Sequence record: MH791398.1
Length of the DNA: 64,000 nucleotides
Direction: 5' to 3' (one strand)
The notes under the pieces: generated by a model
The model's database searches: none
What the model was told of the DNA's origin: nothing
What the model saw: only the letters and a program-made list of their open reading frames with translations
Made by a program: the position numbers and the translations under genes
In this document: piece by piece, positions 1-64,000 of the stretch
How positions within the stretch are numbered: position 1 is the stretch's first letter
Layout: each line of letters begins with the position of its first letter

Positions 1-2849
1 GTAACTGGGCTAATGGAACTGACAATACCGCAACTGCAACTACTCATACGGGTATTGTTGAGGTTAAACAACGATCTTTCGATAACTTGACTGTTCAGAA
101 ATTCAGTAACTGGGTAACAGTCGGTGGATTTGTAGAACCAAGAGAGTTTACAAGGGTATGGATTAATGCAGTTGAAGGTTGGCAACCATGGTTACCGACT
201 GGTGTGTGGGAACAGGTAAACACATACAGAACTGGTATTCTAAGACACAATAACTCTACTAATGACGACTCTGTTTATCCTTACGTATCTTATACCAAGG
301 AAAAATATCGTGATGGTGTTGCTGCTGGTATTCCATACACAATAGGTGAGGTTAGTTTTAGAGTTGGTGCTACAAACCGATATGATCCCCATAGTGGCGA
401 TCAGTTGTCTAGAATTATAGGTCAAGCAACAAACACAACCACAACCGGTGAATATGAAGGTACTTTGTTCTTAGCTTCTAGATATCGCAAAGGGTCTGAT
501 GGTTCGACTGCTGACACTAGTACACTAAGAATAAGTAGAGATGTTGGTGCTGAATTTACCCATGCAGGTAAGAAAGTACAGATCGAAACCGGTAATGTGA
601 ATGCAGAGAAATTTATTGTAACCACAACTGGTTATGCACTTCAATATTCCGGTAATGCAAACCAAGGAATCTATTTAGATAATAGAACAATTATTGGTGG
701 TGGTTCATCTGGTGTTGTGATTCGTCCAAATGGTTCGGGAACTGTAACTGGGGAAACTGTCTTTAATGCAACCGGTACTATATCAAATAACCAAGTTCCG
801 ACGTTGGCAATGCATTTAACAAACAAGGCATATGTTGATGGTGTTGCTCTTGGTGGTTTTAGTTCTATTATCACACTGAGAGATACAGATAACCTCAACG
901 ATATTAAAACCGCTGGTATATATAGCCAAGTTGCTAACGCTAAAGCATTAACTAGTTTGAACTATCCAGTTGAGAAAGCTGGTAACCTTATTGTTACTAC
1001 TTCCGCTGGCGTTATTCAAAAATATTGGGTATATAACTCGTCCGAAGTTTGGTCTAGAGCACAATATTCAAGTGGTGCGTGGAAGCCTTGGTATCGTGAC
1101 TATAACGAAGAGTTTAAACCTACTTCCGCTGATGTTGGGGCGTTATCTTTAACTGGTGGTACTGTAACTGGGGATGTTAGATTTAACTCTGGCAACACCA
1201 CTAGATTGACTCTTGGTAGTGGTTCTGATTATTACGTCGAACGCTCACCATCTGGATTGACATTAGCTTCTGGAACTGTCAATCCGAAGGTTAAAGTTAA
1301 TAACACAGATTATGACATATATCATACCGGCAATAAACCATCAGCCGCCGACGTTGGTACATTAACAACTGCACAGATAAACACAGAGCTTAACAAAAAG
1401 CTTAATCTGTCTGGTGGTATCATGACTGGTGCAATTCGTTGGGATGCAACAGATGAATATATCAACGCCGCGAGCAACAATATATATCTGGCTGCTAAGA
1501 CTGGTACTGTATATCTTGAAAGCAAAAATAACCCAATGGTGAGGATTGGAAGTAACGATTACACCATATATCACACTGGTAATAAACCTTCTGCTGGTGA
1601 TTTTAATGCATACACAAAAACTGAAACAGATAATTTACTTAATACTAAATTAAATCTGTCTGGTGGCACTCTAACTGGAGCGGTAACTACTGCAACCATA
1701 AAGAATGCTGTTATGATTAATAATGGTGCATCGATTAGTTTTCAAGATGGTTCTAATGCTAGATTTCATATATTAGCAGAAGGAAACACATTTAAACTAA
1801 AACATGGTAACTCAGGCGAAAACCAGATAATACAAGTTAGCCCAACAGTAACAGAACTTCAAAATCAGTTAAGTGCAAGAACTGCAATGTTTGTAAGTGG
1901 TGCAGATGGTACTAGGGTATTTGGGCTTGGAGCACAAGAATCTTCTGGTATAAACCCATACATATATGTAAGAAGATCTGGAGACACTGCAAACATACGT
2001 GTAATGACGTTTAATGATGGCGAGATTATTGCTAACCAAGACAGAATTGCTGCACCATCTTTCCGGGTTATCAATAATGCTGGTCTGATATTCACCCCGT
2101 TCGAAAACAAACAAGGTTTGTCTTGGGGGATGGGTATGGATCTATCTAATGGTAACCTTGGTATCCATCGTTATCAAGATGGTGTATGGAATCTCCAACC
2201 ATTTATGATAGGTTCGAACGGTGTGGTTACTATGAGTACGGGTTTCAACACAACCAGCGGAACAATGTCTGGTTCCCTAAGTGTTAATGGAAACATTGAG
2301 GTTGGTGGATCTGTAGGTGTTAATAGTGGTTATGCCTCTATCATTAGCAATAATAATAACAGACTAGAATTTCATCGTCCCGGATTTTGGGCAACAATGA
2401 TTTACATGAACACAGACGGTCAACTTCGATTTACATCAAGTAATGGTGCCGGTGGTGAAACTAAACTCAGAATGTCTATTGATAACAATGGTAATACCGG
2501 AATAGCAGGTTCTGTTAACGCTAATGGTGGTGTTCACGACGTAGGTCAACGAGTTTATTCACCAAGTAACCCAATTCCAGATGGTGTAATACTGAGATCA
2601 GTCGTCAATGGCGGCGGCAATATGGATATTGGTTCATATGCGATGGTCACAGTCAAATCCAACCTTGGTCCACAAGGTCCGGGGACTGTTCTCCAAGGTA
2701 CTCAGATTGCATTCTCGAACGCGGAAGGTACTAATATGGTTGCTTGTAACTATGGTATATGGCGTCTGATGGGTGTTTCTAGAGCAAATTCCCAAAACGG
2801 CGACGGTTGGGGTTCTTGGAACGTAACATTGGCACAGCGGATAACTTAA
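1..2849 (+). CDS. Long tail fibre subunit, 5'-truncated by the window edge
   Basis: Frame is open from base 3. Fibre repeats KPTSADVGAL / YHTGNKPSAADVG / KLNLSGGxxTG, and a C-terminal receptor-binding-type domain ending WRLMG...TLAQRIT. Confidence 0.85.
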   Translation, partial: NWANGTDNTATATTHTGIVEVKQRSFDNLTVQKFSNWVTVGGFVEPREFTRVWINAVEGWQPWLPTGVWEQVNTYRTGILRHNNSTNDDSVYPYVSYTKEKYRDGVAAGIPYTIGEVSFRVGATNRYDPHSGDQLSRIIGQATNTTTTGEYEGTLFLASRYRKGSDGSTADTSTLRISRDVGAEFTHAGKKVQIETGNVNAEKFIVTTTGYALQYSGNANQGIYLDNRTIIGGGSSGVVIRPNGSGTVTGETVFNATGTISNNQVPTLAMHLTNKAYVDGVALGGFSSIITLRDTDNLNDIKTAGIYSQVANAKALTSLNYPVEKAGNLIVTTSAGVIQKYWVYNSSEVWSRAQYSSGAWKPWYRDYNEEFKPTSADVGALSLTGGTVTGDVRFNSGNTTRLTLGSGSDYYVERSPSGLTLASGTVNPKVKVNNTDYDIYHTGNKPSAADVGTLTTAQINTELNKKLNLSGGIMTGAIRWDATDEYINAASNNIYLAAKTGTVYLESKNNPMVRIGSNDYTIYHTGNKPSAGDFNAYTKTETDNLLNTKLNLSGGTLTGAVTTATIKNAVMINNGASISFQDGSNARFHILAEGNTFKLKHGNSGENQIIQVSPTVTELQNQLSARTAMFVSGADGTRVFGLGAQESSGINPYIYVRRSGDTANIRVMTFNDGEIIANQDRIAAPSFRVINNAGLIFTPFENKQGLSWGMGMDLSNGNLGIHRYQDGVWNLQPFMIGSNGVVTMSTGFNTTSGTMSGSLSVNGNIEVGGSVGVNSGYASIISNNNNRLEFHRPGFWATMIYMNTDGQLRFTSSNGAGGETKLRMSIDNNGNTGIAGSVNANGGVHDVGQRVYSPSNPIPDGVILRSVVNGGGNMDIGSYAMVTVKSNLGPQGPGTVLQGTQIAFSNAEGTNMVACNYGIWRLMGVSRANSQNGDGWGSWNVTLAQRIT

Positions 2850-2855
2850 TAATTT

Positions 2856-2873
2856 GGACTCCTTCGGGAGTCC
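2856..2873 (+). terminator. UUCG hairpin after the tail fibre gene
   Basis: GGACTCC-TTCG-GGAGTCC followed by only a weak T-tract. Confidence 0.6.
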
Positions 2874-2895
2874 ATAATTTTAGAGAGAATATTAT

Positions 2896-3396
2896 ATGTT
2901 AGAAAAAATGCTTAAATTCGACGAGGGTTCGAAGCTTACTGTTTATTGGGATACCGAAGGATATCCGACTATCGGTATTGGTCATTTAATAAAGAAACTT
3001 CGTACGAAAGATATGGGGGAAATTAACCGTGAGTTAAGTTCCCATGTTGGGAGGGTTATTACCGACGGTAAGATTACTCAATCAGAAGAAAGTCAACTTT
3101 TTGCTAAAGATCTTGAGGTAGTTAGAAATTCTATGAAAGGGTATGTCGATTTATGGTCTACATATGTTGGATTAGATGAAGTCAGAAAAACCGCATTGGA
3201 AAATATGGTTTTTCAGATGGGGGCTAAAGGTGTAAATGGTTTCCCATCAATGCTTCGCGCTATGCGCTCCAAGAACTGGACAGAAGCCAAGAAACATGGG
3301 CTTGCTAGTGCTTGGGCGAGACAAACGCCAAATCGCGCTAAGAGAGTTACAGACGTTATTGAGACTGGTACTTACAAAGGTTATCCATTCGCATAA
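2896..3396 (+). CDS. e: Soluble phage lysozyme (GH24, T4 e/gp5-type endolysin)
   Basis: DEG...YWDTEGYPTIGIGHL catalytic E/D/T motif; ALENMVFQMG; WARQTPNRAKRV. Confidence 0.92.
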   Translation: MLEKMLKFDEGSKLTVYWDTEGYPTIGIGHLIKKLRTKDMGEINRELSSHVGRVITDGKITQSEESQLFAKDLEVVRNSMKGYVDLWSTYVGLDEVRKTALENMVFQMGAKGVNGFPSMLRAMRSKNWTEAKKHGLASAWARQTPNRAKRVTDVIETGTYKGYPFA

Positions 3397-3399
3397 AAC

Positions 3400-3428
3400 A
3401 AAAGGGATCCCATATCGGGATCCCTTTT
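3400..3428. terminator. Bidirectional rho-independent terminator
   Basis: AAAAGGGATCCC-ATATC-GGGATCCCTTTT between convergent lysozyme and tk genes. Confidence 0.85.
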
Positions 3429-4003
3429 TATTTTCCACTCATACCAGCAACCCAGTGTTTACGACAAACAGAAATATATCTATCGTTTCCACCAATACAA
3501 ACCTGATCACCAATAACTTTTTTACCGTTCTCATCAACACGAAGGTTCATTGTTGCTTTAGAACCACACCAACAAATTGTTTTATGTTCCACAATTTGTT
3601 CAGCCATAACCACAAGTTGACGACTTGCATCAAACATCTCTCCATTGGAGTCAGACATAAGACCATAACACATAACAGGAACATCGTAGTTATCAACAAT
3701 AAAAGCCAGTTGCTTTACTTGTTCGACCGTCATAAATTGGGCTTCATCGATAAGAATACAATCTATTTTCTTTCCGATCTTATAACTCAAATAAAGATCA
3801 GTTAAATTCTCCTTATCAGAAAACATAATTGATGGACGAGAAACCCCCAATCGTGAAGAAACCATTTCCCCATCACGAGTATCAATGCAAGGTTTTAAAA
3901 CTAAAACTCCCATTCCTCGTTCTTCATAATTATAAGCAACTTGCAATAAATGAGAACTCTTTCCCGCATTCATTGCGGAATGATGGAAATGCAAACTAGA
4001 CAT
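3428..4003 (-). CDS. tk: Thymidine kinase
   Basis: HSAMNAGKS P-loop, ILIDEAQF, VMCYGL, C-terminal Zn-binding Cys (CWCG...YISVCRKH). Confidence 0.95.
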   Translation of the reverse strand: MSSLHFHHSAMNAGKSSHLLQVAYNYEERGMGVLVLKPCIDTRDGEMVSSRLGVSRPSIMFSDKENLTDLYLSYKIGKKIDCILIDEAQFMTVEQVKQLAFIVDNYDVPVMCYGLMSDSNGEMFDASRQLVVMAEQIVEHKTICWCGSKATMNLRVDENGKKVIGDQVCIGGNDRYISVCRKHWVAGMSGK

Positions 4004-4011
4004 ATCATACC

Positions 4012-4428
4012 TCAGATAAAATCAGAAAACTTTTTACGACTCTCTTTGAGCCCTTTATAAAATGTTAATGGAAACTTATGAGCCGCAATCAATAGATCCA
4101 CAATATCACAACGAACCCGATATATTTCAATCAGGTTATCACCATCATTGGCTAACAATGCACTATACCGATGGTGTCCGTCTAGAATGTAGTTATCATC
4201 AGAAACAACAATAGGTTTTGATAACACACTATATGGTGCACTTCTCATCTTTTCCACTTTTTCTTCATTATACTCTGATTGAGTCGGAAGTAAAGTCTTT
4301 ACTTTAACCCTTTCCTTAATAAACCCAACCCCGTTTGTTGTACACCAATCCAAAAATCCGGGGACGTTCTCGGCTGCAATTTGAGGCATATTTTGTCTAT
4401 CTATACCTTTACTGTTTTCATATTTCAT
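4012..4428 (-). CDS. ParB/Sulfiredoxin-like domain protein
   Basis: LLPTQ...PIVVSDDNYILDGHHRY motif. Confidence 0.75.
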   Translation of the reverse strand: MKYENSKGIDRQNMPQIAAENVPGFLDWCTTNGVGFIKERVKVKTLLPTQSEYNEEKVEKMRSAPYSVLSKPIVVSDDNYILDGHHRYSALLANDGDNLIEIYRVRCDIVDLLIAAHKFPLTFYKGLKESRKKFSDFI

Positions 4429-4470
4429 TTCAATTCTCCTTAATATAACATATTTAGAGATTAGGAAATG

Positions 4471-4495
4471 AAAAAAGAGCCCGAAGGCTCTTTTT
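4471..4495 (-). terminator. Terminator downstream of hoc
   Basis: AAAAAAGAGC-CCGAAG-GCTCTTTTT. Confidence 0.75.
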
Positions 4496-5261
4496 ATTTT
4501 AAGTCACTTACCTTTAGAATCCGACCATTTCTGGATTCTTGAAGTTCAACTTCTCCATATTCATCAAACGCTTTAACTATGGTTTCTATTTCGTCTTTAT
4601 ATTTCAGAGAACTATAGTCTGTAAACCAAGATGGATTTTTCTTTATTTCGTCAATAACCCAGTACCCAATCCAAGTAAAGCTAGTTCCTCTATACTCAAG
4701 AGGGATAACTTTCCATAAAGACTCAAGAACCTTCGTAATAACGGTTAGGTCAACCATTCTAGTCGAAATCATTTGCCCAGAAGTAGTTTTATCCATAAGA
4801 GTCGTTTCGACCAGATAATTACCAGAGTCCGCAACAACGACGTTGCTTTTTGTTAATACCGCAGAAGTTGCACCGGATACGTTAATGGGTCCTTTCTTCC
4901 ATTGATATTTGATCGTAAAATCAGACTTGTTATCACCAGCGGTATCAGGGGTAAATTTAACGACTGCTGTCATAGTAGACGAAAAACCATCACCTTCCTC
5001 AAGGGTAATGGTCTGTAGTGGTTGTGGTGTAAGGTCCAATTCAGCCATACCGATCTCAAAAACAGTGTCTGTGTCGGTAGTATCTACCGTTGCAGTTACT
5101 GTATAAGTGGCAACATCAGAAGCACCGAAAGAACTAAGAATAAGGTCTTTTTCTGTTTTACCGGAAATGACGGTAGATCCCTTTTTCCACACATAGGTTG
5201 CACCTTCTGTGGTAATTTCTGAACTCAAGGTGACAGACGAACCTTTAGAATAAAATTTCAT
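4494..5261 (-). CDS. hoc: Hoc-like outer capsid decoration protein (2 Ig-like domains plus capsid-binding domain)
   Basis: Ig motifs (YVWKKG...DVATYTV; YQWKKG...DSGNYLV). C-terminal FTWIGYWVIDEI...EVELQESRNG matches T4 Hoc. Late promoter at 5303-5310. Confidence 0.88.
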   Translation of the reverse strand: MKFYSKGSSVTLSSEITTEGATYVWKKGSTVISGKTEKDLILSSFGASDVATYTVTATVDTTDTDTVFEIGMAELDLTPQPLQTITLEEGDGFSSTMTAVVKFTPDTAGDNKSDFTIKYQWKKGPINVSGATSAVLTKSNVVVADSGNYLVETTLMDKTTSGQMISTRMVDLTVITKVLESLWKVIPLEYRGTSFTWIGYWVIDEIKKNPSWFTDYSSLKYKDEIETIVKAFDEYGEVELQESRNGRILKVSDLK

Positions 5262-5314
5262 TTATAATACCTCAAAACGATAAAGGGGCATTATGCCCCT
5301 TTTATTTAGTACCT

Positions 5315-6166
5315 TTATTTCTTCATTACCATAGCCCATGTTTCTGGGTTTGGAATATAATCAGAAATCTTATTCACAATCTGTTTATCAAGTTCAGTTG
5401 CTTTCATCGGAGCTTTACCCTGTTGTTTAACTCTTATGTAGTTTGCTTCTTTAACATAAGAACCACCTTTACCAGATTTAGCAATAGAAGAGTCAACACC
5501 AATTTTATTGAATGCAATATACCAATCACCATCGGCATAACTCCGGGCACCTTCACCCATAGCCATTAGGTTTTTGAAGGTCATACTTGCACCCTCATGG
5601 GTTGCAACAAGAATTTCAACCGGTACAGTACGGGAACGTTCGGCGTTTTGTTTCATAGCAACGTTGATATCATTCATCACCCACACGATATGAACGTTTT
5701 CCTTGTTATAACCTAGTTCACGAACCTGTTTTGCAATTTGAGCCATCTTACCCATATCTTTAAGGGTAACGTCAAAGATCAAATTAGGTTTACGATCCTC
5801 TGGTGCAGCCAATACACCATTAAAAACACGTTTATCCATGTTCTTGGTTGTCTTGTATACATCAGATAGAAGGCTATGCAGAGTAGAAACGTTTTCTGGC
5901 TTCTTCAAGTCAAACTTGGATATATCGTGCCCGGTTTCTGCTTTAATGCGTCCAGCGAGCTTTGTGGAAGCCATAGCAAGCTCTTTTACACGGTCTACGT
6001 CTAGGGTAATACCTTCCAGACCAACTAGTTTAGAAGTAACAAATCCCTTTCCTGAACCGGCCCCACCAGCCAAGATCAAGACGTTGTTAAACTTAGGATA
6101 TGCCTTCTTTCCGAATACCATCAATTTTTCTTCCAATTGAACGAATTCACTAAATTTCATTTTCAT
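5315..6166 (-). CDS. P-loop kinase (zeta-toxin/AAA_33-like)
   Basis: LAGGAGSGKG Walker A, IFDVT, lid motif QNAERSRTVP. Confidence 0.7.
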   Translation of the reverse strand: MKMKFSEFVQLEEKLMVFGKKAYPKFNNVLILAGGAGSGKGFVTSKLVGLEGITLDVDRVKELAMASTKLAGRIKAETGHDISKFDLKKPENVSTLHSLLSDVYKTTKNMDKRVFNGVLAAPEDRKPNLIFDVTLKDMGKMAQIAKQVRELGYNKENVHIVWVMNDINVAMKQNAERSRTVPVEILVATHEGASMTFKNLMAMGEGARSYADGDWYIAFNKIGVDSSIAKSGKGGSYVKEANYIRVKQQGKAPMKATELDKQIVNKISDYIPNPETWAMVMKK

Positions 6167-6199
6167 TTTTGTTTTCCTATAGGTTGGTTACCTTGGTAT

Positions 6200-6493
6200 T
6201 TAGGCATCTACCCAATAAGAAAACTCTTCAATCGTCTTGAATACCATCATCCGTTTGTCTTTGAATCTAGTAACAACAATACCGGATTCCATAACACCAA
6301 CAATATATTCACATACCATTTCACATGGTTCATCAAAAAAGCAAACTTTAGTGTAGAAAGTTTTGATCTTGGTATAGTTACCCATATCAACAACTTCTAC
6401 CTTTTCGTAAGCTTCTTCGCAGATTTCAATAACACGTTTTACATCGTACATCTTTATATCCCTTTTTATTCTTATAGTTTCTTCACTATACAC
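6200..6493 (-). CDS. Hypothetical protein
   Basis: 97 aa ORF downstream of a sigma70-type promoter TTGACG-N17-TATAGT (about 6485-6515, minus strand). Confidence 0.65.
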   Translation of the reverse strand: MYSEETIRIKRDIKMYDVKRVIEICEEAYEKVEVVDMGNYTKIKTFYTKVCFFDEPCEMVCEYIVGVMESGIVVTRFKDKRMMVFKTIEEFSYWVDA

Positions 6494-6529
6494 AAATGAA
6501 AATCCCCCGTCAATAGACGAGGGATGTTT

Positions 6530-6931
6530 TTATTTGAAACGTTTTACCTTGTAGATCACCAGCTTAATGAACTCCAATGAATCCTCAAGTGCGTTTAAAG
6601 TTCCTTTAAACTCTGGTTTTCCATCAAGTAACTCAGCCAACTCAGAGCCGTTGTCGTAAAGTCCCTGTAACACACTCAGAGCGTCGTCTGACGCAACTTC
6701 AAAGTGGTTGTATACCAACTCGATGTCGTTAGCCAAGGCGCTCTCTGCAACCGAATCTAGGTAGTCATCTGGGAATTCCTTATAGAACTCATCAAGTGCC
6801 ATATGGAGCGCATAATTGTTGGTTGTAAGATGGAGATAGTGGATCTTTGCAACCGTCTTTAATCCAAGAGTCACAAATCTAGATACTCTATCTGAGATTC
6901 GTTTCATATCATATTTATAAGCTATTTTCAT
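6530..6931 (-). CDS. Ferritin/Dps-like four-helix protein (DUF5856-like)
   Basis: HYLHLTTNNYALHMALDEFY...DYLDSVAES resembles the Dps ferroxidase H...D...E pattern. Confidence 0.65.
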   Translation of the reverse strand: MKIAYKYDMKRISDRVSRFVTLGLKTVAKIHYLHLTTNNYALHMALDEFYKEFPDDYLDSVAESALANDIELVYNHFEVASDDALSVLQGLYDNGSELAELLDGKPEFKGTLNALEDSLEFIKLVIYKVKRFK

Positions 6932-7482
6932 TGCATTCCCAATTTAACGATTAATGATTCCATCCTGAATGCGGCATAACTAATTAGACCGTATGTGGTA
7001 TTTATTTGTTTACCACCATCCAAGTGATATGAACAACTACTACGATTAGTGAATTGTCTCTGACCATTGGTACATGTGAAATAAGGTTCATCAATAATGA
7101 TCATACTATATTTTTCAATCCTACTTCCATGAATAACATGATTGTATGTACCACGAGAATAAAACCTATTAACAAAGTCGCTAATTGACAACACTTGGTC
7201 TTTTAAATGTGGTGCCACCGACAATATAGATCTGATAGTAGGATGGTTGTGAACAACATACAAAGCGTCTTTATGTTCTTCTAACAACATAATAGCAGCA
7301 GATGTTTTTCCTGTTTGTCTTCCCATATCCAAGCATATAGTCCCCAACTCTTGTTGGAATGCATCAGGAGATATCATCAATCGACTCCTGTCTAGATATT
7401 CGGAACTTTTAAATAATTTTAATTTTTTGTTTACCATACTAACATATTCGTCTCTAAAGAAACTGTTTGGCGATATCATCAT
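6928..7482 (-). CDS. Small P-loop ATPase-like protein
   Basis: DMGRQTGKTS Walker A and MIIIDE Walker B. Confidence 0.6.
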   Translation of the reverse strand: MMISPNSFFRDEYVSMVNKKLKLFKSSEYLDRSRLMISPDAFQQELGTICLDMGRQTGKTSAAIMLLEEHKDALYVVHNHPTIRSILSVAPHLKDQVLSISDFVNRFYSRGTYNHVIHGSRIEKYSMIIIDEPYFTCTNGQRQFTNRSSCSYHLDGGKQINTTYGLISYAAFRMESLIVKLGMQ

Positions 7483-7510
7483 ATCTGTTTTACCTTCTTA
7501 TTAGTTTATT

Positions 7511-7720
7511 TTAATAAGCCATCGCGAACATACGACGCTGTTTTGCTCGAAGGTCTTCACCTTCTTTCTCTTTCAACAGTTCATCCGGCTTTGCATCCAG
7601 ACTAACCTGTTTGGCTTCTACGTTTTCCCACAGTTTGGAGTTATACCATTTTTCATTACCACCATTGGCACCACCACGACCCTCACGGGCATGACTTTTC
7701 TCATGAATATTCTTAGCCAT
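7511..7720 (-). CDS. Hypothetical protein with late promoter
   Basis: 69 aa ORF, GGAG RBS, CCTAAATA at 7750-7757. Confidence 0.65.
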   Translation of the reverse strand: MAKNIHEKSHAREGRGGANGGNEKWYNSKLWENVEAKQVSLDAKPDELLKEKEGEDLRAKQRRMFAMAY

Positions 7721-7759
7721 TTAAAACTCTCCTATAGTTGATATGAACATATTTAGGGA

Positions 7760-7945
7760 TTAAAGACTACGAATAATCGACATAGCAATCAAAACGGGCC
7801 AAATTGCTGATACAGAAAGATAATCCATAACTTCTTTAAAAGTAGGGGTCCTATCCTCTTCTCGGTCTTGATGATCGGTAATCCCAAATGCGGTAATGAA
7901 TACCAGAACACCAATCAAATACACAATAAAAATTCCAGTCAACAT
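7760..7945 (-). CDS. Small membrane protein with two hydrophobic segments
   Basis: GIFIVYLIGVLVFITAFGI and LSVSAIWPVLIAMSII; GGAG RBS. Confidence 0.65.
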   Translation of the reverse strand: MLTGIFIVYLIGVLVFITAFGITDHQDREEDRTPTFKEVMDYLSVSAIWPVLIAMSIIRSL

Positions 7946-7961
7946 ATCAAATTCTCCGTTA

Positions 7962-8210
7962 ATAAAAAGAAAAACGGGGACTATATCAAGCCAGTCAAAG
8001 CAAGATAAAGTCCCCGTTGCCGAACGTTGTCTTTGGTGTCAGACAACAACCTTGTGATAGTGGTAGGTCACACCACCCTCTTTAAAACGGGGACCATAAT
8101 CGAGGCAATATGGTCTCTTTTCGTCTAGTGACAATACAGGGTATCACCTTTACCCTTGACTCGTATTGTTTGACGCCGCTGCGCCACTCTTGGGGCGCGT
8201 ACACTTTAAA
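7962..8210 (-). ncRNA. Candidate structured RNA / attenuator ending in an intrinsic terminator
   Basis: No sense-strand ORF; at least 6 hairpins; terminal 10-bp stem plus U-tract. Confidence 0.55.
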
Positions 8211-8213
8211 ATC

Positions 8214-8465
8214 TTAACTATATTGATAACCGGCGTTAGCCTTTTTCATTTCGTAATCATCATCAACAAAAACATCGTGATTACCGTGCATGATATCATG
8301 TTTCAATTTACGATCTCGCTGACGACTCAATGTATTATAACGATCTTTGACACCCGATTCTGGATAACTAGGATATTTATCTCCCAGATCCCGATTCACT
8401 TTAAGTTCATCACCATACCAACTGTCCAGATGTTTTTCATTTTTACGACGAAATGTCTTACCCAT
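8214..8465 (-). CDS. Hypothetical basic protein
   Basis: 83 aa ORF starting MGKTFRRK with a GGA RBS. Confidence 0.65.
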   Translation of the reverse strand: MGKTFRRKNEKHLDSWYGDELKVNRDLGDKYPSYPESGVKDRYNTLSRQRDRKLKHDIMHGNHDVFVDDDYEMKKANAGYQYS

Positions 8466-8475
8466 ATATCATTCC

Positions 8476-8712
8476 TTACAGGCTTTCTATGTATTTAATC
8501 ACTCGGTTTAGTATTTCATCTGAATCATTTATCTCAATATCATCAAATGCATACTTTATCTTTTTTATTACAGTTTCTTTCTTCCATCCGATCTTGAAAG
8601 CATCATTAACGAAAGAAACCCAATCAATAATATAACCGGAATTATAAAATTTCTCTATCAGAATATCCAACGGAATACCATTTGTTTCAAACTGATAAAA
8701 TACATTACACAA
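8476..8712 (-). CDS. Hypothetical protein with an AlaRS-like motif; start uncertain
   Basis: FYQFETNGIPLDIL resembles AlaRS FxLYDTYGFPLDLT; frame remains open upstream to about 8820. Confidence 0.5.
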   Translation of the reverse strand: MCNVFYQFETNGIPLDILIEKFYNSGYIIDWVSFVNDAFKIGWKKETVIKKIKYAFDDIEINDSDEILNRVIKYIESL

Positions 8713-8821
8713 AACCGGAATACCACTATTGGTATAACCATTTACAAAAACACTATTTTTACCTTTACGTCCTAACGGCTTGCGTTTAGCGGTGACATAT
8801 ACAACCTCTCTTTTTAAGTTT

Positions 8822-9294
8822 TAGCTTCATGTGCGGCTGCAAAGCAGGTCGAACCACCAAGGCACATACTTGTTGTTGTGGTTCCGTAAATCGATCCGGT
8901 CGCACCATCACCGGACTTAATAGCATTGGCTATCCGAGCCCAACATACAAACATCATCACCCCAATGGGCTACGCCTGCAAAACGGTCTTGCTCGTTACT
9001 TTTACGCTTAGGCCCTTATGGGAATCTAAGCCTTATATTTAACGTCATAACGGACGCGCTTATGTGATGGCTTGAATCAGTGGTCATTCACAAGCAATTC
9101 TCCCTATGTAACCTTTTACCCGTCACGGACTAGAACCTTATTACAGGGAAGGAACCTACATCACCATTTGAGAAATGAGAGAGGTCGGGGTTCGGTTTTT
9201 ATTTTCTAGCTTCCACTAGATTTTTTACAAATACCGGTGGGCTACTTAAAGCGTCGATTCTCATAGACCGGACTATTGACGAGAATCCAAAATT
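8822..9294 (-). ncRNA. Candidate large structured ncRNA, segment A
   Basis: About 470 nt with no sense ORF and at least 8 hairpins, directly 3' of tRNA-Thr. Confidence 0.55.
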
Positions 9295-9370
9295 TGGAGC
9301 CGGGTGTGGGACTCAAACCCACGACCTACGGATTACAAGACCGTCGCTCTATCAACTGAGCTAACCCGGC
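9295..9370 (-). tRNA. trnT: tRNA-Thr(UGU)
   Basis: Cloverleaf, anticodon loop CTTGTAA, encoded CCA. Confidence 0.93.
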
Positions 9371-9649
9371 AGAGGATTATAATCAGGATCGTTAGACTGT
9401 GATTATATCCTAATGTAGTTGACATGCTATCACAAGGAGGAAGGACGTTCAACCGATTTTTGTCCATCTGTTCGTTGTTTGGTAAAGGACTGTTACCTCA
9501 AGTTTCACCCTGCTTGTCAAGGGGTAGTTACCATATCGTCTTTATACTACCAATCCCGCCTGAAACCTAATGGCACGTTTCAGGATATCCAGATTCTCTA
9601 TGGCTGGCTTATTCCGGGGCATACGTCGTTACCCGTTCTTTGTGCTAAG
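9371..9649 (-). ncRNA. Candidate structured ncRNA, segment B (between tRNA-Pro and tRNA-Thr)
   Basis: 8-bp stem 9559-9566/9577-9584 and 11-bp stem 9373-9384/9401-9411; no sense ORF. Confidence 0.45.
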
Positions 9650-9725
9650 TGGTCGGTGATACAGGACTCGAACCTGTGACCCTCTGGTCCCAAACCAGAC
9701 GCGCTACCAACTGCGCTAATCACCG
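9650..9725 (-). tRNA. trnP: tRNA-Pro(UGG)
   Basis: CGGTGATTAGCGCAG..., loop TTTGGGA, CCA. Confidence 0.95.
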
Positions 9726-9879
9726 AAAAGTTCCAAACCAACTGTATTTTACATACCAGATGACCACATCCCTATAATGGTTGATTTGGATTACCCCGTG
9801 CTTATCCGTAACGGTTTAAAACCGCAAGGGGGCATCGTCTCCGAGGATTTTATCAGAACGTCTTCTAACTTCTTCTATT
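9726..9879 (-). ncRNA. Candidate structured ncRNA, segment C (between tRNA-Tyr and tRNA-Pro)
   Basis: 11-bp stem 9732-9742/9780-9790 with a G-U pair only on the minus strand; CCCC/GGGG closing stem with a nested hairpin. Confidence 0.4.
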
Positions 9880-9970
9880 TGGTGGATGTTGTTGGATTCG
9901 AACCAACTTGTTTACCCAGAGGGAACGGATTTACAGTCCGCCGCCACACCGCCATCGTAGCCGAACATCC
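9880..9970 (-). tRNA. trnY: tRNA-Tyr(GUA)
   Basis: Loop CTGTAAA, long variable arm, CCA. Confidence 0.9.
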
Positions 9971-9976
9971 AGAATT

Positions 9977-10052
9977 TGGCTGGCGAGGTGGGATTCGAAC
10001 CCACGACATACGGATTAACAGTCCGCTGTTCTACCTACTGAACTACACGCCA
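9977..10052 (-). tRNA. trnN: tRNA-Asn(GUU)
   Basis: Loop CTGTTAA, CCA. Confidence 0.92.
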
Positions 10053-10053
10053 T

Positions 10054-10131
10054 TGGAAGCGGGAGGTGGATTTGAACCACCGATTTCCAGATAATGAGTC
10101 TGGCGAGAACTCCTGACTTCTCCACCCCGCT
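10054..10131 (-). tRNA. trnM: tRNA-Met(CAU), fMet-like body, atypical
   Basis: AGCGGGGTGGAG 5' end like tRNAfMet; loop CTCATTA (U37); CCA. Confidence 0.75.
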
Positions 10132-10174
10132 ATGATATTTAGGGTGGTCTTTCACCCCTTCATGAATCTTGGTC

Positions 10175-10203
10175 ATTATAACCCGGCTACATACGCGCAT
10201 CAA
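10175..10203 (-). promoter_or_regulatory. sigma70-type promoter for the downstream tRNA/ncRNA run
   Basis: TTGATG-N17-TATAAT on the minus strand. Confidence 0.65.
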
Positions 10204-10237
10204 CATCCCTTTTATAATTTAGAGAGCTATGGGACTC

Positions 10238-10477
10238 TTAACAGCTCTTATTAAGATGATCTTTCAACCGTTCTTTTTCAACACACCACGATATTTTATT
10301 TTCTTTTATCCAAGGAGGTGTATCTGACCAATAAATAACAGATAGTTTAGATATGAAATTCGATATAATCTCAATATCCCAATCAGAAAACCCGATATGT
10401 TTATATGAAATCAATTCGGTTGGAGAATTTACATCAAATGACTTTAATCCGTTATCACCAACATATTCCATTTTCAT
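10238..10477 (-). CDS. Hypothetical protein in the tRNA cluster
   Basis: 79 aa ORF. Confidence 0.55.
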   Translation of the reverse strand: MKMEYVGDNGLKSFDVNSPTELISYKHIGFSDWDIEIISNFISKLSVIYWSDTPPWIKENKISWCVEKERLKDHLNKSC

Positions 10478-10495
10478 ATCACGTTTCCCTTTATC

Positions 10496-10572
10496 TGGTG
10501 GCCCCTACTGGACTCGAACCAGTGACCAACCGATTATGAGTCGGCTGCTCTAACCAACTGAGCTAAGGGGCC
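10496..10572 (-). tRNA. trnI: tRNA-Ile2(CAU), lysidine type
   Basis: GGCCCCTTAGCTCAG...CTCATAA...GGGGCCACCA, closely resembling E. coli ileX. Confidence 0.9.
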
Positions 10573-10576
10573 AAAT

Positions 10577-10644
10577 GATATGTTCTTTAGTCGAGCCGAC
10601 TTATCCGTATTTTTTCAACGGTGAGCTGATAGCTGTAACACATC
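10577..10644 (-). ncRNA. Small cloverleaf-like non-tRNA element
   Basis: 8-bp closing stem GATGTGTT/AACATATC enclosing three short hairpins. Confidence 0.35.
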
Positions 10645-10656
10645 AATTTTAAATTT

Positions 10657-10732
10657 TGGAGCGGGTAGCCGGTAACGATCCGGTCTACTCAAACTTGGAA
10701 GGCTTGCATGTATCCATAAACACCTTACCCGC
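10657..10732 (-). tRNA. trnG: tRNA-Gly(UCC)
   Basis: Loop CTTCCAA, CCA; T-loop ATCGTTA is non-canonical. Confidence 0.85.
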
Positions 10733-10733
10733 T

Positions 10734-10817
10734 TGGTCGGGATGGACGGACTCGAACCGTCACGCCTATGGCGCTAGAACCTAAATCTAGTGTGTCTGCC
10801 AATTTCACCACATCCCG
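10734..10817 (-). tRNA. trnL: tRNA-Leu(UAG)
   Basis: Loop TTTAGGT, variable arm, CCA. Confidence 0.9.
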
Positions 10818-10894
10818 TGGTGCGCCGTACTGGATTCGAACCAGTGACCCACGCTTTAGAAGAACGTTGCTCTATCCAACTGAGCTAACAGCGC
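10818..10894 (-). tRNA. trnR: tRNA-Arg(UCU)
   Basis: Loop CTTCTAA, CCA. Confidence 0.92.
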
Positions 10895-10895
10895 A

Positions 10896-10944
10896 ATTTA
10901 TATAAACATCATATCATAGTTAGAAAGGATGTTTAACTTTTATT
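10896..10944 (-). promoter_or_regulatory. Early-type promoter, repeat copy 1
   Basis: GTTAAAC-N17-TATGAT with extended TG; 49-bp direct repeat with 11670-11718 (2 mismatches). Confidence 0.65.
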
Positions 10945-11338
10945 TGAAGTATTTTTCGAAGTAAGCGACTGGATGTCTTGCTTCTTCATCATACTCGTAT
11001 TTAGGGGTATCAGAAAACAACACCCTATAAGCAGTTTTCATCCCTGAACCATATGGTATCTCAATTTCGTCGTTAAAGTCAAATGCGATATAACCTTTTT
11101 TACGAAGGGAACGACAACTAACACTCAACCAAGGCCCACAACAGGATTTAAGTCTACCAATTGCGTAGATATCCTTACCCTCATTGTTAATATAACAATA
11201 AATCTTGTCTACATCAACACCATGGAGTTTTTTCCATTCTTCACTGGTTTGTTTGAAGATCAAACTTGATTGAACCACAGTAAGACCGTTCTTTACAAAC
11301 TTACTAATACCAAGAATATGAATATCATGTTTATTCAT
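10940..11338 (-). CDS. Hypothetical protein
   Basis: 132 aa ORF, GAG RBS. Confidence 0.65.
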   Translation of the reverse strand: MNKHDIHILGISKFVKNGLTVVQSSLIFKQTSEEWKKLHGVDVDKIYCYINNEGKDIYAIGRLKSCCGPWLSVSCRSLRKKGYIAFDFNDEIEIPYGSGMKTAYRVLFSDTPKYEYDEEARHPVAYFEKYFK

Positions 11339-11574
11339 TTTAATATCTCGATTTTTGGTAGAAAGGCTTCAAATGTTTACCACGCATAATCTTTACACAT
11401 TTACCTTTACAGTGATCTTCGTTGAAGATACTACCCCAAAGGATCCCACACATGTAATTTCTGATGTATACGTTCATATTAAGCATCTCATATTGAATTT
11501 GAGAGATGATAAACTCGTTTAACGTCCAAAAAGCTCATTCAACAAAAAGGAATTTGAGTTTATCATCTTGTATT

Positions 11575-11667
11575 TGGTGCGTGAGGTGGGAATCGAACCC
11601 ACGATGTGCCATTATGCAGTATCGGATTTTAAGTCCGATGCGTTTCAACCAACTTCGCCACTCACGC
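11575..11667 (-). tRNA. trnL: tRNA-Leu(UAA)
   Basis: Loop CTTAAAA, long variable arm, CCA. Confidence 0.9.
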
Positions 11668-11669
11668 TC

Positions 11670-11718
11670 ATTTATATAAACATCATATCACAGTTAGAAA
11701 GTATGTTTAACTTTTATT
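11670..11718 (-). promoter_or_regulatory. Early-type promoter, repeat copy 2
   Basis: Near-identical to 10896-10944; directly upstream of a tRNA. Confidence 0.65.
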
Positions 11719-11967
11719 TTTACTTTCTTTTATACCAAGTCGATATGCTTCTACACAGTATGCGTCGATCCTCGATACTGGGACCATAAAAGCTTTAGAA
11801 AGCCGAATCTTAATACGTTCGTTCTCTTTAGCCCGCTCATATAGTTTTCGAAATGGCTCAGGGTCTATAGGCTGAACAGAACATATTTGGTTTGCTATAT
11901 CTAGCGGGTATATTCTTCCACCCCAAGTTACTTTTTCTGATTCTAAAAAATTCATATCATTTCTCAC
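11707..11967 (-). CDS. Hypothetical protein
   Basis: 86 aa ORF overlapping the upstream stop codon. Confidence 0.55.
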   Translation of the reverse strand: MRNDMNFLESEKVTWGGRIYPLDIANQICSVQPIDPEPFRKLYERAKENERIKIRLSKAFMVPVSRIDAYCVEAYRLGIKESKNKS

Positions 11968-12946
11968 TCAGATAGACATCATCGTGTTTATACTCTTTAA
12001 ACTCATTGTATTTAGAGTCCGTAATTTCAAGACAGTCGCCAACTCGAATCAAATCAACTTCATTTGACCAATTTGGTTTAGTTGATTCCACAACCATAGA
12101 GTAAGGAATCTTAACATCCCATTCAACCGGAGTCAACTGAATTTTTTCTGTTTGGTTAAACCCAGCAATCTGGATTTTTGTCATCATACGAACCTTTTCA
12201 AACTGCTTGCATGTCTGACGACCATATTCCTGTGATGTTAGCACAATATCCAAGTTATTACAACCAGCATAAAAATTTTCTAATTTTGCAAATTCTTCAA
12301 TATTTTTGAAGATTGCATAAGTTGTATCGTCGTGATGAGCATAATCATTAATCTGATCTTGAGTTTTAATCAATCTGCTAAGTTCATAATGTTTTGCATT
12401 ACCAATATGAACATTATCAATCATGATCTTAACATGATTCACAAGGATATCATCTTCTGGGTCTTCACTATCTTCGGTCAACTCTTTCAGTCTTTCTTGG
12501 AGAGTTTTAAGATGTCTAGCGACTCGTTCCGGTGTTACCGGTAGCCAGTCATCTGCATCAGAAACGTCGTATACAGGTTTCTCCCACCAACAAGTAATAC
12601 CAAACTCCGAAACGAGATCGTATACATCAGACTTTACTACAATAAAAGAAGTCTCGTATTTTGTTTTGCTCCATAGGTCTGGGATTGTCCAACGATTTTC
12701 ATCGTATGGATAAAATCCATGGGCTAAGTTCTCTTTAGAGACACCATCGTTAAACATGGATACGTTTTTCATTAAGCATTCTAACGCAAGATTATCATCA
12801 ATGTCAAACTCACCATAATCGTCATACACCGCAGTAAGTGGGAAAGCACTAATACAGTGTTTACCAGCAACTGGGATCAAGCGAACTTTATCACCACCTT
12901 GAACGATTTGACGACTAACAGAACAAACAGTATTAAAACTACCCAT
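11957..12946 (-). CDS. Hypothetical protein (likely start MGSFNTVC)
   Basis: Long ORF with a GGTGGTG RBS before the ATG at 12946. Confidence 0.7.
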   Translation of the reverse strand: MGSFNTVCSVSRQIVQGGDKVRLIPVAGKHCISAFPLTAVYDDYGEFDIDDNLALECLMKNVSMFNDGVSKENLAHGFYPYDENRWTIPDLWSKTKYETSFIVVKSDVYDLVSEFGITCWWEKPVYDVSDADDWLPVTPERVARHLKTLQERLKELTEDSEDPEDDILVNHVKIMIDNVHIGNAKHYELSRLIKTQDQINDYAHHDDTTYAIFKNIEEFAKLENFYAGCNNLDIVLTSQEYGRQTCKQFEKVRMMTKIQIAGFNQTEKIQLTPVEWDVKIPYSMVVESTKPNWSNEVDLIRVGDCLEITDSKYNEFKEYKHDDVYLSEK

Positions 12947-12947
12947 A

Positions 12948-13085
12948 TCACCACCAAACCACGGTTTTGATTTCTTTGTTATCAATCCAAAATGCAGCAC
13001 GTTCAGTAACAACAAGGTGATCGTATTTTGATTTTACTACATCTTTCGCTTCGATTTCTTGACCATTTTTAAGAACTACTTTCAT
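12948..13085 (-). CDS. Small hypothetical protein (45 aa, MKVVLKNGQEIE...), not in the ORF track
   Basis: AGGATGG RBS; stop codon abuts the next start. Confidence 0.5.
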   Translation of the reverse strand: MKVVLKNGQEIEAKDVVKSKYDHLVVTERAAFWIDNKEIKTVVWW

Positions 13086-13143
13086 AAACCATCCTATCAA
13101 AAAATAAACCCCTAACGAAAATCGCTAGGGGTGTTAATACGTT

Positions 13144-13368
13144 TTACTGGCTAAGTTTGATCCGTTCATCAAACTGCATATATGAGAAAATTGCTTCGAA
13201 ATCCTGATGGACTGCAATCGTTTTTTGCTTATCGGTTCCACGAACATCAAAGGTGATATAAGAAACACCGTTCTTCTCAGAGAGACCTTTGATCAGTTTG
13301 GTGTCAATAACGGTACGAGACGCACCACCAAATTCAGACGGATCTACAATATCAGCAATAAAAATCAT
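13144..13368 (-). CDS. Hypothetical protein
   Basis: 74 aa ORF, AGGA RBS, terminator-like hairpin at about 13106-13132. Confidence 0.6.
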   Translation of the reverse strand: MIFIADIVDPSEFGGASRTVIDTKLIKGLSEKNGVSYITFDVRGTDKQKTIAVHQDFEAIFSYMQFDERIKLSQ

Positions 13369-13429
13369 TTATCTTTCCTTTTGTTATTTTATAAGGAGAT
13401 TATAACACTATAATCTCCTGTTTTTAATT

Positions 13430-14443
13430 TTAAACTTTGTTAGCTTTCAACATAAATTTCTTGACAAGAGCTTCCATCTGCGCTCCACCAGAAGAACTAT
13501 GAGATTTCATAGTATGAACAAGTTCTTTCATAACATCCATATTTTCCGGGGTTTCTGTCTCATAAAACGGAGTAGTTACAGACCAACGTTCTTTAGTACC
13601 AGTACGACCACTGATATTCCATATACCCTTTCTCATCCATGTCATACGAGAGAAGTAAATCACAGAACCGTTACCAATGTCAACTGCGAAATCATCACCG
13701 CCCAAATGTTTTCCTTCAAGTTCTTTTTTGACGAAAAGAACATAATCGGCTTTCTTGAGCGGCTTGACCTTTTTATCACCAGAAAAAGCTTTCTTTAGCT
13801 TGGTTTCTGGGAAAAGGATTTTCGGATCCTTCATAAACTTTTCAGTTTCGGATTGGTTGTAATTGCTTTGGGTCATTTTTACTTTTTTACGGTCAATCAG
13901 AACCTCAGTGAAAACACCCATCTTATCCAACTCAGGTTTATCAATACCTGCACCCAGAGCTTTGGTGATAAACACATGAGCCATTGCATTCAGATCAAAG
14001 AAAACTGTACGGTCTTCCGACGTAAATTTATAATCGACAGAAGAAGTTCCCCAAGTACCAACGGTAATTTTACGTTCAAATGTGAACTTTTTACCGCTCA
14101 TCTTTTGGAAGTAGTCAAGATAAGCCTGAGTATCAAAAAACTTGTCAAACATATGGGTTACGAAGTTAGTTACAACATGTTTCTCTTCTTCCTGTTTCTG
14201 TTTTCGCTGTGCCCATGTAGCTTCTTGGGTTGCAGGAGAACCAGATTTTCTCAGTTCTTCGTAAGCTTGGTTTACTGCCTGCATTTTTTCGGTGGAACCA
14301 CCACGGTCTGGGTGGTTATCCTTTGCTGCCTTGCGATATGCAGCCTTTAGTTGGTCATCAGTAAACTTACCAGTCAAACCAAGAGCCTTCATCGCGACTG
14401 CTTGAGTCATAGATTCAAACAGCTCATTAAACATCTTAGACAT
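13430..14443 (-). CDS. J-domain (DnaJ-type co-chaperone) protein
   Basis: ALGL...LKAAYRKAAKDNHPDRGGSTEKMQAVNQAYEEL with an intact HPD motif. Confidence 0.88.
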   Translation of the reverse strand: MSKMFNELFESMTQAVAMKALGLTGKFTDDQLKAAYRKAAKDNHPDRGGSTEKMQAVNQAYEELRKSGSPATQEATWAQRKQKQEEEKHVVTNFVTHMFDKFFDTQAYLDYFQKMSGKKFTFERKITVGTWGTSSVDYKFTSEDRTVFFDLNAMAHVFITKALGAGIDKPELDKMGVFTEVLIDRKKVKMTQSNYNQSETEKFMKDPKILFPETKLKKAFSGDKKVKPLKKADYVLFVKKELEGKHLGGDDFAVDIGNGSVIYFSRMTWMRKGIWNISGRTGTKERWSVTTPFYETETPENMDVMKELVHTMKSHSSSGGAQMEALVKKFMLKANKV

Positions 14444-14487
14444 AAAATCATTCCTTTATAAAACAGTATTTAGGCAACAACTATAGG

Positions 14488-14643
14488 TTACATCTCTTTG
14501 TTTTCGTTGTCAACTGTTTTTAACCAATCCAACCACTCCCGCACGGTCATACCTTCTGGTTTATAGATTGTATCTCCTTCAACTGCGATTCGCATCCGTT
14601 CTAGATCAAAATCAAAGTAGTCATCCATTTGAATATCTTCCAT
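14488..14643 (-). CDS. Small hypothetical protein (51 aa, MEDIQMDDYFDFDLERMRIA...), not in the ORF track
   Basis: Clean ORF immediately after the gp57A terminator. Confidence 0.5.
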   Translation of the reverse strand: MEDIQMDDYFDFDLERMRIAVEGDTIYKPEGMTVREWLDWLKTVDNENKEM

Positions 14644-14649
14644 AAAAAG

Positions 14650-14679
14650 AAAGGGGGTTGCTTAATAGCAACCCCCTTT
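14650..14679 (-). terminator. Terminator after gp57A
   Basis: AAAGGGGGTTGC-TTAATA-GCAACCCCCTTT. Confidence 0.85.
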
Positions 14680-14685
14680 ATAACA

Positions 14686-14910
14686 TTATTCTTTTACAAC
14701 TTCAACCTGATTTTGTTTCAGATGATTGATTTTATTCAGATAGAACTGAATGTCGGAAGATTCTTCTTTGTCTAGTTCGAGTGCTTCTGCGAGCATACTA
14801 AAGATTTTAGCATTTTGTTGACTAATTGCTACTGATTCTTCACTCATATCAAAAATACGGGCTTTCAGTACGATGATGTCACTAGACAGTTTTTGAATTT
14901 GTTCTTGCAT
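14686..14910 (-). CDS. 57A: Tail fibre chaperone gp57A
   Basis: QKLSSDIIVLKARIFD resembles T4 gp57A QKLSAEIVTLKSRILD; follows gene 1. Confidence 0.8.
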   Translation of the reverse strand: MQEQIQKLSSDIIVLKARIFDMSEESVAISQQNAKIFSMLAEALELDKEESSDIQFYLNKINHLKQNQVEVVKE

Positions 14911-14922
14911 TTTATTTTCCTA

Positions 14923-15666
14923 TTAGATAATTGATTTGATATTTTTCTTAAGAGCTTCTAATGTACCATCATTAAAAACTATAATATCACTTGCCGATGG
15001 TTCTAAACCACGCTCGGTGATATGTGAATCGGTTGATACGATTCCAGTCTTACAAATAAAGATTACTTTAGCACCATTATCACGACAAAATTGCATTTCG
15101 TGAGCCTGTCTTACATCGGTTATAATGATGTCTTTCCCATCATCCGGGATACACTCTAACCAATAATCACGTCTTACATTGACAACTAGATCCGTACCAA
15201 GAACTTGCATTAGTCTACGAATAGACCATTTATATTTATTTTCAATTTCTGCTGCTTTTTTCTTATTACCAAAGAATTCAGCAAAGCCAATACACAACAT
15301 ATCTTTTATTGTCATTTTGTCACTAGATCTAAATTCAGAGACAGAATTGAAAAGTTTGTGCATTTCACCGAATGTGAAATTGTTGTGTCTATGGCAGAAC
15401 ATTATAGCATTATTCAGAAGACTCTTTAATTCTAAAGTAGTCAAGCCCAAATCTTGCTCTCGGTCATATTCAGTTTCTCCATTAACATCAGAAAAGCTGA
15501 TATCTTTTGTTTTCTGAATACGTTGTAATCCATTATGGATGGATTTTTTAATTGGGTGAGCTAGAGCATATGGAACAGCCCCGGTGAGTTCTTGGATGAA
15601 CTTAGAGGCTGTATCTTTACCCGTTCGTTTCAAACCAGAAATAGCGTATATCATATAGTACCTCAT
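14923..15666 (-). CDS. 1: Deoxynucleoside monophosphate kinase
   Basis: GLKRTGKDT P-loop, WSIRRLMQVLGTD, IIITDVRQAHE, HITE. Confidence 0.92.
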   Translation of the reverse strand: MRYYMIYAISGLKRTGKDTASKFIQELTGAVPYALAHPIKKSIHNGLQRIQKTKDISFSDVNGETEYDREQDLGLTTLELKSLLNNAIMFCHRHNNFTFGEMHKLFNSVSEFRSSDKMTIKDMLCIGFAEFFGNKKKAAEIENKYKWSIRRLMQVLGTDLVVNVRRDYWLECIPDDGKDIIITDVRQAHEMQFCRDNGAKVIFICKTGIVSTDSHITERGLEPSASDIIVFNDGTLEALKKNIKSII

Positions 15667-15707
15667 CTTTTTGTTTATTATACCCCAAGACGAAGTATCT
15701 TTAGATT

Positions 15708-16265
15708 TTACTTTTGGAATGGGTGTCCTGCACCAATACCGACCGGGTTTTGTTTTGGTAGAATTTCCAAATCATTGACACCAACAACACTCATAGATGA
15801 ATAACTAAACGTTACATTACCTATAAGGGCTGGGTTTCCGTCATCAACATAGGACAATTCTATATCGTCCAATGAACTCGGGAATGGGTCGTGAAACTTG
15901 AAAGTCAATACTATATTCTTTTTTGAGTTATCCAGAATATGAACCAAAATAGATCTAGGTCTAGCACCCGGTAGATGGGCAGTGGAATTGAAAGTTCTAC
16001 TATCAGTAACAGAGATCATCCATTGATACAACTCTTTATAAGATTCGAAATTTTCATCAATCAAAAATCTAATCCTAAATGGTTCGTAAATGATCTTCGA
16101 ACCCGGCATAAGCCCGGACGTCATCTGATTTATCGAAACCCTCGTTATATCCATTTCCATAGTTGGAAGAACAACGGATTGAGCTGATGTTACAAAGTTA
16201 GCGGTTGTGTTTGCGTCTGGGATTTCCAGACGCATGTTTGTTATGTGTGCTTGATTATGTATCAT
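15708..16265 (-). CDS. 3: Tail tube terminator / sheath stabiliser gp3
   Basis: PGSKIIYEPFRIRFLIDENFESYKELYQWM...HILDNS. Confidence 0.9.
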   Translation of the reverse strand: MIHNQAHITNMRLEIPDANTTANFVTSAQSVVLPTMEMDITRVSINQMTSGLMPGSKIIYEPFRIRFLIDENFESYKELYQWMISVTDSRTFNSTAHLPGARPRSILVHILDNSKKNIVLTFKFHDPFPSSLDDIELSYVDDGNPALIGNVTFSYSSMSVVGVNDLEILPKQNPVGIGAGHPFQK

Positions 16266-18124
16266 GTTGACGGTTGAACTCCATATGAATATTGCGGTTG
16301 ATCTGGTCTAAATTCACCAAAGCCAGACGGTAGAACGGAATTCATACTGTTATATGTAGTATTATTTACAGCAGCCATTAAAGCACCTTCTTGTCGTCGT
16401 GCGTCTCGTTCTTCCTTTTCACGTTGTTGTTTAGCTCGGAATTCTTCAACCTCTTGGTTCCTTTTCTCAAGGGTTTTAAATACAGGCTCAGTTTCACCAG
16501 CCTTAATTTCATTCCCTAATTTAGATTCCGGTTGAGCTTCATTAGCATTAGCTTTTCCAAACAATGATCCAGTAAGACTTTCCCAAGCACCCTTAGCAGC
16601 ATCAACACCCTTATCTAACAGCTCGGGATTCTCTTTGGCGAAGTTATACAACTCATAAGCCATCAAGCCAGCACCAACAAAAGGAATTGCTCTACCAGCG
16701 ACACGTACCGCCATACCGGCACCAGTCAATGCGCTTTTTGGTATAAATTTAGAGGCTGATTTTGCAGCATCGGCAGCAACAGACCAACCTTTTTTACCAA
16801 GATCCGCCGCCTTTGACAAAATACCAGCTTTCCCTTTAGGGGTAGGTGTCTTTGTTTTAGGGGTCTCTATTTTTGCTGGTTGTCCGGGTTTAGGTTCCGG
16901 TGTGGGTGTCTTCTTTCCATCGGGTGTTGTAGTTTTTGGAGACTTCTTAGGATCCTTAGACGCATCGTTTGGATTAACTCCGCCAGACGATGGTGTTTGG
17001 GTCTTACTTCCCAACCCCGGTATCTTATCAAACAACCCAGAGAACTTAGCAATTAAACCACCAACAGCAGCAGATAGGGCACCCGCAATCATAGGAGCCA
17101 AACCAAGAACCGCACCAGATAGAACACTGATACCAGAAACAAGGCCACTAAGAACAAACCCAACACCACCAATCAATTTACCGATCAACATGGACATCTG
17201 GATACCTTTAAGAACATCGATTAAGCTTTTATGACGCTTTTCGTTGTTCTCTCGTTCTCTTCCATTTTCTTGTCTTTCTTTCTTTTGTTCTTGGTTATTT
17301 CTATCTGTTTTTACTTTGTCTTCGGGTTTGTTTTGTGGGATCTGCTGGAATCTAGAAGTAGCATCAGCCTTCTTCTCTTCATAAGCCGCATTCGCTTTTG
17401 CATCTAATTTCTTTTCCTTACGTGCGTTATGTGCATCGATAATAGACCCACCAACAAACTTCGTTGCATTAGCGGCCTGATTATAACCGGGAATAGTTGA
17501 TAACAAATCGTTTATGGTTCCAGTAACCATACCGATACCAGCGGACATAGTATGACCAAGTATTTTCGCTGTTGCTGATGTTTCTGATTTCTTCATTCGG
17601 TCAACTATATTAGCTTTTTTTGCTATCTCTCGAACAAATTTACCAGTTTTTTGATTTTCTTCTTTGAAATTTTCCACAAATTCACGACGATCACCAACTT
17701 CGCGTTGTATAAATTCTTTCAAAGTCTCCCTAGTGTCCTCCTGCATAGGTTTGGCAGTTTCCCCCTGTTCTGGGTTCTGACTTTTTACACCTTGGCTATA
17801 ATCCACTAGGGGTTGTTTATTATTTAAAATGTCTTCTAGTTGCTTTCGTCTAGCTGAAACTAATTCGTTTTCAACCTTATTACTACGCTTATTATCCTTT
17901 CTGGCACCTTTTATCTGGTTCGCTAATTTTTCTTGTTCTTGTGCGACTTCCAGACTGGAATCAGAAGTAATATCATAAGACGCGGTAAGGTCTTTTGTTG
18001 AGTTGGACAACTTTTCTGTCTTGTCGTCCAACTTAAGCATCGAATCAGAAACAATATCCATAGCATCAGTGACATCTCGAACCGATTTATCAAGTTCGTT
18101 CTGTTTCTGCTTGTCAATCATCAC
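16262..18124 (-). CDS. 29: Tape-measure / baseplate hub gp29-like protein
   Basis: 620 aa, charged helical regions plus Gly/Ala-rich hydrophobic segments; position between gp26/51 and gp3. Confidence 0.65.
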   Translation of the reverse strand: MMIDKQKQNELDKSVRDVTDAMDIVSDSMLKLDDKTEKLSNSTKDLTASYDITSDSSLEVAQEQEKLANQIKGARKDNKRSNKVENELVSARRKQLEDILNNKQPLVDYSQGVKSQNPEQGETAKPMQEDTRETLKEFIQREVGDRREFVENFKEENQKTGKFVREIAKKANIVDRMKKSETSATAKILGHTMSAGIGMVTGTINDLLSTIPGYNQAANATKFVGGSIIDAHNARKEKKLDAKANAAYEEKKADATSRFQQIPQNKPEDKVKTDRNNQEQKKERQENGRERENNEKRHKSLIDVLKGIQMSMLIGKLIGGVGFVLSGLVSGISVLSGAVLGLAPMIAGALSAAVGGLIAKFSGLFDKIPGLGSKTQTPSSGGVNPNDASKDPKKSPKTTTPDGKKTPTPEPKPGQPAKIETPKTKTPTPKGKAGILSKAADLGKKGWSVAADAAKSASKFIPKSALTGAGMAVRVAGRAIPFVGAGLMAYELYNFAKENPELLDKGVDAAKGAWESLTGSLFGKANANEAQPESKLGNEIKAGETEPVFKTLEKRNQEVEEFRAKQQREKEERDARRQEGALMAAVNNTTYNSMNSVLPSGFGEFRPDQPQYSYGVQPST

Positions 18125-18295
18125 TTAGTCCTTTTCTCTCGCCTGTTCTTTAAGATCGTTTAGGTAGAGGTGAACATAAACACCAAATTCAAAGGGGGTC
18201 ATATCCTCAAGGTCCGAATGGCTCCATCCATCTTTTCTAAGCTTATATACCGTATTAAAATGATCGTATATGGTATGGTTAACAAGCGTTATGCG
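18125..18295 (-). CDS. 51: gp51-like C-terminal extension, probably reached by -1 frameshift from gp26
   Basis: 56 open codons RITLVNH...WSHSDLEDMTPFEFGVYV; the only in-frame ATG lies inside the conserved motif; frame begins at the TTTTTTC heptamer. Confidence 0.7.
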   Translation of the reverse strand, partial: RITLVNHTIYDHFNTVYKLRKDGWSHSDLEDMTPFEFGVYVHLYLNDLKEQAREKD

Positions 18296-19074
18296 AAAAA
18301 ACTTTCTACCCCTTTAAGTGTAACAATTTCTTGGTGTCCACATTTTTTACACTTTACAGGTATATTTAGAGTATGTTGGGGGAGGGATGTTACAAATTTA
18401 CCCATTTTTGTCAAAGCAACTGAATCGGCGTATTCCATAATTTCAGAAATATCCTCATACGGAATATCAACACCAACCTTAACAACCTGATCTCCCATAT
18501 GAACTTCGTCAATACAGCGATTGATTAAGTTAAACAAGTCGGACTCAACTTCTACGTTGAAATATTCAACCTCGCTGATATTAGGATATCTCATATAAAC
18601 TGTCATGTTCTCATTCAGAACAATTTTGTTATCTGGCGCATCAGACAATTTAGCGTTATTCAAGTTTACGTTTACTTTAATATCAGAACCACAACGAACA
18701 ATTTCACCATATTGGTCATATTGAACATTACCATCTTCATCGAGAATTTCGTTGGCGCAAGTAAACATAACCGGGACAGTTGGACTTGCTTTTGATAACT
18801 TATACAAAGCTAGATAAACTGCTTCCAAGTCAAACACAGGTAAAAGGTCTACATCAACATTATCAGTTAGGATACAGTTTTTTACGATTTGAATGATCGC
18901 ATCATCGATTCCAGTATTGGCTTCGTTAGCCAACATCAACAGTTTCATTTCTTTCATCAAAAAAGCACGAACCTTGATCTTCCTACCATCTGATAAAGTC
19001 ACATTGGTCTGTTGTACGTTTTTCTGCATAGCAGCAAGAAGTACACTCTTGTCAATCGTGGTTTTGTTTGTCAT
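18289..19074 (-). CDS. 26: Baseplate hub assembly protein gp26-like
   Basis: KVRAFLMKEMKLL, LPVFDLEAVYL, Cys pairs (TC...RC; CKKCG), ends LKGVESFFA. Confidence 0.82.
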   Translation of the reverse strand: MTNKTTIDKSVLLAAMQKNVQQTNVTLSDGRKIKVRAFLMKEMKLLMLANEANTGIDDAIIQIVKNCILTDNVDVDLLPVFDLEAVYLALYKLSKASPTVPVMFTCANEILDEDGNVQYDQYGEIVRCGSDIKVNVNLNNAKLSDAPDNKIVLNENMTVYMRYPNISEVEYFNVEVESDLFNLINRCIDEVHMGDQVVKVGVDIPYEDISEIMEYADSVALTKMGKFVTSLPQHTLNIPVKCKKCGHQEIVTLKGVESFFA

Positions 19075-19147
19075 AGTTAAAAATCCCTTATAGATCTATA
19101 CTTATTTAGTACATTGTAACATGATGTTCTTCAAGACTTAATCTTAG

Positions 19148-19270
19148 ATAGTTTCACTTGCAATCAAACTATAAAGTCTCTATAAGTATTTATATAGAAA
19201 ATCTATAATTAGAAAGTGTGTGAGCGAAGCGAACAGGCGGCTACGCCGTCTCACTACGTTCGAGATCTAT
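19148..19270 (+). repeat. Origin/ssi-like element, copy 1
   Basis: Inverted near-identical copy at 61359-61479; 51-bp core 19220-19270 is identical. Confidence 0.85.
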
Positions 19271-19277
19271 AGATATG

Positions 19278-19302
19278 AAAAAGCCACCCCGTAGGATGGC
19301 TT
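19278..19302 (-). terminator. Terminator after gp54; near-identical to the one after inh (61848-61872)
   Basis: AAAAAGCCACCC-(C/A)GTAGGA-TGGCT. Confidence 0.7.
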
Positions 19303-19306
19303 AGTA

Positions 19307-20248
19307 TTAACGAATGGCTTTCACAACGCCTGTAGTACGTCTTATGATACTCTCTATAGAGTCGATGGTGTTCTCTTCACCCTTAGTAGGAACATGCACT
19401 GTGGTTGATACAGCGAATGTGACGGTAAAGGTTGCTACCTGAGAATTGTTCTCAAAATCTAGTTGAACTTCACCTACCTCTATGGGAAAGCACCCTGTAT
19501 TATGTACAGTGGATTGCTTAACTCCATGACGGTCTAACGTGATGACGTCAATATCCTTTGCATACGTATTATAAAATCCAAATTGTCCATTTCTTGGGTT
19601 GACAATTGTATTCTGCCATGTTAGCATCAAAGAACGTTCCTCGTAAGAAGGGGAACAGTAAAACGTCATACTCATGGTTCCGTAGTTTCTACCTCTAACT
19701 TCGTGTCTAGGTAGTTTGTCTGTACGGTTGATTGTCGTTTCCAAAGTAGAACTAGGAAGACCGACACTCTTTACCATTAATGCTAGATCTCTGTTTACAT
19801 CGTAATCAGTTCCCAAAAATCCATCAAGGATCTCTCCTGCTCCCGGTATGATCCGGATCAAGGACGGGTCCCAAGCACCAAAAATCTTCTTCATGCTAGG
19901 CGTGAGGATTTTGTGTGCTTGTCCCAAAGCAATGTCCTGAACTCTATGCCAAGCATAACTTGTACCAGAGAAAAGACTATCATTGACGTCCATCCCGCTA
20001 CTTGAATCAGGAAATATTGGTAAATCCCTATCAAAAACACCATCACTGAATATAGAGGTTCGGAAATCTCCGAACCTTACAATAAACATGTTTGGTCTAG
20101 CCAGATCAGTATTTTCAACTTTCCGCATAAACCTAGTTAGGTCGGGGATCTCGCTTGCATCCCCACCATCGTTTAATAAATCTTCACCAAACCCGATAGT
20201 ACTATCTATCATACTATCTATGGTTGGAATAGGTGGTATTAAGTTCAT
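19307..20248 (-). CDS. 54: Baseplate tail tube initiator gp54
   Basis: DLARPNMFIVRF, LMVKSVGLPSS, PIEVGEVQLDFENNSQVATFTVTF. Confidence 0.88.
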   Translation of the reverse strand: MNLIPPIPTIDSMIDSTIGFGEDLLNDGGDASEIPDLTRFMRKVENTDLARPNMFIVRFGDFRTSIFSDGVFDRDLPIFPDSSSGMDVNDSLFSGTSYAWHRVQDIALGQAHKILTPSMKKIFGAWDPSLIRIIPGAGEILDGFLGTDYDVNRDLALMVKSVGLPSSTLETTINRTDKLPRHEVRGRNYGTMSMTFYCSPSYEERSLMLTWQNTIVNPRNGQFGFYNTYAKDIDVITLDRHGVKQSTVHNTGCFPIEVGEVQLDFENNSQVATFTVTFAVSTTVHVPTKGEENTIDSIESIIRRTTGVVKAIR

Positions 20249-21246
20249 TAGTATGATCTCCAAACGGAATTCGTATTATAGGTCTTCGGAGGAACACCAG
20301 ATACAAACCGTTGAGTCGGTAGATTAATGACAGAACTCCAATCCTGCGGTTTAATCTCCATTAATGGACCCTTAATATGACCCGGCAAATACGCTTTGAT
20401 CATATGGTCTGCACCTCTCATTCCCTTAACCTTACCCCAGTTGATATTTAGGGATGTACGGTTGGTAATCCTCTCTGTGGTTGCATGTTTCAGCAACTCT
20501 TCCATAAATTCTTTACGGGCTTTGATCGGGATATAGTGAAGGTTGAGACCCAACATCAAACCTTTGTGTTTTGCACTTAGGCCAAGATATACGATCAGGG
20601 GGAATTTATCCCAGTATGGTAGTGTTGCCTTATGTTTTGCGTCATATGCGAAAGTATACAATCGCCCAGCAATTGGTCTTGTTACTTGGTGACCACGAAC
20701 GTTTTTCTTTATGAAATTGTTAAACCATTCCGTTGACTTCTTCTGAGACTTTACAGGCTCTTTTTCGTGTTGTCTTACTTTATTTCTAAAGTCAGCCAAC
20801 AACATCTGATATTTTTCGGCTTTAGATAGTTTTCTTCCGCTTATTTGCGCATCTTTTAACTTCTTAGCCAGTAGAATATCTTGCTTGAATCTTCTGAATG
20901 CCCGCTCCGTGGTTTCTTTATTAAGTCCACGTCCTTCAATATAATTTTTTAGAGTAATACTACTCTTTTCTTTTTGTGTCAAATAATCAACACCAAGCTC
21001 AATCCATTGTTGTTTATTCTTGTTTGGGTTTACCAGAGAATAATAAGTCTTTATTTCTTCTCTGTGTCTGCGCATAGCTCTACTGAATGTTTCATAATTC
21101 AACCCTTTTTCCTCTGCATATTTCTTTGCAGTAAGACTTGGGTTCTTTTTCTTGGCGTTCATATAATCAACACCAACATCAATCCATTGTTTTCTATTGC
21201 GTTTTTCTGTTGTGGACTCTGCACGTTCAGTTATTTCGAATATCAT
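20248..21246 (-). CDS. 2: DNA end protector gp2
   Basis: GRLYTFAYDAKHKATLPYWDKFPLI...GLNLHYIP. Confidence 0.95.
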   Translation of the reverse strand: MIFEITERAESTTEKRNRKQWIDVGVDYMNAKKKNPSLTAKKYAEEKGLNYETFSRAMRRHREEIKTYYSLVNPNKNKQQWIELGVDYLTQKEKSSITLKNYIEGRGLNKETTERAFRRFKQDILLAKKLKDAQISGRKLSKAEKYQMLLADFRNKVRQHEKEPVKSQKKSTEWFNNFIKKNVRGHQVTRPIAGRLYTFAYDAKHKATLPYWDKFPLIVYLGLSAKHKGLMLGLNLHYIPIKARKEFMEELLKHATTERITNRTSLNINWGKVKGMRGADHMIKAYLPGHIKGPLMEIKPQDWSSVINLPTQRFVSGVPPKTYNTNSVWRSY

Positions 21247-21713
21247 TTAGTAAGTCCTTTGAAACCCATTGCTCTCAATGAGTCCTCATTAATTATATTA
21301 AATCTCCACCCTTTTTTCTTGCATAATTCAGCGGTGGTTTTCCATTTGTCGTTATTGACTTGCCATGTATACACAGCTTGAATATAAGCATTTTTTGCTT
21401 TTAATGTATTTCTTTTTGGTGGTACTGGTGGAAAACATTCTTTTTTAGGCTTAACTTCCCAGAGAGAAATAGAACCGTCGGACCACTGTATCCACATATC
21501 CATAAAATAACGTCGTTTCTTTCCATCTGCATTAGAAAAATACGGAATGACCATACATTCGCTGTTCCAATATCTAACGTCTGGATTATTATCCAACATC
21601 TCCATTATATACTTTTCCCACGAACTACGGTAGGTAACCTTTTTTGGGTCTCCTTTATATTTTTCTCTATTCTTTACAAAGTATTGACCTTTGTATGTAT
21701 TATTTCCGGCCAT
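21243..21713 (-). CDS. 4: Head completion nuclease gp4
   Basis: KYKGDPKKVTYRSSWE, RRYFMD, EVKP, NNDKW. Confidence 0.95.
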   Translation of the reverse strand: MAGNNTYKGQYFVKNREKYKGDPKKVTYRSSWEKYIMEMLDNNPDVRYWNSECMVIPYFSNADGKKRRYFMDMWIQWSDGSISLWEVKPKKECFPPVPPKRNTLKAKNAYIQAVYTWQVNNDKWKTTAELCKKKGWRFNIINEDSLRAMGFKGLTK

Positions 21714-21734
21714 AATAAATTCTCCTATTTGTTT

Positions 21735-21757
21735 TATTTAGGGTTTGCCCCTAAATA
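21735..21757. promoter_or_regulatory. Back-to-back divergent late promoters
   Basis: TATTTAGGG-TTTGC-CCCTAAATA, a perfect 9-bp inverted repeat between gene 4 and gene 48. Confidence 0.8.
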
Positions 21758-21782
21758 CAAGTAAACAACATGAGGTTTAAAA

Positions 21783-22841
21783 ATGAAAGTTAATATTCTC
21801 AATGGGGTTAACCGAGCTACTGGTGGTAGTTTCAACCCACTCACTGACACTAAGTCAGAGGGAACTGATCTTATTATAGAAAATAAAAACTCTAAGAAAC
21901 CCGGTATAAAGGCTTTACAGTACCCATTAACCATGAAGGGTAGTGACAACAAACACTCTTCCTATTTAGTTTTCTATGCTGTGAAACCAACAAATGGGGG
22001 GCTTAAAAATAGTGATATCCACGAACGTTCTATGAGGTCTGTTAAGGGTAAATTCAACGAAGAAACCCTAGCCGTTATTCAGCTATATATGCCAAACATG
22101 AACGAAAACATTAGTCATAATTATGAAGATAACGATGGTGGATTCCTTCAAGATATAGTTATGAACTACCAAGCCAACGCATCAGAAAGAGATGGAACAT
22201 TGGATAGCATTGCAAACGGTGGTAAAGCCGTTGTAAACGCGATGGCTCAAAAGGTTATCGTCTCCACTGGTGGTATTGCACAGCGATATAATTCTCAGGT
22301 AACTGGTAATTTGCTTGGTGATCGAGCCGCCCAAATGTATCGTGGTACTGGTGTACGTTCCCAAACATTTATATTTCAATTCCGACCAAGGTCTATGGCA
22401 GAATTAAAAGAGGTTGGACAAATAATCAAAACTTTTATGGTTCTTAGTGCGGCTGAAAATAAAGGGGCTGTAGATCTTGCTTCTCTTGGAATTGGTACTG
22501 ATTCAGAACTTGGTGCGGGTGAAGGGTATACTTATCTCGAAGTACCCCCTTTGTGGTTTATAGAAGAAAGGGTAAGTCAAAGTCAAGAACAGAAGATTAG
22601 ATTTACACCTAAATTCGCAATGGGTCCAGCCGGTATTAGTAATATCCGGATCAACAAAACCCCAGACCAAATATATGATACATTCGCGTCAACGGCTGCG
22701 GATTCCGTCGCAATAGATCTAGAAATAACTGTTACAGAACTTCGTCCGGTTTATCGCGATTACTGGGAAGCTCTTACATCAGATTTGGGCAATCCTGATT
22801 CTGGTGAATTCTTCTTCGGTTCGTATGGAGGTAAGAGATAA
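21783..22841 (+). CDS. 48: Baseplate tail tube cap gp48
   Basis: LQYP, IQLYMP, RSQTFIFQFRPRSMAELKEVGQII. Confidence 0.85.
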   Translation: MKVNILNGVNRATGGSFNPLTDTKSEGTDLIIENKNSKKPGIKALQYPLTMKGSDNKHSSYLVFYAVKPTNGGLKNSDIHERSMRSVKGKFNEETLAVIQLYMPNMNENISHNYEDNDGGFLQDIVMNYQANASERDGTLDSIANGGKAVVNAMAQKVIVSTGGIAQRYNSQVTGNLLGDRAAQMYRGTGVRSQTFIFQFRPRSMAELKEVGQIIKTFMVLSAAENKGAVDLASLGIGTDSELGAGEGYTYLEVPPLWFIEERVSQSQEQKIRFTPKFAMGPAGISNIRINKTPDQIYDTFASTAADSVAIDLEITVTELRPVYRDYWEALTSDLGNPDSGEFFFGSYGGKR

Positions 22842-23407
22842 TGCTATTTAACTATTTTCCCCCTATAAAATATAATGGGGCTCCAACTGCTGATATATTT
22901 CGTCCACATGGAAACTATTTTGATGATATTTTAAGCAAATTCATTGTAAGAAAATATATCGTCTCTGGTTCTCCTAGACCAGAAGTTGTTTCCTACGATT
23001 TATATGGGGATACGAAATATTATTGGATCCTACTATTTCTTAACCAAGTATACGATCCTTTTTATGATTGGATATGTGAAGAAGAAATAGTTCATCAATA
23101 TACAGCGCAAAAATATAAAAACCTACCAGCAAAAGAGGGAACTGTTTTATATCATATTGATGAAAATGGTGAGATGTATTTTCGTATGAAAGAATATCCG
23201 GTTGGTTCTGGTGTTTGGTATGATGAAGGGGATACCGCTCATCTATATAAACAGTATGTCGGGACTTTAGTCCCTGTTACTGCCATAGAACATGAATTAG
23301 CAACCAACGAATCCAAGAGAACCATAAACGTTTTAAATCCGTCAGATTTGGGTAGGTTTATGGATGAATACACAAGATTAATGGAGCGTATCCGTGGGAA
23401 TAAGTAG
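22841..23407 (+). CDS. 53: Baseplate wedge gp53
   Basis: SPRPEVVSYDLYGDTKYYWILLFLNQVYDPFYDW. Confidence 0.92.
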   Translation: MLFNYFPPIKYNGAPTADIFRPHGNYFDDILSKFIVRKYIVSGSPRPEVVSYDLYGDTKYYWILLFLNQVYDPFYDWICEEEIVHQYTAQKYKNLPAKEGTVLYHIDENGEMYFRMKEYPVGSGVWYDEGDTAHLYKQYVGTLVPVTAIEHELATNESKRTINVLNPSDLGRFMDEYTRLMERIRGNK

Positions 23408-24632
23408 ACGCAGTACGGCGGCGTATGAAAACTTTACCATTGAGCGTATTGTTTTCTTTCAAAGCTTGGATAGTGAAGGGTTTGATATAACTGATATATT
23501 CAAATCCTTCTCCATATATGAAGGGATTAGTCAAGGGTTGCTGAAAGGCACCCTTGAATTTGTTGATTTCATGAATTTAATAAACTCAATTAATCCAAGA
23601 GGTGATGAGAAGGTACAAATAAGTTTTAGATCCGTACATTTAAACGGGGTGGATGCAAAAACGTATTCTAAAATATTCAAAGTTACTCGTTACGAAGATA
23701 TTACAAACCCAAATACACAAACTCAAAAGTTTGTAAGACTTCATCTTGTATCCGAACAAGATCACAAGAATGAATATAGTCGGATCAGTAAAAGTTATAA
23801 AGGGACATCCATTCATGCAATCGTTTCTGATATGCTCCGGGTGATTGGGTTCACTGACGAAACCATATTTGTCGAACCAACGCTTTATAACCGGGATATT
23901 GTAATCCCAAATTTAACACCGATATCAGTTATTAATTTCTTAGCTTCTTCTGCACAATCATCAGATGTTAATTCAAAGGGTGATAGTAATTTCTACTTTT
24001 ATGAGGATGTAGATGGAGCCAAATTCAGAACTGGTACATCCATGATGGTTGGAGACCCGGTTGTTGACCTGATATTCGAAGCAACCCACGACACTACAAT
24101 GTATAACAAGATAATCAAGATGCAGCGTGTTAAGGGATACAACATACCAGAACAATATAGGAATGGTGGTTTAGGCGTTAACGTTCATTCGATGTCTTTG
24201 GATAAAAAGCTTTATACAAATAATTATCAGGACTATACGTCTGTAAAAGATGTATATCCAACACTAAACCCAGAACCGTGGTTTGGTGGTGATATAAAAC
24301 CAGAAAGAAATGCATGTGTTTATTTCACAACAGAAGACCAGATGTATAAGTATATCAATATGGGTTCAAATGGTAACTCTCTTGGTATAAGAGCAACAAA
24401 CCGAACATCACTAAACGCAAAAAGAATGCTTATTCAAGTTGCCGGTAATTCGGACCTGAGTTGTGGTCAGGTGGTAAATATTATTGCTGGTGATATGAAT
24501 GGTGAAATGACATCAAAAGATGCAGGGCGCTGGCTTATCAACTCAATAAATCATGTCTGTACACAGGGCTCTTATATCATGAACTTAGAATTGATATCTG
24601 ATTCCGATACTAGAGGGAAGGATATACAATGA
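23394..24632 (+). CDS. 27: Baseplate hub gp27-like
   Basis: FSIYEGI...G.LEFVD, FYFYED..G..F, GRWLINSINH; directly upstream of gp5. Confidence 0.78.
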   Translation: MGISRRSTAAYENFTIERIVFFQSLDSEGFDITDIFKSFSIYEGISQGLLKGTLEFVDFMNLINSINPRGDEKVQISFRSVHLNGVDAKTYSKIFKVTRYEDITNPNTQTQKFVRLHLVSEQDHKNEYSRISKSYKGTSIHAIVSDMLRVIGFTDETIFVEPTLYNRDIVIPNLTPISVINFLASSAQSSDVNSKGDSNFYFYEDVDGAKFRTGTSMMVGDPVVDLIFEATHDTTMYNKIIKMQRVKGYNIPEQYRNGGLGVNVHSMSLDKKLYTNNYQDYTSVKDVYPTLNPEPWFGGDIKPERNACVYFTTEDQMYKYINMGSNGNSLGIRATNRTSLNAKRMLIQVAGNSDLSCGQVVNIIAGDMNGEMTSKDAGRWLINSINHVCTQGSYIMNLELISDSDTRGKDIQ

Positions 24633-26467
24633 AATTTGAATTCTTTTTTGGCGTTGTAGAGGATCGGTTTGATCCTCTTAATCAAGGTAGATATAGAGTT
24701 CGTGTGATGGGATACCACACTGACCAAAAATCAAAAGATGATTTGATTGGTATACCTACTGATGAACTTCTTTGGATGCGCTGTGCCACGTCAACGGATT
24801 CAGCCTCTATATCTGGTGTGGGAAATAGTCCAACAAACCTAGTAGAGGGTGTGTGGGTTATGGGGGTTTTCAAGGATGAATTTAAACAGGATGGTTTAAT
24901 ACTTTTTTCTATCCCCGGATCTTATGTCCAAAAACCAAATACTCTACGGGGATTCTGTGACCCAACAGGTCAATACCCTCGTTATATTGGTAACGACGTT
25001 AATATATTAGCCGGTGGTGGACAAAAAGGGGCTGGTATTCATGGAACTGCCCCGGTGTCTATTGATGGAAAGCCGTTATCGGTTTATACTCAGGATGAAA
25101 ATACTTCTGGTGCATTAGCCCCTGATGACAAATCATTTGACGATGCAATCGCAGATGACGATCCGGATTTCACAATTGAAAAAATGTTGAAGGGGGACGA
25201 AGGGGTTAGGAACAAATGGTATCTCGATTCTCTTGGATATCCAACCATAGGTATTGGTCATCTAATCATACATGAGAATACACGAAACGTAGCCCGTATA
25301 GATGCGATTCTAACCCAACAGTTGGGTCATCCTGTACAAGGGGGTGTGATCTCCCCAGAAGACGTTACAAAGCTGTTTAACGAGGATATCCAAAAGACTC
25401 GTGCTGATATGATGAGATTCGAAAATATACGTCGTGTCTACGTCAAAGAAAATAGAAGTCGTCAAATGGCTTTAGAAAATATGGCGTTTCAGATGGGGGC
25501 TGGCGGATTAGCGAAATTCAAAAATACACTAAACGCTATGTATGAAGAACGTTGGCGAGATGCATATAATGGTATGCTCGACTCTCTTTGGGCTAGACAA
25601 ACTCCGGGTCGAGCGAATCGGGTTGCCAAGATTATTTTAACCGGAAACCTAGAGTCTTATGGAGTAAAACCAAAACCAGAGGAACCGCCTATTATCCCAA
25701 TATCTGGGAGAATGAAGCGTTCTATTATGGCATTGTCCTCTCCGGTTGTTTTTGCTGACGAAGTAGACCCAGATGATCCGTCCGTTCCACCACCACCTCG
25801 TACTGATGGTCTTCTTTTCGAAGAACCACCTAGCGCATATGCTGCTGAATACCCATATAACCATGTATATGAATCGGAGAGTGGTCATATTCAGGAATTT
25901 GATGATACTCCGGGGAAAGAACGATATAACCTGAAACATACATCAGGGACGTATATTGAGATTTCTGGTGGTGGTCGTCAAGTAAACAAAGTTATGGGTG
26001 ATGACTATGTTATCGATATGGCAAACAGGATGATCAACGTAAAGGGTGATTATCAGGTAGTTGTTGAAGGTAACGCGACTGTATACGTTATGGGTAACTG
26101 TACCCAGCAAGTTGATGGAAACTTGACTCAGGTTGTCAAAGGAAACGTATCTGAATCGGTTTATGGTAACGTTGAACAGTCGGTGAAGGGGAACGTTAAG
26201 CAAACTGTTAACGGTGGCTTAGAATCGCGTATAGACGCTGATGTGACCCTATCTGTCGGTGGTAGTGTTGTTAGTGATATAGAAGGGAATTTAACTGCAA
26301 CAGTTCAAGGTAATTGCAACGAGAACGTAGAGGGTGATATGAACCTTAATGTTTTTGGTGATTATACAGTTACTGTATCTGGTGACTATAAATCGCAAGC
26401 TGCTCAATCTCTTATTACCTCTCAAGGTACGACCGAGATTAGTGGTTCTACTGTTAGTATTAACTAA
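24629..26467 (+). CDS. 5: Baseplate central spike / tail lysozyme gp5
   Basis: OB-fold VVEDRFDPLNQGRYRVR, lysozyme domain, YPYNHVYESESGH, VxGxxxxx beta-helix repeats. Confidence 0.97.
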   Translation: MKFEFFFGVVEDRFDPLNQGRYRVRVMGYHTDQKSKDDLIGIPTDELLWMRCATSTDSASISGVGNSPTNLVEGVWVMGVFKDEFKQDGLILFSIPGSYVQKPNTLRGFCDPTGQYPRYIGNDVNILAGGGQKGAGIHGTAPVSIDGKPLSVYTQDENTSGALAPDDKSFDDAIADDDPDFTIEKMLKGDEGVRNKWYLDSLGYPTIGIGHLIIHENTRNVARIDAILTQQLGHPVQGGVISPEDVTKLFNEDIQKTRADMMRFENIRRVYVKENRSRQMALENMAFQMGAGGLAKFKNTLNAMYEERWRDAYNGMLDSLWARQTPGRANRVAKIILTGNLESYGVKPKPEEPPIIPISGRMKRSIMALSSPVVFADEVDPDDPSVPPPPRTDGLLFEEPPSAYAAEYPYNHVYESESGHIQEFDDTPGKERYNLKHTSGTYIEISGGGRQVNKVMGDDYVIDMANRMINVKGDYQVVVEGNATVYVMGNCTQQVDGNLTQVVKGNVSESVYGNVEQSVKGNVKQTVNGGLESRIDADVTLSVGGSVVSDIEGNLTATVQGNCNENVEGDMNLNVFGDYTVTVSGDYKSQAAQSLITSQGTTEISGSTVSIN

Positions 26468-26469
26468 CG

Positions 26470-26498
26470 AAAAGGGATCCCAAATCGGGATCCCTTTT
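26470..26498. terminator. Bidirectional terminator (near-identical to 3400-3428)
   Basis: AAAAGGGATCCC-AAATC-GGGATCCCTTTT. Confidence 0.85.
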
Positions 26499-26501
26499 GT
26501 T

Positions 26502-26777
26502 TTAGATGTCGTCTGCACTTCGTTTGATATATTCTTGGAGTGCTTCTTTTTCAAGTCCCCACACAAAAGATAGAGTGCCGCCACCTACATCAATTTCAAA
26601 TGGACAGAAATCCCAATAAATGGTTTCTTTCATCTTTACTTCCATCAGAAGTTCTTCGTCTTCAACTTTATCAAAGTTCTTTTCGATAAAGTTTTTTAGT
26701 TCTCGACGAACTCGAAAATTATGAACCTGATTTTCTTTAAAACCAGCAAAATTAGTTCCTACATAAATTAGTTTCAT
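26502..26777 (-). CDS. Hypothetical protein
   Basis: 91 aa ORF with RBS. Confidence 0.65.
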   Translation of the reverse strand: MKLIYVGTNFAGFKENQVHNFRVRRELKNFIEKNFDKVEDEELLMEVKMKETIYWDFCPFEIDVGGGTLSFVWGLEKEALQEYIKRSADDI

Positions 26778-26788
26778 ATTTATTTTCC

Positions 26789-27154
26789 TTATAGAGATTC
26801 CAACATCTCGTCAATTCGATGTACTTGCTTCATCAATTCTTTGCGCAAAACCAATAAATCATTTTTGGTTTTGTTTACCTTCGGAGGTTCGTACGATTCC
26901 ACTTCATCTGGTTCCGCGATCATAAGGTATTCTTTCATCTCTTTCGAAGTAAAGATTGGGCTGAATTCATTTAGATTTTCATATCCTTCTATTTTATAGA
27001 TTTCATCTTCCTGTTTTTCATCGACAAAAAAGATATCCATACCAAGTGTTTCCACTATGATGCGATTATTTTCCTCGTTGCCATCTTTTTCTCCAAACTG
27101 GATAAATTTTTCCATTGCTTCTTCGTTTTTGAATTTGAATTTATTATACATCAT
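26789..27154 (-). CDS. Hypothetical protein
   Basis: 121 aa acidic ORF with GAGGG RBS. Confidence 0.65.
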   Translation of the reverse strand: MMYNKFKFKNEEAMEKFIQFGEKDGNEENNRIIVETLGMDIFFVDEKQEDEIYKIEGYENLNEFSPIFTSKEMKEYLMIAEPDEVESYEPPKVNKTKNDLLVLRKELMKQVHRIDEMLESL

Positions 27155-27213
27155 ATTATACCCTCTATTTTATATGAACAACCCCTAAATACTCCATAAT
27201 GGAGGATTTTTAT

Positions 27214-27726
27214 ATGGCACAAATTAACACACCTACCAACTGGAAGTCAACCATTTTTGATGGAGAGACCTCTATAGATAGCTTGTTTAGCTATACACTA
27301 GCCGCATCTGACCAACTGGTTAGTTTTACGGTGGTTCCGTCAGAAGACCTATCACCAGATGGGATTTTTCTTGATGGTAACAGATTGTATGGGAAAGTCA
27401 ATGACTATTTTGATGGGAAAGTGGATTTGGTTCTAAAGTATAGAGATAGAACATCTCTACAGATATCGCAAACAAATTCGTTTGCTTCTTTACCAGAACC
27501 AACTGCTTGTGACCTCATAGCATTTAACCCACCAAGCGAATTGAAAAAGGTTGTTACTTATACACAGACATTGGTTTATGACGATATTACAGATCCTGTA
27601 CTACCAGTTAGAAAAACAGTTAGTGATTCTATAAATATGACTATCATAGGATCATTTGATGGTTGGGTTGCAAAATTTAGAGCTTATGTATCTTCGTCTG
27701 GGCCTTTTCCAAAATTGGGGATATGA
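27214..27726 (+). CDS. 5.1: gp5.1-like baseplate-associated protein
   Basis: Position between genes 5 and 5.4; late promoter 27184-27191; GGAGG RBS. Confidence 0.65.
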   Translation: MAQINTPTNWKSTIFDGETSIDSLFSYTLAASDQLVSFTVVPSEDLSPDGIFLDGNRLYGKVNDYFDGKVDLVLKYRDRTSLQISQTNSFASLPEPTACDLIAFNPPSELKKVVTYTQTLVYDDITDPVLPVRKTVSDSINMTIIGSFDGWVAKFRAYVSSSGPFPKLGI

Positions 27727-28025
27727 AAATGGCAGGTTTAGTATTAAATGGCGCAAAAACTGTTGGGCCGGGGCCTTGGTTACCAAGTCAGGTTATTGGA
27801 ACCACAACTACGGTTTTTGCTAACGGAAAACAAATTCTAGTTAGAGAAGATGATAGGGTGATTACTCACATAAAGCCCGGTGATGACCCAAGTCCGAAGT
27901 CTGGACTTGTTATCGCCAGTAGCGCGAAAGTATTCATCGAAGGGAAACGGGTTGCGCAATTAGCAGATCTTTGTACAGAAGGGGAAGTTATTGTGGAATG
28001 TTCATCTAATGTATTTGTTGTTTGA
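27723..28025 (+). CDS. 5.4: PAAR-type spike tip gp5.4
   Basis: GPWLPSQV, VFANGK, VFIEGKRVAQLAD, SSNVF. Confidence 0.8.
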   Translation: MKMAGLVLNGAKTVGPGPWLPSQVIGTTTTVFANGKQILVREDDRVITHIKPGDDPSPKSGLVIASSAKVFIEGKRVAQLADLCTEGEVIVECSSNVFVV

Positions 28026-28033
28026 GGTTTATT

Positions 28034-28462
28034 ATGGCTGGATTTTTTGGAAACAGATTAAAAATTATCACAAACGAGAAAACTGTCTATTATACAGATA
28101 TAGACCCCAATTTTCGTCGTGATATAAAGACAAACGATGTTCTTATGACACAGAATATCGGTGCGGTGCAATTGTCAATGGCTGGTATTATAGCAACTAG
28201 GAAGCGCGAAAAACCGTTTGATCCTGATTTTGGCTGTGATATTAGTGCAGAACTATTTGAATTAATGAATGATGCGTCAACTAGTGCGGTTGAACGAAGT
28301 ATATATGATGCAATAAGAAACTATGAACCTCGTGTAAAATTGAGGCAGGTACAAGTCGTTCCTTTATACGACAGAAACGAATATATAGTTTCTATTTATT
28401 ATTCTCTTATCACAAATTTATCAACTGTTGTTGAACTAAAAATGGAACTATCAAATGGCTAA
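28034..28462 (+). CDS. 25: Baseplate wedge gp25
   Basis: YTDID, IIATRKREKPFDPDFGCDI, IRNYEPRV. Confidence 0.93.
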   Translation: MAGFFGNRLKIITNEKTVYYTDIDPNFRRDIKTNDVLMTQNIGAVQLSMAGIIATRKREKPFDPDFGCDISAELFELMNDASTSAVERSIYDAIRNYEPRVKLRQVQVVPLYDRNEYIVSIYYSLITNLSTVVELKMELSNG

Positions 28463-30410
28463 TATTAACTCAGTTGAAATCCCAAACGTATTCAAAGAGA
28501 GTACCTTTGAAGGTTTCAAAACCAGATTACGGGATTTCTTTAAAAACCAATATGAATTTAAAGATTATGATTTTGAAGGGTCGAGATTGACTGTCCTGAT
28601 AGAATCGATGGCTTATGCAATGCTATATCATCAGCAATTTGCAAACGGGGCTTTATTTGAAGGGTACAACCAAACTGCCCGTCTTCGTTCTTCTGTGGTT
28701 CAACACGCACAAGATAACGGGTATATGCCTTGGGGTATGAGTGCTAGTACTAATATGATACAGATCCAAGCGTATTATAGCCCGATTGATAGTAGTCCTC
28801 GTTCTATTACAATTCCGAAGGGTACTAAATTCACTGCTTCTATTGAAGAAGTTGAATTTTATGATTATGTAACTTGGGAAGACGTCGAGGTAATCCGTGG
28901 TATAGACAAACGATATATTACAGATCTTAACTTGGTTCAAGGTAGAATTATCAGAAACCAAATGACGTTTGGTCAGGATGGGACTATTGTAATTCAGGAT
29001 CCAAATATTGACCGTAGATATGTTAACGTTTATGTGAACGGGGCTAAATGGGAAGACTGGTCTAACAAACCGATTGTTCGTGTTGGTGGTACTTCGACTG
29101 TTTTTTATCAACGAGAAACAATTGATAGTTTCACTGAAATATATTTCGGGGAAGGCGACTCTACCGTTGATACTAACGGTATGCTCCGCAGTAACTACGT
29201 TGGTGGTTTAAAGCCTTCTGTAGGGGATACCATCGTTTTGGAATATATAAGCACCAAAGGAACCGCCGCTAACGGTTCTCGTGGTTTTGATTATGTGGAT
29301 ACAATTCCTAACTTGGTGGTTGAAGAGATTAGAGAAAACCCAACTCATCCTGACGGAATTAACGATGTGAATTATGTTGGATCTATTGGTGGTGGTGAAG
29401 TTGAGGATATAGAACGTATTCGTTCACTAGGTCCGGTAATGAGAGAGACACAGCGCCGTTGTGTTACTGCTTCCGACTACGAAACTTTCATATCTAGTCG
29501 ATTTGGGAACATTGTTCAGGCTATCCAGTGTTATACCAACCCAGAAAAGCCGGGTTATGCATTCATTGCGATAAAGCCTCAAGATGGTTTATATCTGACT
29601 ACTGTTCAGAAAGAAGACATCCAAAACTATCTGAGACCGTTTAACGTTAGTACGATTACGCCGGTTGTTCATAGTCCAAATTATATGTATGTGAAAACCA
29701 ATGCCAAGGTTACCTACGCAATAAACCAACTCCCACAAACAGAAGAATGGTTACAAGGTCAGATCTTGAATTCCATAGACCGTTATTATACGGAAGAGGT
29801 TGAAATCTTCAACGCTGGTTTCTATACATCCAAGATGAACAGTCGTATTGATAATACTGATGTGTCTATTCTTGGTACGGAAACAAAAATTGGACTTGTT
29901 CGAGAAATAGACAACTATCTAGTTAGTCCGATGAATGGTATTCAGTACAATAACGACCTAGTTGAAGGCTCTATCTATAGCACCGAAATAAAATATATCC
30001 ATAACACAACAACAAGTTATGATGTTCATTATGTTGGTACTAAGAAGAACGATATTCCTGATCCGTCTGGGGTACACAGCGAAAATACTGGGTTGATGTT
30101 GGTTGGACCCTTTGCTGCTGGTCATATATCTGGTGTTCAAGAATATACCGGAAGCGACTTTGATAGGAAAGAAATTGATGGGCGCAGTAAATACTATGTA
30201 GTTGGATCTATAAATTATGAAATAGACCAAATCACATTCGACCTTGGTGTTCTCAATAAAGACCCAGATCAGTTTATTGCGGCATATATTGAATTACATA
30301 GTGAACCAACCTCACTTAATATATTCCCGTCCGATGGTACATTGATCGTTTTTGAGAATAACCTACGTCCTCAATACACAACAATTGAAATGAACTCGGT
30401 GGTAATTTAA
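28455..30410 (+). CDS. 6: Baseplate wedge gp6
   Basis: EFKDYDFEGSRL, TARLRSSVVQHAQDNGY, RETQRRCVTASDY. Confidence 0.96.
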   Translation: MANINSVEIPNVFKESTFEGFKTRLRDFFKNQYEFKDYDFEGSRLTVLIESMAYAMLYHQQFANGALFEGYNQTARLRSSVVQHAQDNGYMPWGMSASTNMIQIQAYYSPIDSSPRSITIPKGTKFTASIEEVEFYDYVTWEDVEVIRGIDKRYITDLNLVQGRIIRNQMTFGQDGTIVIQDPNIDRRYVNVYVNGAKWEDWSNKPIVRVGGTSTVFYQRETIDSFTEIYFGEGDSTVDTNGMLRSNYVGGLKPSVGDTIVLEYISTKGTAANGSRGFDYVDTIPNLVVEEIRENPTHPDGINDVNYVGSIGGGEVEDIERIRSLGPVMRETQRRCVTASDYETFISSRFGNIVQAIQCYTNPEKPGYAFIAIKPQDGLYLTTVQKEDIQNYLRPFNVSTITPVVHSPNYMYVKTNAKVTYAINQLPQTEEWLQGQILNSIDRYYTEEVEIFNAGFYTSKMNSRIDNTDVSILGTETKIGLVREIDNYLVSPMNGIQYNNDLVEGSIYSTEIKYIHNTTTSYDVHYVGTKKNDIPDPSGVHSENTGLMLVGPFAAGHISGVQEYTGSDFDRKEIDGRSKYYVVGSINYEIDQITFDLGVLNKDPDQFIAAYIELHSEPTSLNIFPSDGTLIVFENNLRPQYTTIEMNSVVI

Positions 30411-30412
30411 AA

Positions 30413-33400
30413 ATGATAAAAGCTCCAACAATAACAAGTCTTCGCGTCGCCATGCTCGGCGTGAACTTCGTTCACCTAAAATGGGATGATGTAGGTTCGA
30501 ACTATTTTTATATTGTCGAATACACCATCGTTTCAGGTACTGGGGTAGATAGTTGGACACAATTGGGGGTGGAATATTCCCCCGAATTTTTCAGTTCATC
30601 TCTCATTCCAGATACAAAATATAAATTTAGAATATCTACAACTCATCCCGGTTTGGAGCCGTCTGATTGGGTTGTTAGTGATGTAATAGAATCATTCACA
30701 ACAAACGCATATCAAATAACCACCATGGAGAAATTCATTCCATCGTTTAAGTTTATTGATATGAAGTTACATAAAAACAAGATGGATTATATCAACCTCA
30801 ATAGTGATGTGATTCAGGCTAGTTTGATGAATGAAAACTTTATATACGATCCTAGTATCTCAAACGTCACGAATATAGAAAATTTTGTTACTAGTGACGA
30901 TGAATACCATGAGATTTTGGGTTCTGTATCAAAAATTTGTCGGGATATTAATAGCGTTTACCTTGGCGCAAACCGTCGTGTTGTATACGCATTTGAAAAA
31001 TATCAAAACTACTGTAAGGTAACTAACGACGGTGGGCAGAACTGGTATTACTACCAAGCTATTTCTGATCGCGTTGGATACCCAACCGGTAATACCGTAA
31101 TGAGCCAAAACAGGAATACATCTTTCCTTCTTGGTTATGATTTTGCTTTTTACGGACGAAATGTTGATGAAGTAAGATTTAGCTCAGACCTTCATTTTTG
31201 GTCGGATGATCAGCTTACATTTGTTAAGATGGATACTGATTCGTCTATCCCATTTCCTACTATGTTCTTTGGGACTTTTGCCAAGTACCCAGACGATATC
31301 AGAAGAAAAGTAGAAGCTCAAACGTCCTCTAATATGTGGCTATATGCCGCTGCAAATGGTGTTGCTAGACGTATACGAGTATCTGGTGGTCCAACCGATA
31401 ATGAAGGTAATATCATATGGGACCCGGAAGTCTTTACGATCTGTGATAATCCAAACGTAGTAGTTAAGAAAATGGATGTACTTAACGAGGTTTGTTATGC
31501 GCTGGTATCCGGTGAAGTAGATGCAGGGAAAGATAAAAGAGATCCGAAAAACGTAAAGAAATCTGTATATTCTGGTGTATATCGCCTCAACGAAAAATAC
31601 AAGAAAGAAGATTTCATGTTGGGAAATATGAATTTCTCCGACCCAACAGAAGATATTAATTTTGTAAATGGTATTGACGTTGGTCGTGAGATGGTAACTT
31701 TCCTTCCTGACGGTACACACGTTGGTAAAGTTTCTACTAGATGGGAATCTAGAGTATTCCAAGGTAGAACCCATGGAATGCAAATGAAAGTCAACTTTGT
31801 ACCAAGTGATAGCCATGACTCGTTTGAGTTTATTGCTGATATCTATTCCGATCCAGTACAAAAGATAGTAGACCCGGTGAAATATAGTCGGTTTGTTGAT
31901 GATTTTGCATATCCTAATATTTTTGACCTTTACCAAGAAGATGGGCAGATAGTAAAGCCTTCTGTTCCGGATGGTGGGTCATGGGAAAGAGTGTTTGGAA
32001 ATACTGAGGATGAACGGTATAATATCGAACACAAATATTCCGATATGAGTGTTGATGGTACTAAATTATTTGTGTCCGGTGCAACTTATAAATACACCAA
32101 TACTATCGAAGATCTTGATACCGTTAATAAATACCCGGATGATGTGACCTATGCGGTAAAATACAGTTCCGATTTTGGATATCTTAGTGAAAAGAAAGTT
32201 TTCATGTATCAATGGGAAACCGAAGATGGTGATGTTTTCTCCTTAAGACCAGCTAGATATTATAACGAGGCTGGGTTTGATTATATGGCTATGACTGGGG
32301 AGAGGGTTTGGAAAAACCATGAAAACCGAATAGTTCTTATAACACCTTCCACCAAATACCAATATAACATAGACCCTACACGGGAATATAACAAAGAAGT
32401 TTGGAATAAAGGTTCTGTAAAATTTTATCTGAACAATATCAATTTCAAAAACTTTAGTAAGTATTGTAACGGTATTTTGATTCACACTGCCTACAATAGA
32501 GAGAATGGTCTTGGTGGGGAGATATTTGGATACTATGAGTTCCCTTATCGTGTTAGGGATGAAGCATCTGTATTTTGGAGACCAGAATATATCGCGTTGC
32601 AAGCTTCTTTGATAAACCAAGAAAGAGAAGTTGTTGAAGAGAAGAAGGATGATACAGGTATAATTGATCCAAATATCGCACCTATGTTGAGAATTATGGG
32701 ACCTGAACATTATTTCAACGACTCAAATTACTCTAAGTTTGCTGAATATTATCTTCAATTCCTATCAGAAGGTACTGATTCGATGTATGGTAAACTTCTC
32801 AATTTCATCAAACTAAAATACCCGAGAGAGAAAGATTCTTTTGTATTTTTGTGGTCTGAGATGAGACGACGGAATATATATCTAGACCAAAACAAGAGAG
32901 ATGAGGTTGTTAAATTCTTCGAAGCCAACGCCAATAACTTTTATAGCTCAAAGGGAACTCTGGATAGTTATAAGTTCTTGTTCAAACTGCTATATGATGC
33001 CGATGTAGATATTGAAATCGAATCTCAAGTTGGGATAGATTATGATATACTGGTTAAGTCGTCTAATATCAGTACTGATCTTGTTGGAAGAACGATATTT
33101 ACCAAAACTGGTCGAGCCAACGTTACCTATATTGAACGTCAGTTTGTTGATGGTCAATTAAGATGGAAAATAACGATTCATAACCTTATTGGGAAGTTGG
33201 AAGTTGGGCAAGAAATAAAATCTGAATCTAGTTCTTTTGTTGGTGAAGTCACTCGGGGAGTTAAGGGTAAAGAGCTAGCATATTCCGACATAGATTATAT
33301 AAACAGAAACAGATCTTACTATATGATGAGAATTCGTTCTGAATTGAACACATCTCGGTATAAGGATGATGTTATTCGGTTTGTTCATCCAGTTGGATTT

Positions 33401-33916
33401 GGATTTGTTGGTATTACTCTACTAACTGTTATGGTTAACGGGGGTATTTCTATGAAACACATAGAGACTATCGTCGATATAAATAAATCATATCGGTGGG
33501 ATTCTGGTTTACCTAGCCTAACCCCTAAATATAGAACAGTACCAGACCCCAATGGTTCGTTTACAGATCCAGTACCTCTATTCGACCCGATAACTGGGGA
33601 ATTAATGGAAGTGGAACAACCACAAACGCCATTTGATGTGTCTGAGTGGAATAACGCAATTGATACAAGTACCGGTAATGTATTTGAGGTCAGGAATTAT
33701 GACCAAGATGAACAGAACTGGACTGTTGACGGTGTTGTTTATACCCCATCGGCACGTAGGCTTGATGGTAGTCCCCTGTTTAGCGATTTCAGTAGTAGGT
33801 ATTCTGACCTTAAACGGTTGTCAGAAAAACGGCTTAAGGATGATATAGGCAATCCTCGTGATGTAAGTAAACTCCTTGTGCCAGTACCACCTACCCAAGT
33901 TAAGGTAGAACAATAA
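30413..33916 (+). CDS. 7: Baseplate wedge initiator gp7
   Basis: MIKAPTITSLR, WDDVGSNYFY, FVHPVGFGF. Confidence 0.95.
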   Translation: MIKAPTITSLRVAMLGVNFVHLKWDDVGSNYFYIVEYTIVSGTGVDSWTQLGVEYSPEFFSSSLIPDTKYKFRISTTHPGLEPSDWVVSDVIESFTTNAYQITTMEKFIPSFKFIDMKLHKNKMDYINLNSDVIQASLMNENFIYDPSISNVTNIENFVTSDDEYHEILGSVSKICRDINSVYLGANRRVVYAFEKYQNYCKVTNDGGQNWYYYQAISDRVGYPTGNTVMSQNRNTSFLLGYDFAFYGRNVDEVRFSSDLHFWSDDQLTFVKMDTDSSIPFPTMFFGTFAKYPDDIRRKVEAQTSSNMWLYAAANGVARRIRVSGGPTDNEGNIIWDPEVFTICDNPNVVVKKMDVLNEVCYALVSGEVDAGKDKRDPKNVKKSVYSGVYRLNEKYKKEDFMLGNMNFSDPTEDINFVNGIDVGREMVTFLPDGTHVGKVSTRWESRVFQGRTHGMQMKVNFVPSDSHDSFEFIADIYSDPVQKIVDPVKYSRFVDDFAYPNIFDLYQEDGQIVKPSVPDGGSWERVFGNTEDERYNIEHKYSDMSVDGTKLFVSGATYKYTNTIEDLDTVNKYPDDVTYAVKYSSDFGYLSEKKVFMYQWETEDGDVFSLRPARYYNEAGFDYMAMTGERVWKNHENRIVLITPSTKYQYNIDPTREYNKEVWNKGSVKFYLNNINFKNFSKYCNGILIHTAYNRENGLGGEIFGYYEFPYRVRDEASVFWRPEYIALQASLINQEREVVEEKKDDTGIIDPNIAPMLRIMGPEHYFNDSNYSKFAEYYLQFLSEGTDSMYGKLLNFIKLKYPREKDSFVFLWSEMRRRNIYLDQNKRDEVVKFFEANANNFYSSKGTLDSYKFLFKLLYDADVDIEIESQVGIDYDILVKSSNISTDLVGRTIFTKTGRANVTYIERQFVDGQLRWKITIHNLIGKLEVGQEIKSESSSFVGEVTRGVKGKELAYSDIDYINRNRSYYMMRIRSELNTSRYKDDVIRFVHPVGFGFVGITLLTVMVNGGISMKHIETIVDINKSYRWDSGLPSLTPKYRTVPDPNGSFTDPVPLFDPITGELMEVEQPQTPFDVSEWNNAIDTSTGNVFEVRNYDQDEQNWTVDGVVYTPSARRLDGSPLFSDFSSRYSDLKRLSEKRLKDDIGNPRDVSKLLVPVPPTQVKVEQ

Positions 33917-34899
33917 TGTCAGTGATTTATAGAGCAATGGTTACTAGCGACTTTCGGGTCGCTAACCTTTTAAACTTTTATTCTCTTATCGGAGATGGTA
34001 ATACACAAAATACCCTCTATGCATATTTCGGGAGAAGTGAAGCATGGGCTGATAATGAATCAGACCCAAAATTTGCACCACCATATCCCGATGATACGTC
34101 AGAGGGGTATTCTGATGTTTGGTCTAGAATGCTGGGAGCTGTTAAGATCCAAAAAGAGCTTATTCGTCCAGTAGTGCCCCGTAAGGATTGGGGGGACCAG
34201 AGATATGCAGACCCATACACTTTCCATATCGGTGACATTGTAGTTACCAACTCAGCCCCGTATAATACAACTGAAATTGGATCTGGGTGGATGGTATATC
34301 GTTGTGTTGATGTACCATCAGATGGTATGTGTTCAATTCAAACCATTAAAGACAAGGAAGAGTGTTTGAAAGTTGGTGGTAAATGGACTCCATCAATATT
34401 CAGCATACTCCCGATAGGACGTTCTGATGGCGTAAACATGCAAGATGGTTATATATGGGAATACCTATACACAATACCAACCGACGTTGCGATAAACGAT
34501 TGTTCAAATGAATATATCGTAGTACCAACTCCAGATGAACTAAAAACATCTCCTGATGTATGGGGATACCAACACGTTATAACTTGGTATCCAAATGATT
34601 ATAACCTTATTGGTAGAATAAAATGTAATACACTTAGGTTTAGATCATATTTTGATAGTTATAATTTCCCCGCATCAAGTAAAATCGGTAACACTGGTTT
34701 TCGGCAGATGGGGATTATAAATAATCCACTTTTGGTTAAAAATACACCAGCAGATCCGGATGTAAAAGCAACTGCACTCAGTTATGATCCATCTCAGTTA
34801 GAAAGACATAGTGGGAATATTATCTATATGGATAATAGACAACCTGTAATTCGTTCTAGAGATCAAACGGAAGAATTTAACGTGGTGTTTAGTTTCTGA
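33916..34899 (+). CDS. 8: Baseplate wedge gp8
   Basis: IYRAMVTS.FR, RKDWGD, GYIWEYLYTIP, IYMDNRQPVIRS.DQTEE. Confidence 0.96.
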   Translation: MSVIYRAMVTSDFRVANLLNFYSLIGDGNTQNTLYAYFGRSEAWADNESDPKFAPPYPDDTSEGYSDVWSRMLGAVKIQKELIRPVVPRKDWGDQRYADPYTFHIGDIVVTNSAPYNTTEIGSGWMVYRCVDVPSDGMCSIQTIKDKEECLKVGGKWTPSIFSILPIGRSDGVNMQDGYIWEYLYTIPTDVAINDCSNEYIVVPTPDELKTSPDVWGYQHVITWYPNDYNLIGRIKCNTLRFRSYFDSYNFPASSKIGNTGFRQMGIINNPLLVKNTPADPDVKATALSYDPSQLERHSGNIIYMDNRQPVIRSRDQTEEFNVVFSF

Positions 34900-34979
34900 A
34901 AAAACCCGACCATTAGGTCGGGTTTTTTATTTTCTCCTAAATACAAGGGTGAACCCTATAAAATAAAGGATATAAAATA

Positions 34980-35906
34980 ATGTCTGTACAAAAGCCTAAA
35001 GAGCTAGTTGATACTGGCGTCCGTGGTCAAGAAGGAACAGGTGATACCCTTCATGACGGCGGCTTAAAATTAAACCAAGATATAAACAGTATTTGGAACG
35101 TGTTCGGGGACTACAGAATTGGTAAGACTTCTGGTTTTGGTAATCGCGTTCAGACCCTCCATGGTACTGGATATTATCAAAAACACACTCGGGCATACTA
35201 TGCAGGGGCAGAACAGCCGTCTGGCAACCCAGTAGAATTTGGTTCTATGCACGACCTATCTGTTATCAGAGACGGTACAGGAGACCTTACTATAACTCTC
35301 CCTCAAGGTAGTGGTCATGGTGGGGAATGTATAGAATTCGTCAATACAGACGGTTCTGTGGGGTTTGGTGCTGGTAAAGAAGTGATTATTCGGACTAGTG
35401 GTTCTGGTGATACCATCGGGGCTAGTGGGAATAGATTGGTTGTAAACCGTTCCAATTTCAAATTAACCCTATGGGTAGCAGAAGCAAGTCCAGCAGGTTC
35501 GAAATGGAATTATAAGCTTGAATCGATTTATGGTGACTCTGCAACTTCATATAGCGCCACTATTACTGGGATCGCGGTTGGTGCTGACCGAAACGTGGTT
35601 TTGTTTAGTAAGCCACAATTCAACGCGGTTAAACACATGATCTTTGTTACTCAACGTGGCGTTGGTGCCCTTCAAGAATCATGCGAAACTTTACTGATGG
35701 TAAATAATACCAGTACCGCAGATACAAAAGTTTATTCTACTGAATACGCTAGACTGCGAACCAAAACACCAGATAAAGCGGAAGAAAACCTTTTATTTGA
35801 AGCTTCTTATAGCATCACAGGTAATTCTGTTTTACTGACCATAAAAAACATTAGTCAGTCAACGATAGACGTATATATAAAATCTATCGATGCAATTGGG
35901 GCATAA
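34980..35906 (+). CDS. 9: Baseplate tail fibre connector gp9
   Basis: QKPKELVDTG...TGDTLHDGGLKLN, YQKH, STEY. Confidence 0.92.
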   Translation: MSVQKPKELVDTGVRGQEGTGDTLHDGGLKLNQDINSIWNVFGDYRIGKTSGFGNRVQTLHGTGYYQKHTRAYYAGAEQPSGNPVEFGSMHDLSVIRDGTGDLTITLPQGSGHGGECIEFVNTDGSVGFGAGKEVIIRTSGSGDTIGASGNRLVVNRSNFKLTLWVAEASPAGSKWNYKLESIYGDSATSYSATITGIAVGADRNVVLFSKPQFNAVKHMIFVTQRGVGALQESCETLLMVNNTSTADTKVYSTEYARLRTKTPDKAEENLLFEASYSITGNSVLLTIKNISQSTIDVYIKSIDAIGA

Positions 35907-35908
35907 AA

Positions 35909-38047
35909 ATGAAACAGCAAATTATTATTGGTAATCGTGTTGATGACGGAACCGGTGATTACCTTAGAAAAGGTGGTCAGAAGACAAACGACAACTTTAA
36001 TGAACTTTACTACAACTTGGGGGATGGTAACATTCCTCATGCTGCTGGTGCATGGAAACCATATAGCGACCACACAAAAACTCTATCGGCTATTATGGGT
36101 CAGGCGTGGGTAATTAATACAACAACCGGTCGTATTACTGTCAATCTTCCGAGTGGAACACCAGCCGATTATGGTAAGGTTATTCGTGTTCGTGATGTAA
36201 TGGGAACTTGGGGTGGAAACCCAGTAATTCTTGTTCCCGGTGGATTTAATACCATCAAAGGGTCTTCTGGTACACACAGATTAGAAAACAATTTCATGGA
36301 CGTTGAGCTTGTATATTGCTCTCCCGGTAACTGGGATTATGTACCAAGTAAATATGTTGGTGAAATTAGATCCAACGACATAGCAACTGTTGCCAAAAAA
36401 GAATTTATTGCCACCGAAGGTCAAACCGATTTTCAAAATATATTCTCGTCTGGTTATAACAGAAACTCGATTAACGTATATAAGCGCGGTAACATTCTTT
36501 ATTACGGTCAGGAATACGGTCCCGAATCAAACTATGGGTCTATTGTTCAAAAGACTGTTGCAGACCCAGCCAAGATTGATATTAACCCGGTACAAATCGA
36601 TAGCGATAGGTGGGGTACTATTGTTGGTAAGGGAACTAGATTTGGAACAGTTGAAGGGAATACTATAGTATCCTTTTATTCCAAAGAGTCTGATAAAAAG
36701 ACATACATAAAATTTGACCTTAATAAGAAACCACTTAACGAAGACCGTTTGGTTTGTGTTTATAACGATAAAACATACCTAATGAAATTCGATAAGCTGA
36801 CCAGCGAATATGTTTCTGTGAATGAAACCCCTGACATTCTAGCTCAAATGAAAATCGCGTCAAAATTTTCATATTATGTTGGTGTTAGCAAAATAACAGA
36901 CCTTGATGGATATACCATTAAGCTAGAAAAGCCGTGCGAAGCTGGTGATGTTGTTGTTATCGAAACTTTCTTAGACGGTTTGGCTACATATAGAAGTTCT
37001 TACGAAACTGCGACTATTCGGGTTTATTCCGACCAATATGTTCCTGTAGATTATGTTTCTGAAACAGGGCGTCGGTTTGTTGGGGATCTGTCTGCTAAAT
37101 TTAGATTTAACCTTTCCGAATTTGGCTTCCAACCAAGTGAGACTTTTAACCCAAAAACTCTAGAGATGATTGTCAACGGTCGTCAATTGGTTAAATCTGG
37201 ACAGGGTGATATACCGTTTTTTACTTGTGAGGGTGCGGATAGCTTAACTCAAGAATCTTGTATTGCTAATGGTGGTGTTTGGGTTCCTACTGGTGTTGAT
37301 TTTGGACCTATCGAAGATGAGAACGGTTATATGCGTGATATTGTGGTGAACGAACCGTTCAACCATGAAGACGTTATTACGATTCGTTGGTTTAATAATG
37401 ATATTGGTTCGTTGCTTGAACTTGACGATATTATCAAAGAGACAGACAAAAAATATATCAATACTGTTCCTGTTACTTTGACCGGGAAAATTAGATATTC
37501 TGATCCTTTCAATCCAACCCCAAAGACAGTACAACCAGATCCTAACGATTTGATCAACGTTCCTGCAAACTCTATTGCAATGCTGTTTGATATGTTTTAT
37601 CCAGTTGGTACTATCTACGAAAACGCACATAACCCGAACAACCCAGCAACCTATATGGGGATTGGTACTTGGGTTCGTTGGGCAGAGGGTAAGGTTGTTG
37701 CTGGGTGGAATAGTCAGAATCCAAACGATCCGATATACGGTCTGAATAACCAAGATTTGGATATTAACGGACAACCAAGACACAGTGCTGGTAGTATTTT
37801 TGGTGAAAACGACGTAACCCTTGCGGTTGACAATACCCCCGGAACAAAAAGTACGGAAAAGGCGCTTATTGCAGATCCGAATGGTGATGTTCTTGTTGGT
37901 GGGTGTCAATACGACCCAGACGAGAGTGGTCCGGGTTATAAGAAATACAGAGAGGATTATGTCTATACCAGACCAAACGAAACAGTAAACCCGTTCTCTG
38001 TGATCCAACCTACAACCACCGCCCATAGATGGCTAAGGGTAGAATAA
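35909..38047 (+). CDS. 10: Baseplate wedge / tail pin gp10
   Basis: MKQQIIIGNRVDDGTGDYLRKGGQK, YPVGTIYENAHNPNNP, QP...HRWLRV. Confidence 0.95.
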   Translation: MKQQIIIGNRVDDGTGDYLRKGGQKTNDNFNELYYNLGDGNIPHAAGAWKPYSDHTKTLSAIMGQAWVINTTTGRITVNLPSGTPADYGKVIRVRDVMGTWGGNPVILVPGGFNTIKGSSGTHRLENNFMDVELVYCSPGNWDYVPSKYVGEIRSNDIATVAKKEFIATEGQTDFQNIFSSGYNRNSINVYKRGNILYYGQEYGPESNYGSIVQKTVADPAKIDINPVQIDSDRWGTIVGKGTRFGTVEGNTIVSFYSKESDKKTYIKFDLNKKPLNEDRLVCVYNDKTYLMKFDKLTSEYVSVNETPDILAQMKIASKFSYYVGVSKITDLDGYTIKLEKPCEAGDVVVIETFLDGLATYRSSYETATIRVYSDQYVPVDYVSETGRRFVGDLSAKFRFNLSEFGFQPSETFNPKTLEMIVNGRQLVKSGQGDIPFFTCEGADSLTQESCIANGGVWVPTGVDFGPIEDENGYMRDIVVNEPFNHEDVITIRWFNNDIGSLLELDDIIKETDKKYINTVPVTLTGKIRYSDPFNPTPKTVQPDPNDLINVPANSIAMLFDMFYPVGTIYENAHNPNNPATYMGIGTWVRWAEGKVVAGWNSQNPNDPIYGLNNQDLDINGQPRHSAGSIFGENDVTLAVDNTPGTKSTEKALIADPNGDVLVGGCQYDPDESGPGYKKYREDYVYTRPNETVNPFSVIQPTTTAHRWLRVE

Positions 38048-39018
38048 TGATAAGTATTTTTCAACAACCAAGAAGCCTAACATATTATGCTGGTAGTTCA
38101 TACCAGCTTTCTATTTTAGCAAGTACAAACAACGTAGATGCAGAACTTAGATATTCTTGGGAATCTTCCGTAGATAGCAATGCTTGGACTGCTGTTGTTG
38201 ATGCTAGTGCGGCAACTGATAATCTAAGAGTTCTTCCATCAAACGCATCATATAATCATGGTTATTTCAGATGTCGTGTTAAAGAAGTTAATTCCACATC
38301 AGGTGCGGAACTAAGTTCTTTGGATTCGTCTGTTGTAACCGTGACTATGTTTGACGGTAGAACAAACACAGATATGACTAGAAGTCGAATGGCTTCTATG
38401 ATCAAGAGTAGAAAAGCATCAGACCACGAATTTAATGGAGACCCGACATTAGAGACGTTATCTGTTGTTGGTGGTATCGGTAACCTAACAATCCAAGATG
38501 CCAGAAGTCATAACAAGTTCAAGACAGTTGAAAACGCAATTTCCGATGCTGCATATGTGGGAAGACTTAATAAAGGTTCTGTTATTATAAATATAGATAA
38601 TACGGACCCCGGCGGAAAACCACAAATCGATACATTAACCTTTTCTGGTGCTATTTCCTCTCCAATTTCTGGTATGCCTGTTGTTCTTGATGTATTTGGT
38701 ACTCGAATTGAAGTTGCAGATGGTGTAAGTCCGACATTTGTTAGAGATAAAGTATTCGATTTACTTAAACAATTTGAAGTGGATGGTTTATATGTGAGGG
38801 ATGTTACTAAACTTTCTAGTGATTCTATAAACTTCACATATAGAGACCTTCGTGATCACACACCAGAACCATGGTCAGAATATGGGATGACCATCGATTG
38901 GGTTGTTGGATCTCCTGCATCTTATGGTTACGGATATTGGGAAATGTTTTTCAAAGAAGATAAAGTTGCAATTGATACCACGGTAACAACACTTTATTAC
39001 TGGAAAAGGATTGGTTAA
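38047..39018 (+). CDS. 11: Baseplate gp11 with an N-terminal Ig-like domain
   Basis: C-terminal LGITSRMA-like segment, DQTFVRD/VRDKV-like region, GYGYWE...YYWKRIG typical of gp11; N-terminal QQP...YSW...GYFRCRV. Confidence 0.8.
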   Translation: MISIFQQPRSLTYYAGSSYQLSILASTNNVDAELRYSWESSVDSNAWTAVVDASAATDNLRVLPSNASYNHGYFRCRVKEVNSTSGAELSSLDSSVVTVTMFDGRTNTDMTRSRMASMIKSRKASDHEFNGDPTLETLSVVGGIGNLTIQDARSHNKFKTVENAISDAAYVGRLNKGSVIINIDNTDPGGKPQIDTLTFSGAISSPISGMPVVLDVFGTRIEVADGVSPTFVRDKVFDLLKQFEVDGLYVRDVTKLSSDSINFTYRDLRDHTPEPWSEYGMTIDWVVGSPASYGYGYWEMFFKEDKVAIDTTVTTLYYWKRIG

Positions 39019-39020
39019 AA

Positions 39021-40373
39021 ATGATTAATAATACAGAACAACATATTAGTTCTAAAGCTGTTGATGTGGTGCTAGATCCTAGCACCACTAATTTCCCAGC
39101 AACAACTAATGATGTACAAAAAATGGCTGAACTCATACAACCCCATGCAATTGGAAGGTATGAGGATATGAAAGCGACCGAAACAAAAATGGGTATTCTC
39201 AGGATTGCGACGGAAGCGGAAGTATTGGCAGGAACCGTGGCTGATGCAATCGTTACTCCCAAGACCCTACAAGCCAAATGGGTGCGCCCAGATGCATCAG
39301 AAACGGTTAAGGGTCTAGTTAGGTACGCTACCAGCGCGGAACGTCTAGAAACAGCAGCAAGCGCATCTATAGGAATTAATACGGCTGGTATATGGGATAT
39401 CATCAGAACAAAAGCAATTGGTTCTACCACAAAAGCCGGTACGTTGAAATTATCGACGATTACCATTGGACAACAAGGGACTGATTCAACTACTGCAACA
39501 AGTCCTGATGTTGTTAAGGCAATGATAGATAAGTTCGCAGTTACTGCAAATTCCGGTGCAACTGAATTGACCTCTGGGATAGTTAAGATTTCCCCATCCC
39601 CAGTAATTAATGCGGCTTTACATAACGGTGTAGCAGTTAGCCCGAAAGGTTTTATTGAGACTCGCGCAACTCAATCAAGAGTTGGTACAGTAAAAATGGC
39701 AACTCAAGCCGAGTCTAATGCCCGTACTGCAACTGACGTAGCCATTAGCCCTGCAACTCTTCCGATTGCATCGTCTTCCCAGTGGGGTATTGTTGCATTG
39801 ACAGACGTCGCTGTACAAGGGGCAACGAATAAAGCGTTGAGTTCCCATGGAGCAACAACCCTTGTTGCAAAAACTGGGGGAACAATGACCGGTGCGCTGA
39901 TCACTCCAAATATATATCTTACAAATCCCCAAGATGGTTCACCAAATGCGGTTGTGAGATATGATTGGGCTGTTAGTGCATTTGATGATAAACAAAATCA
40001 AATAAATGGCAAGGTTAACCGTGGAAGCGCAGTAACTCTTAATAGAACCGACAAACAATTGATTTTTAATGCTGCTCCATACGGAGGGCATAAAAGTGGT
40101 GACTTTAATATGTCACAGCCGTGGTGGAATTATGATGGGTTAATAGTTGTATCCTCTGGGGATGATGGTAGACACATGAAGTCGAATTATATATCGAAGG
40201 CACAGATCTCTATCCTTCAAGATAATTTCGCTAACGCTTGGTGGATTGCAGACACTGATTCTACTTGGTGGATTGGTAGGTTTAACGCCAATGGTACTTA
40301 TTTCCATACCACAGGTGACAACTGTATTATATGGCATGTTTGGGGTGTTAATGACATATACCAAACAACCTAA
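39021..40373 (+). CDS. 12: Short tail fibre gp12
   Basis: NNT.QHIS, F..TTNDVQ, repeated ATETKMGILRIAT.AE and G.VK motifs. Confidence 0.9.
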   Translation: MINNTEQHISSKAVDVVLDPSTTNFPATTNDVQKMAELIQPHAIGRYEDMKATETKMGILRIATEAEVLAGTVADAIVTPKTLQAKWVRPDASETVKGLVRYATSAERLETAASASIGINTAGIWDIIRTKAIGSTTKAGTLKLSTITIGQQGTDSTTATSPDVVKAMIDKFAVTANSGATELTSGIVKISPSPVINAALHNGVAVSPKGFIETRATQSRVGTVKMATQAESNARTATDVAISPATLPIASSSQWGIVALTDVAVQGATNKALSSHGATTLVAKTGGTMTGALITPNIYLTNPQDGSPNAVVRYDWAVSAFDDKQNQINGKVNRGSAVTLNRTDKQLIFNAAPYGGHKSGDFNMSQPWWNYDGLIVVSSGDDGRHMKSNYISKAQISILQDNFANAWWIADTDSTWWIGRFNANGTYFHTTGDNCIIWHVWGVNDIYQTT

Positions 40374-40407
40374 ATACTAATATATAAAACGAATGGGGTA
40401 AAAACTA

Positions 40408-43400
40408 ATGGAAATTATTAAACCTGTATTGGATGACCTGAAATATACTTCTGATATGCCTGTTGCTGGTTCTGGTCAAAAACAGGTTGAATGGATTAAA
40501 AATGGTGAGCAACCACAAGGTGCAGATCCTTATATTGTTGGTGATAAAGGGGGCGTTTTAAACCGCCCCTCTACTCAAATTTCTGCCAACGTAGAGACAT
40601 TGGATAAAAACCAAGAAAAAATCCTTTCTAAAATGTCGGAAGTTATCGACAAGGTGAATATTCATGATGATATAATTAATGCTGGTGACGGACGAGATTT
40701 ATATCAACGAGTTGGCGATTTGGAAACCGAAATGGATGTCCATAGTGGGATCCTTGAAGATATCAAAGAAACCGACGTAATCCTCGACGCAAAAATCCAG
40801 TCAATTTCCGATAATATCGGAGTTGGTGATCCATCTCTTAGATTCCGAACTCTCCGAGCGGATGACCTTCATATCAAAAAAATGTTGGGTAATTATAAAG
40901 ATTTTGATATTGATGGTGTTCCATCACCCGGTTCACTTTCTTCCGGGGTAAAAGGTCAAATCGAGCGTAACTATAACACAGGTGTTAATCTTGATGTTCG
41001 TGTTACTTCTCTCGAAAAATGGTGGGAAGACTCCACACCTGCATCTTTGAGGGAAGAAGTTAACCAGATTAGAACCGAACTCGGACAAGACCCGGATCCG
41101 ACTAGGAACATTTATTCTCGTATCGGCGATTTAGAAATGGCTGATGAAACAAATTCACCTTTGGTTCAAGAGCTTGTAGAACACACTGGATATGGTGAAT
41201 TTCCTCTTCAATACCTTGATGTACAAACAGATTCTTATCAAACAGTAGATAATCTATACGATTACTCTCTACATGTCAAGAAAGACGTGGATTATATTAG
41301 TGGTATTGCCAAACAAACCGAAGGTCTGTCCGATGACTTGGCTCGTTCACTTGGTTCGGCTAGTGATTCCACACTGGATACCACCGCTTGGGGTAGAATT
41401 AATGATCTTCGTGTCCGTATGGAGAATAACGAAGGTATTCTAGGATCTAGTCCTCTAGATGGATTGCAGGGAAAAGTTAAAGAAGTAGACCAGAGAGAGA
41501 AAGAACATTTCGAAGATCTTGATGGTCGTGTTTCGAGTATATCAACTACTGTTAACGTCGAATATAGAACTTCTATTGAGGATCTACAAAATACCGTAGG
41601 TAATCCAAACACAGGTTTGGTTATCAAGGTAGAAGGGACAAAAAACGTCGCTGACGACGATTACCGTAGAATTGGTTCATATCAAGCATCGAAAGATATG
41701 TATGAACAGATGTACCGTGATTATAAGAATGGTGCTGGTTATATCCCTAACCCAACAGAAACTCGGCTTGGTGCTGTATGGTCGCGAGAATATGATGGTG
41801 CTAACTGGGTATGGCGAGATTTGTTTACCACTAACTTTGTGGTTGGTGATAACAATAAGATTACCGCCATCGACGGAACCACACTTGTTTCTTATTCTAC
41901 TGGTTCTGATGGGAAATATATCCCGACCTTTGGTCATAACGGAACAACCAAACTCCGTATAGTCGGCGACATTATCGGAAATATTTCTCTTGATACAACC
42001 TCTGATATCAGAAAATATGGGAAAACTATTCTTGGCTCTACCGATCAAACTATAAAAGTTGGTCAGAGTGATAAGAATATAGTTATGGTTGGTAAGGATA
42101 TCGATTCTTTCAAGTATAACACACCAACCGGTGAATTTGATGTTCTGCATATTGGGAACTACAAAAAATATATCACCGACGTTAACCCAGAGAATGGATT
42201 TACCCTAAACCAGAATGCGGTAATTGGTTATGCAGGCGCAGATGTTATTAAATTAGATAACACTACAATAAATATTGGTTCTGCTAATACAAACCTCGCA
42301 TTTAAGGGAAATATCAGCGAATTGGTTATGGACCAAGACAAAGCGTTTAAGATGAATGTTGGTATGGGTAAACATCTAAACGTGGTCAATAACTTTGGTG
42401 GAATATTGACATACGGTGATATTGAAACTACTAACGTATTTGCAACGGACCTTTATATTCAAGGTACTGGGGTTGATCGGTTTAAGGTTTGGCACCAAGG
42501 TATGGATGCACCCGCAGATGGTAGTTTTTACGCTCGTAAGAACAACCAATGGATGGTCGTTGAACAGGGTGGTTCTGGTACTGGTATTATTGGTGATGCA
42601 CCACAGTCCGGATTGGCATACGCTCGGGTAAATGACGATGGTGTTGGTTTCTGGCAAGCCGTAGGCGAAAGAAATATAACCCTAGCAGAAAACGTATCTA
42701 TAATGGCAAAAACCAATAGTGGTACGATTACTGCATTTACCGTTGATTCTGCAACCGTAACAACTCGAATTGGTGGAACTACAGGGAAAATAAACCTTCG
42801 TGGTACTGTATCCGATTTCAAATTAGAAAGTAAAATTTCTACATCTTATGGTTCTCTTTTAGAAAGTACCCAAACCAAAATAGTGATCGGCGACACAACC
42901 ACACCAGTGAATGTATATTCTACTGGGAATCTGTTTGTTGGTGTTGGTTCTGATGCTAAGAAAGTTTGGACCGACGCACATGACGCACCAAACAACGCGA
43001 ATTTCTACGCTCGTAAGGGCGGGCAATGGACTCTAATCCATGACGGTATAGACCCAACCAAGGATGTTTCTGTTGGTGAAACCAGCGATTTCATCATTGG
43101 TGGATATAACGTAGCCAAGGTGGATACAGTTGGTGTCGATAAGCTAATGGTTATTGGTGATAGTAGAACGTTCATGAAGTTTGACGGTAAGGTAACTAAC
43201 CTCAAGCTTGCAGAAGTAGGTGCCAATAATAGTTTCGGTATTACCACACAGGTAAATAATGTCGATAAGAACATAATTAGTATATCGCAACCTTCTACAG
43301 AAAAGTTTATCGCAATTGGTGACACCGATCTACCGGTTCGTATTACCACATCTGAGGTAACAATCAATAACGATAAAGTCCTCACAAAGGATAGTTTCGA

Positions 43401-43533
43401 AGCACCAGCAGACGGAAACAAGTACGTAAGACAAGATGGTCAGTGGACAAGAGCGTATTACTACGGTGATTTTGCTACAGACGCACCGACCAGTCCTAAA
43501 GAAGGTGATGTGTTCTTCGAATTCATCAACTAA
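40408..43533 (+). CDS. wac: Fibritin (Wac), greatly extended
   Basis: N-terminal GSGQKQVEWIKNGE...GVLNRP, coiled coil, multiple foldon-like DAP.DG..Y.RK.G.W motifs. Confidence 0.88.
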   Translation: MEIIKPVLDDLKYTSDMPVAGSGQKQVEWIKNGEQPQGADPYIVGDKGGVLNRPSTQISANVETLDKNQEKILSKMSEVIDKVNIHDDIINAGDGRDLYQRVGDLETEMDVHSGILEDIKETDVILDAKIQSISDNIGVGDPSLRFRTLRADDLHIKKMLGNYKDFDIDGVPSPGSLSSGVKGQIERNYNTGVNLDVRVTSLEKWWEDSTPASLREEVNQIRTELGQDPDPTRNIYSRIGDLEMADETNSPLVQELVEHTGYGEFPLQYLDVQTDSYQTVDNLYDYSLHVKKDVDYISGIAKQTEGLSDDLARSLGSASDSTLDTTAWGRINDLRVRMENNEGILGSSPLDGLQGKVKEVDQREKEHFEDLDGRVSSISTTVNVEYRTSIEDLQNTVGNPNTGLVIKVEGTKNVADDDYRRIGSYQASKDMYEQMYRDYKNGAGYIPNPTETRLGAVWSREYDGANWVWRDLFTTNFVVGDNNKITAIDGTTLVSYSTGSDGKYIPTFGHNGTTKLRIVGDIIGNISLDTTSDIRKYGKTILGSTDQTIKVGQSDKNIVMVGKDIDSFKYNTPTGEFDVLHIGNYKKYITDVNPENGFTLNQNAVIGYAGADVIKLDNTTINIGSANTNLAFKGNISELVMDQDKAFKMNVGMGKHLNVVNNFGGILTYGDIETTNVFATDLYIQGTGVDRFKVWHQGMDAPADGSFYARKNNQWMVVEQGGSGTGIIGDAPQSGLAYARVNDDGVGFWQAVGERNITLAENVSIMAKTNSGTITAFTVDSATVTTRIGGTTGKINLRGTVSDFKLESKISTSYGSLLESTQTKIVIGDTTTPVNVYSTGNLFVGVGSDAKKVWTDAHDAPNNANFYARKGGQWTLIHDGIDPTKDVSVGETSDFIIGGYNVAKVDTVGVDKLMVIGDSRTFMKFDGKVTNLKLAEVGANNSFGITTQVNNVDKNIISISQPSTEKFIAIGDTDLPVRITTSEVTINNDKVLTKDSFEAPADGNKYVRQDGQWTRAYYYGDFATDAPTSPKEGDVFFEFIN

Positions 43534-43544
43534 AAGGGTTTACG

Positions 43545-45041
43545 ATGGCTAACAAAGTGTATAAAAATGGGGTGGTGCATGACACCATCCCATCCATTTA
43601 TAAAAATAACTGGCATAGGTCCGTACCGTGGGTTTTTTCTAATGGGGCATGGCATAGAGCTTATGACCTTGGCGACGAAAACCTATTAGCAAATAGTCGA
43701 ATGTTGAATGGTACTGATATTTTTTGTTATTCTGACGGGGTTGTTATTGGAAACGTTCCACCATGCTATACCGTTTATAATAACTCGACAAATACGGGAA
43801 ATAACGCTTTTGCTATAAGCTTCAACCAAGATAATGAAAATACGAAAGGATATACATTCAGAACTATTGATAGTCGAATGTTCTTCCAAACCCGTATTTC
43901 GTTAAAGGCTGGAAAAACTTATACCGCAAGCGTTATGGTTAAAAACAACGATCTTACGTTGGTTCATAGTGGTGTACTTGCTGATATATACATGGACAAT
44001 GGTGACCCCATTGATAATTATCTAACATTTAAAACTAAATTTGATAATAATCCATTAATTGGTGATGAGAGAACCCGTATATACTCTACTTTCACCGCAA
44101 AGAAAGACTGTCTAATACAATTTAACTTTGGTGTTGGAGTTAGATATAACACAAATGGTGATTTCTCTTTTGATTCACCTATGGTTACAAATACAAATAT
44201 CCTGATCGATTATCAACCAACCCCCCACGTTTTAACCAACGAAGCAATTATTTTAAATAGAGACGCTGGATTCTCTACCACTGGTTCTTTGATGGTTGCG
44301 AACAAGACACATAAAGTTTCTGGTGGCCTTGTTATTGGTGATATCGCTACAGAACTAGTGATAGCTTCAAAAAACGTTGGTGGTATTTCTACTGGTATGG
44401 GCATAAATCTAGAAACTAACACATTCTGGGTTAAAACTCCTGATGGTGTTTATCACACCAAACCATTGAAAAGACCATTACCAAGAAATAACAGTATTGG
44501 TGTATCTGTTTGGTTTGATGTATCTAACGGATTTGCTCAAAATATAAGGTTGTATGTAAACGGTGAAGTCTACGCAAGAATAACAGATCCATATCTTAGT
44601 CTTGATACAGGGCTCAATACTGTATTCGGGTTAAATAGTAATAACATCACCATTGAACAATTTGAAATTTACATGGATGGAAACAGTCATCTATTTAATA
44701 TTTCAAATCAGGGTAATGGAAAATTGGTATCTACTGATGGAAAACTGGTTCTTGATATCGTCGGTGATACAATTTGGTGGAGTACGGTTGCGCCTAAAAT
44801 AACGAAACAACCGCAAGTTATATATAACGCGCAAGTTGGTGATACGGTCGTGATAGAATCGGATTGTGATAGATTTTCCACAGTTCAATGGAAAACCTCA
44901 AGGGGTGTTGAAGTAGGTAATTCTAAAAATCTAGAGATAGAAGTTACCCCAACTCTAGACACATCAATTTTCTACTACGCCATTTATAAGAACAGTTATG
45001 GTCAAGTAACCACTCGCTCAACTAGGATCCAAATATCTTAA
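43545..45041 (+). CDS. Putative virion adhesin (beta-sandwich/CBM-like plus C-terminal Ig-like domain)
   Basis: N-terminal VY.NG.W.. repeats, beta-rich body, PKITKQP...VQWK...YYAIYKNSYGQV Ig motif; follows wac with no promoter in between. Confidence 0.55.
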   Translation: MANKVYKNGVVHDTIPSIYKNNWHRSVPWVFSNGAWHRAYDLGDENLLANSRMLNGTDIFCYSDGVVIGNVPPCYTVYNNSTNTGNNAFAISFNQDNENTKGYTFRTIDSRMFFQTRISLKAGKTYTASVMVKNNDLTLVHSGVLADIYMDNGDPIDNYLTFKTKFDNNPLIGDERTRIYSTFTAKKDCLIQFNFGVGVRYNTNGDFSFDSPMVTNTNILIDYQPTPHVLTNEAIILNRDAGFSTTGSLMVANKTHKVSGGLVIGDIATELVIASKNVGGISTGMGINLETNTFWVKTPDGVYHTKPLKRPLPRNNSIGVSVWFDVSNGFAQNIRLYVNGEVYARITDPYLSLDTGLNTVFGLNSNNITIEQFEIYMDGNSHLFNISNQGNGKLVSTDGKLVLDIVGDTIWWSTVAPKITKQPQVIYNAQVGDTVVIESDCDRFSTVQWKTSRGVEVGNSKNLEIEVTPTLDTSIFYYAIYKNSYGQVTTRSTRIQIS

Positions 45042-45052
45042 GGGGCATTAAA

Positions 45053-45196
45053 ATGCAAACCGCTGTACTTTTATTCTTTAGGACAATAGGTCTCGAAATT
45101 CTAACTCAGTTGCTTAAGGTGGCGGCGGAAGCAATCACCAAAAAACAGAAGCAGAATGAAGAAGATAAAGAGGCTAACAAAAATAAAGAACAATAA
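45053..45196 (+). CDS. Small hypothetical protein (47 aa), not in the ORF track
   Basis: AGGGG RBS; MQTAVLLFFRTIGLEILTQLLKVAAEAITKKQK...; terminator at 45200-45232. Confidence 0.5.
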   Translation: MQTAVLLFFRTIGLEILTQLLKVAAEAITKKQKQNEEDKEANKNKEQ

Positions 45197-45269
45197 TTAA
45201 AAGCCCCGTTCGTTTATTCGTTCGGGGCTTTTCTCTAAATACCATTGTAAACTATTAAAGGAAGATAAA

Positions 45270-46190
45270 ATGTATAATACCTGTAATAACCCTAAAGAAC
45301 TAAAAGATAATATTCTTCGTCGGTTAGGTGCTCCAATTATAAATATTGAGGTTACAGAAACTCAGATCTATGACAGTATCGGGCGGGCTCTTGAACTTTA
45401 TAAAGATTACCACCACGATGCACTAAACCGGGCCTTTATAACCTGTATTCTAACCGAAGAACAAGCCATGACCGGGTATATCGATTTGAGTGAATACCCA
45501 GTATTCGCAGTAACTAGAATTCTGCGTAGTATGGTCGGTAATATGACTCTGTTGGGTGGTGGTGTTCCTCTAAACTGGTTTGCTAGTTTCATTACTGGGT
45601 TAGCAACGAGTGGCGTTGGTTCTTGCTACCATGGACCTTTTGGGACAATCGGTTCCGTTGGATATTTTGCTGCATTTAGTTCCTATCAGAAACTCCTACA
45701 AGACCAATTAAATCCACTACCGGATTATGATTTTGATACCAAATCTGGGATTCTACAGATCACACACAACAACCTCAAAAAAGGTGATGTGATGGTTATT
45801 GAAGCATATGTTCAAAACTTCGTAGACCTTGACGAATATGCATTTAACGATATAGGTAGTGCTTTACCAATAGGTCACGGTGTACCTGCATCAGATTTAG
45901 AAAATAAATGGTCTAACCCATACAAGAAACTCCCCCAAAGCGTCATAGGAAGCGCAAGGAACGACTTCCCAGACCAGAAGGTATATAACAACAGGTGGGT
46001 TAAAGATATGTCCACGGCGTTCGTTAAAGAGGTTTGGGGGAACATAATGGCTAAACACCAAGGGATGCAACTCCCCGGTGGAGTAACTGTTGACGGAACT
46101 AGACTAATCCAAGAAGCCAAACAAGAAATTGAGACTCTTCGAGAGGAATTGCTTCTGTTGGCTGGTCCAGATCCAATTATTATGGGGTAA
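45270..46190 (+). CDS. 13: Neck protein gp13
   Basis: NNPKELKDNILRRLGAPIINIEVT, YNNRWVKD, QLPGGVTVDG. Confidence 0.96.
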   Translation: MYNTCNNPKELKDNILRRLGAPIINIEVTETQIYDSIGRALELYKDYHHDALNRAFITCILTEEQAMTGYIDLSEYPVFAVTRILRSMVGNMTLLGGGVPLNWFASFITGLATSGVGSCYHGPFGTIGSVGYFAAFSSYQKLLQDQLNPLPDYDFDTKSGILQITHNNLKKGDVMVIEAYVQNFVDLDEYAFNDIGSALPIGHGVPASDLENKWSNPYKKLPQSVIGSARNDFPDQKVYNNRWVKDMSTAFVKEVWGNIMAKHQGMQLPGGVTVDGTRLIQEAKQEIETLREELLLLAGPDPIIMG

Positions 46191-46193
46191 TAT

Positions 46194-46985
46194 ATGTACG
46201 ATTCTAATCTATTTGCCAGACTAGAAGATGGTTCCGGATATGAGGATTCAACTAATAAGAAAGAAGTATTGAATCCTCATGTTAATAATTATGGTCATGG
46301 CTATACACAAGCATTTGCTAGACATTTAATGTCAGAAGCAATCCAAATGAAAGGAATTGAGGTTTTCTATATTCGAAGGGAACTGGTGAAACTTGACCTT
46401 TTGTACGGGGAAGATATGCAATCCAAATTCAACAACGCTTTCCGGGTTGCTATGTATTTGGAAAACTTTGAAGGGTATCAGGGACGTCAAGAATTTTTCT
46501 CAAAATTTGGTATGAGTGTAAATGATGAGGCTGAATTCTCTGTATCCCCAGAACTGTTTAATAGACAAGGGGATGGAGAGAAGGCAAGGGAGGGAGACTT
46601 AATATATTTCCCTATGAATAATGCCCTTTTCGAAGTAACTTGGGTTGAACCAAATAACCCATTCTATCAAAATGGACAAGAAACCCTGTATAAAATCACA
46701 GCACAGAAATTCATATATTCTGGTGAAGAGATTCAACCGGAGTTTAGTCCGTCTGATTATATTATGAATCCGGCACTCGACCCAGTTCGTAAACTCGATA
46801 AAAGAGTTGATACATCGATTCTTGAATATGAAGAAGATGATTTTGTTTCTGACGAAGCAGATGATTTTGTAGAAGAATTTGATGTGTTAATTGGTACTGG
46901 TGCCCCGGTTGCAGAAGCTCCATATCAACCATTTGTTAATGGTCAAACTAATAAAGACCCATTCAGTGATCTTGACTTTAGATAA
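46194..46985 (+). CDS. 14: Neck protein gp14
   Basis: EAIQMKG, SKFG, EGDLIYFPMNNALFEVTWVE. Confidence 0.95.
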   Translation: MYDSNLFARLEDGSGYEDSTNKKEVLNPHVNNYGHGYTQAFARHLMSEAIQMKGIEVFYIRRELVKLDLLYGEDMQSKFNNAFRVAMYLENFEGYQGRQEFFSKFGMSVNDEAEFSVSPELFNRQGDGEKAREGDLIYFPMNNALFEVTWVEPNNPFYQNGQETLYKITAQKFIYSGEEIQPEFSPSDYIMNPALDPVRKLDKRVDTSILEYEEDDFVSDEADDFVEEFDVLIGTGAPVAEAPYQPFVNGQTNKDPFSDLDFR

Positions 46986-47047
46986 AATATAAAGGCGGGG
47001 GAAACCCCGCTTCCCTAAATACAATAAATACATATGGAGTGTAAATT

Positions 47048-47860
47048 ATGTTTGGATATTTCTATAATAGCTCAATGCGTAGATATACGGTTTTGCTAAT
47101 GGACCTCCTTAGCGGTGTACAAGTAGAACGTACACGGGGAGACCAAAAGTTTTATAATAAAGTACCAATTACAAACGCATCAAAAGAGCGATTTATCATA
47201 AAGCTTAACAATGCGTTTAGTAACAATTATGATGGTGAAATGGCTCGTGGTGAAACCATTCTCCCTAGAATAAATATCCATATGGTGGATATGATGTATA
47301 ACTCCCAGTATAAAACAGGTATGCAGGGAAGACAAGCATCTGACCAAAACAATAAGTCATATAATATTTTCAACCCAGTACCTTGGAAATTTACTTTTGA
47401 GGTTTCTATTCATACCAGATATGAAACTGATATGCATACCATCGTAGAGCAAATTCTACCATATTTCCAACCTAACTTCCCATGCAAAATTGTTGAACTT
47501 CATGACGGTAAAACCCCCGTCAATAGAGATATTCAGATAACAATTCAATCTGTTTCTATGTCAGAAGAATTAGAAGGAGACCGGGGAGAACGTCGTCGTC
47601 TAGAATGGACCTTATTCTTTGAACTGGATGGTTGGATGTATGCGAACTTTGCAGACCTTAAGGGTGAGATTAAAACAACATATCTTGATTTCTTTGGGAA
47701 TATGAAAAGACTACCGGTTGAAGCTTATGAATCCGTTGACTCACAAGTGGTTCCTTTCGATTCCACACCGAATACATGGAATGGGGATTATATAGAAACT
47801 TGCTCTGCTGGAGTACCAATCCCCGTAGATCCAGAACCATCAAAACCAAGAGAGAATTAA
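47048..47860 (+). CDS. 15: Tail sheath stabiliser gp15
   Basis: MFGYFYNSS.RRY, ETILPRI, EQILPYFQP. Confidence 0.96.
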   Translation: MFGYFYNSSMRRYTVLLMDLLSGVQVERTRGDQKFYNKVPITNASKERFIIKLNNAFSNNYDGEMARGETILPRINIHMVDMMYNSQYKTGMQGRQASDQNNKSYNIFNPVPWKFTFEVSIHTRYETDMHTIVEQILPYFQPNFPCKIVELHDGKTPVNRDIQITIQSVSMSEELEGDRGERRRLEWTLFFELDGWMYANFADLKGEIKTTYLDFFGNMKRLPVEAYESVDSQVVPFDSTPNTWNGDYIETCSAGVPIPVDPEPSKPREN

Positions 47861-47861
47861 A

Positions 47862-48374
47862 ATGAGTGAATTAGATATGAAAAGTCTACTTGATGTGTCT
47901 GGGTTGCCCGGATTTGATGGTGGCGAAGTTGTTGTGTATGAACCAACTGTATTACTTCCGGTGGAATCCAACCCGTTAGATAGAGCAAAAGACCTATCAG
48001 ACGATTACAGTTTGGCTAGACAAGCATTAAACCAACAACAACAAATGATTATGGCTATGGCGGCAATTGCATTGGAGAATGCAAAGAATTCAGAGAGTCC
48101 AAACCAAGTTAATGCGTTCACTCAGTTAATGGGAACGTGGACTGCTAATACAAAGGAAATTCTTAAGCTCCATAAAGAAATGGACGCAATTACAGCCGAG
48201 AAAACAAAAACTGGTGGAAATAAACCAGAAACTCCTAGCCCGAGTATGAATATTGAAAACGCTACTGTTTTTATGGGAACCCCTGCTGAACTAATGCTAA
48301 GAGAAGGAACCCAAACACAGGCTCAATCTCTTGTTATTGATGGTGAATCAGAAGAGGTTAAAAATGCAAATTAA
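47862..48374 (+). CDS. 16: Terminase small subunit gp16
   Basis: LLDVSGLPG, ESNP..R..DL.DDYSLAR, VFMGTPAELM. Confidence 0.93.
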   Translation: MSELDMKSLLDVSGLPGFDGGEVVVYEPTVLLPVESNPLDRAKDLSDDYSLARQALNQQQQMIMAMAAIALENAKNSESPNQVNAFTQLMGTWTANTKEILKLHKEMDAITAEKTKTGGNKPETPSPSMNIENATVFMGTPAELMLREGTQTQAQSLVIDGESEEVKNAN

Positions 48375-48669
48375 TTGGCGAGAACATATAAAAACAGAAG
48401 AACATCTAAGGGCTTATATTGACCTAGATAGAACGGAATTTAATGACTATCTAATTAGTACATCGTGGGATATTCTAACACACAGAAATGGTGTTAGAGT
48501 TCAAGTTGTTAATTATCCACTGGTTAGAGAATTATACACCTATATATTTTCTAAATTAGGATATGATGTTTCTGGTGACAAATATATCATCGGAAACTCG
48601 GTTATCAAATTTACTAATGTGTTAGATATCCCCAGAGGTTCATTCTATAGGTATGTTTTTGAGGGATAA
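48364..48669 (+). CDS. Hypothetical protein inserted between genes 16 and 17
   Basis: About 101 aa ORF, GAGGT RBS. Confidence 0.6.
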   Translation: MQINWREHIKTEEHLRAYIDLDRTEFNDYLISTSWDILTHRNGVRVQVVNYPLVRELYTYIFSKLGYDVSGDKYIIGNSVIKFTNVLDIPRGSFYRYVFEG

Positions 48670-50592
<1,923 letters not shown>

Positions 50593-50604
50593 AAGGAAAA
50601 TAAA

Positions 50605-52641
50605 ATGGCATTACTTTCTCCGGGTGTAGAAGCTAAAGAGAATAATATGCAAACTACTATTGCCCGTTCATCTACTGGACGGGCGGCTCTAGCTGGTAAA
50701 TTCCAGTGGGGTCCTGCATATCAAATTTCTCAACTAGTTTCCGAGACCGATCTTATCGACCGTTTCGGTCGTCCTGATAATCAAACTGCTGATAGCGTTC
50801 TCAGTGCGATCAACTTCCTGAAATATGGTAACGATCTTCGTACCGTCCGTATTCTTGATGAAGATACTGCACGTAACTCTAGTCCGTTTTTTGAAACAAT
50901 TGATTATACTATTACATCTCCGGGTGTTGATTATCGTATTGGTGACGATGTTAAAATTCTCCAAAATGGTGCAACTATCACCACTGGTAAAGTGTCCGCA
51001 CTTAACTCCGTTGGTGGTATTACCTTCGTTAGATTCTCTACTGCCGAAGTAGTCAAAAAGGCAAAAGAACTTAACGATTACCCAGCCCTTCAAAATGGAT
51101 GGCAGATCCAATTTACCTCTGGTGGTCCCGGTAGTGGTCAATCTGCAACGGCTGTACTGAATGGTATTCGTCAAGATAGTAAGATTTATATCCGTAATGA
51201 TGAATATTCCCGTGAATCCCTGCTTCGTAGAGACGAAACGACCGAAACATACATCGATATGTGTGAATCCTATGGTATTCCGGTTGTTGCTTCTCGTTAT
51301 GCCGGTCTGACCGGTGATAATATCCAAGTCGCATTTATTGCGTACAAAGATTATTACAAGTTTGGTGTTGATGGTAAGATTTCTTCTGTTAATACAGTAA
51401 ACCTGAAAACTTTCCCAAGTGGTTTGAGTTTTGGTAATATCACCCCAAGCTCTTATTTGGAATATGGTCCACAAACAAAAGACCAGTTCGCAATGATTGT
51501 TTTTGTTGGTGGTTCTGCTGTTGAATCTCGTGTTCTGTCAGTAAAAGAGAATGACCGCGATATATACGGTTCCAGTATCTATGTTGATGAATTCTTCATT
51601 AATGGATATTCCACCTTTATTCAAGGTGTTGCTGAGTCGTGGCCTACTGAATATTCCGGAATCCTTACATTCGGTGGCGGTAATAGTGGTAACTCGACTG
51701 CTTCTGCCGGTGATTGGATCGAAGGTTGGGATATGTTCTCCGACCGTGAGCACGTAGATGTAAACCTGTTTATTGCCGGTTCTTGTGCTGGTGAAGGTGT
51801 GGAAATTGCATCAACTGTACAGAAATCCGTTGCTGCGATCTGTGACGAGCGTCAGGATTGCCTTGGCTGGATTAGCCCACCCCGCGAATACATGGTAAAC
51901 CTACCTGTAGCAACTTCAGTTAAGAAGATGGTTGAATGGCGTCGTGGTGTTACCGATTCGGGTGTTGTGGTTGATGATAACATGAACATAGGAACCACCT
52001 ACAGTTCTACATCTGCAAACTACAAGCTGCAATATGACAAATACAACGACACCAACCGTTGGATCCCGCTGTCTGCTGATATGGCTGGTTTGTGTGCTCG
52101 TACAGACACAGTAGCCCAACCATGGATGTCTCCGGCTGGTTTTAACCGTGGTCAGATCCTAGACGTTCGTAAGCTGGCTATCGAGACTCGTCAAGCACAT
52201 CGTGATGAGCTATATCAAAACAGTATGAACCCAGTAGTTGGATTCCCCGGTCAAGGTTTCATTCTGTATGGTGATAAGACTATGAGTCTTCAACCAACCC
52301 CATTCGATCGGATCAACGTCCGTCGTTTGTTCAACCTGTTGAAGAAGTCTATCTCTGAAAGTGCGAAATATAAGCTGTTTGAGAATAACGATGCGTTCAC
52401 TCGTAACTCTTTCCGCAGTGAGGTCAATTCCTACCTAGATTCTATCAAGTCTCTTGGTGGTATCTATGATTTCCGTGTCGTGTGTGATGAGACAAACAAC
52501 ACCCCAGCGGTTATTGACCGTAACGAGTTTGTTGCAACTATTCTAATCAAACCAGCACGGTCTATCAACTATGTTAGCCTGAACTTCTCCGCCGTGGGAA
52601 CTTCCGCTAACTTCGATGAGTTGGTTGGTCCACAAAACTAA
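50605..52641 (+). CDS. 18: Tail sheath gp18
   Basis: MALLSPGVE.KE, AGKFQWGPA, WMSPAGFNRG, RINVRRLF. Confidence 0.98.
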   Translation: MALLSPGVEAKENNMQTTIARSSTGRAALAGKFQWGPAYQISQLVSETDLIDRFGRPDNQTADSVLSAINFLKYGNDLRTVRILDEDTARNSSPFFETIDYTITSPGVDYRIGDDVKILQNGATITTGKVSALNSVGGITFVRFSTAEVVKKAKELNDYPALQNGWQIQFTSGGPGSGQSATAVLNGIRQDSKIYIRNDEYSRESLLRRDETTETYIDMCESYGIPVVASRYAGLTGDNIQVAFIAYKDYYKFGVDGKISSVNTVNLKTFPSGLSFGNITPSSYLEYGPQTKDQFAMIVFVGGSAVESRVLSVKENDRDIYGSSIYVDEFFINGYSTFIQGVAESWPTEYSGILTFGGGNSGNSTASAGDWIEGWDMFSDREHVDVNLFIAGSCAGEGVEIASTVQKSVAAICDERQDCLGWISPPREYMVNLPVATSVKKMVEWRRGVTDSGVVVDDNMNIGTTYSSTSANYKLQYDKYNDTNRWIPLSADMAGLCARTDTVAQPWMSPAGFNRGQILDVRKLAIETRQAHRDELYQNSMNPVVGFPGQGFILYGDKTMSLQPTPFDRINVRRLFNLLKKSISESAKYKLFENNDAFTRNSFRSEVNSYLDSIKSLGGIYDFRVVCDETNNTPAVIDRNEFVATILIKPARSINYVSLNFSAVGTSANFDELVGPQN

Positions 52642-52709
52642 TAGAGTGGGGGATATTTATCCCCCATTTTAACCACCCTAAATAATTAAAGAATACAAAG
52701 AGGTTTAAA

Positions 52710-53198
52710 ATGGATCTTACTGATGTAAGCCGTGCGTTTTCTAACGGTGATCTGGCTCGCCCTAACCTGTTTGAGATTGAAATTCCTTTCATGGGGCAAG
52801 ACTTTTCATTTAAATGTAAAGCTGCTTCTATGCCGGGTGCAACTGTAGAACCCGTAATTCTGGGTTATCAGAATAAAAAGCTCAAACTGGCTGGTGACCG
52901 TACATTCGATGACTGGACACTCACAGTCTATAATGACACCGAACACAACACACGTCAACAATTTATTGAGTGGCAAAATATAGCTCAATCCCTTGGTCGT
53001 AATATCAATGGTGAAGTTCCAACCGTGTATAAGAAGGAAGCAACCGTACATCAACTCGACCGTACTGGTAAGCGCACTCGTTCTTATACAGTTTATGGTA
53101 CTTGGCCTACCCAAATTTCCGAACTTGCTTTGGACTGGGATACTGGGTCTGAGGTTGAAATGTTTGAAGTTATTATGGCTTTGGACTGGTGGGAATAA
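52710..53198 (+). CDS. 19: Tail tube gp19
   Basis: GDLARPNLFEIEI, AGDRTFDDWT.TV.ND. Confidence 0.97.
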   Translation: MDLTDVSRAFSNGDLARPNLFEIEIPFMGQDFSFKCKAASMPGATVEPVILGYQNKKLKLAGDRTFDDWTLTVYNDTEHNTRQQFIEWQNIAQSLGRNINGEVPTVYKKEATVHQLDRTGKRTRSYTVYGTWPTQISELALDWDTGSEVEMFEVIMALDWWE

Positions 53199-53279
53199 AA
53201 TGATTGGGGTAGAAATACCCCATATCCTTTTAATTTTATTGCCCTAAATAAATATAGATAAAATAAAAGGATTACTCAT

Positions 53280-54857
53280 ATGTTCAATGGTCGTTTTACT
53301 GTTCCAAGTTTTCTTCGTCCGTGGGCGAAAGATGACGATAAGGAACTAGATATAGAACTCAAATCGGGTATTGATAGTTTCTCCGCACCAGACAATCCCG
53401 ATGGTGCAAATTCTATTGATAGAACCGATACATCAGCACCCAGTCGTGCATATCAAGCTTATGCATATGGTACTGAACAAAAAATTAATTCAACTCGTCA
53501 ACTTATAGATCAATATCGCGCTCTAACAAATTATCACGAAGTTGATAATGCGATTGATGAAATCGTAAACGATGCAATTGTTCAAGAAGACGAAAAGAAT
53601 ACTGTTTCATTGGATTTGGATGCAACTAAATGGAATAAATCCATTAAAGACCGGGTTCAGGAAGAATTTGAAGAAATATTGTCTCTTTTGAACTTCGAAA
53701 AAGAAGGTAAGAGATTATATCGCCGTTGGTATGTTGATAGTCGGATCTATTTCCATAAAATGATCGATCCGAAACGCCAAAAAGAAGGTATTAAAGAACT
53801 TCGGTTGTTAGACCCACGAGCTGTATATTATCACAGAGAAAACTTTAAAGAGGTTGAAGGTGGCAATAGCATTTATAAAGGTCATCGTGAATATTTTACT
53901 TATTCTGGTACTGAATGTTCGACTTATAATATAAACCAAGCCAATACAAACCATATCGTTATTCCCCGCGATGCGATGGTTTATGCTCATAGTGGCAAAG
54001 TATCTTGTGATGGTAGATCCATTATAGGGCATTTACATGCTGCAATAAAGCCAGCTAACATTTTGAAGATGTTAGAGGATGCATTGGTTATATATCGCGT
54101 ATCACGCGCACCAGAACGTCGTATTTTTTATATTGACGTTGGTAATATGCAACCGAAAAAAGCAACCGAACACGTAAACAAAGTCATGCAAGGTTTTAAA
54201 AACCGGGTTATCTATGACAGTTCAACTGGTAAGGTTAAAACAGCAGCCAATAACCTAAGCATGACAGAAGATTTCTGGTTGATGCGTCGCGATGGTAAGG
54301 CTTCTACCGAGATTTCTACTCTTCCGGGTGCTCAGTCTATTGGTGAAATGGACGACGTTCGTTGGTTCAACCGTAAAGTGTATGAAGCAATGAAATTGCC
54401 TCTTAGTCGTCTTCCAATGGAATCTGGTGGTGTTACATTCTCAAATGGTGGGGAAATATCTCGTGATGAGCTGTTGTTTTCTAAATTGGTTCGTGGTATG
54501 CAACGCCAATTTGACCCAATTTTCTATGACCCACTTGTTACAAACCTTATTCTAAAAGGTATTATGAGTCAGGAAGAATGGGATGAAGAAAAGAATAACA
54601 TCAAGATTGTATATGCCAAAGATTCTTATTATGAAGAACTTAAAGATATTGAGATTCTTCAACGTAGAGTAGATGTGGTTAGTAGTCTCATTCAAAATAA
54701 CATTGTCGGAAAATATATGTCTCATAATACAATTATGAAAGACATAATGAAAATGACAGATAAACAAATTGAAGAAGAGGCGAAGAAGATTGAGGAAGAA
54801 ATGAAATCCGAAATTCTCAATCCACCAAATCCAGAAGATGGTCTCGCTGATTTTTAA
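53280..54857 (+). CDS. 20: Portal gp20
   Basis: EVDNAIDEIVNDA, RRWYVDSR, EDALVIYRVSRAPERRIFYIDVGN. Confidence 0.98.
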   Translation: MFNGRFTVPSFLRPWAKDDDKELDIELKSGIDSFSAPDNPDGANSIDRTDTSAPSRAYQAYAYGTEQKINSTRQLIDQYRALTNYHEVDNAIDEIVNDAIVQEDEKNTVSLDLDATKWNKSIKDRVQEEFEEILSLLNFEKEGKRLYRRWYVDSRIYFHKMIDPKRQKEGIKELRLLDPRAVYYHRENFKEVEGGNSIYKGHREYFTYSGTECSTYNINQANTNHIVIPRDAMVYAHSGKVSCDGRSIIGHLHAAIKPANILKMLEDALVIYRVSRAPERRIFYIDVGNMQPKKATEHVNKVMQGFKNRVIYDSSTGKVKTAANNLSMTEDFWLMRRDGKASTEISTLPGAQSIGEMDDVRWFNRKVYEAMKLPLSRLPMESGGVTFSNGGEISRDELLFSKLVRGMQRQFDPIFYDPLVTNLILKGIMSQEEWDEEKNNIKIVYAKDSYYEELKDIEILQRRVDVVSSLIQNNIVGKYMSHNTIMKDIMKMTDKQIEEEAKKIEEEMKSEILNPPNPEDGLADF

Positions 54858-54882
54858 CAACACTAAATAAAGGTATAGAGTG

Positions 54883-55038
54883 ATGGAAGAATTTATTAAT
54901 GCAGCACGAGCTGGTGATCTTATTGCCGCTAAAGGTGCATTCGAAACTGAAATGTTTTCACGTATTGCCGCTAAAACTCATGATATGCGGGTTCAGATGG
55001 GAGCATCCTTAGCCCCCTTCGAAGACGAACAAGAATAA
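54883..55038 (+). CDS. 67: Prohead core protein gp67 (51 aa), not in the ORF track
   Basis: MEEFINAARAGDLIAAKGAFETEM resembles T4 gp67 MEGLIEAIKSNDLVAARKLFAEAM; position after gene 20. Confidence 0.8.
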   Translation: MEEFINAARAGDLIAAKGAFETEMFSRIAAKTHDMRVQMGASLAPFEDEQE

Positions 55039-55066
55039 TTTTTAACAACCCCATAAGGAAAATAAA

Positions 55067-55543
55067 ATGGAAAAACAAGAAGTAATTTCCAAATGGGGAG
55101 TAAAAGGTTCTCGCATTCTTGAAACCGATTTGGAGTACGACGTACTCCTTTCGTTAATCGCTGAATGCGTTGAATCAACTGCTCCCGAAAAAGCACAACA
55201 CCTTAAATCTGTATTTGGTGAAGATGACTCTTTGACAATTGCAGAAAATATGATTTCTGAAAATGCGATTGAAGCATTGGCGATCCTAAGTATTTTGGAA
55301 GAGTCTGAGGAACTTGATGAAGTTCTTGTGAAGCGTGTAAATGCTGCCGGTACTGTTACACGTATCCATGACCGTGAAACCCGTAAACGTAGAGCGACAC
55401 AAACCACTGGATTAAGTAAGTCACAGCGTCGTCAAATTGCTAGACATGCGGTTAAAACCAAAAGAGCTAACCCGTCTATTCAGATTCGAGCTAATAAGAA
55501 ATATAAAAAGGCTATGCGTAAGCGCCATTCGATGGGGCTCTAA
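55067..55543 (+). CDS. 68: Prohead core protein gp68
   Basis: LDEVLVKRVNA.G...RATQTTGLSKSQRRQIAR. Confidence 0.93.
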   Translation: MEKQEVISKWGVKGSRILETDLEYDVLLSLIAECVESTAPEKAQHLKSVFGEDDSLTIAENMISENAIEALAILSILEESEELDEVLVKRVNAAGTVTRIHDRETRKRRATQTTGLSKSQRRQIARHAVKTKRANPSIQIRANKKYKKAMRKRHSMGL

Positions 55544-55545
55544 TC

Positions 55546-56271
55546 ATGTATGAAAATATTCTAGTAGAAAACTGGGAAGGTAGAGACAACGGTGAACCTT
55601 CAAAAAATATGCTTTTAATTGAGCATTGGAGCACCGAATATAGGACTGATACTAATCTAACCGAGAAAAATGAATCTGGGGTTCCCAATAAAGAATGTTA
55701 CCTTATTGAATCAGTGGATGACAAAGGTACTGGTAATCTTTATATCGAGGGTATTTTCCTCCAAGCGGAAGTTCCTAATGGTAATGGTCGTATTTATCCA
55801 AAACGGGTAATGGAAAAAGCCGTAGAAAGATACATTAAAGATCAGGTTGCGTCTAAACAATCTCTTGGTGAGCTAAATCACCCCGGTGATCGTTCTTATC
55901 CAGATCCATCCAAGTCAGCTTTGGTCATTGAAAAGCTCTGGTGGAAAGGTAATGACGTTTATGGTCGTGCTCGTATTGTAGAAGGAGACCATGCGGAAGG
56001 TGATAAGGTCGCTGCTCTTATTAGAGCTGGTTGGATTCCGGGTGTTAGTTCTCGTGGTCTTGGTTCTTTAAAGCGTAATTCTCGCGGTTTAAATGAAGTT
56101 CAAGAAGGTTATCGTTTAACTGTTGGGGTGGATGTTGTTTGGGGACCAAGCGCACCTAATGCGTATACAAACGCATACCGAGTTAACGAATCAAAAACCG
56201 ATCAAAAACCTACCCTAAATAATACAGACGATGCAAAGATTCTAAAATTAATCGAAGCATTGAAAAGTTAA
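55546..56271 (+). CDS. 21: Prohead protease gp21
   Basis: LYIEGIFLQAE, NGRIYP, GELNHP, GVSSRGLGSL. Confidence 0.96.
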   Translation: MYENILVENWEGRDNGEPSKNMLLIEHWSTEYRTDTNLTEKNESGVPNKECYLIESVDDKGTGNLYIEGIFLQAEVPNGNGRIYPKRVMEKAVERYIKDQVASKQSLGELNHPGDRSYPDPSKSALVIEKLWWKGNDVYGRARIVEGDHAEGDKVAALIRAGWIPGVSSRGLGSLKRNSRGLNEVQEGYRLTVGVDVVWGPSAPNAYTNAYRVNESKTDQKPTLNNTDDAKILKLIEALKS

Positions 56272-56292
56272 CTTTCAAATAAGGAAAAACCA

Positions 56293-57126
56293 ATGTCTAT
56301 TAAAGACCAACTGCTCAGTGAATCTAAAAATATCACTGTACAAGCAGATGCCATTTCTGGTGCTCTGCAAGGGCTCAATTTGAGCGAGGGTGTAGTTGAC
56401 GCACTGACCCAAGTATTTCAAACCAAACTGCGTGAAGAAGCCGTACAGCTCGCAGAGTCGCACATCGAAGCCCTAGCCGCTAAATCCGATGAACTGGTTC
56501 AAGAAGCTGCCGAAGCAAAGAATGCAGAACTGATTAAAACCATGGATAGTTATTTCGAACATCTAGCAGAAAGCTTTATGGAAGATAACAAAGTAGCTAT
56601 TGAAACTGGTATCCAAGCCCAACTTGCTGAAAGTCTGCTTGCTGGTATGAAAGAACTATTTGTGTCTCATCATGTTGTTGTTCCAGAGGATGCAGTTGAC
56701 ATCGTTGCTGAACAAGCTGCTGAACTGGAAGAAGCCCAAAGCATGATTAACGATCTGGTTAGTAAAAACTCTGCTCTGACCGAAAGTATTCAAGCTAAAG
56801 AACGTGAAGCTGTTATCGCCGAGTCTATTAAAGATCTGACTATGGTTCAACAAGAACAAGTTAAAACTCTTTGTGAAGGAATTTCGTTTGGTTCTGCTGA
56901 ACAATTCGGTACTCGTGTAAGTGCTCTGGTTGAAATGGTTTCTCAGAAGAAAGAACAAGAACCTAATCAGAAACCTCTAAACGAAAATCTTAACTTCAAT
57001 GATGACGAAGGTCAGAAAGACGACAAAGATGAAAAGGGTGAGAAAGGCGAAAAAGGTAAGAAAGATAAAAAGCCAGAACCCAAATCAAAAATCGATGAGT
57101 CTGTGCAAGAGTTCATGCACTGGTAA
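56293..57126 (+). CDS. 22: Prohead scaffold gp22
   Basis: MDSYFEHLAESFMEDNKVAIETGI, acidic helical protein between genes 21 and 23. Confidence 0.93.
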   Translation: MSIKDQLLSESKNITVQADAISGALQGLNLSEGVVDALTQVFQTKLREEAVQLAESHIEALAAKSDELVQEAAEAKNAELIKTMDSYFEHLAESFMEDNKVAIETGIQAQLAESLLAGMKELFVSHHVVVPEDAVDIVAEQAAELEEAQSMINDLVSKNSALTESIQAKEREAVIAESIKDLTMVQQEQVKTLCEGISFGSAEQFGTRVSALVEMVSQKKEQEPNQKPLNENLNFNDDEGQKDDKDEKGEKGEKGKKDKKPEPKSKIDESVQEFMHW

Positions 57127-57172
57127 TTTTCTGTTTAACGGGGAGTTATAAAAATAACTAGAAATAACTCCC

Positions 57173-57180
57173 CCTAAATA
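57173..57180 (+). promoter_or_regulatory. Late promoter for gene 23 (representative of a genome-wide (C/A/T)CTAAATA motif)
   Basis: Same motif precedes genes 48, 5.1, 9, wac, 13, 15, 19, 20, 67, 22 and 24 (+) and hoc, 26, 4 and inh (-). Confidence 0.85.
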
Positions 57181-57252
57181 TATTTGTAAGGGAAAGAAGA
57201 AATGGTTCTTCTCCCAGAAAATTAAATTTCAAATCCAAAAAGGAAAACAAAA

Positions 57253-58935
57253 ATGTCTAAGACCGCTATTATCGCTAAGTGGAAACCGCTGCTTGAAAAA
57301 GAAGGTATGCCGGAAATTGCTACCATGAAGCGCAAGGATATCGTCGCTCGTCTGATGGAAAACCAATATGAAGACATCAAGAGTAACGACGGTGCTGCAT
57401 ATACCGACCAAACCGTAATCGACTCCATGGTTGACGTTCAAGGTCGTAAAGCTCAACTGGCAGAAGCCAAAAAGATGCTGAACGAAGCTCAAGCCGCTGC
57501 TCTGGCAGAAGGTCGCGAACTGACCGGTGAAGAGATGGAAACCATGCTAACCGAAGCTAACATCGTCGGTGACCACGGTTATGATGCTGTTAAGATCGCC
57601 TCTGGTGAAGCTTCCGGTAACATCACCAACGTCGGTCCGGCTGTTATGGGTCTGGCTCGTCGTGCTATCAGCAACCTGATTGCCTTTGATATCTGTGGTG
57701 TTCAGCCGATGACCTCTTCCGCTGGTCAGGTATTCACCCTTCGTGCCATCTATGGTACTGATGCGCTGGATGCTCAAGCTCGCGAAGCTTTTCACCCGCA
57801 ATATGCACCTGATTCCAGCTTCTCTGGTCGTGGTGCCACTGCCCCACTGATTCCTGCTTTTGATAAAGACGGAACCTATGCAATCGGTGATCTGGCTCGC
57901 TTCCAACTGGATGAAGAAGTAGACGCTTATTCCAACTCCGGTACTAAGGTTGTTCAGTTTGTTACCGCTTATACTGCTGGTACTGCTGCTGACGTTAAAA
58001 CCGCTGGTTACCTGAAACTAATCCACGACAAGATCGCGGTTGAAATCGGTGAAGGTATGGCTACCTCCATGGCGGAACTGCAAGAGAACTTTAATGGTTC
58101 CAGCAATAACCCGTGGCCTGAAATGAGTTTCCGTATTGATAAGCAAGTAGTTGAAGCTAAGGCTCGTCAACTGAAAGCTCAGTACTCCATCGAACTGGCT
58201 CAGGACCTGCGTAACGTTCATGGTCTGGATGCAGATAGCGAACTGTCCAGCATTCTGGCTAACGAAATCATGCTAGAAATCAACCGTGAAATGATCCTGT
58301 GGATCAACGCTACCGCTCAAATTGGTAAGACCGGTTGGACTAACCAACATGGTGGTCAAGCTGGTGTCTTCAACTTTGCCGACCCGAACGACATTCGTGG
58401 TGCTCGTTGGCAAGGTGAGAGCGCCAAGGCTCTGGTTACCCAAATCGATAAGGAAGCTGCTGAAATCGGTCGTCAAACCGGTCGTGGTAACGGTAACTTC
58501 GTAATCTGTTCCCGTAACGTTGCCGTAATGCTCGGTTCCACCGACCAACTGGTTTCTCCGGCTGCTGCTGGTACTACCAAGCTGAACACTGATACCTCCG
58601 TATCTCAGTTCGCTGGTGTTCTGGCTGGTAAGTATCGTGTCTTCATCGACCAGTACGCTGTTGAAGATTACTTCACTGTAGGCTTCAAGGGTAGCTCCGA
58701 ACTGGATGCAGGTCTGTACTACTGCCCATACGTCCCGTTGAGCCCGCTGCGTGGTGTGGATCCTAAGTCCTTCGCTACCATTCTTGGCTTCAAGACCCGT
58801 TACGGTGTTAAACTGCACCCGTTCGCTGACGGTTCCAAGAACAAAGGCTTCTCCAAGATCACTTCCGGTATGCCGGGTGCTGCAATCTTCGGTAAGAACT
58901 CCTTCTACCGTCGTGTACGTGTTCTGGGTGCCTAA
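57253..58935 (+). CDS. 23: Major capsid protein gp23
   Basis: KWKPLLE.EG.PEI, LTEA.I.GDHGY, DICGVQPMT, KARQLKAQYSIELAQDL. Confidence 0.99.
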   Translation: MSKTAIIAKWKPLLEKEGMPEIATMKRKDIVARLMENQYEDIKSNDGAAYTDQTVIDSMVDVQGRKAQLAEAKKMLNEAQAAALAEGRELTGEEMETMLTEANIVGDHGYDAVKIASGEASGNITNVGPAVMGLARRAISNLIAFDICGVQPMTSSAGQVFTLRAIYGTDALDAQAREAFHPQYAPDSSFSGRGATAPLIPAFDKDGTYAIGDLARFQLDEEVDAYSNSGTKVVQFVTAYTAGTAADVKTAGYLKLIHDKIAVEIGEGMATSMAELQENFNGSSNNPWPEMSFRIDKQVVEAKARQLKAQYSIELAQDLRNVHGLDADSELSSILANEIMLEINREMILWINATAQIGKTGWTNQHGGQAGVFNFADPNDIRGARWQGESAKALVTQIDKEAAEIGRQTGRGNGNFVICSRNVAVMLGSTDQLVSPAAAGTTKLNTDTSVSQFAGVLAGKYRVFIDQYAVEDYFTVGFKGSSELDAGLYYCPYVPLSPLRGVDPKSFATILGFKTRYGVKLHPFADGSKNKGFSKITSGMPGAAIFGKNSFYRRVRVLGA

Positions 58936-58951
58936 TAGCAAATCCAAAAAT

Positions 58952-58975
58952 AAGGGAACCTTCGGGTTCCCTTTT
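58952..58975 (+). terminator. Terminator after gene 23
   Basis: AAGGGAACC-TTCG-GGTTCCCTTTT. Confidence 0.9.
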
Positions 58976-59068
58976 CGTTTTTCTTACTGGTCTAAATAAT
59001 ACTAGATAGAGTTCATACAGTCAACCAATGAATGAGCCCTAAATAAAAGAAAAAGAGGAATCTTAAAA

Positions 59069-60298
59069 ATGGCTAAAGTAGTCTCCAAAAAAATACAAGA
59101 CCTAATTAAAGAGTCTGGTATGTCCGGGCGGTTGGTTGAATCTAGTAGTGGTGATATCGTAACGGGTCGCCCTTCTTTAGTTTCACTAACTCGCAAAACA
59201 TTTAATAAAATTTATGATGAGCTTGCTGGTGTTCAACCAACTACAGACCCAGTAGCAAACGTATTTGGTGTACGTTACGAGTATATTAGCGAAGACAATC
59301 AAAGTCATCGGGATATTAACCTTGACAACCGTAATTATGGTGGTGAATTTGATATGGCCGCCGTTGCTGCATTACCAGCCGGTAGTGCTAGTATGGTATC
59401 AAAAACATATTTTGCCAGTGAAGGTTATGTGTTCCAAGTTATCAATGATGGTGATTACTCCGGTGATTTGAATTCTCTTTTTGAGAATGTCTTTACTGGT
59501 AACCTTCGTCTTGTTGTTGACGCAATTGTACCGAACACACAAGAAGATAAAGAAATCCAAAAAACCAGATATGTAATGAACAAATGGAAATCCGTTGTTC
59601 GTAGTCGCAAACTAAAATCTAACATCACTCTAGAACTTCTTCAAGATATGGGTGGTATGAATATGGATGGTGATGCCGCAGTAGAAGATCTATTGTCTGT
59701 CGCCATCGCAGAAGAAATTAACAGCGATATTATCATGAAGCTGGTAACTGTTGCCACCAAAGAAGTTAAAGCAACTCCGTATAATGTAGCAACTACTGAA
59801 TATTTCGCTGGTCGTGATTTGGTGGCTCGTGCGTGTCGTATGGCTGCTCAAATTACGTTAGATACCACATTCAAACCGACTTATATTCTTGCTTCTGCTC
59901 ATGTGGCCGCACTTATACAAACGTCTGGACTAGTTGACGATCAACACCGAATTATCGGTACTAAAATGAAATTGGTTGTTGATTCAAAGACTCCTGTTCA
60001 TTATATGTTGGTTGGTGTTAAGGCTAAATTTGATGAAGGTGTTGATACAGTAAGTGCTGTTTATTACAGTCCTTATATCGAAGAAGATGAAGCGGGGACT
60101 TTTATGGTTGCTGCCGATCCGGACGCACTACAACCTGTAGTTGGTATTATCTCAAGATACGCTCTATCTACTAGCCCAGATTTCAGAAAAATTGAATCCA
60201 ACCCGGCTAAGGTATATGATGGGGAAGATTGGGTAGGTGCCGCCAACAAGTCTCAATTGGCTCGTATGTGTATGGTCGAAATGAAAGATTACGCATAA
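59069..60298 (+). CDS. 24: Capsid vertex protein gp24
   Basis: GRPSLVSLTR, QPT..PVA...GVRY, RKLKS..TLEL.QD. Confidence 0.93.
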   Translation: MAKVVSKKIQDLIKESGMSGRLVESSSGDIVTGRPSLVSLTRKTFNKIYDELAGVQPTTDPVANVFGVRYEYISEDNQSHRDINLDNRNYGGEFDMAAVAALPAGSASMVSKTYFASEGYVFQVINDGDYSGDLNSLFENVFTGNLRLVVDAIVPNTQEDKEIQKTRYVMNKWKSVVRSRKLKSNITLELLQDMGGMNMDGDAAVEDLLSVAIAEEINSDIIMKLVTVATKEVKATPYNVATTEYFAGRDLVARACRMAAQITLDTTFKPTYILASAHVAALIQTSGLVDDQHRIIGTKMKLVVDSKTPVHYMLVGVKAKFDEGVDTVSAVYYSPYIEEDEAGTFMVAADPDALQPVVGIISRYALSTSPDFRKIESNPAKVYDGEDWVGAANKSQLARMCMVEMKDYA

Positions 60299-60345
60299 TT
60301 AATTTTCCAGATAAAAAGACGTAGAAGCTTTATTCTGGATAAAAG

Positions 60346-60378
60346 AAAGCCCCAACCTTTTTAGGTCGGGGCTTTTTT
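60346..60378. terminator. Bidirectional terminator
   Basis: AAAGCCCC(A)ACCT-TTTT-AGGTCGGGGCTTTT. Confidence 0.8.
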
Positions 60379-60727
60379 ATTTTGATTGCTCAAGAACAGT
60401 TTCGATGAAAATATAATATTTCATCTTTTCTATTTCATGTAATTCATCGTAAGATGTCAAACATGGATGGGTTTTCTCGTCTCTAGATTTATCTTCACCA
60501 AATATCCAACCTTCTCCCTCTTTATAATTTCTCCAAAGCTCATGAACAGTTCGAGCATCAGAATCAGGGTGGTCGATTATATATGTTACATGTTTAGTCC
60601 AGACCCGTTTAACCTTTTCGGGTTCTTCTTTCCACAATGTATCGGTGTCGCCTAGTATTAAATTAAACCGTCGAATCGCATCATGCGCAGTTCTGGCGAT
60701 CTTACGTGGTGAGCTTTTCATTTTCAA
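60377..60727 (-). CDS. RyR-domain protein
   Basis: HELWRNYKEGEGWIFGEDKSRDEKTHPCLTSYDEL matches the RyR repeat consensus; late promoter at 60757-60764. Confidence 0.82.
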   Translation of the reverse strand: MKMKSSPRKIARTAHDAIRRFNLILGDTDTLWKEEPEKVKRVWTKHVTYIIDHPDSDARTVHELWRNYKEGEGWIFGEDKSRDEKTHPCLTSYDELHEIEKMKYYIFIETVLEQSK

Positions 60728-60759
60728 CCTCGTTTATTGTTATTATTCCACAACAATAT

Positions 60760-61320
60760 TTAGAGATTGAAAATGTCAACCTTTTCTAATACTGGTATAT
60801 CATCAATACCCAACCATTTACAAAGTTTTGATCTTTGAACTGGGTTCATAATGTTTAGGGTAGGTATATTTAGGCTTCTTGCTATTTTAACCGCAGTAGC
60901 AGTTCCACCAGATACAGTACCATGTATCGATTCTTCCGCACAAAATACAACTAAGTCAGAATAAGACTTGAGATTTAATCCCATAACTTGAGGAACGTTC
61001 CTAGCGTGTAATTCTTGGTGACCAATTGGCATAAATTCCCATCCAATACCAGACCCATGAACACGGGAAGCAAGCAATTCAAATTCATAATAGTTTTCAT
61101 GATTTTTGACATTAACACAACCGGGTCTATCATCAGGACGATATACAACGGTTAATGCTGGGTCATATTCGGTTAGGAAAAGCGTATCAGAACCAATGGC
61201 ACCACCAGATCTAGCACCATAACCACGATCAGAAAAAGCTTTTCCAATTCTTATCATCAACTGTTTATACTCTTCGTTAGGATATCTGGTTCCTATAAGA
61301 GTTACAATTTTCCTTTTCAT
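60760..61320 (-). CDS. SLOG/DprA-like Rossmann-fold protein
   Basis: TLIGTR...RSGGAIGSD...SGGTATAV..A....IP..N. Confidence 0.75.
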   Translation of the reverse strand: MKRKIVTLIGTRYPNEEYKQLMIRIGKAFSDRGYGARSGGAIGSDTLFLTEYDPALTVVYRPDDRPGCVNVKNHENYYEFELLASRVHGSGIGWEFMPIGHQELHARNVPQVMGLNLKSYSDLVVFCAEESIHGTVSGGTATAVKIARSLNIPTLNIMNPVQRSKLCKWLGIDDIPVLEKVDIFNL

Positions 61321-61358
61321 GATGATATTTTAACACACCTAAATAGCATTATAAATAA

Positions 61359-61479
61359 ATAGATCTCGAACGTAGTGAGACGGCGTAGCCGCCTGTTCGC
61401 TTCGCTCACTCTTTCTAATTATAGATCTTCTATATAAATACTTATAGAGATTTTATACTTTGATTACAAGTGAAACTAT
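61359..61479 (-). repeat. Origin/ssi-like element, copy 2 (inverted)
   Basis: Reverse complement matches 19148-19270; core 61359-61409 is identical. Confidence 0.85.
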
Positions 61480-61574
61480 TTTATTTTGTATATAAAAGAT
61501 ACAAAAAAGGTGATCTCTCGACCACCTAAGTATAAAAAGTTAAAAACATTCGTAATGTCTGATACAATACGAAA

Positions 61575-61796
61575 TCAAAAAACGTAAAATTTATCTCCAT
61601 CTAGCTTAACGAATAAATCTTCTTGTACATCATGTACAACCACAATATTCCCCTTCCCCAAATATTCCTTTATCTTCACGATCATTAAATGGTCATCTTC
61701 TTCAAGTCTTTTCCATCTCTCAATCAAATTATAAGATCCGAAATATCCAGTAAGAACAAAAATATTTTCATTAACTTCGATGAAATTGTATTCCAT
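61575..61796 (-). CDS. Hypothetical protein with late promoter
   Basis: 73 aa ORF; CCTAAATA at 61835-61842. Confidence 0.6.
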   Translation of the reverse strand: MEYNFIEVNENIFVLTGYFGSYNLIERWKRLEEDDHLMIVKIKEYLGKGNIVVVHDVQEDLFVKLDGDKFYVF

Positions 61797-61877
61797 TAAA
61801 CACCCTTCTTATATTGACCAAAATGGTCAATTGGTATTTAGGGATACAAAAAAGCCACCCAGTAGGATGGCTAGATA

Positions 61878-62675
61878 TTAGTAAATGGTATGGAAACGAG
61901 AATTACGACTCTCGCGCAATGTCACACTACCATTAATCTGGATGTAATAAAGAACTGTTTTCAGAAGTGCTTTATCCGGTTCGCGTTCATGAGTATCAAT
62001 AATACTCTTCCAAGACGGTCCTTTCTCAAGGATCCAATCAAGAATCCAATACGGGCAATTGAGGTATTGGTTACCAACAGCCCCAATCAGATTTACTTTC
62101 GGCTTGAAACCATAAGTCAAATCCGGTTCTTGGGTATCTTTAGTAGTTTCCAAATTCATTTTTTCTTTAACGAACTTCTTTTCATCTTCAATTAATTCGT
62201 CAAGAGTTTTAAACCCAGAAGAATCAATATATTCTGGTTGTTTCGGTGGAGTGAATTCAATTTTAACATCGTTGGGAGTATTGATATTAACCACCCCATC
62301 ATCAATTTTGATTGATTCAACCACACCAAGTTCAATAACCTCATCTACATTGTCGAATTCGTCATCGACTACAACTGGTTCGACAAAAGGGGTTTTTTCT
62401 TTCGGTTCCGGTGCAAGGTCCAGTTTTTCATTCTCTTTGGCGTCCGCCATTTCAAGGAGTTTAACGATCATATCGTCAACCGAAGTATTAGACTTGCTAA
62501 TTTTAAAACCACATTCCTTAGCATATGCTTGAATTTTCGCTTTCGCTTCTGGTGCGGTATTAGCATCAACAATTTCGTTGATTACCCCAAGGTCAAGTTC
62601 TTTTTGTTTTTTCGCAGTAGACTTTTTTGGTTTAGTTTCTTTTTCTACTGGTTCTTCTACATAATTCAATGCCAT
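61878..62675 (-). CDS. inh: Inhibitor of prohead protease Inh
   Basis: C-terminal PYWILDWI...LYYIQINGSVTLRESRNSRF; late promoter at 62702-62709. Confidence 0.85.
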   Translation of the reverse strand: MALNYVEEPVEKETKPKKSTAKKQKELDLGVINEIVDANTAPEAKAKIQAYAKECGFKISKSNTSVDDMIVKLLEMADAKENEKLDLAPEPKEKTPFVEPVVVDDEFDNVDEVIELGVVESIKIDDGVVNINTPNDVKIEFTPPKQPEYIDSSGFKTLDELIEDEKKFVKEKMNLETTKDTQEPDLTYGFKPKVNLIGAVGNQYLNCPYWILDWILEKGPSWKSIIDTHEREPDKALLKTVLYYIQINGSVTLRESRNSRFHTIY

Positions 62676-62687
62676 TTCGCATTCCTC

Positions 62688-62954
62688 TTAGTTTGTTAAT
62701 GTATTTAGGGATTTGAGATATTTTACTGCCATCCCAATCTCGTTATACCCAAAGATCATACCATATTTGGTCTTTTTATAGCCATGGTCTTTTCGGATCT
62801 GAGTTCCTTTGAACTTAGAATGACCTCCGTGGTCTGAAACCCTCACCATATGCCCCTGTACGTCGATATAAGAGCTTGTGGATGAAGATACCAACCTACA
62901 CTCGATCCCGTTATTGAATAGCTCTATCATCAATTCACGAGCTTTGGGGTTCAT
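62688..62954 (-). CDS. Hypothetical protein
   Basis: 88 aa; contains a VRVSDH motif. Confidence 0.6.
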   Translation of the reverse strand: MNPKARELMIELFNNGIECRLVSSSTSSYIDVQGHMVRVSDHGGHSKFKGTQIRKDHGYKKTKYGMIFGYNEIGMAVKYLKSLNTLTN

Positions 62955-63673
62955 TAATATAATTCTCCGGAATCACACATAATTTTAACAAGACCTAGAT
63001 CGCCTTTTACGGAATCTACCATATTTTTAATCATGATATTAGCCGCAACAGTTTTAAAGCTCAATTCATTCTGGATATAGATATCAAATTGACCATATTT
63101 CTTGGCATCGTTGATGAAATATTTTGTACCGTGTGCTTCACCCACAACCATCCCACAACCTTTTAACCAACTAGGATAACCCTTACCCACTTCTTTTGCG
63201 GAAAAGAATCCATCCTTATTAGTCATTCCACCAGTACGTTGTACTTCATCGACATAATATTTAATGTCTTTCACTACGTTTTTATTTTCAACAACAGACA
63301 CTTTCTTGATTTTTGGTTGTTCGGAACGAGTGAACACACTTTCATCATCTTGTTCGATGATTGGTTTAAGCATGGATTCAAGTTCTTGGATCCGAGTTTC
63401 ATGAAGTTGGTCGAGTTCTTCGATTGAAGATGCTTTATTACGACGTTTGACCCAATCCCGCTGACCTTCAATAATCGCCGGGTTAATTTTTCGAACTTCT
63501 TTATAAACAGAATTTAGTTTCTCGTCTGATTCACTCAAACGTTCGTCTGTACAAATAGTTCGTTCTATTTTGCTCGATGCTTTCTCACAATCAAAAGATG
63601 CGGCATTAACCTGTACCGCACTAATAGCGCACATCGCACCTAAGATAGCAAAACTAACAAACCGCTTTTTCAT
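62954..63673 (-). CDS. Secreted LprI-like (lysozyme inhibitor family) protein
   Basis: Signal peptide ending VNA, then ASFDC.KA...E.TIC.D..LS..D..L...Y...QR.W...RN. Confidence 0.75.
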   Translation of the reverse strand: MKKRFVSFAILGAMCAISAVQVNAASFDCEKASSKIERTICTDERLSESDEKLNSVYKEVRKINPAIIEGQRDWVKRRNKASSIEELDQLHETRIQELESMLKPIIEQDDESVFTRSEQPKIKKVSVVENKNVVKDIKYYVDEVQRTGGMTNKDGFFSAKEVGKGYPSWLKGCGMVVGEAHGTKYFINDAKKYGQFDIYIQNELSFKTVAANIMIKNMVDSVKGDLGLVKIMCDSGELY

Positions 63674-63694
63674 TTTTCATTCCTCAATTTAAAG

Positions 63695-63994
63695 TTATTT
63701 GGTTTCTTTTTTTGCTGCTTCTTCCATTGCAGCAATGATTACATTCAGGGGGGTCAGGTGTCCACAAACGTAGTAGAAGGCGCGAACAAACACAGTACCT
63801 TTGTGTCCACGAACAAGGTGAACGTTAGCGGTTACCATCATCCGACCAAACATCTCATCCAAACGAAGACACCGGTTGAACTGTTCACCCCGAAGTTCCA
63901 TGATCTCCATGATGTTTTTCTTGATAACGGCTTCTTTCTCGCTAACTTTCTGTTCTGGTTGGTTGATGGGAGCGTTTTTAACTGTTGCAATCAT
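63695..63994 (-). CDS. Hypothetical protein
   Basis: 99 aa ORF. Confidence 0.6.
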   Translation of the reverse strand: MIATVKNAPINQPEQKVSEKEAVIKKNIMEIMELRGEQFNRCLRLDEMFGRMMVTANVHLVRGHKGTVFVRAFYYVCGHLTPLNVIIAAMEEAAKKETK

Positions 63995-64000
63995 AGCAAC

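Follow-up and report, generated by a model that had tools for sequence, protein, structure and literature searches.

The short intergenic region between gp54 and gp26 in a 64,000-nucleotide stretch of the sequence record MH791398.1 (the window, to which all positions refer) holds a repeat that recurs in inverted orientation further along, and it raises the question of what such an element does in a phage genome. At about 98.7% identity, the window matches Aeromonas phage AS-yj, and its source is a T4-like Aeromonas phage (Straboviridae, Emmerichvirinae, Ceceduovirus). The first-pass annotation had matched 19148-19270 on the plus strand to 61359-61479 in reverse complement, with a core of 51 bp identical in both, and this description stands. 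The match is made up of a 73-nt arm (19148-19220 with 61407-61479, 93% complementary) and a 51-nt arm (19220-19270 with 61359-61409, 100% complementary), with a 2-nt indel offsetting the two halves. Exact matches in the window number two for the core and two for the AT block, with zero expected from shuffled sequences. The elements named for the core, which are GCGAAGC, GGCG-GCTA-CGCC and the GTGAG/CTCAC and CGAAC/GTTCG pairings, are all found in it. The features of the two copies are listed in Table 1.

Table 1. Repeat copies and neighbouring features in the window.
Feature	Position	Strand	Remarks
gp26	18289-19074	-	baseplate hub
CTAAATA late-promoter-like motif	19103-19109	-	~30 nt upstream of gp26 start (19074); overlaps the TACAAT box of the first-pass annotation
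Copy 1 (c1)	19148-19270	+	between gp26 and gp54, opposed to both
AT block of c1	19148-19215	+	21% GC (39% in the window); imperfect palindrome (z -3.3 on - strand)
Sigma-70-like hexamers of c1	19158-19186	+	TTGCAA 19158-19163, 17-nt spacer, TATAAG 19181-19186; putative promoter
Invariant AATCAAA in c1 AT block	19163-19169
Invariant TATAATTAGAAA in c1 AT block	19204-19215
Second -10-like TATAAT of c1	19204-19209
GC module of c1	19216-19270	+	62% GC
15-mer GTGAGCGAAGCGAAC in c1 GC module	19220-19234		contains mini-hairpin GCGAAGC 19224-19230
Apical hairpin of c1 (GGCG-GCTA-CGCC)	19236-19247
Conserved CTCACTACGTTCG in c1 GC module	19250-19262
AGATCTAT in c1 GC module	19263-19270
Intrinsic terminator of gp54	19281-19302	-	outside repeat
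gp54	19307-20263	-	baseplate-tail tube initiator
Copy 2 (c2)	61359-61479	-	AT block 61414-61479; GC module 61359-61413
Intrinsic terminator of 73-aa ORF	61508-61527	-	immediately upstream of c2

A six-copy family at evenly spaced loci

A local BLAST search of the whole AS-yj genome detected six copies (c1 to c6), located at about 22.3, 64.5, 94.7, 138.2, 186.9 and 227.9 kb. The two copies in the window are thus members of a larger family and not the duplicated pair described previously. Further copies had been proposed as something to search for in the whole genome and in relatives, and the search extended the family to 21 records: in the phage collection the element is found only in these, all of which belong to the Emmerichvirinae, and the copy number is stable at about six across the 21 genomes. 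Every AS-yj copy has a positional counterpart, identified by its flanks, in phage 65 of the genus Ishigurovirus, and copies are also present in Aswh_1, avDM6 and AP1. No target-site duplications flank the AS-yj copies, and a search for solo parts found neither the AT block nor the GC motif without its partner. In our literature search we found no paper describing this repeat in Ceceduovirus or Ishigurovirus.

All six AS-yj copies are intergenic, and their orientation is independent of the neighbouring genes. The copies c2, c5 and c6 are co-oriented with the downstream gene, and c5 is the only one of the six in which the GC module abuts a Shine-Dalgarno sequence and ATG. Both c1 and c4 are opposed to their two neighbours, an arrangement that is conserved across genera. 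The copy c3 comes after gene 35 (tail fibre) and is directed towards a small ORF and, in convergent orientation, a SegE-like GIY-YIG gene. Within the window, c1 is placed downstream of the gp54 terminator and upstream of the CTAAATA motif of gp26, and c2 is placed after the terminator of the 73-aa ORF and before a 186-aa gene (61320-60760) on the same strand as c2; by the strands of these flanking genes, c2 is co-oriented with its neighbours and c1 is opposed. An upstream terminator is present at c2 and c3 only, and lies outside the repeat. Further promoter-like sites follow c2, where they were found by a promoter scan, and c3, where they come from a by-eye reading of the flank. A terminator with 77% similarity to that of gp54 is located at 61853-61872.

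The six copies are spaced more evenly than expected by chance. On the circular map of AS-yj the gaps are 42.2, 30.2, 43.5, 48.7, 41.0 and 24.6 kb, and for six random points the probability of a standard deviation this small is 0.0015 and that of a minimum gap this large is 0.006, for a pattern that was noticed post hoc. In phage 65 the corresponding probability for the standard deviation is 0.0017, calculated from 7 of 8 matching places that could be positioned, so that the set is possibly incomplete, and as both phages are linked by synteny they count as one observation.

Some records seemed at first sight to depart from this stability. Shortened c1 and c3 copies in AS-zj, AS-sw, Aszh-1 and AsSzw2 were considered as a sign that single copies are dispensable, and we rejected this: in the three records inspected (AS-zj, AS-sw and Aszh-1) every shortening coincides with N's and is therefore an assembly artefact. 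A hybrid junction in AP1, with the left flank of c1 and the right flank of c3, was given little weight as proof of recombination, because the gene order of AP1 also jumps at places without the element. We also set aside three RNA-labelled sequencing runs as evidence of transcription, in which undirected Logan contigs cover the element and the 3' end of gp54. In one run the element had a depth of 66 compared with 3-8 for its neighbours, and a contig of a fourth run, X28 (probably DNA), spans 19077-19339. The RNA-labelled contigs are uninformative, because their ends match the repeat boundaries and repeat k-mers inflate the depth.

AT block, GC module and their variation

Each copy combines an AT block with a GC module. 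In the alignment of the copies the AT block has the invariant string AGT(T/A)TCA..TG.AATCAAA.TATA in addition to the invariant TATAATTAGAAA, and it forms an imperfect palindrome of about 45 bp. The palindrome arms differ between two lineages, giving two block types, each of which stays symmetric, and central segments look flipped in some copies. The recurrent AGATCT words, which had been pointed out as a feature of the flanking tract, are merely repeat sequence of one lineage, without conservation in the other. AT blocks share 93% identity between paralogues (within AS-yj or phage 65), 84% between orthologues and 83% between non-orthologous pairs across genomes. As the paralogues are closer to each other than the orthologues, the copies have been homogenised within genomes by concerted evolution. 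Between AS-yj and Aswh_1 the AT block is 93% identical, compared with 73% for the adjacent gp26 proteins. Judged by its conservation, the AT block, which is non-coding, is under strong constraint.

Three divergent versions of the AT block carry sigma-70-like hexamers: TTGCAA-N17-TATAAG in the AS-yj type, GTGCAA-N16-TATAAT in phage 65 and TTGCAA-N18-TATAGT in a related prophage described below. The -35-like hexamer is weak, with only TG..A as invariant positions, and a consensus promoter scan does not list the TTGCAA-N17-TATAAG site, because its -10 ends in G. The phage's early promoters, TTGACA-N17-TATnAT, do not resemble the AT block, and we therefore rejected the AT block as an ordinary early promoter. 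Likewise, the TTAA-N17-TACAAT promoter that had been noted on the same side of both copies occurs at chance level, with two sites in the scan and 1.5-3.5 in shuffled sequences; its copy-1 site overlaps the CTAAATA late-promoter-like motif of gp26.

Another candidate was TATAAATA, which is present on the opposite strand of the repeat, as a late promoter. Its genome-wide counts of 7+13, with 17 expected per strand, are at or below chance, and it was rejected. The late promoter of the phage is CCCTAAATA, with 23 occurrences compared with 3.4 expected, located 20-40 nt upstream of late-gene starts. A bidirectional early/late promoter cassette, in which TATAAATA would be aimed at gp26 and at the gene adjacent to c4, was rejected together with it, because TATAAATA is at or below chance, the true late motif is CCCTAAATA and TATAAATA is missing from the phage-65-type copies.

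The GC module starts with a segment that is purine-rich (20 of 30 positions) and contains, in this order, the 15-mer GTGAGCGAAGCGAAC, a variable hairpin of 4-6 bp and CTCACTACGTTCG. The 15-mer can fold on itself with G-C and T-A pairs, tandem G·A, G-C and C-G pairs and a GAA loop. Variants of the mini-hairpin, namely GTGAAAC, GCGTAGC and GTCGTAGAC, retain the pairing and the GNA loop, and the mini-hairpin is often followed by a second stem-GAA-stem hairpin. At the gp54-gp26 junction of phage 65, two AT blocks face each other around different GC hairpins. This arrangement identifies the AT block as the constant module and the GC hairpins as exchangeable.

The fold of the core is no more stable than that of shuffled sequences (z -1.0 for RNA, -0.4 for DNA), so the structural support comes from comparing copies and not from energy. 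Structure models were scored against 13 distinct aligned cores. One that combines the mini-hairpin with GAAC:GTTC and the apical hairpin has 95.2% of cells paired, the nested long hairpin, which was also chosen independently by RNAalifold, has 94.3%, and the pseudoknot version built from the alternative pairings has 92.7%, which is no better than the nested models. Controls in which the 3' partner was slid by 1-3 columns have 23-44% paired. A pair in the mini-hairpin is C-G in 8 copies and U-A in 5 (GCGAAGC to GTGAAAC), the apical hairpin shows a switch from G-C to C-G, and 0 of 500 shuffles score as high in covariation as the model with 95.2% pairing. The alignment thus points to hairpins of the GC module that are kept by compensatory changes, with the exact fold ambiguous. 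In copy 1 the GNA loops are on the plus strand only. A forward-strand RNA structure, read from the many G-U pairs of the nested model, was discarded, as folding energies computed for RNA and for DNA do not differ between the strands. Searching the window with Rfam 15, only tRNAs pass the gathering score, and the best scores within the element are 12-18 bits with thresholds of 42-62.

Relatives and comparison with known elements

Outside the T4-like phages we found one true homologue, in a prophage of Aeromonas rivipollensis (L026), which has the same sequence as the IMG/VR contig L022. A scan of genome contigs with the AT-block pattern gave this prophage as the one true match and four chance matches in AT-rich genomes, and the single match of the spaced AT-block pattern in a metagenome scan was due to chance. 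The site in the prophage lies within 1.2 kb of non-coding DNA. Three ATGACACTAT iterons and palindromic repeats resembling operators are present there, and GAGCG(A/T)AGCGAAC occurs four times, with both orientations represented. Its AT block is flanked by 28-bp inverted repeats that include the 15-mer. Genes for Rha/antirepressor, an H-NS-like protein, a T4-type lysozyme and a SegE-like endonuclease are located near the site; when the prophage and AS-yj were compared for a shared trans-factor, only the lysozyme and the SegE-like endonuclease were common to both.

The 15-mer on its own is found in more than 117 IMG/VR contigs, which is about the number expected by chance, and structured contexts are in the minority. 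Complementary flanks of at least 5 bp were detected in 6 of 116 contexts compared with 0.9 for re-paired flanks, and in 8 IMG/VR contexts the 15-mer is followed by a stem-GAA-stem hairpin. In the unrelated viral contigs L108, L124 and L067 it is present as terminal inverted repeats that enclose AT-rich segments. The complete core architecture is restricted to the Emmerichvirinae.

Among the known elements of T4-type phages, the PeSL and PmSL cassettes (Arbiol 2010, PMC2839356; Comeau 2014, PMC4122927) are comparable to the repeat. PeSLs are also short composite intergenic elements of T4-like genomes, combining AT-rich DNA, sigma-70-like hexamers and a stem-loop, and both are conserved enough to be recombination substrates. 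The order of terminator, AT-rich segment, promoter and gene at c2 is that of a PeSL. However, in PeSLs the stem-loop is an effective terminator that precedes the promoter and the cassette ends at the Shine-Dalgarno/ATG of the next gene, whereas in the repeat the hairpins follow the hexamers. PeSLs are furthermore numerous, run in the direction of the genes and cluster in hyperplastic regions beside indels, unlike the repeat with its six fixed and even loci, mixed orientation and some copies in the conserved baseplate and tail-fibre clusters. In stem-loop side, orientation and fixed loci, the repeat does not have the features of a PeSL.

In T4 the origins number at least five, a promoter is associated with each of them, and most of the early synthesis begins in regions of late genes (PMC3016281). 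These origins have no common sequence motif, and two of them are understood mechanistically (Kreuzer and Brister 2010, PMC3016281). Priming by a transcript is established for oriF and oriG and proposed for oriE. T4 origins and the repeat are alike as units of about 100 bp with a promoter (a putative one in the repeat), several per genome, some of which are located in late-gene regions or near strand switches. R-loop formation by the transcript exposes the non-template strand in T4, and oriE has repeats and uses an early promoter. While the T4 origins share no motif, the copies described here form a repeat family. Moreover, a MotA box is part of oriF and oriG, and their A+T-rich unwinding element follows the promoter, whereas the DNA downstream is 62% GC in the repeat and its AT-rich palindrome overlaps the hexamers or lies before them. 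The repeat has a -10, but reading by eye we found no TGCTT-type MotA box at the right distance, a sequence that may not be the MotA specificity of this subfamily. Lacking the AT-rich downstream element and the MotA box of oriF and oriG, the repeat at most works like them. On the T4 map, oriF lies beside genes 25-26 and oriG in gene 34, and the positions of c1 next to gp26 and c3 next to gene 35 bear a loose resemblance to this.

Mini-hairpins of the type GCGNAGC are much more stable as DNA than as RNA, and they are found at primase/ssi sites (PMC13037366). Mini-hairpins with GNA loops have been reported at the complementary-strand origins of G4, St-1 and alpha3 and at ssiA of RSF1010 (PMC13037366). 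The repeat has a mini-hairpin of this GCGNAGC or GCGNNAGC type in its GCGAAGC, and its loops are likewise GNA (GAA or GTA). G4 itself carries GCGAAAGC where the repeat carries GCGAAGC. The G4 and ssiA signals, for which DnaG or RepB' is the recognising protein, function on phage or plasmid DNA in single-stranded form, whereas the phage studied here is double-stranded with its own gp41/gp61-type primosome.

REPs are host elements that occur in hundreds of copies per genome and are linked to RAYT transposases. The repeat resembles the REP/BIME (RIP/RIB) elements in its extragenic GC-rich imperfect palindromes with an AT-rich IHF-like segment, its occurrence in both orientations and its concerted evolution. 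It differs from REPs in having six phage copies and an imperfect IHF match, and no RAYT was found for it in the phage. As a general kind, we rate the repeat among the dispersed composite regulatory or structural repeats of T4-type phages.

Possible functions of the repeat

Six properties have to be accounted for: the long-fixed loci, the gene-independent orientation, the even spacing, the constrained AT palindrome with its concerted evolution, the exchangeable GC hairpins with DNA-type GNA loops and the relative in an iteron-rich control region of a prophage. Because of these properties we regard the repeat as a cis-acting, genome-wide DNA site, and not as an ordinary gene promoter or a selfish element. 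An origin-type site is ranked first, since T4 origins are promoter-based units of about 100 bp and mini-hairpins occur at primase/ssi sites. Our tentative reading, to which we assign a probability of roughly 0.35 from the analysis as a whole, is that the copies may be origin-type, transcript-primed initiation sites. That the six elements are the replication origins of the Emmerichvirinae, a sequence-defined repeated family recognised by a co-evolving initiator, is a doubtful extension of it; such an initiator would explain the two AT-block types. The number in the first-pass suggestion of a pair of origins does not hold, as the family has six members. Its idea of origins or priming sites receives indirect support from the six loci shared by two genera, the even spacing, the gene-independent orientation, the GNA-loop mini-hairpins and the prophage homologue.

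As an origin-type site, the AT block would be an easily melted palindrome, probably bound by a sequence-specific protein and carrying the sigma-70-like hexamers. RNA polymerase would initiate in it and transcribe into the purine-rich GC module, and the transcript would remain annealed as an R-loop with the displaced strand folding into mini-hairpins. The RNA would then prime leading-strand synthesis, and the open strand would let in helicase and primase. Six such sites at distances of 25-49 kb would span the 230-kb genome. We infer the promoter activity, protein binding, R-loop formation and replication role of the copies in this scheme. Its displaced-strand detail is without computational support, given that the folding energies have no strand preference, and the DNA downstream of the hexamers is GC-rich, contrary to the A+T-rich DUE of oriF and oriG. 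The layout fits origin-like or regulatory DNA sites.

A close second, and likewise only a possibility, is a regulated promoter cassette, in which a sigma-70 promoter and a palindromic operator for a phage or host regulator would make up a small regulon of six sites. The GC module would then act as a 5' leader with structure or, in the gene-opposed copies, as the first part of a small or antisense RNA, and the copies would be related to the PeSLs, the promoter/stem-loop cassettes found in other T4-type phages. The hexamers with their 16-18-nt spacing are retained in three divergent versions, the palindrome is centred on the -10/start region, as is frequent for operators, and concerted change within a genome is expected from co-evolution with a regulator. 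The copies c2, c5 and c6 run with the next gene, c5 adjoining its Shine-Dalgarno/ATG, c2 has the PeSL order of terminator, AT-rich segment and promoter, and the prophage copy is in a control region beside Rha/antirepressor genes. However, c1 and c4 have been aimed at convergent genes, into their 3' ends, from a time before the genera diverged, two blocks face each other in phage 65, the genes downstream of c2 and c3 have promoter-like sites of their own (by-eye reading for c3) and the ordinary early promoters are of a different type. Even spacing across the genome is also unexpected for a regulon, and the stem-loop follows the promoter, unlike in PeSLs, with no U-tract in most copies. The promoter cassette and the origin-type site are compatible, because T4 origins are promoters.

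The even spacing and the independence of orientation would also suit architectural DNA sites, that is, evenly spaced binding or cleavage sites for a genome-organising protein, which we consider unlikely. Such sites could be topoisomerase/gyrase sites, as in REP/BIME with IHF, domain boundaries, or cruciform/recombination hot spots that would seed recombination-dependent replication. The long AT palindrome together with the GC palindromes, the flipped central segments in some copies, as in cruciform-prone DNA, and the concerted evolution, which implies frequent exchange between copies, agree with this, as does the prophage AT block between inverted GC hairpins, which is a REP-IHF-REP layout. 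By eye, AATCAAANTATAA is one base off the IHF consensus WATCAANNNNTTR, but this match is imperfect and six sites are far below the copy number of REP families. Still harder to defend is a MITE/REP-like miniature palindromic element, selfish or neutral, which would have spread in an ancestor and have been retained without any function. It would explain a short repeat dispersed in both orientations, the homologue in an unrelated temperate prophage and the 15-mer terminal inverted repeats in L108, L124 and L067. Against it, and against the small mobile palindromic element proposed in the first-pass annotation, two genera have retained all six loci with their orientations at a stable copy number, target-site duplications and solo parts are lacking, and the apparent losses are artefacts of N's. 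In addition, the repeat is more conserved than adjacent essential proteins, and even spacing would not be expected. The proposal that the c1/c2 pair is a switch inverting the 42-kb morphogenesis block can hardly be right, even though inverted repeats of 121-123 bp bound the block and T4-type phages recombine avidly. The two copies belong to a family of six whose orientations are mixed, gene order and orientation of the block agree between AS-yj and phage 65, and both flanks of c1 are contiguous in 14 of the 21 records; the sole hybrid junction, in AP1, involves c3 in a record that is scrambled elsewhere too.

The elements are recombination substrates and are already behind ambiguous base calls in the GenBank assemblies of several Aeromonas phages (Ceceduovirus). 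The choice of origins in T4-type phages is still poorly defined, and six near-identical, evenly placed and strongly constrained sites would make the question directly testable. If the sites are instead regulatory or architectural, they would be a new class of genome-wide cis element of large lytic phages, distinct from PeSLs.

Spacing and variants of the element

The gaps between the six copies of the element in the AS-yj record are far more regular than those between random points (standard deviation 8.3 kb, P ~0.0015 on a circular map). Phage 65, an Ishigurovirus relative, has a similarly regular spacing of its copies. At its gp54-gp26 junction there is an inverted pair of AT blocks with about 175 bp between them, flanking GC hairpins of a different kind, CGCC-TTT-GGCG and CGGGC-AAA-GCCCG. 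The central palindrome of one of these AT blocks is reversed relative to its own flanks.

Another variant is the element homologue in the Aeromonas rivipollensis prophage, which has 28-bp inverted repeats on its flanks and lies within a 1.2-kb non-coding region. This region also holds three ATGACACTAT iterons, recurring TTCCGAA-AATATTCGA palindromes and four GAGCG(A/T)AGCGAAC motifs.

Element sites in public records

In the GenBank records of AS-zj, AS-sw and Aszh-1 (L154, L155, L156, L157) the element copies contain N's and stretches are absent. Short-read assembly is evidently defeated by the repeat and hairpin of the element, and the published genomes of these three phages are therefore untrustworthy at the element sites. 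In phage AP1 (GenBank: MT713136; L153, L034), the left flank of c1, the copy between gp26 and gp54, is fused to the right flank of c3, the copy after tail-fibre gene 35. The AP1 gene order also jumps at other places, with the ligase region coming next after gp26. These junctions are either a true rearrangement or a misassembly of the 254-kb record.

Neighbouring genes and other window features

A SegE-like GIY-YIG homing-endonuclease gene, conserved at 85% on the amino acid level between genera, is convergent with c3, and the element-bearing prophage has a SegE-like gene too. The RyR-domain and 186-aa protein genes are both downstream of copy 2. Terminators found near both window copies are 77% similar and in direct orientation, one 3' of gp54 and the other 3' of the inh gene.

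The motif CCCTAAATA, and not the TATAAATA of T4, is located upstream of late genes in the window phage, 20-40 nt before the ATG, with 23 occurrences in the genome compared to 3.4 expected. The window also has a tRNA gene cluster holding an intergenic repeat twice, and two lysozyme-domain paralogues, each followed 3' by a near-identical GGGATCCC-loop-GGGATCCC terminator.

Coordinates of the element copies and associated features
Feature	Location	Strand	Remark
Element copies	AS-yj 22.3, 64.5, 94.7, 138.2, 186.9, 227.9 kb		window copies 61359-61479, 19148-19270
AT-block pair, phage 65	L035:5170-5370
Prophage homologue	L026:7260-7900 = L022:7400-8300
CCCTAAATA	window 21749-21757, 47013-47021, 59053-59061		plus other places
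SegE-like gene	AS-yj 226789-227691; phage 65 L016:3162-4046		AS-yj gene beyond window
RyR-domain protein gene	window 60377-60727	-	Pfam 1.5e-10
186-aa protein gene	window 60760-61320	-	weak sub-threshold DprA-like match, 18.5 bits
Terminator pair	window 19265-19317, 61836-61888
Eight tRNA genes	window 9298-11667	-
61-nt repeat	window 10896-10956, 11670-11730		89% identical
Lysozyme paralogues (e-type, gp5-type baseplate)	window 2959-3433, 25235-26504
GTGAGCGAAGCGAAC	L108:13470-13760, L124, L067:12120-12480, L047:5990-6050		IMG/VR

The 15-mer in unrelated viral contigs

The self-folding 15-mer GTGAGCGAAGCGAAC is also found in unrelated IMG/VR contigs, where its settings are of three kinds: it caps a longer hairpin, forms terminal inverted repeats that enclose AT-rich DNA, or has stem-GAA-stem hairpins after it. 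This recurrence suggests a hairpin motif with a broader distribution among viruses.
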